A model generated the notes under the pieces. It made no database searches. It was given only the letters and a program-made list of their open reading frames with translations, and was not told the origin of the DNA. Shown in pieces: positions 1 through 64,000 of a stretch of 64,000 nt of DNA (positions are counted from its first letter, which is position 1; every line of letters begins with the position of its first letter). The DNA is from Tubiluchus corallicola (lineage: Eukaryota > Animalia > Priapulida): the NCBI GenBank assembly GCA_030141605.1, contig JAQGDQ010000401.1, positions 1 to 64,000 of the forward strand, in the 5' to 3' direction. Both the position numbers and the translations under genes were made by a program.

Positions 1-130
1 CAAGGCAAGGCAAGGCAAGGCAAGGCAAGGCAAGGCAAGGCAAGGCAAGGCAAGGCAAGGCAAGGCAAGGCAAGGCAAGGCAAGGCAAGGCAAGGCAAGG
101 CAAGGCAAGGCAAGGCAAGGCAAGGCAAGG
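1..130. repeat. (CAAGG)n pentanucleotide microsatellite, truncated by the window edge
   Basis: 26 perfect CAAGG units read directly. Confidence 0.99.
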
Positions 131-620
131 TAACGGGTACGATATGATACGATACAAATAAGACGCACTTTATTCCAGGTAAAAACCTATTGTGCATCAC
201 ACACACATAAAATAAAAACTGCTACATATCAGATTAACATGCGTTTCATAGGTAATGGGTGTTTAACATGTCTTTCACCAACTGCGCAGCCAAGTTTAGA
301 ATTACGCATAAAAGTACGCATTAAAAGTTTGAGTGACTGCAGACTTCCTTGTCTAACACTGTTCGAAATTATAAGAGGCTCAAAAATAATATTACCTCGT
401 CTTACAGGTATGTGCTGTGTACCAGTAGAATAACATGCGTACTATAATAATGGGCAACTCAGTATCAAATAGCTTTAGAAACGATTTACGATGTAGTTTA
501 TTCGTTCGAAAGCTTTTGATGCATCGATTTGCATATGTGGGCACAGCTATTTTTGGCAATGTATAGGTTTATAATCTCTTTAATGATACACTTCTTGAAC
601 AGATAATTTAGTTAAAACCT
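131..620 (-). mobile_element. Decayed non-LTR retrotransposon (RTE-X/RTE-like) RT fragment plus 3' tail
   Basis: Minus strand translates, with frameshifts, to KEIINLY..NS..IDASKAFERIN..KLFDTELPIIIVRMLFYWY..VRRG..ISNSVRQG. This matches LINE RT motifs (DxSKAFD, GVRQG). An AATAAA and a (GTATC)-like tail run into the (CCTTG)n array. Confidence 0.7.
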
Positions 621-1009
621 TTGGCAACCACTCTATACCTAAGATTATTATATCGATCTAAAACAGAGCTGCATAATAGACTAACAAATGTCTGTAATAA
701 ACGAATCGAGTAAACGCCCGAAAAATACTAAATAAGAAAGTCAAAAGAGTTTTGCACTCCACTGGAACCCGAGGTCTTTCTGTGTTTACTATGTCTATCA
801 CGTATAACTATCATAGTTAACACTGTGCAAAACTGTGATGCGAGATAAGATCGTTGCAACAGTTTTCAGCGCATGTTGTACCATTGAATAGTTCATTTGC
901 ATTACATGGGTCAATTGCATTATAATAATAATCTTTATTTAAAGTCGGCTTTTTGGAAGAATAACTAACATAAGCTCCAATGAGCTTTTGGGCCTACATA
1001 GGTCAATTG

Positions 1010-1266
1010 CATTATAACAATAATATAATAATAATAATAATCTGTATTTAAAGTCGGCTTTTTTAATGAGCAATTGACGTAAGCTCCAAAAAGCTTTTGG
1101 GCCTACTGTAGTAAATAACAATCTACAGCTACATAATAGAGACTATTACTACCTCACTTACCTTAATAACCACAAGCCAGGCAAGGTATGACCCGGCCGT
1201 AGTATCGAACTCACGACATTTCAGACAGAAAACAGACGCGTTACCGCTAGACTAAGCCGTCTGGAC
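1010..1266 (-). mobile_element. tRNA-derived SINE with (ATT)n tail
   Basis: Minus-strand head GTCCAGACGGCTTAGTCTAGCGG (A box) ... GAGTTCGATAC (B box, 1202-1212). 3' end GCCGACTTTAAATACAG(ATT)n; the tail is repeated in tandem at ~909-1000. Confidence 0.65.
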
Positions 1267-2466
1267 GTTGATTACACAGGCCCATTGCATTGCATAGTCA
1301 ACTGCATTGCAACTTGATCTAAATTTTACATATATATATATCTATAGACAAATTTCAGCAGTAAGTCGGAATCTAGAATTCAGTGGCAGGTGTTACTTAG
1401 GGTTGGTTGCGGCGAGACCGGAACCTTTCGTTATCAAGGCCATGCTTCTTAGATGAGCTACTAAACCGGCAGAAGTGTCTTAGTTATGTTCGGATTGTGC
1501 ATGTATAGTTGGGAATAAATAATGGTTTGACGTTGTTTTTATGTTATGTAATATAAGATTTTGTACTTTTGTAACGTTTTGCTTTTGATATTTTCTGTGT
1601 AATGACCGTGTGTTCTTGTAAATATGTTTTCACTATATAACTTATACATTATATATATACGTTTCCTCTCGAAAGTTGGTCACATTGTACTCAGGCGTAA
1701 GATTCAGGGTTGAAAGAAGCTGCTGGGCATTACTTCTAATCTCGTAGAAGCTGTGTTACGTGAAATCAAGACGATGCATACAATTCTGCAGAAAACCATA
1801 CATTCCGAACTTCCACGGCTGTTGTAAAAAGACGAGAAGTCTGACCTTTTCACCACGCTTTGGCTAAAGGTAATCTGTCACGCGCTCTACCTGTGTGCAT
1901 CGCCAAATGAATAAATGCGTTTTCGCTAGTAAAAGCTATATAAATGCATCACGCTACAGCTATTGTTCACTTTCATCATAATGTTGTTCGGCGTTATTTT
2001 TAGCACCATCTATTCAGTTCTCTTCTCACAGTAAAATTTTTATGTTTATAACAGAAAAGACTGTGTAATAGTTTTCTTCTCGGCATCTACTAGCAAATTG
2101 GCACAGTCAGACTTGTAGAAGTAAAATGGTCAAATAAATTTGCGGAACAGTCCTAGAAAACTGAATACAAGAGAATCTGTATACATACAGTGTTTATGAT
2201 CATCTTTGAATGCTTATGAAACATGTCTCTCAACGTTTGTAAGACACCCCACAGCGCGTTATAGTGTACGTATCTGATTTTAGGTTAGCTTATTTATGTG
2301 TATTTTCGTCGGTGTGTATGCTTATGTAAATATTTAGCTTGGCTTCTATGCGTTTTCGTTGCTTTTATGCCTGGTTAGCTTAAAATCACTTGCCCTGAAA
2401 GTGTTGAATAACGTCTTTCAAAGTTAAAAGTCAAGAAACATGCAAGCTTACAATTCATATACTGTT

Positions 2467-2670
2467 AAGTGGCGTTTATGTAGCATCCGGAATGCGTTAT
2501 ACGTTGTGCACCTATGGAATAGCTGCGGAATAAAAATCAGTAGGAAATAGCTGCAGAAAAAGATAACGCAGGTCAGATAAACGGGTGCGTTGAAAACAAT
2601 ATAAACCGATTTTATCTATTCCGCATCCACATAACGCATACGCATTCCAGATGCTATGTAAACGCCACTT
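2467..2670. mobile_element. MITE (non-autonomous DNA transposon), ~40-bp imperfect TIRs
   Basis: Left end AAGTGGCGTTTATGTAGCATCCGGAATGCG; reverse complement of right end AAGTGGCGTTTACATAGCATCTGGAATGCG. A related copy lies at ~10296-10516. Confidence 0.8.
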
Positions 2671-5668
2671 TGTGAGATGGACATCCCAGGACATCCAAAG
2701 TTTGAAAACTATAGTACTGGACGGAGGATATATTTTAGTAGCACTGTCGGTGCTCTTCGATGAGCAGTGGTTTAAGGTCAGTGACCAACTAAAAGCTCTA
2801 AGAAAATATGGATGCCTTAGTATCAGATGGAGGACGATTTTAGTGTATTAGTCTTTCAATGAATGGTTTCGAGGGTCAAAAGTCTATTACAACTGAAAGC
2901 CTCTAAGGATTTGGGTAACTAAACTTTTGGTACTTGGGAACTAACTGGGATTATACTTTGGTGAAATTGTCTATGCTATTAATAATAATGATTTTGTTTA
3001 GGATTTGTCCACTAACACGGGCTAATGCAGGTAATTAGAGCTAATACTCTAAAGTGAATTATTTCCTAGGGGAATTCCCCCCTTTGTTTTTCGAATAAAT
3101 TCGTCTGCTTCGACAAAGAATCAGCGGTACCATAGTTTTAATTTCGGGTACGACTAGACTGGGACTAGACTAGACTAGACTAGACTCACACCTCGTGGAT
3201 GGGAAGGAAGCACGCCACCGCTGAGCAATAATATCATTTGGTCATATCATCTGCGGATAGAGAATGGTCTCCCTAGAGATATGAATTGGTAGTCTGTAAC
3301 CTTAGGTGTGCATGGTGCAATAAGTAACAAATAATCATTAAAACGAATTAAAAAAGTTGATTGCGCCTTAAACTGAGATGTTGTAACCTACCTTCGTTAA
3401 GTTAAACTCCTGATTAAATAATTGCTTTAGTCTTTAATCCAGTGTTATTCTATAATATACTAGACGAACCCAAGCTTTTTAAGGTTGGTGATTTGAGCCA
3501 AAACTTTCAGATAACACAAAACTGAAACTGAAGCGAGTCATGTCATAGCACTAAAATCTATATTATGTCCTACGATTCAGAATCACCTTGCTTGCTTGCT
3601 TCTATGATAAAATATTCCGACGAAAAGCCGTCTACAAGTATCTACCTGTACTCCGACATGTGAGTAAAACCACTGCATAGCAACACAATATTTATTCTAG
3701 GATCAAATTTTCAGCATATTGTTATTCGCCTTAATTTGTTTTAATAGCTATGCCTTCGAAAGTGCAAATTGCAAATTTTAAAATTGTATAGTTGTTATAC
3801 TTAACTTTATTTATTTCACATTTAGGCAGAACAACTCACGTCGGTCTCCCACGTCGCTCACTAATTTTCAAAAGATTAATCTGCCGTAACAACGATTACC
3901 AAATAGCAAAATCTTAAAAACGTGTTAATGTTGATGTAGTGCAATGAAAACCATGTATTTTTTGATAAACGTTCCACTCAAGAACATTTCCTCTGTTCTG
4001 CAGGCTAAAACAGCTCTATAAATAATTTAACATTTCATCAGCTCGAATGCAGCAAAACACCCCCCCCCCCAACGCAGACTCATGTCAGGCTTATTAGCAC
4101 TTCTGGCTCTAAGAAGCCAGAACATCAGATCAAGCTGAGTTTTTCTGGACTTGGTTGTGTGGTTTCGCTGACTGGCTTCAGCATCCGGAAGGTCACATTC
4201 GTGTTCGGTGGAACATCAATAAACACATGAATTTAACTTGCCCAACTTGAACAAACAGCTAAGTGCTTTTTAAGTAACTAATATACACTTTTTAGGCCGC
4301 GAAAGCCGTATTATCGAGATCCTAAGCGTAATCAAATTAAAGACAGCCTTCGTATCTTTCGCTCTCGCAAATTTACTAAATATTTTTCAAATTTCTGATA
4401 TACGTAAAATTTGTTTTAAAACTGCTTTATGCATTTTGAAATTGAGAATATTTATCGAAGTTACAGTTAAATTCATTCACATTTGTTGCTACTGACTGTA
4501 AAGTTTATTTTTTATTAATTTTATTGTGTAAATTGGGTCTGTATGCTTCAATGACTTTTCGTACACCTTTCTGCAAAAGCTTGTTAGCATCATATTTAAA
4601 ATGTATACTGTGTAAGTTAACTGTAAAACCTACTCAGAAATACCGAGTCAGTAGTTTTGCATTAATTGACTATTTTACACACAAGCTGAGGATCTAGCCA
4701 CCTTGCCTGCCAAATATTAAAAACAGGTTTTCCTTTTGTCATCGAAATGGACTTTTCGAATATTTTTGTCTTTATAAATACCTGCAACGTTATAGGAAAA
4801 ACCGTTTATATAACTAATATGAAATGACGTCAAAAACCTTTGTTCAATGTAACTGGTCTCTGTATGTGTAATTAACCGTATTGCAGATTAATGTGCTTAG
4901 AAATTTTCAAAATACGGAAGTTTGCCCAGGAAGTGGGTTAACAAGAATGATCAATAAGGCACGCACTATTCTGATCCAATTGCAGGTCTGCTTGTCAAAT
5001 TACACAATTCGTTTGTTCGTAATAGGATTTTGTCCCAATAAAATAGGCAGTTTCGGGAGTCATAAAAACCTTGGAGTCTGTTTCGCGTTTTTATATAGTT
5101 ACGTTGAGAAGCCCATAAACAAGCTAAAATTTCAATAAATGATTACAGGCTAAGCGCTTCTAACACTTATTTATATCAGAAGGAGACCGTTCAGACTGTG
5201 TTGTGAAGTTGGAAAAACTAAAAAAAGATACTAAAAATAAATTGCTGCAACAAATACTGCATCTGTTTACAGAGCTGTCATCACTTTCTCTTTTTAGCAA
5301 CAACAAGGCGGAGAAACAATTCGGTGTATATGGTCTGTATTTGGCTACGCTAGATAAGCTTTTCTGAACCCAATCGATAGATAGAGAAGAAGTCAAATTA
5401 GCCTCCAGTTGCTTCAACTATACTGCTTCCAGTCATTAAACATAATTAAACATAATTAAACGTAATTAAACATCCGTATCGGTTTATTTTTTATCTTAAG
5501 GATGGATTCCCGTACCTCTACAACTATCTGCAGTTGGTAAGCACTGCTATCCTGCTGCTACTGAGTTCCACTTTATAGAGCGCCAAACTGCACAAAAAAA
5601 CCAAAACCAAACTACAGTGATTTACTTATCACATTTTCTTTGCAGCCAAATGGAAACGTCAAACTTAC

Positions 5669-5978
5669 CAATTTTAGATATTCCTGCAGTCATGACAAAA
5701 GCGGTTATAATCAACGGCTCAGAAACATAGTCCCATCTAATACTTGCCACATGGATTCCTCCATGATGAGTTTCCTTATGTGGCTCAGAATCGTTATGCC
5801 CTCCCAAAGCGACCTCCCTAGTCATTCCGTGCCCTACCACTTCCTCGGTGGATACTGTGTCCCTCTCTGCGTCACCTCCGTGATCAGCCGCTTCGATAGA
5901 AGCGGCGAAGACGATCCCGGGAACCACTCCGACGGCCGCATGCAGCAGGATTATTAGCACGATTAGTTTTGATGCCAT
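5669..5978 (-). CDS. Sodium/hydrogen exchanger (SLC9A/NHE, plasma-membrane clade), first coding exon; the gene continues beyond the left edge
   Basis: Signal peptide MASKLIVLIILLHAAVGVVPGIVFA, then GIHVASIRWDYVSEPLIITAFVMTAGISKIG, the conserved NHE first-TM region preceding FHL..PES. Canonical donor G|GTAAGT at 5669/5668. Exon 2 was not found in 1-5600. Confidence 0.88.
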
Positions 5979-8900
5979 GCTAGTCTGACACTGATGGAAA
6001 CCGTGACATTAGCGATTTACTTTTAGTGACTTTTAACCGTAAAGTGAACATTAAGCAAAGAATACTCTAGCAGCAATAGTAATTTTTTGTTCGTCTTTAA
6101 TTCGCTAGCTTACAGTATCGAAGTGGGCTTTTAAAAATCTCTGTCACAGTCTTTCAGGCGACAAAAGTGTTTCTAGAGCCTGTCATTTAGCCTTTCGTAA
6201 TGGTTTTACGCTATAACTATAGGAAGCCTCTTCACGAGTCTCATTTGTAAGACTCATTGAACACTGCCCTTACTAAGAAGCGATTCTCACCACAATTACA
6301 GTAACTAATCTTGCAGATAAATCGAACTAAGTTGCACGCAGCTTCTTCTTGACCATTAGTGCAGCTCACGATCTTCTGGGTAATTAGGCTTTACGAGGCT
6401 TTAATTAAAGTTTGACATTGGATCTAGTGACGTTATGATAGGATTACCACAGACTGCACATTCAGCACCAAGCATGATGTTTAGTTTAGACTCATCTGCG
6501 TTCTAGACTGGGCATTCCTTCATTAAGACTTAGTATTTCCAGGCTGGTGAAGCCAGAACTCACGTTTTAATCAGCACAAATCGCGCTGGGCGAAATCAAC
6601 CGTGACGTCGTTATAACCGAGTTGCCTTATACAGACAAGCTTTAACATAACCCCGATATTGACATGTGGGCATTGGAAGCCAAGCTCCATGCGTTAATGT
6701 ACGCTGTTTACTTGCTTCTGTCACCAAACGTTCGTAAATGCCTATAGATGATTCGCACATGTTCCTAACAGTTTCTTGAAAGTTTATACACTAAAATCTT
6801 CAACAACAAGAAGAAAAGAAATTGCTGTTGCACAACAACTGTCATTCATTTAAGAATTTTCTTCATCGATCAGCAAGTTCATTTATTTTTATACCACAAC
6901 ACAACATTCACACTTTTCGCTACAGATGTTAAAAAGTTCTTGAAAAAAATCTTTGGTTGAAACGTCTGAAATAGAGTCTTACACATAGAAGCGATTTACT
7001 TGCGCCTTACGTCGTACCACGCCAGTGTCAGGGTCTCGCTCAATGTAAACTTGCCAATCAAGCTAAGTAAGGTGATGAAGTTCTTTTATACAAGTAGTTT
7101 GCCTAGTAAATAGTCAACGTTTGCCCAGGAAGGAAATCGGTTTCCTGTAGCACGAGTAAAGACTAGGCTCCTCAGAGGCTAAGAAACACACACACTGCAG
7201 CCCACTGCATGCACGGGTTTGTTTCTAACCATATCAGATGCTGACAAGTTATCATTTGCGCAAGGGACTGTAGGACAAGAAGCCAGACCTGAGAACGGCT
7301 TAATGAAGGGAGTTTAGATGAAGCCATCGTGCAGCGCCATCTGTGCGAGACGAAAATGAACTTAAATAATATCGATCATGTACCCGTGATTTTGCTGATT
7401 TTCTTAATGGAACATGAATTATATGCAAATTTTATCAGTAACCTTCAAATTATCAACAATTTATGATGGAATAAATACGTGAATTATTTCAGGCTCTAAA
7501 CTAATCACATAGGTAATCTAATTGATTAGTACAATAATTATTATGCAGTAAGCAAAGAAATATTTGAAAATTTTGGATTGGTTTGTGAACTATTAGTGAC
7601 GTTGACTGACGAACGATTTAAGACCGCTTTTCGTCTTTAAAGGGTATGGGGCGTATGTAGTTTAACGCGTTAGACTTGTGATCTAAAAAGCTGGGTTCGA
7701 ATTCAATTTTTCTATCACTAAGATAGTGGTACAATTTATAGTAAACAACGTTTGTCTTAAGCATCTTATAAAGAAAATCATGTTTATTGAGACCATTATT
7801 TTATTGTTCAAGAAATCAAGCAATATTGCTGACTGTTGTACCACATTATCTTTGTTTTACAGCCAATATCTAAACGTTAGTTCCTCTAGACCGAGAACCT
7901 AGATTATATAAGTAGTCGTTCACCCGAGAGTTTTTCTTGCCTCTTGCCAGAGATGTTACGAGGGTGATACCTTTTCTTATCCAATGGCTTATTAATTTAA
8001 CAATTTTAAGGTTGAATTACTGGCACCCCGCCAACCTTGTTCGTTCAACTACAAGCTACTTCTACAAGAATTGCACGTGTGCCATAATATTTATAATAAA
8101 GTTACCAAAACGGAATTGGGTATCACAAAGCTAATAATCAGGCTTACTACTGTGTGCTGGTAATATATCTTCAGCGAATCTCCTATTTACACAAGTTCAT
8201 TTGAAATCTAATTCGGGTTCCAGTGGCAGGTCAAGTACAAAGGGAACCTTCTGTTTATTTTTATAACATTGTCAACCTTATTGACAAGTCTAATTCTGTG
8301 CTTGCAGTATTAAAAAGCGTTGTAGGTCTACACCGAGGATTTGGATTGACTTTAGCTGAACGTGTGCCAATGCCTTTTATTTACTTTTATATGTTTATTT
8401 TGTTTACTTGTGTTAATGTTGTAATCGTTGTATGTTAGTTAATGTTAAATTAAATATACTCGAACATCATTTTTATGATGTAAATTCTAGCTTATGTGTT
8501 TGTAATTGCATCTGTGAAATATATAATATGACACCTATTGTCCGCAAAATTCAGTGTTTGTAAAATGTAATGTCTATCTAGATAAACACAATTAAAATAC
8601 CCGTCTTTTACAAATAAAATCGAAATTGATATCTGTGCTAATTAAACCAGATGTAATTATGTATGTAAACCTATGTATGTAAACCAGATTTGCGCAATTT
8701 AAATTATTGACTCACTCGTGTATCTGTTTCGTATCTATCAATATTTTTTATGTACTTCTGTAGCTATATTGAAATTTCTGTTAAACAAAATTGGCCTATA
8801 AAAAATGTACAATCAACATTGTAAAGGTAGTCTGTATTAGAGTTGTATGTCAGTCAGCTTTGTTTAATTTTAAATTGACGCCAAGTGCGTCTGTGTAACA

Positions 8901-9037
8901 TTATCAGTCAACCTTTTATTTACTTGTGTAACTGCACGTTTGTGATGTCTTAACATTTTCAAATTTTATTTACATGTAGAACAGCTCCCTGCAAATAGAG
9001 GGACACCTACTTGTATATATTTGTTTCTAAATAAAGA

Positions 9038-9169
<132 letters not shown>

Positions 9170-10295
9170 GTAATATTAATAATAGTGTTTTATAAGACTA
9201 TCAAACTTATTGGCAAGTGTAAATTATTTAGTCATCTGGTGATTATAATTATGGTCGTTTTAGCTTATTTACATCAAATTGTATAGGCTGTTTTGTCTAA
9301 CTTACTGCAAAGTACTCCGAGGCGTGTGGTGATTCCAAGAACCGACCTTCACCTCGAGACAACGTGTACACAGTCCTTTCTCTCACAGAAAGTAAGAGCA
9401 AATTCTTTGCATCTAAATAAGGTTAATCTAATATAACCATCACTTCAGCCTATATGTTCATTCACTGGAGTTGAGTCAGCAATGTAGGTTACTCAGCCTC
9501 TCCAAGCTGCCTGTACACTCTTTTCATCATTGTGTTGTTTCAAACACGGACACGGCAGATTTTGTTTGGGATTAACTAGAACAGCAGCTCTGTACAAGAA
9601 ACCTTCAATTCTTCACTTTCACTGCACACGGGTGTCAGACATCATTTAAACGAGCAACTTGCAGCTAAAGTGGTACCAAAGAAAAATACTGGTACAGCTT
9701 AAAGCCAGCAAGATCAGGGACACACATGCATACACCATTTTTCTGGTTTCTCAAGTGTTGATGGAAACCTGCTGATTAACTAAGATAAGACCATTTACAA
9801 TGGGAAACTAGTCTCATGCGAAATAATATAAATTCCTATTAACAAAAATTTGACAAATAATAAAAAAGTGTCACTATGAGGAAGTGAGAAACCCGACGTT
9901 ACCGTTAAAGTTCTGAATTTAGATGAAAAATAATAAAAACGAACAAAAGAGCACTAAAAACTACTAATATCTTGCATGGCTATTAAACAGAGTACAGAGC
10001 GCAGAAAAATCACAAAAGCAAAAGTACAAAATGCGCTAACAGTATGTTTGGAAAAACAATCTGCCAACTACCTGGTGTTATTATTTAGGTATATTGATAT
10101 ATTTAGTGCCTTTAGTGTTTTCTACTTAATTTTTTGCTGTGTTCTGTTCTTAATTACACATTTGTGCTGTTATTATAAAACCAAGAAAAGCAAAAAGTTA
10201 ATATGATTTTTTTTCTTCTTCTTTGCTTCCGCTTAGAAATAATACATAGTGGCGCTTATTTCATTCCTATATTGTGGGAACTTTCATTTCAATAA

Positions 10296-10516
10296 AAGAC
10301 GCGTTTATGTATCTTGCGGATGCGGATACGTTTTTTTTTTGGGGGGGGGGGGTGCGGAATAGATAAAACTCGTTTATGTTGTTTTCGATGCACCTGTTTA
10401 TGCAGCCGCCGGATGCGTTACTGTTTTTTTGCAGCTATTTTCTATTGATTTTATCCGTAGGCTGTTCCGCAGAGTAAGAAACGCATCCGTACCCGTAAGT
10501 TACATAAACGCCACTT
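10296..10516. mobile_element. Second copy of the 2467-2670 MITE family, inverted orientation
   Basis: Ends GCGTTTATGTA...TACATAAACGCCACTT. Internal GCGGAATAGATAAAA and GCAGCTATTT are reverse complements of internal segments of the first copy. Confidence 0.75.
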
Positions 10517-11013
10517 AAGCATGCTAACCATTATCAAACAAATCGCATTGAAATCGTGGTGCATTTTTGTAATTTCATTTTTCCGATGATGGCTAACGTG
10601 CTAACAGCGTAACGTCAGAATTTTTAAGAAAAATGCATTTGAAGCTTAATTTGGGCGCCTATGTTTTTGTTAAGTATTGACTGTAATACCACAGTACTCG
10701 TAATAAGGTCGATGTTAAATATTCGGTAAAAACGGTCTGGAACAGGAGCCGCAAAATGTGTTATAAATACGACAAACTAAAACACAAGGAGCTTGTTAAA
10801 AATCGTGCAATAATAAAACAAAATGAAAATAAACAAATCGGTTTTATTTTCGAAACGAAAAGAGAAAAACTTCCTGAGGCCAAAACACAATGTAGGAACT
10901 AGCTCATCGTTACAGTAGCCAATCTACTACTTGATAATAAAGTGCAATGTTCAGCTTTCGGGTATGCTAAGTGACAACATGCGCATGCGTATTTTCACCT
11001 GTTACAAGATTAA

Positions 11014-11049
<36 letters not shown>

Positions 11050-12556
11050 GCTTCTTGGTCACCAAAATTATTAAATGTTGGTTTTATTATTTTTAAGGTT
11101 AATTATTTTATTTTGTGCTGATAATTTGCTAAAAATCTTTGTTTTTAATGTATGTAAATCTTTGAATTTTATGTATTTTCTTTGTAACTATGTATTAATT
11201 GCTTTAATTCTTTGTATTCAAGTACCTACAAGACCAAACCAAAAGTCAAAGGTGTTGGGAATACCGAAACCTAAAGTACAACACTCCCTCGTGGCCATTG
11301 ATCTACTATTCAGTTGCTAAACAAAAAGGAAATCAAAAATCGCGATGATTTTAAAGTTTTTCTACGCACGAAATAGCTGTTTAAATGACTTGAGAGACAG
11401 ACGTTCATCGTTCAATAATCAACTATATCAAAACTTGAAGATTCAAAAGGCAAAACTTCTGAGTTCATATAAACACTCTCCACATTCACTAAATCATTGG
11501 TAATATATTATTTTTAGATAATGAGGGCATTTTAAAATAATTATGACTTTTAGTAACTGCAACGGTTCATGGCTTTTGAGTACTCATTGTAACCTGAAAG
11601 ATTTTAACATGAACAACATTCTGTTTAATGCTTTTGTTGTTGTGTAAAAGCAGTTTCAAGTCTGGATGGTTGATTTTGATAACAGTCCAGCAGATTCTGC
11701 AGGCAGTCATTATAAAAAAGTAGAGTGGGTCTCAGTGGCTTGCACTTATAGTCCAAAATCACCTCCAAGCGAAAGCCATATATTACCGAGTTATCACACT
11801 GAGCATCTAAAACCGAAACCGAAAGTAGACGTTTCTTATCACCCGAATCCAGTGAAGGAATTCTCGATATTTTTACAGATAATAGTAATTTATTGTTTCT
11901 CTCTGTGATTTCACGGTTCCTAACTAGGTCACCAGTTTCTGGGTAGGGGTCAGCGGCTAAAACAGCCGAAATCAGCCTCCGCTTAATCATAAAGCCCACG
12001 CTCTATGCGTTCACAGATTGCTCAGGTACAAAATTATTCAGGTATAAAAAGGAAGGCAGTAGTGTAATCCAGTTTACAAACTTATTGGTGCACACAGAAG
12101 CGAGGCCGAGTTATATTATTAATTACCAAGCGAATTATTAAATTAATATAATTATTCAGGTATGATTAATCGTAGCAACATTGCGTTAACTTGTGCGTAG
12201 ACAGCTAAGGTTCATATACATGTGAATGTGTTAAAAGTCATTTTATTTTTGTGGTCCTTGTATTTTATATCATAATTTAATGTGAGTGCGCTGAGGATCG
12301 GATTAGGGCTAAACAGGTGCATGGATTTCGATTTTTCATACGTGGCTGTGCATTTTTGCAGTTTTGTGATGTGTGAAGCAAATCCTTAATTAGTCCTATT
12401 TATTAACTGTTTACTTTACAATAAAATTTCATATACTAGTGCTTAATTCGTGCAAAACGTCCAAGATCAAAGCCAGAAAATGATTTTTTCTATTTGAGGA
12501 TCGAAGAAGCGTTTCTGTAACCGTGAGTCAGTCATCTACAGTCCTACAGTTAGTCT

Positions 12557-12715
12557 GTCAGTCAGTCACTCAGTTGTCATTCATTTGGTCAGCCAGTCTG
12601 TCAGTCAATCAGTCAGTCAGTCATTCAATCAACCAGTCAGTCAGTCAGTCAGTCAGTCAGTCAGTCAGTCAGTCAGTCAGTCAGTCAGTCAGTCAGTCAA
12701 TCTATCAGTCAGTCA
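12557..12715. repeat. (TCAG)n tetranucleotide microsatellite, partly degenerate
   Basis: Read directly; it explains the SQSV-repeat ORF 12523..12744. Confidence 0.95.
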
Positions 12716-15007
12716 ACCAAATCAGTAAACAAGTAAGCAAGTGAGAAGTTTAAGGCTAATCAACCAATAAACGTATGCATTCTGTCAAACAAACAAATTA
12801 AAGGAAAAAAATAAATTAACAAGAATTTTATCAAGTACTTCTAATATAAGTTATGCAAGCGAGTAGTAAGCAAGTAGTAAATTTTTAATATCCAATATTG
12901 TAGGTGAAAACCGTACAGTTTTTTATATCAAAATAGTTTTTCTGTAGTAAAAATGCGTACTGGTACTGAGTTCCGCTGAGGTGGCCATTATAAAAAATGC
13001 TACTAGTCACTAAGAAATAAAGTAAACGGTCAATAATTAGGTAAATGATCAAAAAAGTAAACACTAAATTTCTGCAAAATAGAAAAAGCCTGCTGTTATG
13101 AAAGTTTGATTCTAACTTCAGTCATAAGTTTTTTTAGTATTATAACATTTGCTGCACATCCTTGGCATTCTTTGCTTTGCTGAGCTGACAAATTATTTTG
13201 GTTACGTCACGTTTTCAAAAATTATTTCAGTAACACATTCGAAGACATTTGGAATCCACTGCTTATTGCTACGCTGGCCGGTAGACCTAATTTATACCTA
13301 TTGATTTAGATCAAAGTACAAATGCGCAAGTTACTGAGAGAACATAATAGCCCATTGTTGAGAATGCTGTGCTGGTGTTCAATACGATCTTGTTTGCGGC
13401 TTATTGTTTGCATGTGAGTGGATAATGATAACTAAAAAGACGAAATTGTTTGGTGGCCATTAACTATGTATCAGAACGTGCCTGGACCCAGACCTCAGAA
13501 TAACTGATTTCCACGATAGGGAAAAATTGATGGTGATCACGCCGAAGAAACCGAATGTTGGCCAGCTTGCAAAAAACGCGATAACGCGAAGAAAAGAAGC
13601 TGAATCGTCCTGCACAAAAAGAAGAAACAGTTCCACTTAAAACTGTAGAATTATTCGGTTTGTGTATCTGTCCATTCTGCTAGCAGCTGTTCTCGCTTTT
13701 GCTGTGATCTAGAAAGTTGATATTTGGCTGCAAGATACTTGGCGGCAAGGTCAGAGCCTGTTGATTTTGGGTCAATCAGTGTAGAGTTGATTTGTTTTAC
13801 ATTCTTAAAAGGTTATTCGTACAACACAAAACTATGACTTAAGTCATAGCAAGGCCGCAATCAGTAACATACATTTTTATTTCTATATACTAGTGTTTTC
13901 TTATTCTTTGGCACATTCCAAGCTGGAACCCTATACATTTAACTAGCCAGCTACTCCCAAAGTTGAATAGTTGCAGCGAGACCACAATCTAGCTAATTTC
14001 CAAGGATAAGTTTCTAAAATCACTTGAACAGGATACATCACAGCGATTACACGATCTGCCTTCGGATTACCAAATTGCGGATATGTGTGAAACTGCCTTA
14101 GTGTTGTATTTGAACCGCAATAAATTATCTTACGTTAATTTTCCAACTTTAATCAAAAGAAAACTTTCACTTGTTCATTATCCGTGAATTCAGTACATTT
14201 TATTGCGCATATGAGGAATGTAGGCTTTCTGGTTTGAGCAGCCACAGGTTTATTATTTCATTGTTTTGTTGAACGAAAATGAGGTTAGTCTAACACGACT
14301 CTTAACTAATTTTCTGCAATGCTGTAATTAAAGTCGGTTAATTTTATCGTTTATGTCGCATTGAAACTTGCAGAGATTTAAACCAAACACATAGCTTGGA
14401 TCTTTTTCATGGCACCAGATAAAACACCATTCATAATGTTTCAAGGAAGTAGTTTCGCTGGTGCACGCAATAAGAATGCACTTTTGGCCCACATCGCTAG
14501 TAAACACAGTCATGTTTATGAAAGACAGCTGTCCGCGTGTAGATATTAAATAAAAGCGGCCTAAGTACTATACCTAGCTTACTTCTTTATACTAACCATT
14601 GCAAGATAAATTATTGGACATTTAGCCAAGTCATTAGTTTGGAACTTAAGTTATAATGCAGTTTATTATCAGTTAAGAACTGAAGTTTGAATGTAACTCT
14701 TCACTCTTCTCTTCTCTGTAGCAGATGCTATGGTATGTCTAGTGATTCATCGTTTGCTTTGCTTCAAGTGGCTCTTTAAAGTACAGATGTGCAGATTTTT
14801 ATCAGATAAACGTTAATAATATTTCAGTTCATGATGAATATGAAAATGATAATTTTTATGCATTGAAAAAAGCGAGAGACGTCAATAGTGGTTTAAAAAC
14901 AGTAAACAAAGACTTTTTTTACTTCACTTCTCTATGTAAAAAGCGTTCGTTCGTGTATTTATATAGCAATTTCTATAATGTCAATTTGTCTGTTTTCAGA
15001 TCATAAA

Positions 15008-15058
15008 ATGAAGACATTTTTGTTTTCCGTTGTTGCATTAGCCAGCTTTTCCACGACT
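15008..15058 (+). CDS. Gly/Tyr/His-rich protein, coding exon 1 (signal peptide)
   Basis: AAAATG context, 17 codons, donor GTAAGC at 15059. The upstream acceptor TTTTCAG at 14999 implies a 5'UTR intron. Confidence 0.82.
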
Positions 15059-17342
15059 GTAAGCATTTGTAACGTTTACTTATTTTTATTTATTAGTATT
15101 TAATGAAAGAGTACAAAAAGAGTACATGTTTCAAATATAAAATTTATTTACACTTAATTATTGTTACCGTAAATAATGAAAGAGAAACCGAAATTGTTTA
15201 AATTGTTTACTCTTCAACAAGTGTAAACACTTGAAAGTGTAAGTGGGCTAATATGTTCATATGAAAACAAGGTGATCTCAGAATCGACTCGCAGTTATAA
15301 TTATAGTCTTTGCCTTCTTTTTGTCCTCATCAGTGTGATGCAAAGAAGCTAAAAAAACACAAAGCACAAAACCACTATATATATATATCACCACTTCAAA
15401 AGTTTTGTGCTTTTTTAACTATTTTCGTTATATTTATATGTATGTACGGCCATTTGTTTCAGCCTGTGTGAATCTTTTGTCAAGGGTAACCTATTTTTCT
15501 CTTGTTTTTCTTCTCTTTCTTCTATTTCTCTCTTCTCTAGCTCTTCGTTTATGGTTCCTATGGCTACGGAGGCGGGTCCCATGGTTACGGAGGACATCTT
15601 GGGGGGTACGGAGGAGGACACCGCAAAGGATACGGTTATCATAATGGAATTCATAAAGGTTACCTCGGCAAAGTGAAGGGTAACCGCCACTCAAGTATGT
15701 CTATATCTAAAATATATCGGAAGGTTTCCAACTTAGTCATTTTCAAAAATTTTCTCGTGATCGAATAATATAGAGATATAGAGAACTGATTTTCCGTACC
15801 ACCGTCCCTTAAATGGTAATGTGTACATGAACTAGAAACACTGCGCTCTATCAATATTAACTTGATAACAATTGCATTCAATTATATGCCAAAGTTTTCC
15901 ATTGACTTCGTTTTAAGTGCTTTGAGAATTTTCAAATTCTATTATTTGTTGACAAATCTTTTAGCTAAATCTTACAAGTATCATGGGAAACGATGCGGTT
16001 ACGGCATACGAATATACGGGGGTTATGGAGGACACCGCAAATACGGCTACGGCAGCCACAAGAGTGGAGGTCATGGTATCCTCTTTAAAGCGAGCGACTT
16101 AGCTGGGGTAAGTCTTCCGAGGTTTTGTTTTACGTTTATTTGTTAATTATCTTTCTATTGTTTTCCGAACCTAGACAATCCACACAAAACCCATACAAAC
16201 TCATACAAAATTTCTTTTCCTAAAACTACTTACACCTTCCTTCTGATGTAGATGCATGTAGATTGCTTAGCATCTGCCCTTTAGTATTTGTTCCGCATTA
16301 GGCTTTCCCTTAGATATGGTAATGTCGAGGAACTTTTCATTCATGAGGATGGCCTCTCCCTAAAAGAAAATCATTTTCATGCAGTTGACAAGCAAATCCA
16401 AAAGAAAATGACCTCCTTGGAATGGACCCCGAAAGAAAATAATATTGCTAGGGATAGTTTCACACGGACGGGGTGGGGAAACATCAGTTCGCAGAGGTAG
16501 CAGTCTCATTAATGTTTGCAAAATTCCTTCTCTTAAAACCTGTGTGAAACGAAAATAAGAAATCACCGTGTTCACTAACTAGGTTAAAACCAAATCAATC
16601 AATTTAGATTATTTACATAAAAAAAGAATCGAATAGTGCTCACCAAATTAATCCAGAGTAAACTGCCTTTCTGTGATGTATCAGCTTTTCTTACTCAACC
16701 TGTATTTTATTCTGTACCAACTTGAGCACCAACATTTTTCGTTACAGTTTCAAGATTTCGTTTTTCCTAGAGGACATATTTTTCTGTTAGAGATATATAG
16801 AGTCTGTCTTGCTCTAACAGGGAAAGCGATAAGATGGGAGGAGGTTTTCTTCAAAGAGCAGTTCAATCAGTAATAGCCTGTATATGTATTTTGATAAAAT
16901 TTTATTTATTATCATTATAATTATCTCAATTTTGTTTTCGATGTTTTTTGGTGTTTTTGCATTGTTTCGTTCATTGCAGGGCTATGGCAACTGTCATGGA
17001 GGCTATGGCGGTTATGGTGGTCATCACGGTGGTTATGGTGGTTATGGCGGTTATGGTGGCGGTTACGGGCATGGTGGTTATGGAGGCCATGGAGGAGGAT
17101 ATGGAGGTCACGGAGGCGGTTATGGAGGCCATGGAGGAGACTATGGAGGTCACGGAGGAGGTCATGGAAGCCATGGAGGAGGTTATGGAAGTCATGGGGG
17201 TGGCTACGGAGGCCATGGTGGTGGTTATGGAGGCCATAGCAGTGGCCATGGAGGTCATGGTGGAGGATACGGAGGTCACACGGGTGGCTATACTTCGTAT
17301 GGCCATGGTGGAGGTGGCTATAGCAATGGCGGATACCATTAA
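15008..17342 (+). CDS. Secreted Gly/Tyr/His-rich protein (~236 aa); join(15008..15058,15541..15694,15965..16107,16980..17342)
   Basis: Four exons with GT-AG introns whose phases (0,1,0) join into one open frame: MKTFLFSVVALASFSTT/LFVYGSYGYGGGSHGYGGHLGGYGGGHRKGYGYH.../TKSYKYHGKRCGYG...LAG/GYGNCHGGY..(GGHGGGY)x10..GGYH*. Hydrophobic N-terminal signal peptide. Confidence 0.88.
15541..15694 (+). CDS. Gly/Tyr/His-rich protein, coding exon 2
   Basis: Strong polypyrimidine acceptor ..TCTTCTCTAG, GYGG-rich frame, donor GTATGT (phase 1). Confidence 0.88.
15965..16107 (+). CDS. Gly/Tyr/His-rich protein, coding exon 3
   Basis: Acceptor CTTTTAG, phase-1 entry, YGGYGGHRKYGYG, donor GTAAGT (phase 0). Confidence 0.85.
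16980..17342 (+). CDS. Gly/Tyr/His-rich protein, last exon with (GGHGGGY)x10
   Basis: Acceptor TTGCAG, phase 0. 21-nt repeats at 17082-17291 vary mostly at synonymous positions. TAA stop at 17340-17342. Confidence 0.92.
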   Translation, partial: GYGNCHGGYGGYGGHHGGYGGYGGYGGGYGHGGYGGHGGGYGGHGGGYGGHGGDYGGHGGGHGSHGGGYGSHGGGYGGHGGGYGGHSSGHGGHGGGYGGHTGGYTSYGHGGGGYSNGGYH

Positions 17343-20300
17343 GTATTACCATGAGTTGTCTGTGATCGCGATGGCCTATGTTACTTCATTGCACAATTAT
17401 GGCATGTGATAGAAAACACACAAACAGTTTCTCGAATTTTATCCTAAGGTTTGTTTGACGATGCATCATTCCACTTGTCAAGTATAGCTTATATGGCGCT
17501 TCCGGCTGATCACAATGATTGCTTTAACAAGATCTGGTAGAAGAAATTTTGTTCAATTGTTGTTGTTCTTGTTGTTGTACGAATAACTTTTTGTTTAACA
17601 GGCGTATTAAAAAAACTTGTTGCGGCCATTCTGGTTGTTGACTTTTAGATATAAAAGCCAGTCAAGGTTAATTAGTTAAAAGACACACAGTTACAAATTA
17701 GTTAGCAATTTTGTGAGTGTGCGCGTTGTTGGTTGTTACCCGATTTGTTATTGATACCATTATTTAGGATTGTTATCTGACAGACTGTATGAGCTAGCAT
17801 AACTTGTGTAAATAATATAAATTTTTGTGTGGACAAGACGTCAGAGGAACTTAAATACTTATTGTTTTAATGTAAGTGAAACATACTTTAATTTGAATAT
17901 GTTGTAAATGCACCATTGCGTGCAAGCCCTTATGATCTCCAATGTAATAGGCTAAACGCATGCAGATGATGATGAACTTGTGATGAATGTTGGAGATTCG
18001 ACAGAACTACAACGTAGACTAATAGTAATAGCAAAAACCGTGACAAACACAGGAGCATAATGACGTGATTATGGTGAGTGTCATCAGTAGAGCTAAACAT
18101 GAAAATACATAAATGGTTATTTTGTGTCACTCAGTGCTACATAGTCTTCTATTACCGTGTCAAACTCGAAATTTCCTAAAATTGATTTCTTTTGCTGAAT
18201 TAAAGAAGTGCTAGTACAATAAAAGCATTTCATTAATCGTGAATAGAACTGTCCCTAGGTTTAGTAAAACTTGCAGGAAATTATCTGAGTTTATGACAGT
18301 TGTTTGCAAAATTTTAAAAATAAAGACCCACCTTTTCTAATACCGTGATTACCACAGATTAGTGATTATTTTTATCAGCGCTATAGGAACTTTAGGTCTA
18401 ATAATCAGGGTGCCTAAAAATCACTACTATGTGCGCTTTTTTAGTTTTTTAATTTTTAATTTGTCGAGTTTTTCATGCAATTTTGGTATCAATCAAAAGC
18501 GACTTTGGAAAATCCTTTTTGTTTAAATTAGATTTTGACTGAAAACACGGTTCTTTGGCAACAACATAAACGGTGTAGAAATGAGGTGCAAAATTTCAGC
18601 CTGGCAAGAGGTCCTTCGATCACCGAGTGAAATTCGGAACACAACATGGGCAACACTGTTCTCTCATTATTAATTAACAATATAGTTTTTCAACAAAGAG
18701 ACGCCATTCCTTACAACTCAAAAACCACTCAGGGCTTTTATTATGCAAGATTGACGTCTGAGGCACTTTCAACTGGAAGCTTGTAAGTTGCCAGATTTCG
18801 CACCCTGCAATTTTTTGCAGGACTATCAGGCAAAAATAAATGCAAGACACCAAGACAATTTCGTGAGCTCGAAATAACTATTAGATGTCATGCAAATATT
18901 TAACTTGAAATGCTTGCTGATATTCCCGCCCAATTTTTCCACTTGACAAGGACAGCAAAGTAACAACATGTAGTTCTGTCTCACTCATTTGTTTTATCTG
19001 ATTTTACTGTGCTTGTTCTTGGTTGAAATTTTGATGGTTTTTAGCAGTACAAGTAGATAGATAAAGCCTTTATTTGCCAATTGAAAACTTAGTGTAGAAA
19101 GTAAAAATACTTTGCACATCTGAAATGTATACTGGGTACCAGAGGCAGCTAGAATACCATTCAATCATATACAACATATGCGACTGACTGAATATTGGCA
19201 ATATAGTCATCTGCACAACTAATATTATGAAAACAAGAACTACAAGATTATAAAATTACTGAAAATTAACAAAACTACGAAATACATGTTATTAATTTTA
19301 CAAAATTTACATTGCAGAAATTAAGAGATTGCTAAGATGATGAGTATGGACAAAATTAGTTAGATGGTTAGTATAAATACTGTTAATTGCAGCAAGTTTT
19401 ACTTAAATCCGTGATTATGATAGTTGTAAAGACCCGAAGAAGGTAAAAGCTCACCTGTCTAATATTTCATAAACGTGATGTGTAACATTTAAATTGATAG
19501 TAATTCACTCTAAAATTTGGTTAGCTTATCAATTAATAATAAAAATATAATATTATTGTACTGTAACCAACGTTGTTATGAACAGGTATTAATGTACCAC
19601 TTGGGGCTAGATTATTACAAGGCCGTAATATAACTTAGTTTGAGTTTTAGGTGTTTAAGTTTCGATACTAGCTTTTACTATAGATAAATGTTTAGCTAGC
19701 ATTACTGTAAGGTAATGTTGGTACTGCGGTGAGGAAAGCCACACACCTGTCCTTCAACAAATGCATACGTTGAAACTGGGTTATCGTCTTATTTTATTTC
19801 AACGGCTTCGGTCGCCATGTTTTTCGCTGTGAAGTGTTTCTCTTGGGTCGTTTTACTTGCGGACTATGTACTTGGTTACAATTTGGCATTTTTATAACTG
19901 CGCTTACAATAAAGGATAGCACATTTTTCGGTAGCCCTGATACGTAATGATACATTTTGTGTACATCAGAATTTACAACCAATTGGATGCTTGGGACTGT
20001 TGGCTTAATTCGTTCACGATGTTACTACCGTTCACGTGGACAGGTGGACTAAATACCGTCTCACAAATTTGCCTGACAATAGTCTGAGGGAGTCTAACAA
20101 TTCTCGATGTTACCTCACCTACTAGGCAGCGCAGATTTCGATCCAGTGACGTCACCATGACTTATGTGACATGCTAAGATGGCATCGGGCAGTCAACCAT
20201 CTCCGAATGGGTAATTAGTGACTGTATAGTCGATTAAATTTTGCTTCGTTTAGCTTTAATCTGATTTTGCCTTGCACTCGGTTTGCTCCCATGTTCAATG

Positions 20301-20654
20301 AGCAACAAGAAGTTTACCAAGTTTTGTCTAAAGTTATAAAATGACTTACGCTTTATAAAAAAACAGTTTCGCTCTAGGTATAATCTCGTTAATTGTTCTT
20401 TAAATTGTCTTCGAAAAGTATTTTGTGATGTTATTTTTAGCCTTTAAGGCAAAAGGGAGTACAGCACTCTGATTGATTGAAAATACCTTTGTTTACGATC
20501 GAGAACTTGTTTTTTAAATTTCGGGTTTAGTTATAGGTGTTTCTCAGTGCAGTTTTTGTAAATGCTTAAAAAGAATTTAAGTAGCAAATATCATGAGCCG
20601 TTCGCACTTTGGTTACTAAACACAATAATAGCAACTCAAGTCCGACACTTAAGA

Positions 20655-20725
20655 TCCCACTCGTGATTCGAACCCATATCTTTTACTTCAAGGTATGCCC
20701 CGTTGAGTTACCTAGGGCCAACTCG
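20655..20725 (-). mobile_element. tRNA-derived SINE head (degenerate)
   Basis: Minus strand TGGCCCTAGG (A-box-like) ... GGTTCGAATCAC (B box); no intact cloverleaf. Confidence 0.4.
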
Positions 20726-22012
20726 TTTCTAAACTATCATCGCTAGGCTAGGAGTACTCGTTTAGAAATTGTTGAGTAAATTTAGTCCAGAAAATCAACA
20801 AAATAAGCACAGCGTCCTAAGCATTTTACAGTAAAAATTATATGTCAAGGTGATAAATAGTTTACAAAAATTTTAATGTGATTTAACCTTTACTACAGAT
20901 AATATAATGTCAGTTTAGGGAATAGATCGAGATGCCTTTTCTAAATAAATCTACTGACTTAGCCATAAAATGCCGGACTTTATTAACAAAGTTAAAAAAT
21001 AACTATAGAAAATGCTAAGTGTATAGGAACTTTCGACCCATACCATAAAAAATTGAATCATTTAAATAATTTTTAAATTTTAATTGAAAATAGTTCAACT
21101 ACAAGCATTTCGTAGACAATTTCATTGTTCAAAATATCTGAACGTATATAAAAATATAGTACTAGTTGCTGTCAATTTTTAGCAAGTTTATACAGAATTA
21201 AAAAAATCTGCATCATTGTTATAGTACTAATGTAATTTTTGCTGTAACGGTTCTACTATTTGCGACGGATCTGTGATATTGTTATAAGAGCAGTTTAGTA
21301 GACATTTAGTTAGAGACACAACAGCAAGAAAATGAATAAAAATTACTAGATAATCATAGAAAGGATATTACCTTTTAATATCATTGACTAAATTACAAAT
21401 TTAGCTAAACTATAAATTTATAAATAATAATTATAAATTAATTAAGTATAAATTATTAATTTAACAATTATAAATTATAAATATATGATTGCTAATTTAT
21501 AAATTTTACAGTTTGCAATAGCAATCAATGCCACAACAATTAATGCAATGACAAATGAACACAATAATAATAATAAAGGCTGTAGTTAGTGGTAATGGAC
21601 TAGTGATATCATATAGTAACGATGATGACGATTATAAAAACTGAAGCGACACTGTCTTTTGACGGCGAACTATATTAATTTTACCCAAAACTATCATATT
21701 CTGTTGCTAAAACACACAAAAATGCTCACGAAAACTTATTTGTTTCAACAGAAGTAATTTAATGAGCAGTAACTGCTGATTGTTAAAAACTGAACAAAGC
21801 TACGTCAAGTCTTTGCTGTAATTTAGTAAACACTAGCGTAGTCGCCTGGCCCACCATTGTGTCGTTCATAAGCGATGCGCTAGTGCGTTCAATTTGCTGC
21901 CGAGAAAAAAGACGAAGACTATTTAACTATTCAGGTTCGCGATAATTCTTACAATGCGCAACATCAAAAACGCGTTTTAAATCGCACGTGTAAGTCTTAT
22001 ACTGCATACGGT

Positions 22013-22357
22013 CCTATACTTTTTGAAATTTTACTTTTGATCATGTCTATGTGCGGTTTCCAATCCATGTGTTCGTTAAGAATGATTCCCAAAAATTTCA
22101 TTTCTTGAATGATTTTAATAGGGGAATTATTGATTTTAATATCATCATTATTAATTGGAATTTTCTTGTGTCTTGCTCTAAAAATGATACATTTAGTTTT
22201 TGTAGAATTTAATGACAACTTATTCGTTTTGAACCAAATACTGAAATAGCAATATTTTGTAATTCACGGTTGATATATGTTAAATTATCAGCCTTATTTA
22301 ACTCAAACAATATGCTCGTATCATCTGCAAACTGAAACAGATTTGGGATATCTAAAG
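22013..22357 (-). mobile_element. CR1/L2-group LINE, piece 3 (RT C-terminal part: FADD..LNSTKTKCIIF..KFLGIILNEHMDWKPHI)
   Basis: ORFs 22209..22436 and 21997..22218 contain LFQFADDTSI and KFLGIIL..WKPHI motifs; continues piece 2 across the 22358-23291 insertion. Confidence 0.9.
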
Positions 22358-23291
22358 TGTTGCGAGCCGAGTGGACCACTGAGCCAAGTAGACCAATTGT
22401 AGACCGCGGTCTACTTGGGCTGCCCAAGTAGGACACTAGAGACAGGTCGCGAATTGAGTCGTTAAGTGTACTGACACCGTCCGTTGTGCTTGTTTTGTAA
22501 TAATAATAATTAAAAACGTTAGTACACGTTGAATAATTTATTATACATCTAATAAAATAAAAGAATTTTATTCTGAGTTGGTAGAACGGACAATATTAAA
22601 TTTGGTTTCGATATTAATGTTGTTGAAGTGAAAAAAACCCACTTTTTTTGCGAATTCAACATTTGTTTAAGGTATATCATTTTTGATTTTGTCTCACTTC
22701 ACAAACAGGTGATCCGTTTCACTACCTCTTGGGCAAATAATTGTTTTCTTATAAGTAAACGTTCTAGCGATCTATGTGTCCTACATGGGCTAGCGAGCCA
22801 TGTAGGACAGTGCCCTACATGTTACAATACTACTGATAATATTAAAACTAATTATCCTTGCTTTTCTTAAATGTTAAAAATTACTTTTTGGTGTTGTGAA
22901 GGCTTAGCAGCATCTGTCTCATTTTTAAATTTGCAATTATTTCTGTAATAACTGTGTGCAGAATTTCGCTCTTTAAAGCATTAGATACTAGGTTTAATGT
23001 TATGATATATTAATGGAGTTAATCATAATGATGAAATTATTGTAAGAAATGCATTTGTAAATTGCCAAGGAATATCAATTTCTAAAAGAAATTTTGTTTT
23101 ATGCTTTATTATGTCATAACAATACTTATAAACAATGGTAATATAAACTGGAAAACAGTTTTGCCAGAGCAAGTTTCTCGACAAAAATCGCTAGTGTCCT
23201 ACTTGGGCTGCCCATGTAGGACACTACTTTTAGCGCATCGGTTTTACCGGAAGTGGTCTACTTGGCTCCTTGGTCCACTCGGCTCCCTACA
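22358..23291. mobile_element. Non-autonomous DNA transposon, TGT..ACA ends, ~38-bp TIR, 5-bp TSD TAAAG (Ginger2/TDD-like)
   Basis: Left TGTTGCGAGCCGAGTGGACCACTGAGCCAAGTAGACCA; revcomp of right TGTAGGGAGCCGAGTGGACCAAGGAGCCAAGTAGACCA. TAAAG at 22353-22357 and 23292-23296. Interrupts the LINE RT between YIND and FADD. Confidence 0.85.
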
Positions 23292-23679
23292 TAAAGAAAT
23301 GTTTTTATGTCATTTATATATATTAAAAATATCAGTGGACCTAAAGTTGAGCCTTGTGGTACTCCACAGGTTATAGCAGCTTCATTTGAAATTATATTAT
23401 TATATCGAATCAGTTGTGTTCTCCCATGAAGATAACTAGATATCCATGGTGTTTGCTCTCCCTCTAAGACTGTAATGATATAGTTAGCTAGAAGTATTTT
23501 ATGATTAACAGTATCAAAGGCCTTAGACAGGTCACAAAATATCCCTACTGCTACTTTATTTTGTTCAATGCATTTAGTTATACTCTCTACAATGATTATC
23601 AAAGCCAATTCGGTTGAGCCGTTTTCCGAGAACCAAACTGCTTATTGTTAATGTTTTGATCATCCAAATAAGATAATAT
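23292..23679 (-). mobile_element. CR1/L2-group LINE, piece 2 (RT core)
   Basis: SYLDDQNINNKQFGSRK..GIFCDLSKAFDTVNHKILL..WISSYLHGRTQ..CGVPQGSTLGPLIFLIYINDI. Confidence 0.93.
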
Positions 23680-24778
23680 TAGGGTGGCTGACGCGTGGTG
23701 CCATGTTGTGGGAGACGAAGGTAGAACATTATTTTCTGGCATATTTCGGTTATCAGTTTTCAAACAATATGAAAGTAAATTAAAAATCAAATTAATACAG
23801 TTAAACTACTGTTATCGGTCTTTTATCTGCCGAAATTTAATTTTCCATACTTTCCTAAGTTTTGAGCAGGAAACTTGTGAAATTGTCAAAAACGGCTTTA
23901 CTGCAATCGATCCGTCAGCGTGACATCAAAAATGGCGCCGATTTAAAGACTACAATGGGTATTTTCAAATCAATTTGCAGCCCGGACTAACAGCTTTATT
24001 TTCGATATTATCAGCCTTACCTGGGTAAAAAAGATCTGCAAATTACTTTAAAACCCGAGCCACAATTAAATTACAACATTTTGTCCGTCAAAATAGCGTA
24101 TCTTTTACACGCACTGCGGTATTAAGCCTTCAAAGAGTGAAAATCTTATTGGCTCGCATCTAAAAATATTCTTAAATGTCTTATCTTAAATTCTAAAACA
24201 CGTTTTGATTGGATAAAATAAGTTAGTCCGGGCCGCATTTAGCCATATAAAAGAACTGTTTTGTAAAGAGAAGTCTCTCTGCTGCTTTCCGCTGATTGGC
24301 TCAGGGTGTATGAGTCATGGTACAGCCTGAAAAATCAAAGCGCTTTGCAATTGGTTGCTGCAAGTAAAGAACTTTTAGATGGATGCATCTCCTGAAGCGC
24401 TTACTGGTGAAGCTAGAACAAAGAAGTAGTGACACTATCTACTCCATTCATAATTCTGGTGAGTTGTAAACACTTTAAGCGACGTGATTTAGAACGTGCC
24501 TGGGATTGTGTTAGTGTTTACTGTAGTTACCCTATTTTTCTGTAGTTGTGTTTCCGCTGTTTCCTTATAATTCTCTACCGCTCTTCTTAGTGTAATGTGA
24601 TATCATTTTTTTATTTCAGTGATCAAAGTTGTTACTATTAACTATTAATTTATCTGTGTAATTACAATAATTTATTTTAGTGTCGAGGTTTTTGAAATTA
24701 AAACTATATAAAAGTGGGCTGTGCATGTTACTGATTTTAAGTGATCGTAGACTACGACAGTGTTACTAGATCATACAA

Positions 24779-27700
24779 ATGGACAAGGTAATAGCTTCAT
24801 TTCCTCTCTGGGCTTCCTTTTTTCAAACTGGGGAAATTAAAAGTGGTTCTGAACTGGATAGTGTTTTGCATTCAAAGTCTCTGACCTGGACTAATATTTT
24901 CGAATTATTAAAATTAGTAGATAGCCTAGAAAATGCAAATTTGTTGGATTTCCTGTCTTTTGGCATTTCCAAACCAACAAAAGCCAGGGTACTTGCAAAA
25001 GCACTATGCAGTTTGGGTATTAATGTAGGGTGGGCTTTAGATTTAATCGAAGACACAAGTCCTGCTGCCACACGAACATTGTACACAAAAGTGAAAATTT
25101 TTCGAAAAATGTCAGAAAATGCAAAAGACAAGGTTGTGGCAGCAGTGTTTAGTGCCTTGCCTTGCACAAGTAGTGGCAGTGCTAGTGGAAGTGCATCAGA
25201 TTTTCAGTGCACATCACTACAACCAAGCAAGCCAAAGTTTGAATCTATGTACTGCAATAAAATTGGGTTGTCTGTAGAAGAAATTTTGAGTTGCGCAGGT
25301 GGAAGTAAGTTTGAGAGTTCCTCACAAACTCAATCAAAATTTTCTGTAGATCAGCTTAGTAAGGGAGTTGCTTGGGAAGTGTACACTGCTTGTGCTAAAA
25401 ACACAAAAAAATTCAAAAATGTGTTAGTAGCCCTTTTTGGCTGTGAAGAGAAAGACGTTTCGCTTCCAAAACTCAAAAATAGACTCTACCGTATGCATAT
25501 GCTAATGAAAAAAACAAAAAATCCAAGGCCACATTATGCTGCTTGAAAAAGCCTTTCTTAGGCCAGGATGAACAGATAACAGCCAATATTTCAAATGTTA
25601 GTTCTAGTTCGTCTACTGATGTTACAGTCCACAAGAAGCGAATCGCATTTCTTGAAAAACAGAAAGGGGTTTCAAATGCAGCTTATAATGTAGAAACAGA
25701 GAGCTTAAAAAATTATATGGCTCAGCTTGAAAAGAGGTTAGAAGCCATTTCTTTGCTGAAAAAGAACGCACGGTGTAAGAAATTGACAAATGCGGCAAAT
25801 CTGAAACTGGTTGGTAGCACAAAGAATTTGAAAAAGAAATTGACGAGAAGAAATTCCAAAATTGGAAAACAGAAAAACATCATTGAAGATTTGAAAAAGC
25901 AGTGGGAAGCATGTTTTGCAGAAAATCTCAACCTGAAAGAAAAATTGTCTGAGTTTTGAAAGTAGCAAAAAAGCGATGGAGAATGAAGTGCTTGGTAGAG
26001 AAACTTTATTAAAACGAGCCGAGGAGAAAGAAGCAGAGTTACGGTCTCACATTGATGCATTATTGAAAAGTCGTGGAAAACAATACAAAAAAGTTCTTAC
26101 TACAAGAAAAAGCTTCAGAGAATAAAACAAAAAAATTCAACGACAGTTATTTTGAGATATTACAAAAAATTTTGTTAGATTTAGCTAAGCTTTATGTTTT
26201 AAATGTAGATGAACAAAAACAGTGGGCAGATAGATTTATTTCAAAAATTAAGAATACAATGAGTGATCGGCATATTGTGAATAAAAAGTTGAACAGTCTT
26301 ATACAAGAATATAGGGATGGGGTGCTTCCAAATGTCATCAGGGGATATGAAAGAATGACCACAATTGAAAAAGAGTCTTGTCACAAAATGAACAACTTTT
26401 TTGTATTTTATTGTAGGTCTAGGCACTCAAGCCGATGCTGCCCTGAATGTTTGGGAGAAATGCATTTTTGGTGAAGATCTGGTCGGGTGTGCTAAAGTAG
26501 GCTGTTTTCCTAAAGCAAATGAAAGTGGAACAACTAGGCTAGTAAGCTCAGTTTGCAAAGCTGTTGGACCCAGGGCATGTGAAAAGTCAGAAGAACAAGA
26601 ACAGTTTGCAACATTTTTAGGGGTTGAGTCGGACATTAGTAAATTTCCTTTGGCATCTTTCAGGGGCAACAGGGTAAATATTTTTTTTCATTTACTTCCT
26701 ATATCCTAGCTTGATAAATTTTTTTGCTGAACACTCTAACGAAAATAAGTTAATGAATGCAGTAGAAGCAGATCTTGGTGTGTCAGTTTATAAATCAGGT
26801 TGCCGAGTATTAGGAATAATTGACAAGGTAGTAACTTCGCCATTGTGGCGCATGCTAAATTCTGTTGAGCACATTTATAATATGAATGATGTTTACCAGC
26901 AATTGCAGAATGAGTTACGGGAGTGAGCAGTTGATTCCAGTGAGCTTTTAAATGGTGATGCTAGGTTGTTTGGAAAAATGGGACAGTGGGACGGTATATC
27001 AGAAAAGCTGTTCCAAGTCAATGAATTGACATGCAAACAAAGCAGGCCTTAGAAGTGATATGTGCAGGATTTTTGGTTGTTGTAAAATGCATGGTAACAG
27101 ATCATTTGCCTGGATGATGCCATACAGAGTATAGTGAACAGGATGAGTTAGCTACTGCCTCTGTTCCTAGTACTAATGTTAGTGCTGAAAGGGATTTTGG
27201 AATGTTGGATCGGATAATGAGAGAAAAACCGAATGCCACCACTATCACGATTGAAGGATTAATAATGTATAAGCAGAATAAGACAGCAGATTGGTTAGAT
27301 AGTAAATCAGAAGATGAGCGTAAGAATTTATTAGAGTGGGCTGCTAAGTCAGTGAAGCATCAGAGAGAAGAATTTGTAGCCTGACGAAGAGAAGTGCAAA
27401 TGAGGAAGCAACTGAAACGAATGCAACACAGGGAAAGTAAACTAGTGAAAGAACGAGTAGAACAAGCAAAGAAAGAAAAATTAAGTAGGGAATTATTCAG
27501 CATAGGAGGACTATGGGATAGTGAAGAAGCTGTTCAAATAAATTTGTCAAGGTACAGTTCTTCAAATACCAAGCTATGTGCATTGAGAACACAAATTTGA
27601 TACAGAAAAGTAGTTTTAGGACAAGATAGTGTTAGAAAACTGTTTAAATTTGTCTTCAGGTCAGCAAAAATTTAGTGCAGAGAAACTAGCCACCAACTTA

Positions 27701-28337
27701 AAAAAAGCAATCAGGCAATCTCGGCAGTTATTAGATAGCATCTATGGTAGCAATGAAATAAGTGCTTATTCTATAGCAGCAAAATCTGAAATAGAACAAA
27801 TCAATAGTCAATTTTTAACAGACAGCAATCTGGAAGAGGGGAAGAGCACACAAAACAGATGCAGAATAGCAGGTGACGGTAGTCTTCGCAATGACATAGA
27901 TCCTCGAAGATTGCTAGGTAGAAGAGTGAAGCACCTCTGTTATGAAAATGATAAGGAAGAATGGTACGAAGGTGTTATAGTCAAGGTAGGAAACAGATAT
28001 GGGGTAAGATATGATGGTTACAAGGAAATTTTGTCTGTGGGGAATGGCTGACTTAAGAGAAGACATAGAAAAGGGTGAGCTAGTTGAAATAGAGCTAGAA
28101 GCAGCCCATTTAGTGGGAAAAAGCATACAGAATTTATAGATTGATGAGGATAGTGGTGAAGAGATTTGGTACAGAGGTAGAATAGTAGAAAGGGATGGGA
28201 ATGTATTCAGTGTTGTTTTTCAAGGAGATGAGGACAAGGAAGATGAGGAGGTAGACAAAGATTACTACACCAAAGAATACTGTGAAAAATTACCTGTTTT
28301 GGAAAACTATAATAAATTTGAACTCAGAATTCTGTAA
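24779..28337 (+). pseudogene. Disrupted hAT-like DDE transposase with coiled-coil N-terminal region and C-terminal tandem Spindlin/Tudor-like repeats
   Basis: Collinear ORF pieces 24779-25546, 25543-25959, 26073-26474, 26401-26709, 26711-26926, 27202-27384, 27394-27600, 27629-28051 and ~28037-28337. Motifs NTMSDRH (2nd Asp), FRGNRVNIFF and PSTNVSAERDFG (catalytic Glu / hAT C-terminal motif). Many stops and frameshifts. Confidence 0.8.
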
Positions 28338-29124
28338 AAAAACAACTGCAGATTAATAATTTTGAATTAAATTTTGAAACAAAAATACAAATTCTCATCA
28401 TCATTCTCCAAGGCAATTCAAAAAATTTAACAGCTTTCTATTAAATTGCTAAAACCAATGAAAAAAAAAATTGAAAGTAAATATCACTATTTATGTTCAT
28501 TTTTTATAACTTTTCCGAAATACAAATGACATCATCGGGCTTGTTGTCAGCACTGTCAATTTAAAATAAGCTTCATCAATCTGCTCATCTCTCATACTGT
28601 TAGTTATGTAATAGTTTTAAAATGTGTGACCTGAATTATACAAATGACAAAGGCTCTTGCATTTTAGGAACACTTTTAAATACTTAGTGAAAGCAAGCAG
28701 TGTTGAAATGGTTCTCTTACTCTGAAGTTTGATGTACTCCCTTGTGTTTCAGGCAACCAAAGCAGTGTACATCTTCTATCATGTGCAAACTGAACTGAAC
28801 AAATGACGAGGCTCTTGCTTTTCAGATGCACATTGAATAAAAATGATGTGTAATTGGAACTATACTCAAGGTACTTGTGCTCTTCTAAGCCCATCCCAAA
28901 CATTTTCCCTTCCAGATGTGTGCTTGAACTGTACAAATGACCTAAGGCTCTTGCTTTTTAGGTACACATTGAGCAAAAGTGTGTTATTACCTTTAATTAG
29001 TTGTTTAAGCGCACACGAACATTGTGTTTAAATGTGTATACTCAAGTGCGTAATCTAGAATTTTTACTAGCCCTTCACTCTAATAGTTCAGTGATTCAAA
29101 ATGAGAGTTTGTATTATATCATTC

Positions 29125-29290
29125 GTCCTGGGTTGTGTGATCGAGTGGTTTAGATTTTAGATTGCAAGCATGCAGTCTTGAGTTCAATACTAGCGGCTGC
29201 CAATGCCGGGGCATATAACCTACACGACGTATGCAATTTGTCTGTTAAATGAGTTCAATAAATCTTTTCTTTGTCTTTTTGTCTTTGTCC
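29125..29290 (+). mobile_element. tRNA-derived SINE nested inside the hAT-like element
   Basis: GTCC start, TGATCGAGTGG (A box), GAGTTCAATAC (B box), AATAAA followed by a (TTGTCT)-like tail. Confidence 0.55.
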
Positions 29291-31749
29291 CTGGCATTTA
29301 ATAGTCACTAACATTGAGTTTTTCAGCATCTTGCATACACAACTGAAACTACGGTCTGTGGAGTGTTGTATATATAGCCATAGCCATGTATTTACATAAG
29401 AGGCTAAAGTATAGGCAGATATTTTGTGTCATAAAAGTATTATGGTGGCAATGTCACTTCTTAACTCAAAAGCAAAAAATATGCCATTTGACTTTATTAA
29501 TTAGATAAAAATCTTGCACAGAATTTTTTGTAAAGATCTTAACACTTATTACTACAAATAGCAAATGACATCAAAGTATCTGCCAAAGTTTGTCATAATT
29601 TCATAAATGGCTCTTGTTTTAGTTTTGTTCAATAATAATTCTATTGATGTAAAAAATTGTTACATTTTTAGGTTTAAATTGGCTAAGAAATCACTGAAAA
29701 ATACAAAAAAGTGAACTTTGTTGTCAAATTTTAATGCAAAATTAACAAAAGGTTGATACGTTGAATTTTTGAGATACAGACAGCATTTGTCCAAGCCATC
29801 TTTAGTGAATTGAAAAAAGAATAATTTTATACTGTTGTTAAAGTTTTTTCTGAACCCCTAAATCCTAAATCTTAGCATTTGAATTTAGGGTCTGTTCGTT
29901 TTTTGCATTGTAAAAATAAATTAGAAGGGGGAATGTGCAAATATATTAAATGTTGTTATTTGGCATTCTGTATGTTGCCTACTTATAAATAAAACCTGAA
30001 GGGCCATTTAAAAATCAATTTTCACTTTATGTCATAAATTGTGTATTACCATAATATATATTCCTCTTCAGTCACATTAGTATTTATATTAATTCGAAAC
30101 TTGTCTTTTCTAGGTTTCTACAACTGTTGTGCTTGCTGTACATCTTACTTATGATCCTAGTCAATCAACAAAAGGCATCCACTATATTTTCTAAAAGAAG
30201 AAAATATTATCAAGAATATGAATTTGCTGTACATAAGATCAATTTTAAATTACATAGGCCTTTTAACATTTTCCTTGGTGCTTATAATATGTAATTTGAG
30301 GCAAAATTAGCAGATTCGTCATAGAAGCATCTTTAGAGTTTTTGTAAAAAGTAAATTTATTATTGTCTTTTTCTGTAATAGTTGCGTTACAGTATAAATA
30401 TCTCTGATATTATGTAACTAAGTTTGTCATTTATAATAAATTTATTTTGCATTGTTACTGAACTAAGTTTTTCCTATTTTTTTAATTTTGTGTATTTTGT
30501 GCTTGCATACCTTGCAATAACATACAAAATAGAAATATATACCTGTAAAAGCTGATTCACAGTTGAACAAAATTCCAGAAGTCAGGACTAAATGGATAAT
30601 CAAAATCTGCTTGGACAATAAACAACATGTGTCTTTAATTATGTAGGGAGCAACGATTAATTACATGCACCTGGAAATCGAAACTGCAGACTTATGGTGC
30701 ATCCTGCTTGTTCATCTTGTATCATTTCTTCGGGCATTAACTACCTAACGTAGAAAAGGTAATTTAGAAAAATCTAGGAATCTGAGAAAAGATAACAATT
30801 AGCAAGTCAAATTATAAAATAAAACATTTATCGATTAGATGTGTCAGGTAAAGGTAATTAAGGTTTTCTAGTAATAAGGGTGACACATCTAGTGCTGTAA
30901 ATGCTTTCTATTTGATAACAAGTCTTGACTACCAAAGTGCATTATCATAAATTATACGTTGGTTAACATTTAGATTATACTATACAATAATACATGTAAC
31001 AAAAATATCAATTAGGCATGCCTGGAAAAGGATAACAATATATTAAAACAGGTGTAATCAAGGCAGTGCACATACTATGACAAAAGATTAAAGATACAAA
31101 GTATTATTTTGAAAAAAACTTTAATAAAAGTTCACTCAGATCGGTTCTACAAAGAGTTAATTAACACGTTGCCATGACAACAGGATGTCTTCATCCCAGA
31201 TTTTTTACCTGCGCAAGATGAAAACATGGACTTGGCAATAAACACACAAAAATCTCTTCAATGACTGTGCAACCAACTAAATTCCACTTTCTCAAACGAA
31301 TACTTTTCATATTGCAAATTCTGTAATGTTAATGAAAATGCTGTTTTCCCAGTTTTTCCCGTAAAAATTTTTCCTAGCATAAATCTGAAGGTGCGTAGTG
31401 TTTATGAATATCTGTTCTATGTACACTGAGCTACCAAAAGTCATATTAACAATTAACTACCAGCTGAATTGGCACCTTTTATAACACTCTAAAGTTGACA
31501 AGTTAGCGAACTTTCGTAAAAGGTCCATTTTCACACCTGTTAAGATAAAAAATCATTTGGATCAATTTAGTCATTTTTTGTTGCTCCTAAAATGCGAGCG
31601 TTTTTCTTAACTTTAACTGCCCGCGATTTCAAAACAAACTAATTGTTTTAAATCTGGTTTTTTTAATTAACTATATGCTCAAAGCACTATCAAATGACCA
31701 CGCTTGCGGCTATGATGGCGCGCTCTACAATTTTTGTTCAGCCACCATA

Positions 31750-33714
31750 ATAATATTTTATTGTAAACAAACTGTAAGGTAACAGCACGATAGGTCTATA
31801 ATTATTAATGTCGAGAGAATCCTTGGATTTGAAGATAGGAATGATAATTGACCCTTTTAATTTAGAAGGAACAGTGCCAGTTTTAAGTGAATTATTAATT
31901 GTGTGTCAAAGGGGTAATGATAGTTTCAATTACATCTATAATATCTTTGGGGCGCAAATTATCCCTACCATTATTTCGATCAAATGACTTGCATATACTT
32001 ATAATATCAGATTCCGTGACTGGTGTAAAGAAAACTGCAGAAGGATAATTGCCTTTTAAATAAGTTTCATAGTTGATATTAACATTTTCTATATTATCAG
32101 CTACTTTTTGTCCAATCTGCAAAAAATGGTCATTAAAATGATTTACTATAGATTTAGGATCTGTGATTAATTTATTATTAATTTTTAAACGAATTAAGGA
32201 CTGTTCGCACATGGAATACATAATTTCTTTCATAATTCCCCATGTTTTCTTTAAATTGGCTTTAACACCGTTTAGCTTATTTTGATAATAAGTCGATTTA
32301 GCATTTTTAATAATATTATTTAATTTATTGCGATATTGCTTATACTCGGTCCCAGCTGAGTCTGAGGTTTGTTTGATTAATGAATCACACATTTTAATTT
32401 TGCACTTGATACTGGTTAATATGGTTGGAGTTATCCAAGAATTTTTTATGACATTAGTTTTCTTGGAAGCTTCAGTAGTTTTTATATTTTTAAAGTAAGC
32501 TTCGTTAAATTTATCCAGAAATAGATTGTAAGCTGCTTCAGGATCTGAAGTACTACAATTCCTCCCAGTTAATTGATTCTATATCACTTCTTAATTTATT
32601 TTTTACATGGTTATTGTATATTACTTTGTCGATATTATTAGTTTGAAATTTTGCTATGTTTAAATCAATAATTAAGAAAATTGGTAAGTGATCGGTGACA
32701 TCTACTAAGAGACTCCCAGCTCTATACTGATGCTGTATAACGTTTGTTAGAATATTTTCAATTAATGTAGAGCTATATGCTGTAATTCGAGTAGGATAAG
32801 TAATAACTGGAAAAACATAATTAGTAATAACAGTATCAAGAAACTCAGCCATGTCTTGAAAAACATAATTAGTAATAACAGTATCAAGAAACTCAGCCAT
32901 GTCTTGGTGCGAAGAGTGATTTAATAAATTCAAATTGTAGTCCCCTAACAAAAATAACTGGTTATTTTGTTGATTTATTATTGATAGTTTAGTACTTAAC
33001 TGTTCAATAAATGTTTGTGGGTTTTGCCTGGGTGGTCTGTAGATCACGCTGACTACTATGTTTTTGCCTTTAACTTTATAAATTTCAATAAAAATACTTT
33101 CAAGGTCAGAACTGCTTGATGTTAAGTCGTTTCTTAATACAAAGGGTATGTCTGATTTAATGCCCTACGCCAACCCCCTTTTTATTCTTCCTATTTCTAT
33201 TCACCAGAGTATATCCAGGTAAATTAAACATTCTTTCTGTGTCTTCATTTAACCATGTTTCAGTTAGCACAATTAGTGAGAATTGAATTTGTAACATTTG
33301 CAGCACTGCAGTTAAGTGGCCATAATTAGCAGATAAACTTCTTATATTCAATGGATCATTGATAATTTGTTGTTGATATTTATGTTTTAAAGCACAGACA
33401 AAAATTGCTCATTGTCGTAGTATTTATTTTTTGGAAAAGAATCTTTTTGATTGAAAAAGTGTATATCAGGATCAATATCCTCTAATGGCAAATTTGCGTT
33501 CACACTATTTAGTGTTTTGAAAAGATCTAAATTATACTGATTGTTAAAATTATAGAATCATGTAGAATTAAAGCAGACCAACAGGCATAATATGCACCAT
33601 ATTCCCAGAACAGTATAGGTTTTTAGGCGTTGTAATTCCAGATTAAGATTATTCATTACTTACAACCGCCAACACGCAAGAAGCTCCACGTGAATAGCTG
33701 TGTTTTTACACACT
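31750..33714 (-). mobile_element. CR1/L2-group (Crack/Daphne-like) LINE, piece 1: 5' end, APE endonuclease, linker, RT start
   Basis: EDIDPDIHFF..KYY, NIRSL..IVLTETWL, IYRPP..LLGDYNLNLL, PTRIT..STLI, VTDHLPIF, YKQYRNKLNNIIKNAK..TWG, GTVPSKLK..IIPIFK..NYRPI; frameshifted. Confidence 0.92.
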
Positions 33715-36707
33715 ATTGCGCAGTTGCTATAATGCAATGTGGCCGTTAACCTGCATTTTTAGTTTCGTTACATAATTTATGATTATTATGAGTTGCACCC
33801 ACAGGAGTTTGTGCCATATTATATAATAATTAATTACATGCCTACAAATCCGTTTTTCATGTTTGTTAAGTTGTTGCCTGGTCAACTTGTAATAAAAAAT
33901 GAATTACTTTCAATATTAATATGTTTATATTTATTGTATTTTCCAGCTATTTTTTATTAATATTACTATGCGACATCATCACTACCTACCAAACCTTCAC
34001 CATCATCACTACCACTGGTTGTAATTTTCTTGTTCTACTTTTTCTTCTTCGTCTTCTGGTTTTTCGTTATTGTCATTACATTCAGCTTTGTAATGATACT
34101 TTGCACTACCTTCCCCCGTATTCCTGGGCCCATATTGTATAAGCTACTATAAGTTGTACATAATAATGATGGCATTAGATAATTGTGGTAGTGATGACGA
34201 TGATGATAAAAATTACAGTGCAATAATGGCGGTGATAATGAGTGCCACATACGTTTATGATAATAACAGTGATGATAATGAGAGCGTTATAGGCCTACAG
34301 TATAACTTTAAATAAAATTTAATAATAAATGTTTTAGAAGCTACAGCATCACTAACGACAGCTGAAGTTTCAAATTAATTGTAATTATTGGTAGGGTGTA
34401 GGCCTCAAATACAACGTTTCTAGACCTAAAATGCCTTTATGGTCCTGTGTCATTTTGCAAATTCTTTGCTACTAGTCATATTGTCTTCCCTTCATAAGAT
34501 TTCCTGACTTTTTTCTTTCTCCTTCAGTGTGTACATATATGTATGTGTGTGTATGTACACATGTATGCAAGTTGGTGAGCATGTATATGAATGTATGTAT
34601 ATGTATGTATATGCATATGTGTGAGTTAATTATGACAGTTTATATATATATAACCAAACTTTCGTACAGTTGTTAAGTTTTTTGTAAAGATGCAACAAAA
34701 AACAATGGCTGACTTTAACAGTGATTTCCTCAGGATTATGTTTTTTAGTGCATAGCCTGCACCCCAGCTTCAACATAGATTCAACATAGAGCGATGAGCT
34801 TGGTATCAAAATGATCCTTGGGAACTGGATATGTGACTAGAAAAGGACTAGGACTAGAAAAGTTTAATTGGCGACTTATAGACGATTTTGCTATGCATGC
34901 ACACATATATTTGTTATATATGTATAAACATAGTTACTTCAGTCAGCAGTTATGAATGCTGACTGAAGTAACTTCTCCTTACATAATTATTCTCCTGATT
35001 TTTTATGTATGTTTTTGACTGTCTATATTGATATTGTTATCGTAATTTAAAATGTTTTTTGTCAATTTTTATTTGCGTATACTTTACTTTCACCTTACTT
35101 ATATACCATTGTTGTTTTGTTATTTTATCTTTATATTGTTGTTGACAATTTATATGAATTCTAATTAAAAAAACAAGTTCCTTTAATACTAACGCCACTA
35201 ACCTACACTTTTATTATATAATATTATGAGTGAGGGGTGGATGCTCGGTGACCGTAGTGTCTTTATCCAACTTGTCTCTCTTGTTAACTACTACTTTGTC
35301 ACTAATGCTTTGCTGTATATTGTTTTCGTATGAGACAACTAAGAAATTAAATTCAGTGTATAGTCAGACCCAAGCTGAAATATACAAAGAAATTTTTTTC
35401 AGGCAACTACAGTTATTTATCATTAATTTTATTTATTACTGCAAAGTTATTAGATTATAAAAGTAAAGGTTTTTGTCTTTATTTCGTAAATGCAGTTAAG
35501 ATAAAAGTGTGTCACGTGCCTTTTAAGTTAGGCCCTGATAATGCATAAACTAATCCGAAATTCATCACATGACCCGGCATAAACACGATGTCGATACGAA
35601 CTGTATAGTGTACAACTATGAATACTGCGTAATTATACACTAAATATAGGACTAAATTGTGACTAGATTATCGGAAACATACACTGATCACGTGAAAATA
35701 ATAGAATAATGGCCTACGAGCCTAGAAACGAGTAATAACCTAGAAAAAAGTAGGAGGTGCAAAAGTGTGATAGCACCTAGAAATCTTAGGAAAGTTTTAA
35801 AGATAGCATGGTATACATAATCAAAAGTCGAGATTTATACGTCAGAACGAAAGAAATTTCTTGCAGTTCAAAGGTCAAGATGCAAAGATTAAGATGGTTA
35901 GGACTTCTAAGTTCTCCAGCCATATTCATTTAAAAACTGGCTCACCAACTTTTGCTAAATAAAACATTTTTAAAATCAATGTGAGCACTACCATCCAGGG
36001 AAACTGGCTCGTGCCACCATGTGGATAAGTCCTAATAAGGAACCGCGATAAAGAAAACTCAATGTTCACTTTTTCTAAATTCTACAATGGTGTGTTTTAT
36101 AATAATGGTGTCACATAAAAGTTGTAGTATTATTTGTGATTTTGGTTAAATTTTGCAGACTTTCATGTGAAAGTTCTACCAAATGTGTAAGTTTTTAAGA
36201 AACCGTGTAGTAGTCGAATAATTCTTATTTTTTGATTAAACATGGTGTACATGTAAAGTGTCTACACAAATCTGGTCCATTACAGATTGGTATAGTAATG
36301 GACTCCTCAGTAACTGCTATTCATATTTAAGTTCTATTAAATACAACTGCACATAAACTTGATGTTTCTAATTAATATTATTGTAAGTCTAATTTAAAAT
36401 GACTAATTGGTGCATATTATCGTATGATTTTTGTTTTTTTTGTTTCAGTATATTAGTGCAAAGTGAACAAATTACACTCGGAAATTTTTGGGACAGAAAT
36501 TGTAAATTCCACTGGTAAAAGAGGCCTACCATCACTGTTGCAAATTTGAGACTGGACTTCTGTTTTTTAGCTTATAAACTGCAAATTGATGTGGTGGGGC
36601 GATCCTGTGCTACGCCTATTATAATTTAATCCAATCTATTGTGAAGTCCACACCTGTTAGGACTGGAACCTCATTCATTTGTCCTAAAGGCATATCGCGC
36701 CAAATTA

Positions 36708-36847
36708 ATGGAAACTATAACACGGCTTATAGGACAAGGTTTTAGACATCACAGAAGCAGATCCTTTAGATCTTGTCTGTCTTCCATGTCGTCCACTATA
36801 TTTGCTCACTCTTCGGGATTGGGACGATGCGGCGTAGCAGTTATCAG
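36708..36847 (+). CDS. GTPBP3: GTPBP3 exon 1 (transit peptide + [17 protein letters not shown])
   Basis: [37 protein letters not shown]..; donor AG|GTAATG. The start could lie further upstream (in-frame acceptor at ~36689). Confidence 0.85.
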
Positions 36848-39800
36848 GTAATGGTATTCTGTTCTAGAAGCAGCAGTTTTTAGGTGATAAAAACAAAATC
36901 GATTTCTTGGACGAATTCGACCACTTGGTGTAAATAATGACAATTGGAAATGTGGTAGTGAGAAAATGTGTTCATTACGAAATAAATTTTTTAGCTATCA
37001 GTTTTCAAAGTTTTGAACATCTTTGAGAAAATTTGTAGGCAACAATAAAAGGTTTGGTTGCCATGGGATTGTATACTAGTTAGCGATGATAAGCAATCAA
37101 TTTTATAATAAGATTTGTTTTAAAGTGGCAACAGTGCACGCGTTTTCTTACTGTTCTATAAGTTTTTGCCCACCTTCACTAGTTTTTTTTTGCCTAGAAA
37201 TTTTTACTTCTGTAATCTTAACATTTTGGTTAATGTGGTAAATCAGGGGACTGGTCTCACTGTTTGTACAACAACAAGTTTTAATTGAAAGAAAGGAAGT
37301 GTCAGAAAAATTGGCAGTAACTTTAATTTTTTAGTCAAGGTGTTAAAAAATGGGTTTCAGGTCCAAGGGGACATAACTGCTTGATGACGATGATGATGAT
37401 AAATATTTTATTGAAAATAAATAAAATATTTACAGATGTACCTCTATTTGCAGGCGAGCTTAGAGACTATGACATTAGTTAGGTTCAATATTAATAGCTC
37501 ACCAATCACTCTATTTGATTTCAAGAATTTGACAAAATTTTGTGTTTTAATCGCTCAATCTTTTTACATGTTTGTAAACGTCATTTGTTATCTTTTTGAA
37601 GCAGCAGAAAATTCAGCTGTGTACATGGTCTTTGCAAAATTATACATAGCTCGAGAATTTATTTAAACTGCAGAAATTGTAGCAAAGTATTTGTATAAAC
37701 ATTACACCACAGATTATGTATAATTTTAATTTGTTGAAACCGTGTGTTTAGATTTCTATTTATGATAGAAGTTGTCAAATGACCTAATGTAATCAATATT
37801 AATTTAGTCAGTTGAGTACTTCGTCATGGTGCTGTTATTTCTCACTGAGATTAATACAATGTTGCAGAAGGTTAGTTCAGGTTAGACGTACAGTAGAATC
37901 TGTTTTATTAAATCCTCAGATAATAAATTCAGGCCATTCTAACCCCTATTTCTCGCCACTATTGTTGGAATGGAATTATATAATACTTTAACTTGGTAAA
38001 ATCTGCTGTTTATTAAATTCGTACTTCGCTTTATAAATCCACCTTGCGCACTGAAAGACACTAAAATTATAATATTAGACCACACATTATCCTGCGTTTT
38101 AACTTGAGCTAGATCAACATCTTTGTCTAAACACATATTACACCTTTGCATATTTACTTAATGACCTCAACAAAAAGGACACCGATGACGAAGATGATGA
38201 ACCAGAAATTACTGTATCAGCTAATGAAATGCGATGCACTGGAAATACTGCATTGTGGACTACAGAACAGTAACTATTCAAACATGCGATACTTCACTGA
38301 ATGCAATTAATATATTGAAACACATCTTCAAAGAAATTCCACTAGAACAGACCACATCCAGTGCGTTGCGACTTTATGCTGTACTGCTTGGTGTACAATG
38401 GTCTATTGCATACTCATTTAACATATGTAATTAGGTTAAACTAAAATGCTGAGAATCTTGCTGATAGACAGTTGTGTGCAAGAACATTAGTGACAAAAAA
38501 ATAAATGAATGCTGAATCACCTCTGATATTAACAGCTGATATGTAAAGGGTAATAGCATCGTATATAACAGTACAGTAAATCCTCGCTTAACAACTCCCA
38601 ATTTAGCGACGTTTCGCTTTAATGACGCTGATCATTTGACACCTTTTTCTCGCTTAATGACGCATGTTTCATTTTAATGATATTTTTTTTACTTTGTACA
38701 GCCATTTTTATTTTACCAACAATGTTTTTAACTAATTGGAAACATTAAAATGGCAAATACTGTGTAACCTAAACAGTGCAATTATTATAATGCTTTTGCT
38801 TCCCGACTGATTACGTACTAAATTCTAGTGGCTCTACCCGTTTGTATCGAGCAAGATCTATTTGCCGATTTATACGCCTCCACATACCCAAGTTTAAACT
38901 TTATGCTAACGATTTTGTCTGCAACCTAGCTGTTGCTATAACAACCAGGTTAGTTCTACATGAAATTGTTTTAAGGTTGCTTCATGCAGACTTATTTAAC
39001 TGCTAACTACCTATATATAGGCTTCAACGTTATGGAAAGAGAACCACTAGCAAGTCTAGCTAGATTTTATAGAAAGATAGATGATTTCAAGCAAACGGAA
39101 AGAAATTAATCAGTAGAAATAGTTGTTAAGAGTCTTGGCTTCATTAATAAACAGTTTACTATACTTCGGTTATAAATCCAGCTGCTTGATAAAGTGGATT
39201 CATTAAATGGAGTATGCTGTATTTCATAGAAGTGTGGAGATTTCATACATTAGTATGAACGCTGATCAGTAAATGCATTTATATTTGATTTTACAGGATT
39301 TCTGGACCTGCTAGTGGAACGGTCATCAAAGAAATGGCAAAGCTTGATGAGCTACCGAAGCCTAGACAAGCAGTGCTGAAGAAACTCTACAAGCCAAACA
39401 CTGATTTGCTCCTAGACAAAGGACTTGTCCTGTGGTTCCCAAGTGAGATTTAGTCAGATCTTACACGACCTTTTTTATTGCTCTTTTATAATTTTTTCCA
39501 TTGCTTATAGGTCAGGCTTGGCTGTTGATCATTCAGTTAAAGCAGGTTGAGAATGTCATGACCTGGCCCTCTCTTAGCAATAAAGTAGTGCCCTCTCTTA
39601 GTAGTGCTGTTCCGATTAATCAGTTTTATCAAAAGTCAGCCGGCCATGATGTTCGATACAGTATTAAACGGATTGTAAGTCAGTGTAAGATTTTGTGCTC
39701 TTTGCCACCCATTTCTGCCCCTTAATTGCTGTGTCGATACCAACAAATGTTGTTAATAAAGTGCTTTAATGAATGCACTATAATTTATACAAATGGAGTA

Positions 39801-42800
39801 GCTACTCAGCAAAAGAAGTTGCCAACGGTCAACGCCGAAGCAGCGTGGCTTACAGCAAAGTTCAGTATGGAATATCTGTGCGCAACGTTGCCGCTTCTTG
39901 ACATTCTTATTGACTTCCCGCATTGAGGCACAGGAGTAAAACAACAGGCAGTTAATGTTCTAATGTAATATTTTTCACTATAATATAATAAAAAACCACG
40001 ATCGTTCATTAGTTGGTCAATGATCAATCATAGAAATGAGACCGATTCCCAACACTAGAAAGTAGCCTATGTAAATTTTCTAACTGTTTAGCTCCTCTAG
40101 CCTGTTGCATGATAAACATGATAACCATATTAATGATAACTGGAACTACGCTAGCCAAAATAACTTTCCATATTTAACATGTTCAAACTTAGTGTAATCA
40201 ACACAACAAGCATTACTGTTACAAGATAACGTTGCATGACTGCTAGTTAGGAAAATAGGGACTTACTGGTACTGGCACCATATCAGTGTTTTTGCATGGT
40301 ACAGTATACACTGTCCACATAGCTCCAACAGCAGAGTGCTCCTTCAAGCGATGTCAAACACTTACAGAGTCTACAGGTTATTCCTTCTTTGTATTCCATG
40401 GGAAAATCCGATCTGATGGTGCAAGCTCATAGCTTGTGTCTCTGTACGGAAAGATCAAGGAATGTTGGTCATCTGGGGGAAAATGACAGTCACACTGTGA
40501 CTGAAGCAAAACATTTCTTTATTCGTTTCACAAACTTTAATAGATTATTTTAACAAAGCTTAAGCGTGTGTCATAGACAGGGATCAACTTTGCACCTGTT
40601 CTGTCTATCACAGGTGACCAACAGTAGTTGCCTACTTTGAACAGTTATGAATGTCGCCTGGTAGGCAGCTAGCACCATCTAGTAGTGAAAATACAAATAT
40701 GTTACAGCAGACTGTCACAAAGAACCCGTGTAGGAATGGTTGTCACAGTACTCCATTCTTTAGTGGACCCGATGGAAAGTGAAAATGCATCTTAGGTGCT
40801 TGAGATTGTATGTGTATGCCCAATGATCAGTGGGTAAAGTTTTAGTCGTGTCTGCATGCGAGTAGGACAGTAAACACACTTTTATCTTCACTTTGTCTAT
40901 ATTATGTATATTTGATTACCTGTTTGTTATATTTGTTTTCTTAATAGGTCCGAACAGTTTTACGGGAGAAGATTGCTGCGAATTCCATGTGCACGGTGGC
41001 ACCGCTGTTGTACGAGCAGTCATGGAAGCCATTGCTTCTCTATCTGATACCAAATATGCCGAAGCTGGAGAATTTACTAAAAGGTTGGGAGTTAATCTTA
41101 AATGCTATGAGCATTGCATAAACTCACCCATTGTTTTGACATTGGACAACTAAAACTACTCAAGTTAGCCAACTCTCGCAGTTTTTTGGCAAATCTTTTA
41201 GGCTGCTTAACTTTAATGTTATTGATATTGCTTGTTTAATTAGTAACTTTTGAATAGGAACAGGTTGCTACCTAAGTCATCAATCATTGTCCATTGTTGT
41301 GGAGCTTTGTTTGCATTTGATTTGGCTTTTGTTTGCTTTCATAATGGATTGCATTCGAGAGTTGGGCGGAAAGTTTCGGCTTTCAGACATAGTGAAATCT
41401 CAGTTTCATTATATTATAAAAATTAGTTAATGCAAATTTACATTGCACAGCATTCTAAAAATGCTAACAATTTTGTTGTGTAGTGATGAAATAAATTGTA
41501 ACAAGCATTTCTGATTGTACATGCAACATGCATAATGGGTAGTTTAGATGAATAATGATGACGGTGAGTAATCTTTAGTGCAAAGTTAAGTACTATTGGA
41601 TCTGGTTAATACCTGGATCTGTGACATGGTCAAACATCTATTTGCATGTTGATTTCAGGGCATTTATCAATGGAAAACTGGATTTGACTGAAGTGGAAGG
41701 ACTGGCGGATCTTATTCATGCGGAAACAGAAGCGCAGCGCAGGCAGGCACTGCGACAGTTAGATGGTGCTCTCAGCAACTTGTATTCGTCTTGGAGAAAA
41801 AAATTATTAAAGGTGATAAATTTATTAAGACTATACAAAGTATACTTTTCATTAAACCTATGGGATACAAAAAGGGGCCTCAATAGTATTTCCTTCTTTG
41901 AAATAACTATTGCCAATTTCTGGTTCACATGTCACTCTTTGGAGTTGACTCAGTTATGTTTTAATTCAATGTCAGTGAACAAACATTTCAAGCCAAGAAC
42001 TGCCACAGTTACACTGAACATTTATATTGGCTGCAAAATTACACAAAAGCAACAGCTAACTCACTATATCACTAACGATCCTATTAACACTGAAACAAGA
42101 ACTGTGGTTTTCTGTTAGGCCATTCAGGTTTTAGGTTGTCCGACTTGTAAGAATCGGGGAAAAATTTGCTGCTTGCTTTTGGTGGTATATGTTTTTGAGA
42201 GGAAACCTGACGTCTCTTGTCTTTTTTTGTAGGCTTTAGCGCATGTTGAAGCTTATATTGATTTCAGTGAAGAGGACAATATTGAGAGTGGTGTTCTCGA
42301 TAATGGTGTGTACCTAAGCAAATCATCTCTGTTTAATTAAAGGAAAGTAATGTAATTTCATTACGTACATAATTTCTTGTAACTTTTAGTTATTACTTGT
42401 TTACTTAATCATCATATAATTTATATAAGCATATTTTGTTTGTCAAACATATGAAATTAAATTGTGTTTTAGTTGCTACAGACTAAAACACTTACTCTGA
42501 ATGCTTATAGCAAACACTTTTCTTGTGTTTTTTTCATGACTTTTTAGAATTTCTTACAGATTAGATATATTGACATTCATTATAGCTAGCGTTGCTGTTC
42601 GTAACTTGCTGATGGAAGTAGAAAGCCACTTGCAGGACAGTCGACAAGGTGAGCGATTACGGAGTGGAGTTCATGTTGCGATTGTTGGACGACCCAATGT
42701 AGGAAAGAGTAGCCTAATGAATTATATTTGTAAGTATGTGATATAAATTGTTGTATTAGCATATCAGTTATGATAATATCTATTATTCATACAGTCGCTT

Positions 42801-45120
42801 AACTCAGCTTTATTGATTTGTAATGTACAATCTTTACAAGAAAACACTCCTTTCATATTAGAGAATGACTATGCTAGAAAAAGTGTGTGTTCTTCTTATA
42901 AATAGGAATAAAAATGAGTGAGTAGCAAATATTGTTCAATATTAAATGCAGACGTGTCTGTTATGTTTTAGACATGGTAGGCTTGAATCTGGCCAGGCAG
43001 GGCTTACTTAATTTTGATGGCTGTGGCAGAATAGGAGCCTCATTATCAAGGCTGATCTCTTAAGGTGAGGCACTGAATCAGCAGTGGTGTCTTAGCACAT
43101 TCACATGCGTATATAATTTCTCACCTTGAGGTAAACAGCTGGACTCGTATGATAGATGAAACTGTCTAAAAGAAGTTTTTGTATCCGTCACTTCCTGATT
43201 TGTTACTACCTCAATTAATGCCAGAATTGTCATTGTCTCAGTTAGGCTATTCATTATACTGTCATCCTTGATACCAAATGCTCTTCTTGCTTTTCTAAAA
43301 GTGTTTGCATGTCAGTCCATAAAATTAACGACGTCGATAAAATTAACTTACAGAAATGATTGTGTTCCAAATCATACATTTCCCTCCCTAGTTGGAAATC
43401 TACTGGCTCAGTAAACTCTTGTAATAACATTTTGTATTTCAACTGCATATTCATTTTGTCATTTTTACTACAGTTGATTTTAAATTATCTACATTATATA
43501 ATCATAGGTCAGCGTCCAGCCGCGATTGTTTCACCCATAGCCGGCACAACAAGAGACGTGGTGGAGTCTGCATACAACATTGATGGATACCCTGTGGTTA
43601 TCTGTGACACTGCAGGCGTGCGCAATTCCCGTAATGTCGTGGAGCAGGAAGGTGTGGCCAGAGCTAAGAGAAGGTAAGTTTGGGCTTGCAGTGTCAAAAG
43701 TCGATTTCATAAGTGATTCATTTATGTTAAGAATTAATTCAGGTGTGTCAGATTTTGATATCCTTTTGTTTTTGCTGTATCTGCTATGTTTGTCATGTCT
43801 ATAGTTGTACATTCATATTTTTAGCATTGCAAAGCTTTTTGTGTTTCTAATTTAATGTTCGAAACTTGCGGGAGTTAAATTTAGCACATATTTCTAATCC
43901 TAGAAACTCAATTTTCCTACTATTGACTGTTTGTATGCATATTAATGCTTTTTAGAGCTGAGTCGGCTGACCTGGTACTGGTTGTTATCGACGTTACAGA
44001 ACTTGAGGCATCTGCGAATCCAACAGAATACATCTTAACTCTCTTCACTGAACTTGGCCTGCGGAGTGTGGCAGACTTCGCAGAAGCGCAGACAAGCAAA
44101 CCGGGATGGCAGAGTATACATCGTCGTCCACCTGTTGCAGAAGTACACAATCAGGATACTTCCAAATTGTCAGACGACGAATTGTTGCGGGACTGCCATT
44201 TCCTTCTAGAACCTTCCCCAGAGTCTCTTCCTAGGCATGTCGTGTGTGATGTCAATTCTTCTTCCAGTGCTAATAAAAACGAAAATCTCAAGAAGCATAG
44301 AGACAGTGCGGACAACGAACGAATACCAGTTATTTTAGTGCTAAATAAGTGTGACCTTGTGCTTGATGAAGGTGCATTAAGATGGCAGGGCTTTTTGTCG
44401 GACGTGTGCCACACTTGTGTTGTGTCTTGCCTTACTGATGATGGTCTTTCAGCTTTTATGGATGTCTTTAAAGAGGAAGTGAAAATTCTGTAAGTCTGTA
44501 CCAGAAATTTCGTATTGTATGCATTCTTTTCAATTATATTGATGTTCAAGTAAGTGTTGCTGAGCATAAATGCCAGTGTTTCATTAAACATGCATATAAT
44601 CAAGAGTAAATACATTTAAGATTGTAATTGAAAAGTATTTTCTAAATAGCATGTTCTTCCTCTTATCACTACATTATAATGATTATATTTAGTTTGTTCT
44701 TAGTTTTTGTTATTTACTGACTTACAATATTTGAAATTGATCGAGTTTTTGCTAGCAACGGAAAATATTCTGAATTATTTTGCACAAGACCTTTTACCAG
44801 TGATATTCTGCTCCACCCATGTGTTAAGCTGGCAAATCAAACTCGCAAAAATTCAAGTGGATAAGTAACACATGAATATGTTTTTATTAAGGTGTGGTAA
44901 CCCACTCGTTGGGACTCCCTCGTTTACCCAGTCTCGTCATCGCCACCATCTTATGAGATGTGCTTACCATCTTCAACGGTTTTTGCGAGGACACGGAGAT
45001 CTGGTGCTCAGTGCCCAAGAACTTCGTCAAGCATCTAGACAACTTGGTAAAATAACAGGTAGGGTAACATCCGAGGAGATACTGGATGTCATCTTTAGAG
45101 ACTTCTGTGTGGGAAAGTGA
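36708..45120 (+). CDS. GTPBP3: tRNA modification GTPase GTPBP3/MnmE, mitochondrial (573 aa); join(36708..36847,39297..39442,40948..41083,41659..41812,42233..42305,42586..42729,43508..43673,43956..44489,44892..45120)
   Basis: All nine exons are GT-AG bounded and phase-compatible (1722 nt). TrmE_N motifs [18 protein letters not shown] and SFTGED..EFHVHGG; helical domain [24 protein letters not shown]; G1 [10 protein letters not shown]2 GTTRD, G3 DTAG, G4 NKCD; C-terminal FCVGK; Arg/Ser-rich N-terminal presequence. Confidence 0.96.
38574..38700 (+). mobile_element. pogo/Tigger-type MITE end in GTPBP3 intron 1
   Basis: TA|CAGTAAATCCTCGCTTAAC terminus with TCGCTT(T)AATGACG subterminal repeats; partner end not found. 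Confidence 0.5.
39297..39442 (+). CDS. GTPBP3: GTPBP3 exon 2
   Basis: [18 protein letters not shown]; TTACAG acceptor, GTGAGA donor. Confidence 0.93.
40948..41083 (+). CDS. GTPBP3: GTPBP3 exon 3
   Basis: [26 protein letters not shown]. Confidence 0.95.
41659..41812 (+). CDS. GTPBP3: GTPBP3 exon 4
   Basis: [41 protein letters not shown]. Confidence 0.95.
42233..42305 (+). CDS. GTPBP3: GTPBP3 exon 5
   Basis: [24 protein letters not shown]. Confidence 0.93.
42586..42729 (+). CDS. GTPBP3: GTPBP3 exon 6 (P-loop)
   Basis: [27 protein letters not shown]; GTAAGT donor. Confidence 0.94.
43508..43673 (+). CDS. GTPBP3: GTPBP3 exon 7
   Basis: [36 protein letters not shown]. Confidence 0.95.
43956..44489 (+). 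CDS. GTPBP3: GTPBP3 exon 8 (with long G3-G4 insertion)
   Basis: [12 protein letters not shown]....[18 protein letters not shown]; GTAAGT donor. Confidence 0.9.
44892..45120 (+). CDS. GTPBP3: GTPBP3 exon 9 (last)
   Basis: [45 protein letters not shown]. Confidence 0.95.
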
Positions 45121-47251
45121 TGCCTTGTTTGTGAAACTGATGAGGTAAGTCAGTTACTTGCACTCTACTGTTTTCTCTGGTATGAATTTTTGCAGCCAGA
45201 CCACTAGCCGGTAAACTGCGTTTGGTCTTTTTAAACATGCAGGAATTTGTCAGTGAGAAAAATAGCATGTCAGATGCATGCACAAATAGTGATACGCTTT
45301 AACAGAAGTAACTTAAATTCTATAGAAATAGAAACCGAGAAGCTCAGAGTAAACACAAATGTTTTCAAAAATCAAATTATATTCATAATGCTAGACAGAA
45401 ACAGATTTTCTGCAAAATATCAGTTTTCTAAATTTACGAACATGGCAATGTATTGCAACAAAATGCAATAACGGGCTAGTATTTGGAATTTTTACCAAAT
45501 AGTTAAGCATTGAACAAGATGGCAGTAGTTTAGAGTCATCAAAAACTCGGATCATGAATTGTTTTAGCTGAAACTTAAAGGCAGTGTAAATTGTTTTCCT
45601 AGACAGACGACAGCACTGTGCTGAATCCAGCTTAAAGAGCTTAAAATGCGCACAACTGTCGGGCGTATTTATAACCTGTACTCCACAATAATTATAAAGA
45701 TCCTGCAAAAGGTTTTCCATGCAGTAAAAGAACTTTAAACTCTGAAAAACACTTATCAACGTAAAGTAAACTTACAGCAGACTGATTTGTGAACATTGGT
45801 GTCCTTCTGCAGCACTTATAGTGTTTTATACGCCTGCACGAAGAGTGTATATAGCTGATCAAGATGAAATAGTAGTTTTGTCACATTGTTATTTGACTTA
45901 TTTCCAGTTATTCAATTACAAATTGTTTTAACGTTTGGTAAGCACAATAATTACTTATTTTTGTATGCTAACTCCAGCCGAACTAATAATGTACTTATAA
46001 AAACTACTCATTTCTTGTTTCTATAAACGAAGGGAAATACTCTTTAGGCTTACAAACAACTTCTTCACTGTTTCATTTACGTCAGATTGTGTCTATGTTT
46101 TTGCAATTCTGAAATGCTGTAAACGTGTAAACTTTTTGACAGCCACCTGTGCACGTATAAGCATAAGTATACCATATTCATTTCACAATCGTTGCCAGAT
46201 TGGTAAGATGTACTGCTTATCATGTAGCGACTAAGCCTAATATGTAAAGAAAACCCGTCCACGCAGTACAGCTGGTCACCATTGCATAATAACACTTGCA
46301 TTCAAAATGAGTGATGTTTTTTGGTGAGACATTTGGCTGGCCACGATTAATGCTTTTCTAAGAGAATAAAATTTTTTATGTATATGATGATGATATAGCA
46401 GGGGCATATAAGCCTACATGCGCAAAAACTACTTGGCACATGTATGTGTCATGCATAAAAACATTTTTTACATTTATTTGACTTGTGTTAAACCAGTCAA
46501 AGCCACAATATTGTAAAAGAGAAAGGTAACCATAATGTTTTACAAAATAAAAGTACCTTTATAAATGTAGCACAAGAAATTGTATACATTTCTTTTATGT
46601 TGATCATAAGGACTTTATTGAACATTATTTTGATAGTCTTATAAAGTTTACAATTGACATTGATTTGTTTGTAATAACTGTTTGTAAAATCGTCAAACAT
46701 TATTAGCTCAAAAGCGTAGCAAGGTTGTAGAGTAGGGAGCACACAAAAAAGGCAGTGTGTCACATACCATACTTTTTATCACAAGTTAATTAAAGAGTCA
46801 AAAATAATTGCTAAGTCAAAAAGGTGTCAATTTTGAAAAATGTTGGGGAGTATTTGATCCCCTTGCTCCCCTATTAGCAACGTTATTGGCTTAAGTATGT
46901 AAGCCTGTCATAATTTTTATGAATGTTACATAATGACAGTATTCCAAAAATTGCTTTACTACTTTACTTGTACAAGTGATAGCAGGCTCCAACAGAATGT
47001 CATTCATTTATTAATTTTAAAATGTGTCACTTGCTAAAAAGGGTAAATACTTTTGGACATGAAGCTTAATTGCACATACATATACAAAGGGAACACATTA
47101 GCAAGGATATTATGGTAAAAGCAAAATGCCAATGACACATTTCACGGCCCCATGTTGCCTTATTCATACATACAAAAATACGAATATGTTATGAATGTGC
47201 ACCACAAAAATAAAGTTATAAAATTATGTAAATGCTTTAGTATAATTAGCA

Positions 47252-48000
47252 TAGAATAGAATAGAATAGAATAGAATAGAATAGAATAGAATAGAATAGA
47301 ATAGAAATTTATTTTTTCCTTGGATGCATAAAAAAATTATACATAGGAATACGTGCTATTTCCATTATGGTCCAAGTGTTAGTAAGAGTGAAAATCACAA
47401 AAATAAAGTACACATAGACTGTAAAAATATTACAGATTACTGTTACGTTAAGCTAAGATTATGTACATTATGTACAAATCAAATGATACATGTACTAAAA
47501 ACTTAAATATACTGTAAATTAAGCACAAAAGATCACAGATGATTATGTATAAAAATGGATAAGATCAAATTTGTACAGTAAGACAAAAACAGTATGAACT
47601 TAGAGAAAAACTAAAAGTAAACTAAGATCTATAATGGTTATTTAAAGGCACTAAAAATCAAATCTGTAGTATTTTAAATGGCAATTGTAATTCTAAAAAA
47701 TCTGAAGGCTGTTATTTAATCTGATTATTTAAATTAAAAACACTATATATTTGGCTAATTTAAAAGTGTTTGTAGCAAAGCAGTTTTGAGGTGTGCTTCT
47801 GACGATTTAAACCTAAGATTAGCATTGACATTATTGTACAATAGTGCTCCAGAATATTGTAATCTTGCCTTTCCATAGTCTGTTCTTGGTTTTGATAATA
47901 AAAGTTGGCTTCCTTTCAATTGTTTTGTGTTATGTTGTGTAATTTCCTATTAAACCTTTGTTTTAATTTAGCTGGCATTGAATCACATGTTACAATCTGA
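47252..48000 (-). mobile_element. 5'-truncated CR1/L2-group LINE 3' end with (CTATT)n tail
   Basis: Minus strand HNTKQLKGSQLLLSKPRTDYGKARLQYSGALLYN (LINE ORF2 C-terminus); AATAAA immediately before the (CTATT)n array at 47252-47305. Confidence 0.7.
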
Positions 48001-49515
48001 TGTACCAAAAGAGCTTTTCTAAAATCTATACACTTCTCGATAGGAATTATCCTGGCCTGTCAATCTTTCTTCTACTTTGTTTAGTGTCACTCAGAATTAT
48101 TTTAGCCAATTTGCTCTGTAAATTACAATTTTTTTTTAAAATCATCTTTGTTGCGACTGTTGCTCCGTATTGTACAACAGTATGTGAAATTATAATACAT
48201 AACATTAATATGAGCAAGAACATCAAGACGTACACCATGCCACTATTATTACTGAATGTACAGGTTAATTATACCTACTTAGCAAATGTACTTCACTGGG
48301 TAATGGTAATGTGTTCGAATACAAGGTGTGTAGTTTGCATACTACTGTTCTAGTGTTGTTGACAGAGGATTTCCTTCAGCAACTAAAACAAAACAAAAAA
48401 ACTTTAGAATTTTACCAAAAAATCATCAGTTGTACATAAAGCAGGGAGCACATTTGCTAACACTACATTTTTACATAACCCATTGAAGGGAATATTTGCT
48501 GATTGACAATTTGATTATATACTCGATCGATAACATAAGATATTATAACTTGGAACTACAAATTAAGCATATAATTCAGACACTTTATCCAAGCGTCGAA
48601 GTGAAAGATATCTGCTATATTACTACATTACAAAAAATATTTTTGCAATTGGGCTATTTTTCAAAGCACGTAAACGAAATTTGCCAAGAACTACCATTTA
48701 AAACCTGGACAAAATACTCTGAGCATCAATACAGAGACAGTACTAAGAAGAAATTCAATTTTTGCTGATAGCACAGTTTGCTACTTTTTCCACAAAGTTG
48801 ATGACAGAATTTTTCAACAATTTTACCATGCAAAAAAACTCTCACACCTGCATGCCAGAAGAAACTCTCGTGCCAGAAAGATAGAAATTTCATAAAAATA
48901 AGTTCATACTTCTCGCAGTGAGGTGCTAAATTTAGTCACCTTTTGAATTGTACTACCAAAGCTATTGTGGAAACATTTTCGTAGCAGAAATTCTGTAAAG
49001 CATTAATCTTGAAAACTTATACTCGTGTACTCCGGTAGAGCACCATCTGTTAGCCTGTTACTACATTCAAGCCCAGAGGTGTGTCTTTTTTATTCACACC
49101 TTTGCACCTTCTTGCGGGCACAAACACTAAGAAAACGTTATTCTCTTATTTTAAAGCTATTTCAAATTAAACCTAAAAATGAATCCAAATTCATTTTTTT
49201 TGTTATGTGACAGTTAAAATTGTTTATCGAGTACAAACAAGGGAAGACTGAGTGCAAGCTCTGATTCAACAATTTCATTTGGGTAACAGTTATTCATACT
49301 GTAAGCACTGTACATTTCATTTGAATGTTAACAACCTGAAGTACCAAAGTTTGCAACCTTAATTGATTACATGAATGTAGTTAGTACATTTGTATAGAGA
49401 ATGCCGGTATATTACAATAAAGTTTAATTCATTGTTCATTCCAGTCTTCATTTCATTTGCTGTTTCTTCTTGAAATTAATTAGGTTTAAGTTCTTAAAAT
49501 GCATACCAACATTTC

Positions 49516-49985
49516 TTAATTACACCAAGTAATAAATTTTACTTTCCAATCTTCAAAAATAGTTGTTTGAAATTGACAAGATGTGCACATTTTAAAGATG
49601 TTTTTTTGATAATTGTTTATCATTGCTAGGTTCACTTCAACCTCCAAAAGATGATTTTCTTTTATAGCTCTCGTGCCCTTTCGACGTGAATATTGTATTT
49701 GCTCTAGTGTAAACTGCCCACTGGCCTTGTTCTTGAAAGGTGAAAAGAAAAGTTTTACACCAGTTAGCAGGTCGTCAGAAATGGTGAAGCCACGGTCAAC
49801 CATCACACTGTTTCTAGCATCGAAAGCATTAAGCAATGTGTCACTTTCTTGAATGATCTTCTTGTCATTGGCATGGCCGCCTCACACTTCTGACACATAC
49901 CTGATTGTTCCACTGGGACTCATGCCCACCAGCAACCCCACTGTTGAGTGGTGCTTAGAATGTGCATAGAATGAATTAATGAACT
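49516..49985 (-). mobile_element. ISL2EU/Harbinger-type DDE transposase fragment (DDE_Tnp_4-like)
   Basis: YAHSKHHSTVGLLVGMSPSGTIRYVSEV*GGHANDKKIIQES..VMVDRGFTISD..FSPFK..QFT..RAIK; internal stop and deletion. Confidence 0.8.
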
Positions 49986-50989
49986 TTACCATAGTGTTTA
50001 TAACATACATTTTGTCATTCAGATTTTGTGAAAAACAAAAAGTTATTTATTAACTGTTCCTAATGCCACCCTATTACCCCCTACTCCCCTGATCATTCCA
50101 CCATCCACATGGGTGCATCATCACCCACTTTGGGAAAGAGTGTAGATTCTCAAAAATACTACATACTTGGAGTTAGTAACACAGCAAAACAGCTTAAATT
50201 ATACTGATAAAGCTAAAATGTGCATAGGGTACCTAGAGACTCAAACTAATCCAATATTATAGTAAGTTTATTACATATATATAAGTTGTGCAAAAAATGC
50301 ATAACATTTATCAAATGAGAGACGTAAGGCAAATGGTCAGACACCCAGCTCAAAGTCTAGAAAGTGTAACCTAGGCATTTAAACTGCTAGAATAACTAAA
50401 GGCAAAATTTATTTAACGTCGATCATTGTGAGCTGATTCATTACAGTAAGAAAGTACATTCATGCTTGAATACATTGCTCCTGCTGTAGTGTTTAAACTA
50501 AAGACATGCACTGAATAAGAAGAAATTTAGATGAATGGCAAATGATGAATAGCAAATTACCCAAATACAAGTTGTTGTGAGAAAAGTAGCTCTTGCCCCA
50601 TAAGGACCCCACTTATGCGTTTAGGACAGGTACATCTCCACGCAATCCTATTGCGTTAGCCAACTTCCTTCTGTCTGGATTCCATCATAGTCCCTACAGA
50701 GGCAGTGTGACAGGTAACATGCTCCATCTTGATAAAAAAATGGCAACTGACTTTGAACAAGGCATCAGCACTTTGTTAACCAGTAATCGTTGCACGTACC
50801 ATCATGAAGCAGTGTAAGCAAAACTAGCATCATTTCCTCATGGTGAAGTACAGGATATGTATTTTGTGCACAATTTATGGATATTTGTTTATAATATTAA
50901 TGTGTGAAACCAGAGATTAGGCTGAGCAATAAAAGACAATTGTAACTCCTCTGGTAAATGAATACAATTTGATAAAAAGCAATGTTACC

Positions 50990-51500
50990 TGAATAAAATG
51001 TATTTCATGATTTTGCATTATTTTGATTCATTTAATCAAAAACACAACAGTCCTTTCATGCCCAAAACCCACAATCTTTCCCAATGGAAATTACCTCCCC
51101 CCCTCCCTTCGATAAGTGCTTCAGTTTGTGCATTAGCAGCTAAGACCTTGGCATGATAGTCAGACTACTTTCGAATCTAGGAAGAACAACACTTTGTCCA
51201 ACTATGACCTGGATTATTTTGAATTTAAAAGTTAAATTTTTCTGCATAAGAGACAATATTGCATGCCTCAGATGTACCCCTACTATTGGATAAATTGTTG
51301 TTGCCTATCTCCAAAACAGTGATATCTGGTGTCACATTATAAGAAATCCCACACAGTTAAGAGCATTTGCTTGAATGCATTTAGGACAGGCAATTTTGAG
51401 CATCCCCACAAATGCTGAACATCCTCCATGAATCCCTGATTGGAAAATTCTTGATTACAAAACTTCAAGCGAGTGAAATGGCCCAAGAACAACCCTCGAC
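50990..51500 (-). pseudogene. Decayed SGNH/GDSL-hydrolase-like ORF (TE-associated esterase type)
   Basis: Frameshifted blocks LFLGH(S)F.RL, PDITVLEIGNN.L, VIVGQ and YHAKVLAAN..FHW occur in SGNH block order. Confidence 0.45.
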
Positions 51501-53049
51501 GTTGCTGTTCCTAGTTTTGCTGTTGCTTTTCTTACACTGCAGCCTCAAGTCGTAATGGAGGATCATGTTTATTACACTTGATGTTATAACAGAAAGAGTC
51601 ATCTCGGAATTCGACTATCAAAAAATACTGATACCGTGACAGTTTAGTGAGAGATGCAATGTTTATCTAAATCACAGAAGTTGACTGTTTTTATGTAATT
51701 CTCATCTTCCGAATCAACAAGGTTTAAATCTCATCTTTGCTGTTAAGGATAAAAGCAAAGATACATTTTATGAAATGTGGAAGCAAGTTAAATAACTCCT
51801 CCTTAATCGCTGTGAAAGTTTGGGAACAAAAGTCATTTCAACAAGCCCACATCACAAATAATATTACTCCTAAATTTGTTTGAAACTGTTTCTAGCTGAG
51901 CATAATGTATGAAGCCTTCTCCATTAACCTGATTTATTTTAACACAGATATGTTTGTTCATTTTATTTACACAGTCAGAGATTGACTTATTCTTCTTGTT
52001 CGGCATTTTCTTCCTTTAATTAGGTAGCAATGTCAATTTTCTAAACACATAAAAATGATCACTTATGTAAACAAACTATTGTTTCAATATTATAGATGCA
52101 ACATGTTATCACTTTTTATGCAATAGTGGCACATGATGACTCATTACACCAGTTAACTCTCTATTCTAGTTTTTTTAAGAAAATGACGTCATTTTTGGTA
52201 TTTGGCGATTATAAGTACTGAAATATTTTACATCCACAGACGTCATTGAATCGGAGTTGAGTGACATTTAGGGTTCAGTGTAGCCTCCACTCGTGTAAGA
52301 ATCTACTATTAAATTTTGAACCTTGATGTAGTCGCCTTCACACATATTTTGTATTAAGCAGATTTGACTGTTCCAATATTTAACTATCATGTTTGACAGC
52401 ATTAAGTCTCTGTGTTTCCATAAAGTTCTTTTTGATGGGATCTGTTCTGATTTCTAAATCAAAAACCAAAAAATATTTGAAAAAACTATTATGGAAAATA
52501 TAAAGTTAACAAATTAATTAATACGAGTTACGTAAACTCCATAATAAAGAGTACATTGTTTACTGAACAATATGTAGCGGTTGTGTTAATGTGTAACACC
52601 TACTATTTTTACAAAGCCTTCTACACAAATTCTGGCTGCTATCGGCAAAAACTTTACTCCTGCAATTGACTTCATTTTAGGATGTTGAAACTTTTTGTAT
52701 AATACTTTCGTCATCACACGTCAAAAAATAAAAACAGAAAAGTTCAGTACCCTTCGTTATAGTCTTAAAAAGATTTTAATGTCATGACGCAAGAATTTCA
52801 GTTCTAAGTACTTTCTGGACTGCCAAACAGTAATCAAGTTTTTACTTACGTATTCAAGATATCACAAGGAAGAACGCACATCAACAAGAACTGTAACATG
52901 TTTATCTGGTCAGATATTACCAACAAGGTTGTTTATTTAAAACATCGCTAATGCAACGAAAAAATATGTAAACTAACCATTGAACTCTACATAATTTTGA
53001 TTATTTCACAACGTGGTATAATGATGTTTTATGTAGTTTTCATTAAAAC

Positions 53050-55066
53050 TGTTTCCTGTTCTGCATGATGTATGACGCCTTTCTTGAGCTAAACACATAA
53101 AAACTTAAAATGCCCTCCTCTGCATACAATTGTTATCATGCACATTTTGCAACTCATTAACTGAACTAAATTAATCATCTAACACAAAAAAATGAAATTT
53201 TGAAAAATTCCACACAGGCCTATAATAACAGTAATCTTCACGGTTGTGTATCAGGTTTCAAATGCCAAAAAGGTGTCAGGCACTCAATTCACCGTAGTTA
53301 TTTTAACACTGATATGTTTGTTCATTTTATGTGTGCTGTCCAGGATTGACTTATTCTTATTGAATATGATCACCATCAACTGGAGAACCATCTTGAAATA
53401 TCCATGATACAAATCTTTTTCTTTTCTATTTTGAGTGTAAAAGTGTGAATCTTGGTTGTTTGCACTGCTGAACAAGTAACAGAGCCACAGTGCAAACAGA
53501 CCATCTGATTCCAGTTCATTTGATTGATCTGTAAGTTGCTAGTGATCTATAGATGTCTATACACTTTTTAGTAAGCTTTCAGATTGAGCAGCATAGTTCC
53601 AGCATAGTTCTACACCTCCTCTGGTCTTTGCTGCCATACACATTCGGTAGGCTGTGTCAAATCGTGAAATCTTCGTCCTTTGTAATTACGCATACTCGGA
53701 CACTCATCTTGCCATAAAATAAACAACATTTTAAAATTTTACAATCCGAAAACTTAGACACCACATTGTTCAAGCCCACACCCTGAATAATATTACTCCT
53801 AAATTTGCTCAAAACTACTTCTAGTTTACATTATTGTATGGTACTTTCTTGAGCTAAACACACAAAAACTTAAAATGGTCTTCTCAGCATACGATTCTTA
53901 TCATGCACATTCTGCTACTCATTAGCTGAACTAAATTAATTGTCTAACACAAAAAATGGAATTTTGCAAAAGAAAGGAAAAGCCTGCAAATGCCTCTGTG
54001 TACAATAACAGCAATCTTCACAGTTGCGCATCTGATCACAAACGCCAAGTGGCTCATTCCATTCCCAATATTTATTTTAACACAAATACTTTTGTTCACT
54101 TTATTTACTAAGTCCAAGATTAATTTATTCTTATCGAATATGATCACCATCAACCCGAGAACCTTGAAAACATACATGATACAAATCTTTCCTTTTCAGT
54201 TTGGAGTGTGAATTTTGGCTGTTTACACTGCTGGACAACTAACTGAGCCACAGTGCAATCAGACCATCTGATTCCTATTCATTTGATTGATCTGTAAGCT
54301 GCTAGTGATCTATAGATGTCTACACACTTTTGTAGTAAGCTTTTAGATTGAGCAGCATAATTCCAAATAGTTCTAGCATTGTTCTACACCTCTTCTGGTC
54401 TTTACTGCCATGCATAGTCGGTAGGCTGTGTCAAATCCTTAAATCTTCGTCCTTTGTAATTACGCATACTCAGACACTCATCTTGCCATAAAATAAACAA
54501 CATTTTAAAATTTTACAATACGAAACTTAGACACCACATTGTTCAAGCCCACACCATGAATAATATTACTCCTAAATTTGTTCAAAACTGTTTCTAGTTC
54601 AGCATAATGTATGGTACTTTCTTGAGCTAAACACCCAAAAACTTAAAATGGTCTTCTCATCATACGATTGTTATCATGCACATTCTGCATCTCATTAGCT
54701 GAATAAATTAATTGTCTAACACAAAAGGCTGAAATTTGCTAAAGAAAGAAAAAGCCTGCAAATGCTTCTGCATACTATAACAGCAAACTTCACGGTTGCG
54801 CATCAGATCACAAACGCCAAGCGGTACATTCCCTTCCCAATATTTATTTTAACACAGATACTTTTGTTCACTTTATTTACTAAGTCCAAGATTAACTTAT
54901 TCTTATCGAATATGATCGCCATCAACTGGAGACCCTTCTTGAAAATGTATATGATACAAATCTTTTCCTTTTCAGTTCAGAGTGTGAATCTTGGTTGTTT
55001 GCACTGCTGGACAACTAACTGACCATCTGATTCCTATTCATTTGATCGATCTATAAGCTGCTAGTG
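53050..55066. repeat. Tandem array of ~770-bp units (~2.6 close copies, with older diverged pieces at ~51840-52040 and ~52800-53050)
   Basis: CTTGAGCTAAACAC at 53083, 53848 and 54621 (periods 765, 773); long shared blocks throughout. Confidence 0.92.
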
Positions 55067-55781
55067 GTTGCAAATGCCCAGATGAGTTACAGAAGCTGGT
55101 TCTACGGTCTCCCAAAATTTCTTTTTTCAGAGTGCATATACAGGGTTTGGTAGTCTTGATCGTCTCAAGAAGCTGACTGGGAGGTATCCTGGAAATTCTG
55201 ATATTTACACACTGTCTTGAATTAGTGATATTTTCCAAAACTACAACTTTTTATCACTATTACTTAGCTTTGTGAAGGATGAGTTTGTAGAGGACAGGAA
55301 GTACGTCTGTAATGTAAACATATTTCATTTGAGGAGAACTAAGTGGATGGTAGATAGCCTTTTGCTAAGAGGCATGATTGCACTAAGTGATAGTACAAAA
55401 CAATTACATCAAAATATTGCTGAAACAATGAAGAATCTATCATGCACCAAGTATTGCCTCGCACGTTTTGCACAATCTCACACTTGACGTGTTGATAGGA
55501 GTGGGAAGTTGAAAGATCAGTGTCGAACTCAAGATCCTCCAATGCATCATGCAAATGTCTCATATGGTTGTCTTTGAATACCAAACAATGGGATGTTCTT
55601 TGTTTTCTTATCTTTGCTTTGCATTGTAGGATACCTCCAAACATAGAAGTGTTGAGGTCAAGCGAATCCCGAAGTTTTCAGTTTTGTTATTCAAATCCTC
55701 ATGATTGCAGATGTTGTAAGATAGTGTGAAGTTTCTCCTATAAGTATTGAACTTATATAAGTAATTGACTTTCTATTGTTT

Positions 55782-56024
55782 CAGCTATACTTTGATGTAA
55801 TAAATTGTTCTTTACTATTACTTTTTGTTTTTGTACTCCCATAGGAAAAGGTTATGTAAAACCCAGGACTGCAAAAAAGTTGGCATTATACTGAGATTGG
55901 CTTCATAACATGGTGAATTAATACATACATGTCTATGCAAATATAGACATTTTGTTTTGCTAAAAAATTTTGCATTAAGTGAGGTTTGCATTATAAAGGC
56001 GGGTGTTATAACAAAGTTTGACTG
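55782..56024. mobile_element. pogo/Tigger-type MITE
   Basis: Right end GTTATAACAAAGTTTGACTG|TA; degenerate left end CAGCTATACTTTGATGTAAT. Confidence 0.45.
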
Positions 56025-57289
56025 TAGCACTAATTTAGCTGATGAAGCTCATGAGACTGAAAGCTACCAACAGAAAACAAACTGAGACTTTATTTTGTAA
56101 ACTTCATAGCTAAATTGAAAAGCAATTTTCAACCACCGTTATCTCATGACCCAATTTCACGGTGGGACCCCTCTTGGCCACACTGTTTTGCAGTCAGAAT
56201 TTTTTAATGTAGTTTATGTTACACAAATTGATAAATTTAAACTAAGTTTTATACCCAACTTCTTTTTTTTCTGTTATTCATTTTTCTGTATGTGTATGTG
56301 TATGGCATTTTAACTTTTACAGTTTGAACCAGTGTTCATGTCTGCAGTCTTCCGTGAAATGTCTGAATATATAAGACTTGATTTGTCTAGCATTTTCTCA
56401 TTGTGAAACCACCCCTTTTAACAGATCTGGTTTTTAAAGGCAATTTATGAAAAGTCAGTCCAGGAATTGATATTCTCTGTCTGTGATATTCTCCAGTACA
56501 CTGTACGACACTACGCAGGCATCCCAGCAATTTTCCAGTCTGTGACAAGCACTCGATAACAATAAAGTCACTTAGGCCTATACCTATAGACAAAATGACC
56601 ACAGACCTGCTAAGACCACATATCTATCCACATCAAACGGAACCACACCAGGAGTTATCATGATGAACTTAGCCAGGATTTTGCTTTTCCTCCACTCTTA
56701 AGCCTGTCAAACTCTTTAAACGTGTTTCTCATTTCATCTCTCTAGATGACACTACTTTTTCTGATAGGTAAATTACTGTCTTTTCGGACAAAGACCACCA
56801 CTCCGAGGTTGCAATGGCTCACATCTACCAATCAGTGAGAGCAGCAGCTCAAAAAGTATGTCTACTCATCCAACATGCTCCCCTCATGATTTTTAAACTG
56901 AAATTCAAAATAACTTGAAATTGAAAATGACACTGATTAATCCGAAATATCATAGGGTCCGTATGTGGCCATACAGAAATAAGTGATGCATTCTCAAAAC
57001 TGACAATACCATTAAGATGCCACATATGATCGAATTTTTACAAAAAAAAATAGATAGATTAAACTGTGACAATTCTGAGTGAAAATTAAAAAAGCTGCAA
57101 AAATTTCCATTAATTAGTAATGCACACTTACGAAACGCCATGAAGGTGGGCACAGTTTTCAAAAATGACTGCAAACCAAATTTGTTTGGTGTTGGATAAC
57201 AATAATTATTTCCTTTCCTTTTTAGGTGAGATGTTCTAAGCTTGTAAACTTTGTGGTAATCTCAATATTGTACTTTCTAATTCCTTTCG

Positions 57290-57480
57290 CTGATCCTGTC
57301 CTGTCCTGTTCTATTCTCTGTTCGGTTGTGGTCTGCTCTACTCCACTCAATTTCACCCTACTTTGTTGTTTCATTATGTCCTGTCCTTTCTGTTCCACTC
57401 TGTTCGGTTCTGTTCCGCCCTGTTCTCTTCCGTTCTGTTCTGTTTTGTTTCGTTCATTCTATTCTAATCTGTTCTATTTT
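57290..57480. repeat. Degenerate (TTCTG/TCCTG)n pentanucleotide repeat
   Basis: Read directly; it accounts for the Cys/Ser/Phe-rich ORF 57226..57558. Confidence 0.75.
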
Positions 57481-58879
57481 TTGCTGTTTGTCATAATGGC
57501 TTCACTCTTCCTGCTTTATGATATTTGTCCAAATATCCTCTGTTTCACTAGGCCGTGACTTTTTATGTGACAATCTGGACTCTCTGGACTTATTAGACGT
57601 GCTCCTTGGTCCGAAAGGTTCAACCTAGGTCTTTGCTCCCAAGCCCTGAGATGTTAAGACAATTAGACGTATAGTGGACCCCCAACTACATGTGTATTGA
57701 GATTGCTACTAGCCAAGATATTTACCAACACGCTACAAACAGTTAAATCTGCCATTAATACTACTAATTGAGGGAATATGGTGCATTGTGTCTGTCGATT
57801 GAAATAATCGCCTAAATTCTGATTATATAGAGGCATTGACGCGGACAAACACTTGTTCCTTCATTTGTACTATATTTTTACTATTGCGCGTTATATGTAG
57901 ATGGTTTATCATGATACTCTCATCATACTGGCAGCCATAGCGGTGCTTATTTCAGTATGGTTTTACACTATTCAAATCAATGGAAGCCTGTTGTAGTTAC
58001 ACATTTTTATATTGCCAACATATATATATATATATATATATATATTGCATTTGCTTGTCTAGTTTCAACCTATAATCAAGTTAATCACATCGTCTGCTTG
58101 GATTTATTTATTTAGTTATGGTAAACATTCATGATATGCTGGTAGCATTAAACAACATTGACAATTTCAGGTACCATAGTAGTATCAGGTACAGAAACAG
58201 TTATAGATGCTGACTCTGCCAGAAGTTCTGAGCTAATCTACTGGGCAAGTGTTGAACATGTATTTCAATAAATCTGCCCTTTAAAATACCTGTGTACTTT
58301 CGGTTGCTATCCTAGATAATGAAGTAACGCTTTCTGTGTGATTTATACTGTATTTGTGTATATGTGCCATTTCTACCACAAGTCTCAATAATTACTCTAA
58401 AAGGGATTCGTCAAGGAGACCTGTGCTCCGAGCCAGTGTTGTATGCTATCGCTCAGCTGTTTTCATCTACATGAATTTACTATAGATTTTTCCGGTTCCT
58501 ATTTCATCAAAGAGCCTAGAAAAATAGTTCTGTAGCTTAAACGCACACTCCAAGAACGCGATAAAACCAAAACTCCAAACAAGTGAATTAAAATAAACAA
58601 GCTCCCTGCTTTAGAGGTTTAATTCGAAATTTCCAGCATACAGGACAGTTTATTGTGATAATATATGAAGTCTTTCAAACAAGAACGTTTTTCACAGAAA
58701 CATGGGCCGAAATAAGGCACCGTTATATTGACAGTTACATTTTTGCAGTGAATTCGAATACGTGTTGGAAGATGATTATTAAAAGTTGATGTTAGTGGCA
58801 AGTGCCAAACTTTATAAGTCACAACGAAACGAACAAAAAGTTAATATAACATATAACAATTAAAACCAGCCAATTGACT

Positions 58880-59300
58880 TTGCACTTTCTGGTTTTTCAC
58901 CTTATAGTTTGAATCGCATTATTAAGAACATTTATAATCCTTCTACAATATTCATTAATCAGATTCATTGTTAACGTCTTGGACGCCAAGTCGAAACTGC
59001 AGCCCAGATCTGTCACTGAGAGGTGCAGTCAAGGACAACACAAGTGATTTGATTTCAGTGTAGTAGACACCACCACACTCATGTACTCGTCCGCACAAGC
59101 ACTAATTCGTGTCAATGAGACCCACATGTATAACAGTCAAGTCGAATGACTCGAACTTCTCTAGTTTTTTCACAATATTTTTCTTAGGCGTGGTATGTTG
59201 CATGCACTCATGATTTTCGATCGATATGAGACAGTTGATGTCAATGTACTGTGCCACTGAATCGCGAAGAAAATCTAACAGTCTTAAGATTGGCTCTCAT
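58880..59300 (-). pseudogene. Second decayed SGNH-hydrolase-like ORF
   Basis: FLRDSVAQYI (GDS-like block I), FDLTVIHVGLID (HxGxND-like block III), SLTAPLSDR, VQDVNN; in-frame stops. Confidence 0.4.
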
Positions 59301-59742
59301 CATGTGCTGTCTTAGATGGCTGCAGCGGGGTCCATTTGCATTAGTGTCTGGGAGCTCATGTCATTGCTCACCGCATTTTTTGTTATACTTCATGTTATTT
59401 TTAGAAAAAATTAAAGACGTACTCTCTACATCTGCAACAATGAAAAAAATGTAGTCGACTGTTACTAGAAACTCGTTTAGCAAGATCAAATTTAGTTAAT
59501 TTAATGGAATTATCTTTCCAAACAATAATGTGGAACTGTTAAAAATTATTGAAAATTTTCTTTTTTATGTGAAAAATATTGTAAAATACTTAGTTTTAGT
59601 GAATGGTTTTTACAACATTCAGTTTCAAAACATCGTAGCAGTTAGTACTATTACAGTATTTGACGAAAATGGTTTGATTTAGATTTTGTAAATTCAGACG
59701 TAGGACATTTTAGAGTATAATGTGTAATTAAAACCAAAACAC

Positions 59743-60227
59743 TTAGTGATTTCTGCCCCTATTTTGCTGCTGCTGAAACTGTCTTTGTACCGGTCTGTGT
59801 CGTCGTCGTCTGATTTTGTTTCTGAAAGGTATGTGTTGTCTGTTGTTGTTCTGATGATGTTGATGATGATGTTGTTGTTGCTGTTGCTGTTGATGTAAAA
59901 GTTGCTGCTGGTGGTGGTGTTGTTGTTCTAGCTGCTGTTGTTGCATATTTGAAATTCTATCTATTTGTGTTTGCATATAACCCATAAATTGAATTTTTGT
60001 TGCTGATGTGAATGTTCGTGTTCATGTTGTTGCTGTTGTTGTGCCTGTTGTTGCTGTTGTTGTGCTTGTTCTTCCTGCTGCTGTGGTTCTGCATGTTGTA
60101 GGGCTTGCTGTTGTTGTTGTAACTCCTGTTCTTGTTGTTCCTTTTCCTGTCTGTTTACGTTGTCCAGTCTGTATCTTGGGTGTTCTGTGGGTCTATTGAT
60201 GTTTAATCCCTCGAATTTCTGTAACAT
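59743..60227 (-). pseudogene. Frameshifted polyQ/His-rich ORF with Arg-rich C-terminus
   Basis: ORFs 59961..60263 and 59743..59985 join through a 1-nt indel in an A-run (~59990): MLQKFEG..QQQ..QFMGYMQTQ..QQHHH..RNKIRRRRHRPVQRQF.. Confidence 0.5.
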
Positions 60228-62299
60228 AGACGTATTTTTGTGAAAAAAACAAAGATTTTTCAAAACAACGTGGAAAATTATTTTTTATTTCACTTAGATT
60301 CATTTTAAGTCCGACATGTTATTCATAAAACTTTAGACTTAAATTTTGTATGTTTTAGATCATCATTTTAGATATTTTCTCTTTGATAATAAATGTTAAT
60401 GCATAGTATTTGCTAGAATGTTTATATTACCTTAACAAATTCTAAGTTTTTGTTCACCTTCACTCCCCACACTGGCACCATGGACATGAATACACAGAGG
60501 AAAGTTATTACAAAAATACTTATAATTGTTCATAAAGGTTTCAAGAAAATAATTTAATAGCTAAAAAATTTAATATAGTAAAAATATTTTATCTATATAT
60601 TACTAAGCAAAATACTTGGAAAAACATCACAGACATGTGATCGGTAAATCAGGATAAATTTACAGTTGCAATAAAATTTACTTGCAACAAAATAAAAACT
60701 GTTGTGAATAATACTAAACGCTCACAGCCTAGTGGAGAAATTTTGAAAAAAATTACAATGAGGACTTACGATGAAACGAAGCAAATTGATCCGAAATAAG
60801 ATGGTTAGCGAAATATTAAAAAAAAGCACTGACTTGTTTGAAGTCTAATTCCGAAATGACGATATAAGTTCCAATTTCGTACCACGCATTGTTTACATTT
60901 GTAAAATAATGGGTTAAATGAAAAGCAAATTAATAATTATATATAGGTCACTAACAATCAATTCCTTTATATATCAAGAGTAATTTTATTTCATTAAACA
61001 TTGTTGGTGGTATAATATTTGGCAATAGCATCTATATATTAATCGGTGGTATATATTTCGTATATATTAATTTCGGTGGTATTTATATATACATTTATAT
61101 ATATATATATAATAATGTATATTATATGTATTATATGTATAATATATAATATATATATATTATAGTTATATTTACATTTCGCGGAAGGGCCACCAATACA
61201 CACTAGAAGCATTTTCCCGGACCCTACCACGCAAATTTTGCAGAAAACTGCTTAAACAGCCGCTAGAAAAACTCAATTTGTGCAACTGTTTGGGCATGCT
61301 GGGAAAAAATAAACACATTCGCAGAAAGAGGGCGAAACAGTCTACGAAGTGCTGGTGGTTTCACTAGGTGAGATGTATACTGGATGAAATAGGATGGGTG
61401 TATTTCGAAAGTTCTTTTTCTACCCCCTGTGCTGCACGCTATCTGGAACATCGATTGTCTTTGTGTTTGAGAAATTTTGCGGCTGTTCCAGGCATTGTGT
61501 CCACCCGTCATTCTACAGTGTTATAGATTTTACAAATAAATAAGTTCTGTTAACTTATTATCATCTGCGAAGCAGCAAAACAAAGCTATGTGAAAAATAT
61601 TTTGAATGGTTTTGCTGTGTTGCTGTACTGTTGGTGTTGTAGGTGTCGTCATCGTTGTCGTCATCATCATCTTCTTCAACATCATGATCACCGTATGAAG
61701 TGGTTGGTGTGGTGTGAATGGTGTGCTGTGGGTGTTGTGTTGTGGATGGTGTCGTGGAGTGAGGTGGTGTGGTGGGTGTGGTGTAGTTTGGTCTGGGTGG
61801 TGTGGTGTGGGTGATGTGGTGTGGGTTGTTGTTGTGAGTTTATGCGCAAAATTCTTTTGCGGGGTTTGGCTAGTCTATATATTAATTTCAGTGGTATGGG
61901 CTTAATATATATATATATATAAGATTCAAGGCTACAGCTCCGACGGCGGCACCATTTGCGGTGGCCTATATATCAAGCGAAAGGTCTCGATGTAGTGTCG
62001 TGCCATTGATGGTTTATTTTTCGAATCGGGCCCACCCGGACGAACGAGGGGCCAAAAATGGCCATTGTTCGCGCGTTTTTTGCAAAACGTATACCTCTTA
62101 TTTCTGAAGAATGTCAATGGGCCGGGGGCGGTGCCAACTATCCATAGATAGCCCGTTCAGCGGTGGGTGTAGTAGGCGTACTTAGAATTTGCGAGAAGGC
62201 CACAGCGTCCCTTAACAGTGCAGAAAAACGTTCTAGCGGCGCCTGGTGGGACTCTCGAAGGGAGATGTATAACTCTTCAGAAAGAGGAAGGACTACATG

Positions 62300-63363
62300 A
62301 TGATGTGGACTATATTTTAGGTCAGGTCCGCCAAGAGGAGTGTCGATGAGTTAATTAGAGGTTCTATTTTCTGCAATTTTCGTTGGGAAAACTGCTGACG
62401 CAAAGTCATTGTTCTGACGTCATCCATTATACTCTGTCTATAACCTTTTAACTTTAATTCACTAAAAGCTGTTGCTGCCGGCTTTGCGTTAGGTAAATAA
62501 ACTAACACTAGGTAGAATGTTCGCGCATTGTTGATAAGTGAATTTATGCGCAAAATATTTTGCGAGGCCTTTGCTAGTGTCTATAAACTATTTCTCTGGT
62601 TGGCTATGATCACCAGCCAGTTGACAGCACATCCAGTTTTGCGAGACAAATCTTCGACTGGGGGAGAGATTTACTGTCACCATCCAGATCGGATCGCGAT
62701 ACTCACAGTCATGCTGGAGAGGAGGTGTCGTTGGGGTATCGATCGGATGGGACTCCAGGTTTGATAGAAGCGTCGCCAGGTAATGAGTTGTGTGGCTTCT
62801 CGTATGAGAGCGAAGTAATATTTAACCTGCCTTGTGCATGTATGCCTAAAAAGCCTGTTGCTTCTGCATTGACTAATCATACTAATGCGTATACTAATAA
62901 TATGCCAGGTGATGGCCCAGCGGTTACCAGCGGTGCATCTTACGGAGTGGAGGGGCCTCAGCGGCCGACAAGTACTGTGCCGAAGCGTGCGCTGTCGAAT
63001 AAAGCAACAGATAGCGCTGGAATGAAAAGCTTGTAGGAGTAAAGGAAAGCTGTGTTAAACAGTGAGTTTGCTTAAAGTGGGGATTAATTTACTAAATTAA
63101 TAATTTAAGATTAAATACTTTACGATGCGAGATTAAATTATCGTCGTGGCTAGAAGAATAGTTAGGTGTGGCATCACGTGATCAGCTGATATTCCACCGG
63201 CTGACTCAGAAGTAAAGATTGATAATGTTTTGAGGCCCGCACCTCGAGCAGATTAGGAACCGACTTGGAGACGGAGGGCTGGCATTACCATCCTCTTTAA
63301 TAAATGTGCACTTTATTAAATAAAGTCTTGATAGTTTGCCATGCCCATTGTGGCTACCTTACA
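62300..63363 (+). mobile_element. Probable Gypsy-like LTR retrotransposon 3' remnant (integrase tail, PPT, LTR)
   Basis: KLFLW..ITSQLTAHPVL..HPDRI resembles the integrase C-terminal region; purine tract AAAGTGGGGA at ~63074; AATAAA...CCTTACA end at 63363. Confidence 0.35.
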
Positions 63364-64000
63364 CGCCACGCAATAAACAACAATAATCAGCAAGCAGCTT
63401 TAACTACTATAATAAACAGACTTTAACGCAACCACTATACCAATTATTTTACTGTAGGCCTTCAATTCGCTTACCTAAAGTACACGCCAAGTGTGCAGTA
63501 AATAAAATAACATAACGTGCAACCTTCTGGCGGAAGAAGTGGAGATTCTAGAATGACGCATTTCACAAATACAGTCGCAACAGTTTTTGTGCCAAAGCAT
63601 ATATATAAATGAAGTGAATTAATAGTAGGTCTAATTCCTACGAGCCAGTTTGGGTCCTAGAAAAAAATCCAGTGATTCTTCACTCACTTCAGCTGTCGCA
63701 CTTTTTTAAACTCTAGTGCATTTACCCCAATGACTTGAAATTTGGAAGAAATGATTAGTTACGATGTCCTTGGTCTAAAAAATTGTAACAATGCGTGTGT
63801 TAATTAACTACAGTTGTTTCAATAAGTAATTTTTAGATTCACTGAAAAAATTATGAAGAGCTGACGTGTATGGTGCCAAATCTTTACACGTGGGTGTTAC
63901 TTTTGGTAAAGACCTAGTTATTGATCTGATGATAAGGCCCATCATCTGATTTTGTAATAACTTTCTGGTTTGTAAAGTTTATATTGTAAGCTGCAAATTT

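Follow-up and report, generated by a model that had tools for sequence, protein, structure and literature searches.

Chromatin-reader-guided integration is established for Gypsy retrotransposons. According to the available text of Grau-Bove et al., reader-transposon fusions mostly involve chromo and PHD domains, and hAT-chromodomain fusions come from one sponge, Ephydatia (bioRxiv 10.1101/2021.11.30.470311); the main text, in the form available, has no word starting with 'spin', and its Supplementary Table 6 could list a fusion of the kind considered here. A Tudor domain is carried by Gypsy-10_Ec32 of the brown alga Ectocarpus, which the available text of a 2025 paper presents as the first reported transposable element with such a domain (PMC12477816). 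Among cut-and-paste enzymes, the CxxH motif is common to hAT, Kolobok, P, MuDR and Dada, and hence is not hAT-specific (PMC3706591), and the hATx-6 transposase combines an N-terminal BED finger with a PF05699 match (PMC8721813). In SPIN1, as described in the accessible part of the structural study, the H3K4me3 pocket is formed by F141, W151, Y170 and Y177, and D184 holds H3R2 and adds about 90-fold to H3 binding (PMC3967050). Among titles and abstracts, with most subscription journals and Repbase Reports outside the search, we found no published fusion of a spindlin or Spin/Ssty repeat to a transposase. A decayed copy of an element of this kind lies in the 64,000-nucleotide stretch of Tubiluchus corallicola DNA analysed here (assembly GCA_030141605.1, contig JAQGDQ010000401.1; hereafter the window), and its intact relatives carry the fusion in a single protein.

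By locating where homology to other genomic copies stops, we delimited an 8,070-bp cut-and-paste element at 23680-31749 (Table 1), inserted in a minus-strand LINE that has its endonuclease frames right of the element and its reverse-transcriptase frames left of it. The two decayed LINE parts on either side occupy window positions 21900-23679 and 31750-33500 (minus strand), and LINE copies on contigs C265 and C1301 supply the empty site, joining both flanks with an 8-base overlap. The terminal inverted repeats pair at 12 of 12 bases in most other copies of the element. An exact 7-bp duplication borders six of nine same-contig end pairs, including the pair in the window, and an 8-bp duplication borders none; the remainder comprise one N-masked pair and two with no matching duplication. 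The target 7-mers of the family lean to CTAnTAG. A blind inverted-repeat scan of 22500-30500 returned no ends, because the right end is outside the scanned range.

Table 1. Parts of the element in the window and lesions of its transposase gene
Feature	Position in window	Strand	Remarks
Left target-site duplication, ATAATAT, 7 bp	23673..23679	+	Identical 7-mer at 31750-31756
Left terminal inverted repeat, TAGGGTGGCTGA, 12 bp, element 5' end	23680..23691	+	Many copies start here, with unrelated flanks
Left subterminal region	23680..24396	+	Common to abundant non-autonomous copies
Broken 5' part of transposase: N-terminal helical region and coiled coil	24770..26137	+	Weak colinear match to family N-termini, 8-10 bits
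Internal-deletion junction	26137..26156	+	About 1 kb present in both C1572 copies is missing
Broken catalytic core: second Asp (MSDRH), frameshifted CxxH place, insertion domain with FRGNR	26142..27027	+	
Catalytic Glu motif, PSTNVSAERDFG	27166..27201	+	Glu codon 27187
C-terminal helical domain and linker	27202..27910	+	Stops 27382, 27598; frameshift ~27620-27640
Spin/Ssty-like Tudor repeat 1 (LLGRRVKH...)	27911..28091	+	One-base frameshift ~28029-28031
Spin/Ssty-like Tudor repeat 2, with acidic loop insert	28110..28337	+	Premature TAG 28137; natural stop TAA 28335-28337
Right terminal inverted repeat, element 3' end	31738..31749	-	Matches left repeat at 11/12 bases
Right target-site duplication, ATAATAT, 7 bp	31750..31756	+	Same 7-mer as left copy

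In the T. corallicola genome the family consists mostly of 3-4-kb non-autonomous copies, one of which, when translated, has a longest frame of at most 115 residues. We found no intact autonomous coding copy in this genome and three decayed coding copies, these counts being lower bounds. The two coding copies other than that in the window lie on contig C1572 (about 85,800-103,000) as a tandem duplication roughly 12 kb apart and 95-99% identical; both carry the same internal deletions, and element ends were not found for them. Deletion derivatives that join window position 26080 to 29909 occur on C2105 (2,663,080-2,670,545) and C1532 (517,045-519,217), and on C2105 a plus-strand non-autonomous copy adjoins the minus-strand deletion derivative. 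The 3' part of the element also contains a repeat of about 100 bp (window ~29120-29225) with at least 35 matches elsewhere, SINE-like by its size. The observed/expected CpG ratio is 1.05 in the left subterminal region versus 0.38 in the coding part, and this region is a possible promoter. Beyond the element, the window holds exon-like frames at 41579-44490 (plus strand) that we take, by motif, to encode an MnmE/GTPBP3-type tRNA-modification GTPase, and an open frame at 16833-17339 (plus strand) for a glycine-rich GGY/GGH-repeat peptide following a hydrophobic stretch, possibly a secreted glycine-rich protein.

An earlier sequence-only reading of the window had noted a catalytic-Glu motif near 27166 and two similar units at the C-terminal end, the first with one frameshift and the second with one stop. 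These features are present as quoted: PSTNVSAERDFG begins at 27166, the units span 27911-28337, and their lesions fall at ~28029-28031 and at the TAG at 28137. That the reading frame ends in the two units stands in part, the units being in place but the frame being broken three more times between the Glu motif and unit 1, by TGA codons at 27382 and 27598 and by the frameshift at ~27620-27640. Repeat 1 of the window copy contains an extra base that both C1572 copies lack, and the TAG in repeat 2 is TGG in both. Contigs from sequencing runs X1 and X2 are identical to the window across 27954-28076 and 28047-28219/28228, and a second variant without the extra base is present in runs X1, X2 and X4 (runs X1-X3 represent one sample, possibly the source of the assembly). 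Assembly error as the cause of the repeat 1 frameshift and the repeat 2 stop is excluded by these lesion-matching contigs. The stretch of about 1 kb deleted from the window copy contains the first catalytic Asp motif (DGTSK). Given its stops, frameshifts and this deletion, the window copy is dead and cannot by itself show a fusion. It is colinear in three frames with residues 32-468 of P0001, an intact Priapulus protein of 468 aa that is its closest intact relative (54%, 38% and 39% identity; combined E 4e-106), and a profile of the family finds the two units in place (E 1e-15 and 3e-12); a pairwise comparison of the N-terminal frame with P0087 was not significant. The window copy is the dead relic of a hAT-type element whose transposase ends in doubled Spin/Ssty repeats.

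The fusion itself is carried by the relatives. A search with P0001 at an E limit of 0.001 gave 1,366 cluster representatives, and the best 150 of these 1,366 included named proteins from priapulid, annelid, bivalve, sea urchin, sea cucumber, amphioxus, gar and sturgeon. Of 155 relatives, 73 carry a single repeat, 15 carry two and 67 lack it, counts that are biased upward since the query carried repeats and the best 150 of 1,366 matches were used. Most of the 67 repeat-less relatives are short or end early, and of the 88 relatives in which 245 or more residues follow the Glu region, 80 have a repeat. In 74 of the 88 repeat-bearing relatives, at most 10 residues lie between the repeat and the C-terminus. 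Forty of the 105 rows of alignment A1 keep D, D, C, H and E (4 with two repeats, 24 with one and 12 with none), and the D-D-CxxH-E set and two repeats occur together in one full-length chain in P0159, P0162 (sea urchin), P0167 (gar) and P0004. The sequence-only reading had proposed a fusion and named a separate ORF or a captured fragment as the alternative; homologues from several animals (priapulid, sea cucumbers, sea urchin, gar and sturgeon) carry the arrangement in a single chain, and in intact homologues the fusion is real. It is not peculiar to the window element, being usual among the relatives that we examined.

In a midpoint-rooted tree of 99 sequences built on the shared region, the two-repeat proteins included form one clade with P0001 (support 0.96). 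With this rooting, the repeat distribution suggests that the ancestor probably had a single repeat, which doubled once and was apparently lost at least once. Six of the 12 catalytically complete repeat-less proteins fall in one tree group, the base of which carries no support value. The repeat may therefore be dispensable, or may in these proteins lie on an exon missed by the gene call; if the loss is real, the repeat-less group may provide natural controls for the function of the tail. Long transposases ending without a repeat include P0029, P0030, P0038, P0041, P0059, P0061 and their kin. We also noted that P0009 (RXM95170.1, Acipenser ruthenus), annotated as 'Spindlin-W', consists of the C-terminal half of a family transposase with two repeats; the annotation is likely a mislabel, and could mislead studies of fish spindlins or sex-linked genes.

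For the enzyme, the alignment and the predicted fold both point to hAT, in line with the hAT-like assignment made from the sequence. In the non-gap rows of alignment A1, D212 is invariant (42 of 42) and D285 (57 of 58), C329 (65 of 66), H332 (66 of 67) and E599 (98 of 101) are nearly so, which gives the family a DDE triad with CxxH after the second Asp, of which the window copy has lost the first Asp. When a model of full-length P0159 (mean pLDDT 87.7) was searched with Foldseek, ranks 1-10 were Hermes structures (best E 1.6e-6), followed by Spindlins, and the superposition on Hermes reached Z 15.0 with an rmsd of 4.0 A over 349 residues. The family has RF where Hermes, as we take it, has RW. 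On these models the enzyme is predicted to work like a hAT transposase. A single-sequence search of P0001 against the PDB gave no match at E up to 10, and none of the 155 proteins, many of them partial, had a Pfam match to a BED finger or the PF05699 dimerisation domain. ESM Atlas feature scores were below 0.9 and are leads only. Two amphioxus relatives encoded on separate scaffolds share 99.5% identity across 1,171 residues, which suggests recent movement of the family in that lineage.

Within hAT, for which Repbase allows target duplications of 5-8 bp, the 7-bp duplication (with 8 bp at none of the nine end pairs) excludes the canonical 8-bp groups (Ac/Buster/hATx). It points to hATw, which we take to be the Repbase hAT group with 7-bp duplications; on this definition, the placement is a lead only. 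We dropped a KolobokP-like structure, which we take to have long direct repeats, as the ends here are inverted repeats with a 7-bp duplication. The RepeatMasker class DNA/hAT-hATw appears, in the available text of one study, for an amphioxus element (PMC12905397). Dada, whose elements lack terminal inverted repeats, insert in small RNA genes and encode zinc fingers at both ends (PMC3706591), was ruled out by the presence of inverted repeats and by the LINE target.

The assignment of the units to the Spin/Ssty type was borne out by the family profile and by the predicted fold. Profile A2 (38 members) matched Spindlin-1 at E 4.2e-30, with the next Tudor family at 0.063, and a profile of 11 two-repeat members alone matched Spindlin at E 5e-19. 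For the model of P0001 (pLDDT 82.8, pTM 0.44), the top Foldseek matches were Spindlins, a result that goes against the case, raised in the earlier reading, of no Tudor or Spindlin fold being predicted. Spindlin-4 was the top VIA match (Z 8.7, rmsd 1.6 A over 61 residues, or one repeat), followed by a plant Tudor domain at Z 7.5; by modelled fold alone, Spindlin and plant Tudor are divided only narrowly. When both repeats were superposed on Spindlin together, the rmsd rose to about 13 A, and a Spindlin-like packing of the pair is not predicted, the low pTM leaving the inter-domain geometry uncertain. A Pfam check, which the earlier reading had suggested, came out divided. The window units themselves stay below threshold, matching Agenet at E 0.003-0.016 (under the cut-off) and Tudor_5 also sub-threshold, with no Spin-Ssty match at E up to 1, but the Spin-Ssty (PF02513) cut-off is passed by 8 of the 155 relatives, all with a single repeat, and by none of the 15 two-repeat proteins.

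How far the aromatic cage is kept varies across the family. Of 83 complete repeats, 27 share the Y170-D184 spacing of SPIN1, and at the sites of F141, W151, Y170 and Y177 these are aromatic in 22, 24, 27 and 17 cases, respectively; all four sites are aromatic in 11 of the 27 and at least three in 25 (background 7%). In the other 56, insertions or deletions leave the fourth cage position uncertain. An Asp occupies the D184 position in 75 of the 83. Among two-repeat members all four sites are aromatic in 2 first repeats and 3 second repeats, out of 14 each, the anchor being unreliable near insertions. By hand mapping, the cage sites of window unit 1 read C, Y and Y followed by the frameshift (C in the C1572 copies), and those of unit 2 a stop (W in other copies), Y, F and E, giving two cage aromatics of four in unit 1 and, before the stop arose, three in unit 2, in which Asn also stands at the places of the conserved His and of D184. 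Because three of the cage positions belong to the core of the beta-barrel, their conservation need not mean ligand binding. Judged by these residues, the family looks like a methyl-lysine reader more than the lineage of the window does.

We consider it probable (roughly 0.6) that the tail serves as a tether between the transposase and the methylated nucleosomes of target sites. In such a mechanism the transposase would bind the short inverted repeats, cut, and paste the element into CTAnTAG-like sites that the transposase core would choose, and the C-terminal repeat would dock the enzyme on methyl-lysine nucleosomes, a docking that would bias where or how efficiently the element integrates. 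The lineage of the window would have doubled an ancestral single repeat, and its two repeats would probably act as two separate, partly redundant pockets and not as an integrated K4me3/R8me2a reader in the manner of SPIN1. The analogy to the paired H3K4me3/H3R8me2a pockets of SPIN1, invoked in the sequence-only reading, is weakened because the cages in the window are incomplete, because the modelled repeats do not superpose together on Spindlin, and because the insertion flanks lack GC or CpG enrichment. Thirty-five such flanks (15 left and 20 right, some near-duplicates) had a GC content of 0.345 and a CpG observed/expected ratio of 0.71, versus 0.352 and 0.71 in 108 tiles of the window, the one background used (p 0.58 and 0.94). 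By this crude test there is no sign of a pull to CpG-rich promoters; flank composition does not address heterochromatin marks.

The same flanks bear on an alternative, which we regard as unlikely, in which the methylated histones (or other methylated protein) read by the repeat are those on the donor element or its promoter and not those at the target. The tail would then have helped the transposase to find and excise its own chromatinised copies, or would have protected those copies from silencing. This alternative agrees with the flanks in that they show a DNA-sequence preference and no CpG shift, with the CpG-rich left end of the element (observed/expected 1.05), and with the evasion of host suppression that Grau-Bove et al. 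suggest, in the text available, for reader-transposon fusions (10.1101/2021.11.30.470311); a crude test on 35 flanks against a one-window background is, however, compatible with target tethering too.

Quite improbable, in our estimate, is that the repeats are Tudor-fold modules that read no methyl mark and serve in protein contact, nucleic-acid binding or the assembly of oligomers. Most two-repeat members, like the window element, have an incomplete cage, the His, Trp-x-x-Gly, Tyr and Asp could be kept for the fold alone, and the third repeat of SPIN1 is, in the accessible portion of one report, predicted and cross-linked to bind SPOCD1 (PMC11499256). Set against this are the aromatic residues at the F141 and Y177 sites in 22 and 17 of the 27 well-aligned repeats and the Asp retained in 75 of 83 at the D184 site, whose contribution to H3 binding by SPIN1 is that roughly 90-fold effect (PMC3967050). 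It is highly improbable that a host spindlin fragment was captured by one element or that the repeats form a separate ORF outside the transposase. That the frame of the window copy is interrupted between the Glu motif and the units would fit, but against both versions stand the single-chain homologues of priapulid, sea cucumbers, sea urchin, gar and sturgeon, which contradict them, and the single clade (support 0.96) of two-repeat members in the tree. A Pfam search of the T. corallicola genome for a stand-alone spindlin gave no match, and its control was equally silent.

Returning to the tethering reading, the family that would carry such a reader is also a candidate origin of vertebrate spindlins. 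Tentatively, on sequence similarity, SPIN1-4 and Ssty may be the domesticated and triplicated C-terminal reader of this hAT transposase family. The repeat occurs on transposases in annelid, mollusc, priapulid, echinoderm, amphioxus and fish records, and a single transposase repeat (P0079) matches all three SPIN1 repeats (E 7e-20). Similarity to spindlin is strongly clade-dependent among the transposases, with three 11-sequence profiles scoring 87, 72 and 25 bits, a spread that an origin of spindlins within the transposase family would predict, and the existence of a two-repeat clade shows that the repeat can multiply. The opposite direction, with the repeat captured from an old host gene and unequal rates since, is possible. 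In the available text of two reports, SPIN1 is present throughout vertebrates (PMC11499256) and acts as a silencer of young transposons (10.64898/2026.08.20.746118); if the proposed origin is true, a domain that arose for steering a transposon now contributes to silencing young ones. Separately, in P0082, P0086, P0115, P0125, P0131, P0136, P0145, P0150, P0152 and P0170 the repeat breaks off after ...(S/N)(Q/K)V and the proteins continue in unrelated sequence, which suggests an intron inside the repeat in the clade of these 10 proteins.

Among the titles and abstracts searched, we found no description of a cut-and-paste family that carries a predicted Spindlin-type reader in several animal phyla. 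The intact members with zero, one and two repeats would allow a direct test of histone-methylation reading by a DNA transposase, and target choice guided by histone methylation would be relevant to transposon biology and to vector design. Genes of the family are also prone to mislabelling, as the sturgeon 'Spindlin-W' illustrates.

Compared with Spindlin-1 to -4 (PF02513; PDB 7E9M, 4MZG, 4UY4), the family has the same repeat type by profile and predicted fold, and single-repeat members largely keep the cage and D184 positions. Spindlin has three repeats in a stand-alone globular protein, whereas the family has one or two on a transposase, and more than two were found in none of the 155 proteins. 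The linker in the family is short (profile envelopes mostly 4-12 residues apart), the predicted packing is different, and the family Trp stands one position before the W151 site, which is itself Tyr or Phe. With Hermes (PDB 4D1Q, 8EDG, 6DWZ, 2BW3) the family shares an RNase H-like core, a helical insertion domain, the residues D, D, CxxH and E, short terminal inverted repeats beginning TAGGG and non-autonomous derivatives. It differs in a 7-bp duplication where 8 bp is usual for hAT, in an identity of about 12% with no sequence-level match, and in having a long coiled coil at the N-terminus and, at the C-terminus, a helical domain that precedes the Spin/Ssty repeats. Like the Gypsy chromodomain integrases, the Ephydatia hAT fusions and Gypsy-10_Ec32, it joins a domain of histone-reader type to an integration enzyme. 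The Ectocarpus element, however, is a retrotransposon, whereas this one is cut-and-paste with a different class of reader, and the sponge fusions involve a chromodomain and are taxonomically restricted, whereas the Spin/Ssty fusion spans several phyla.
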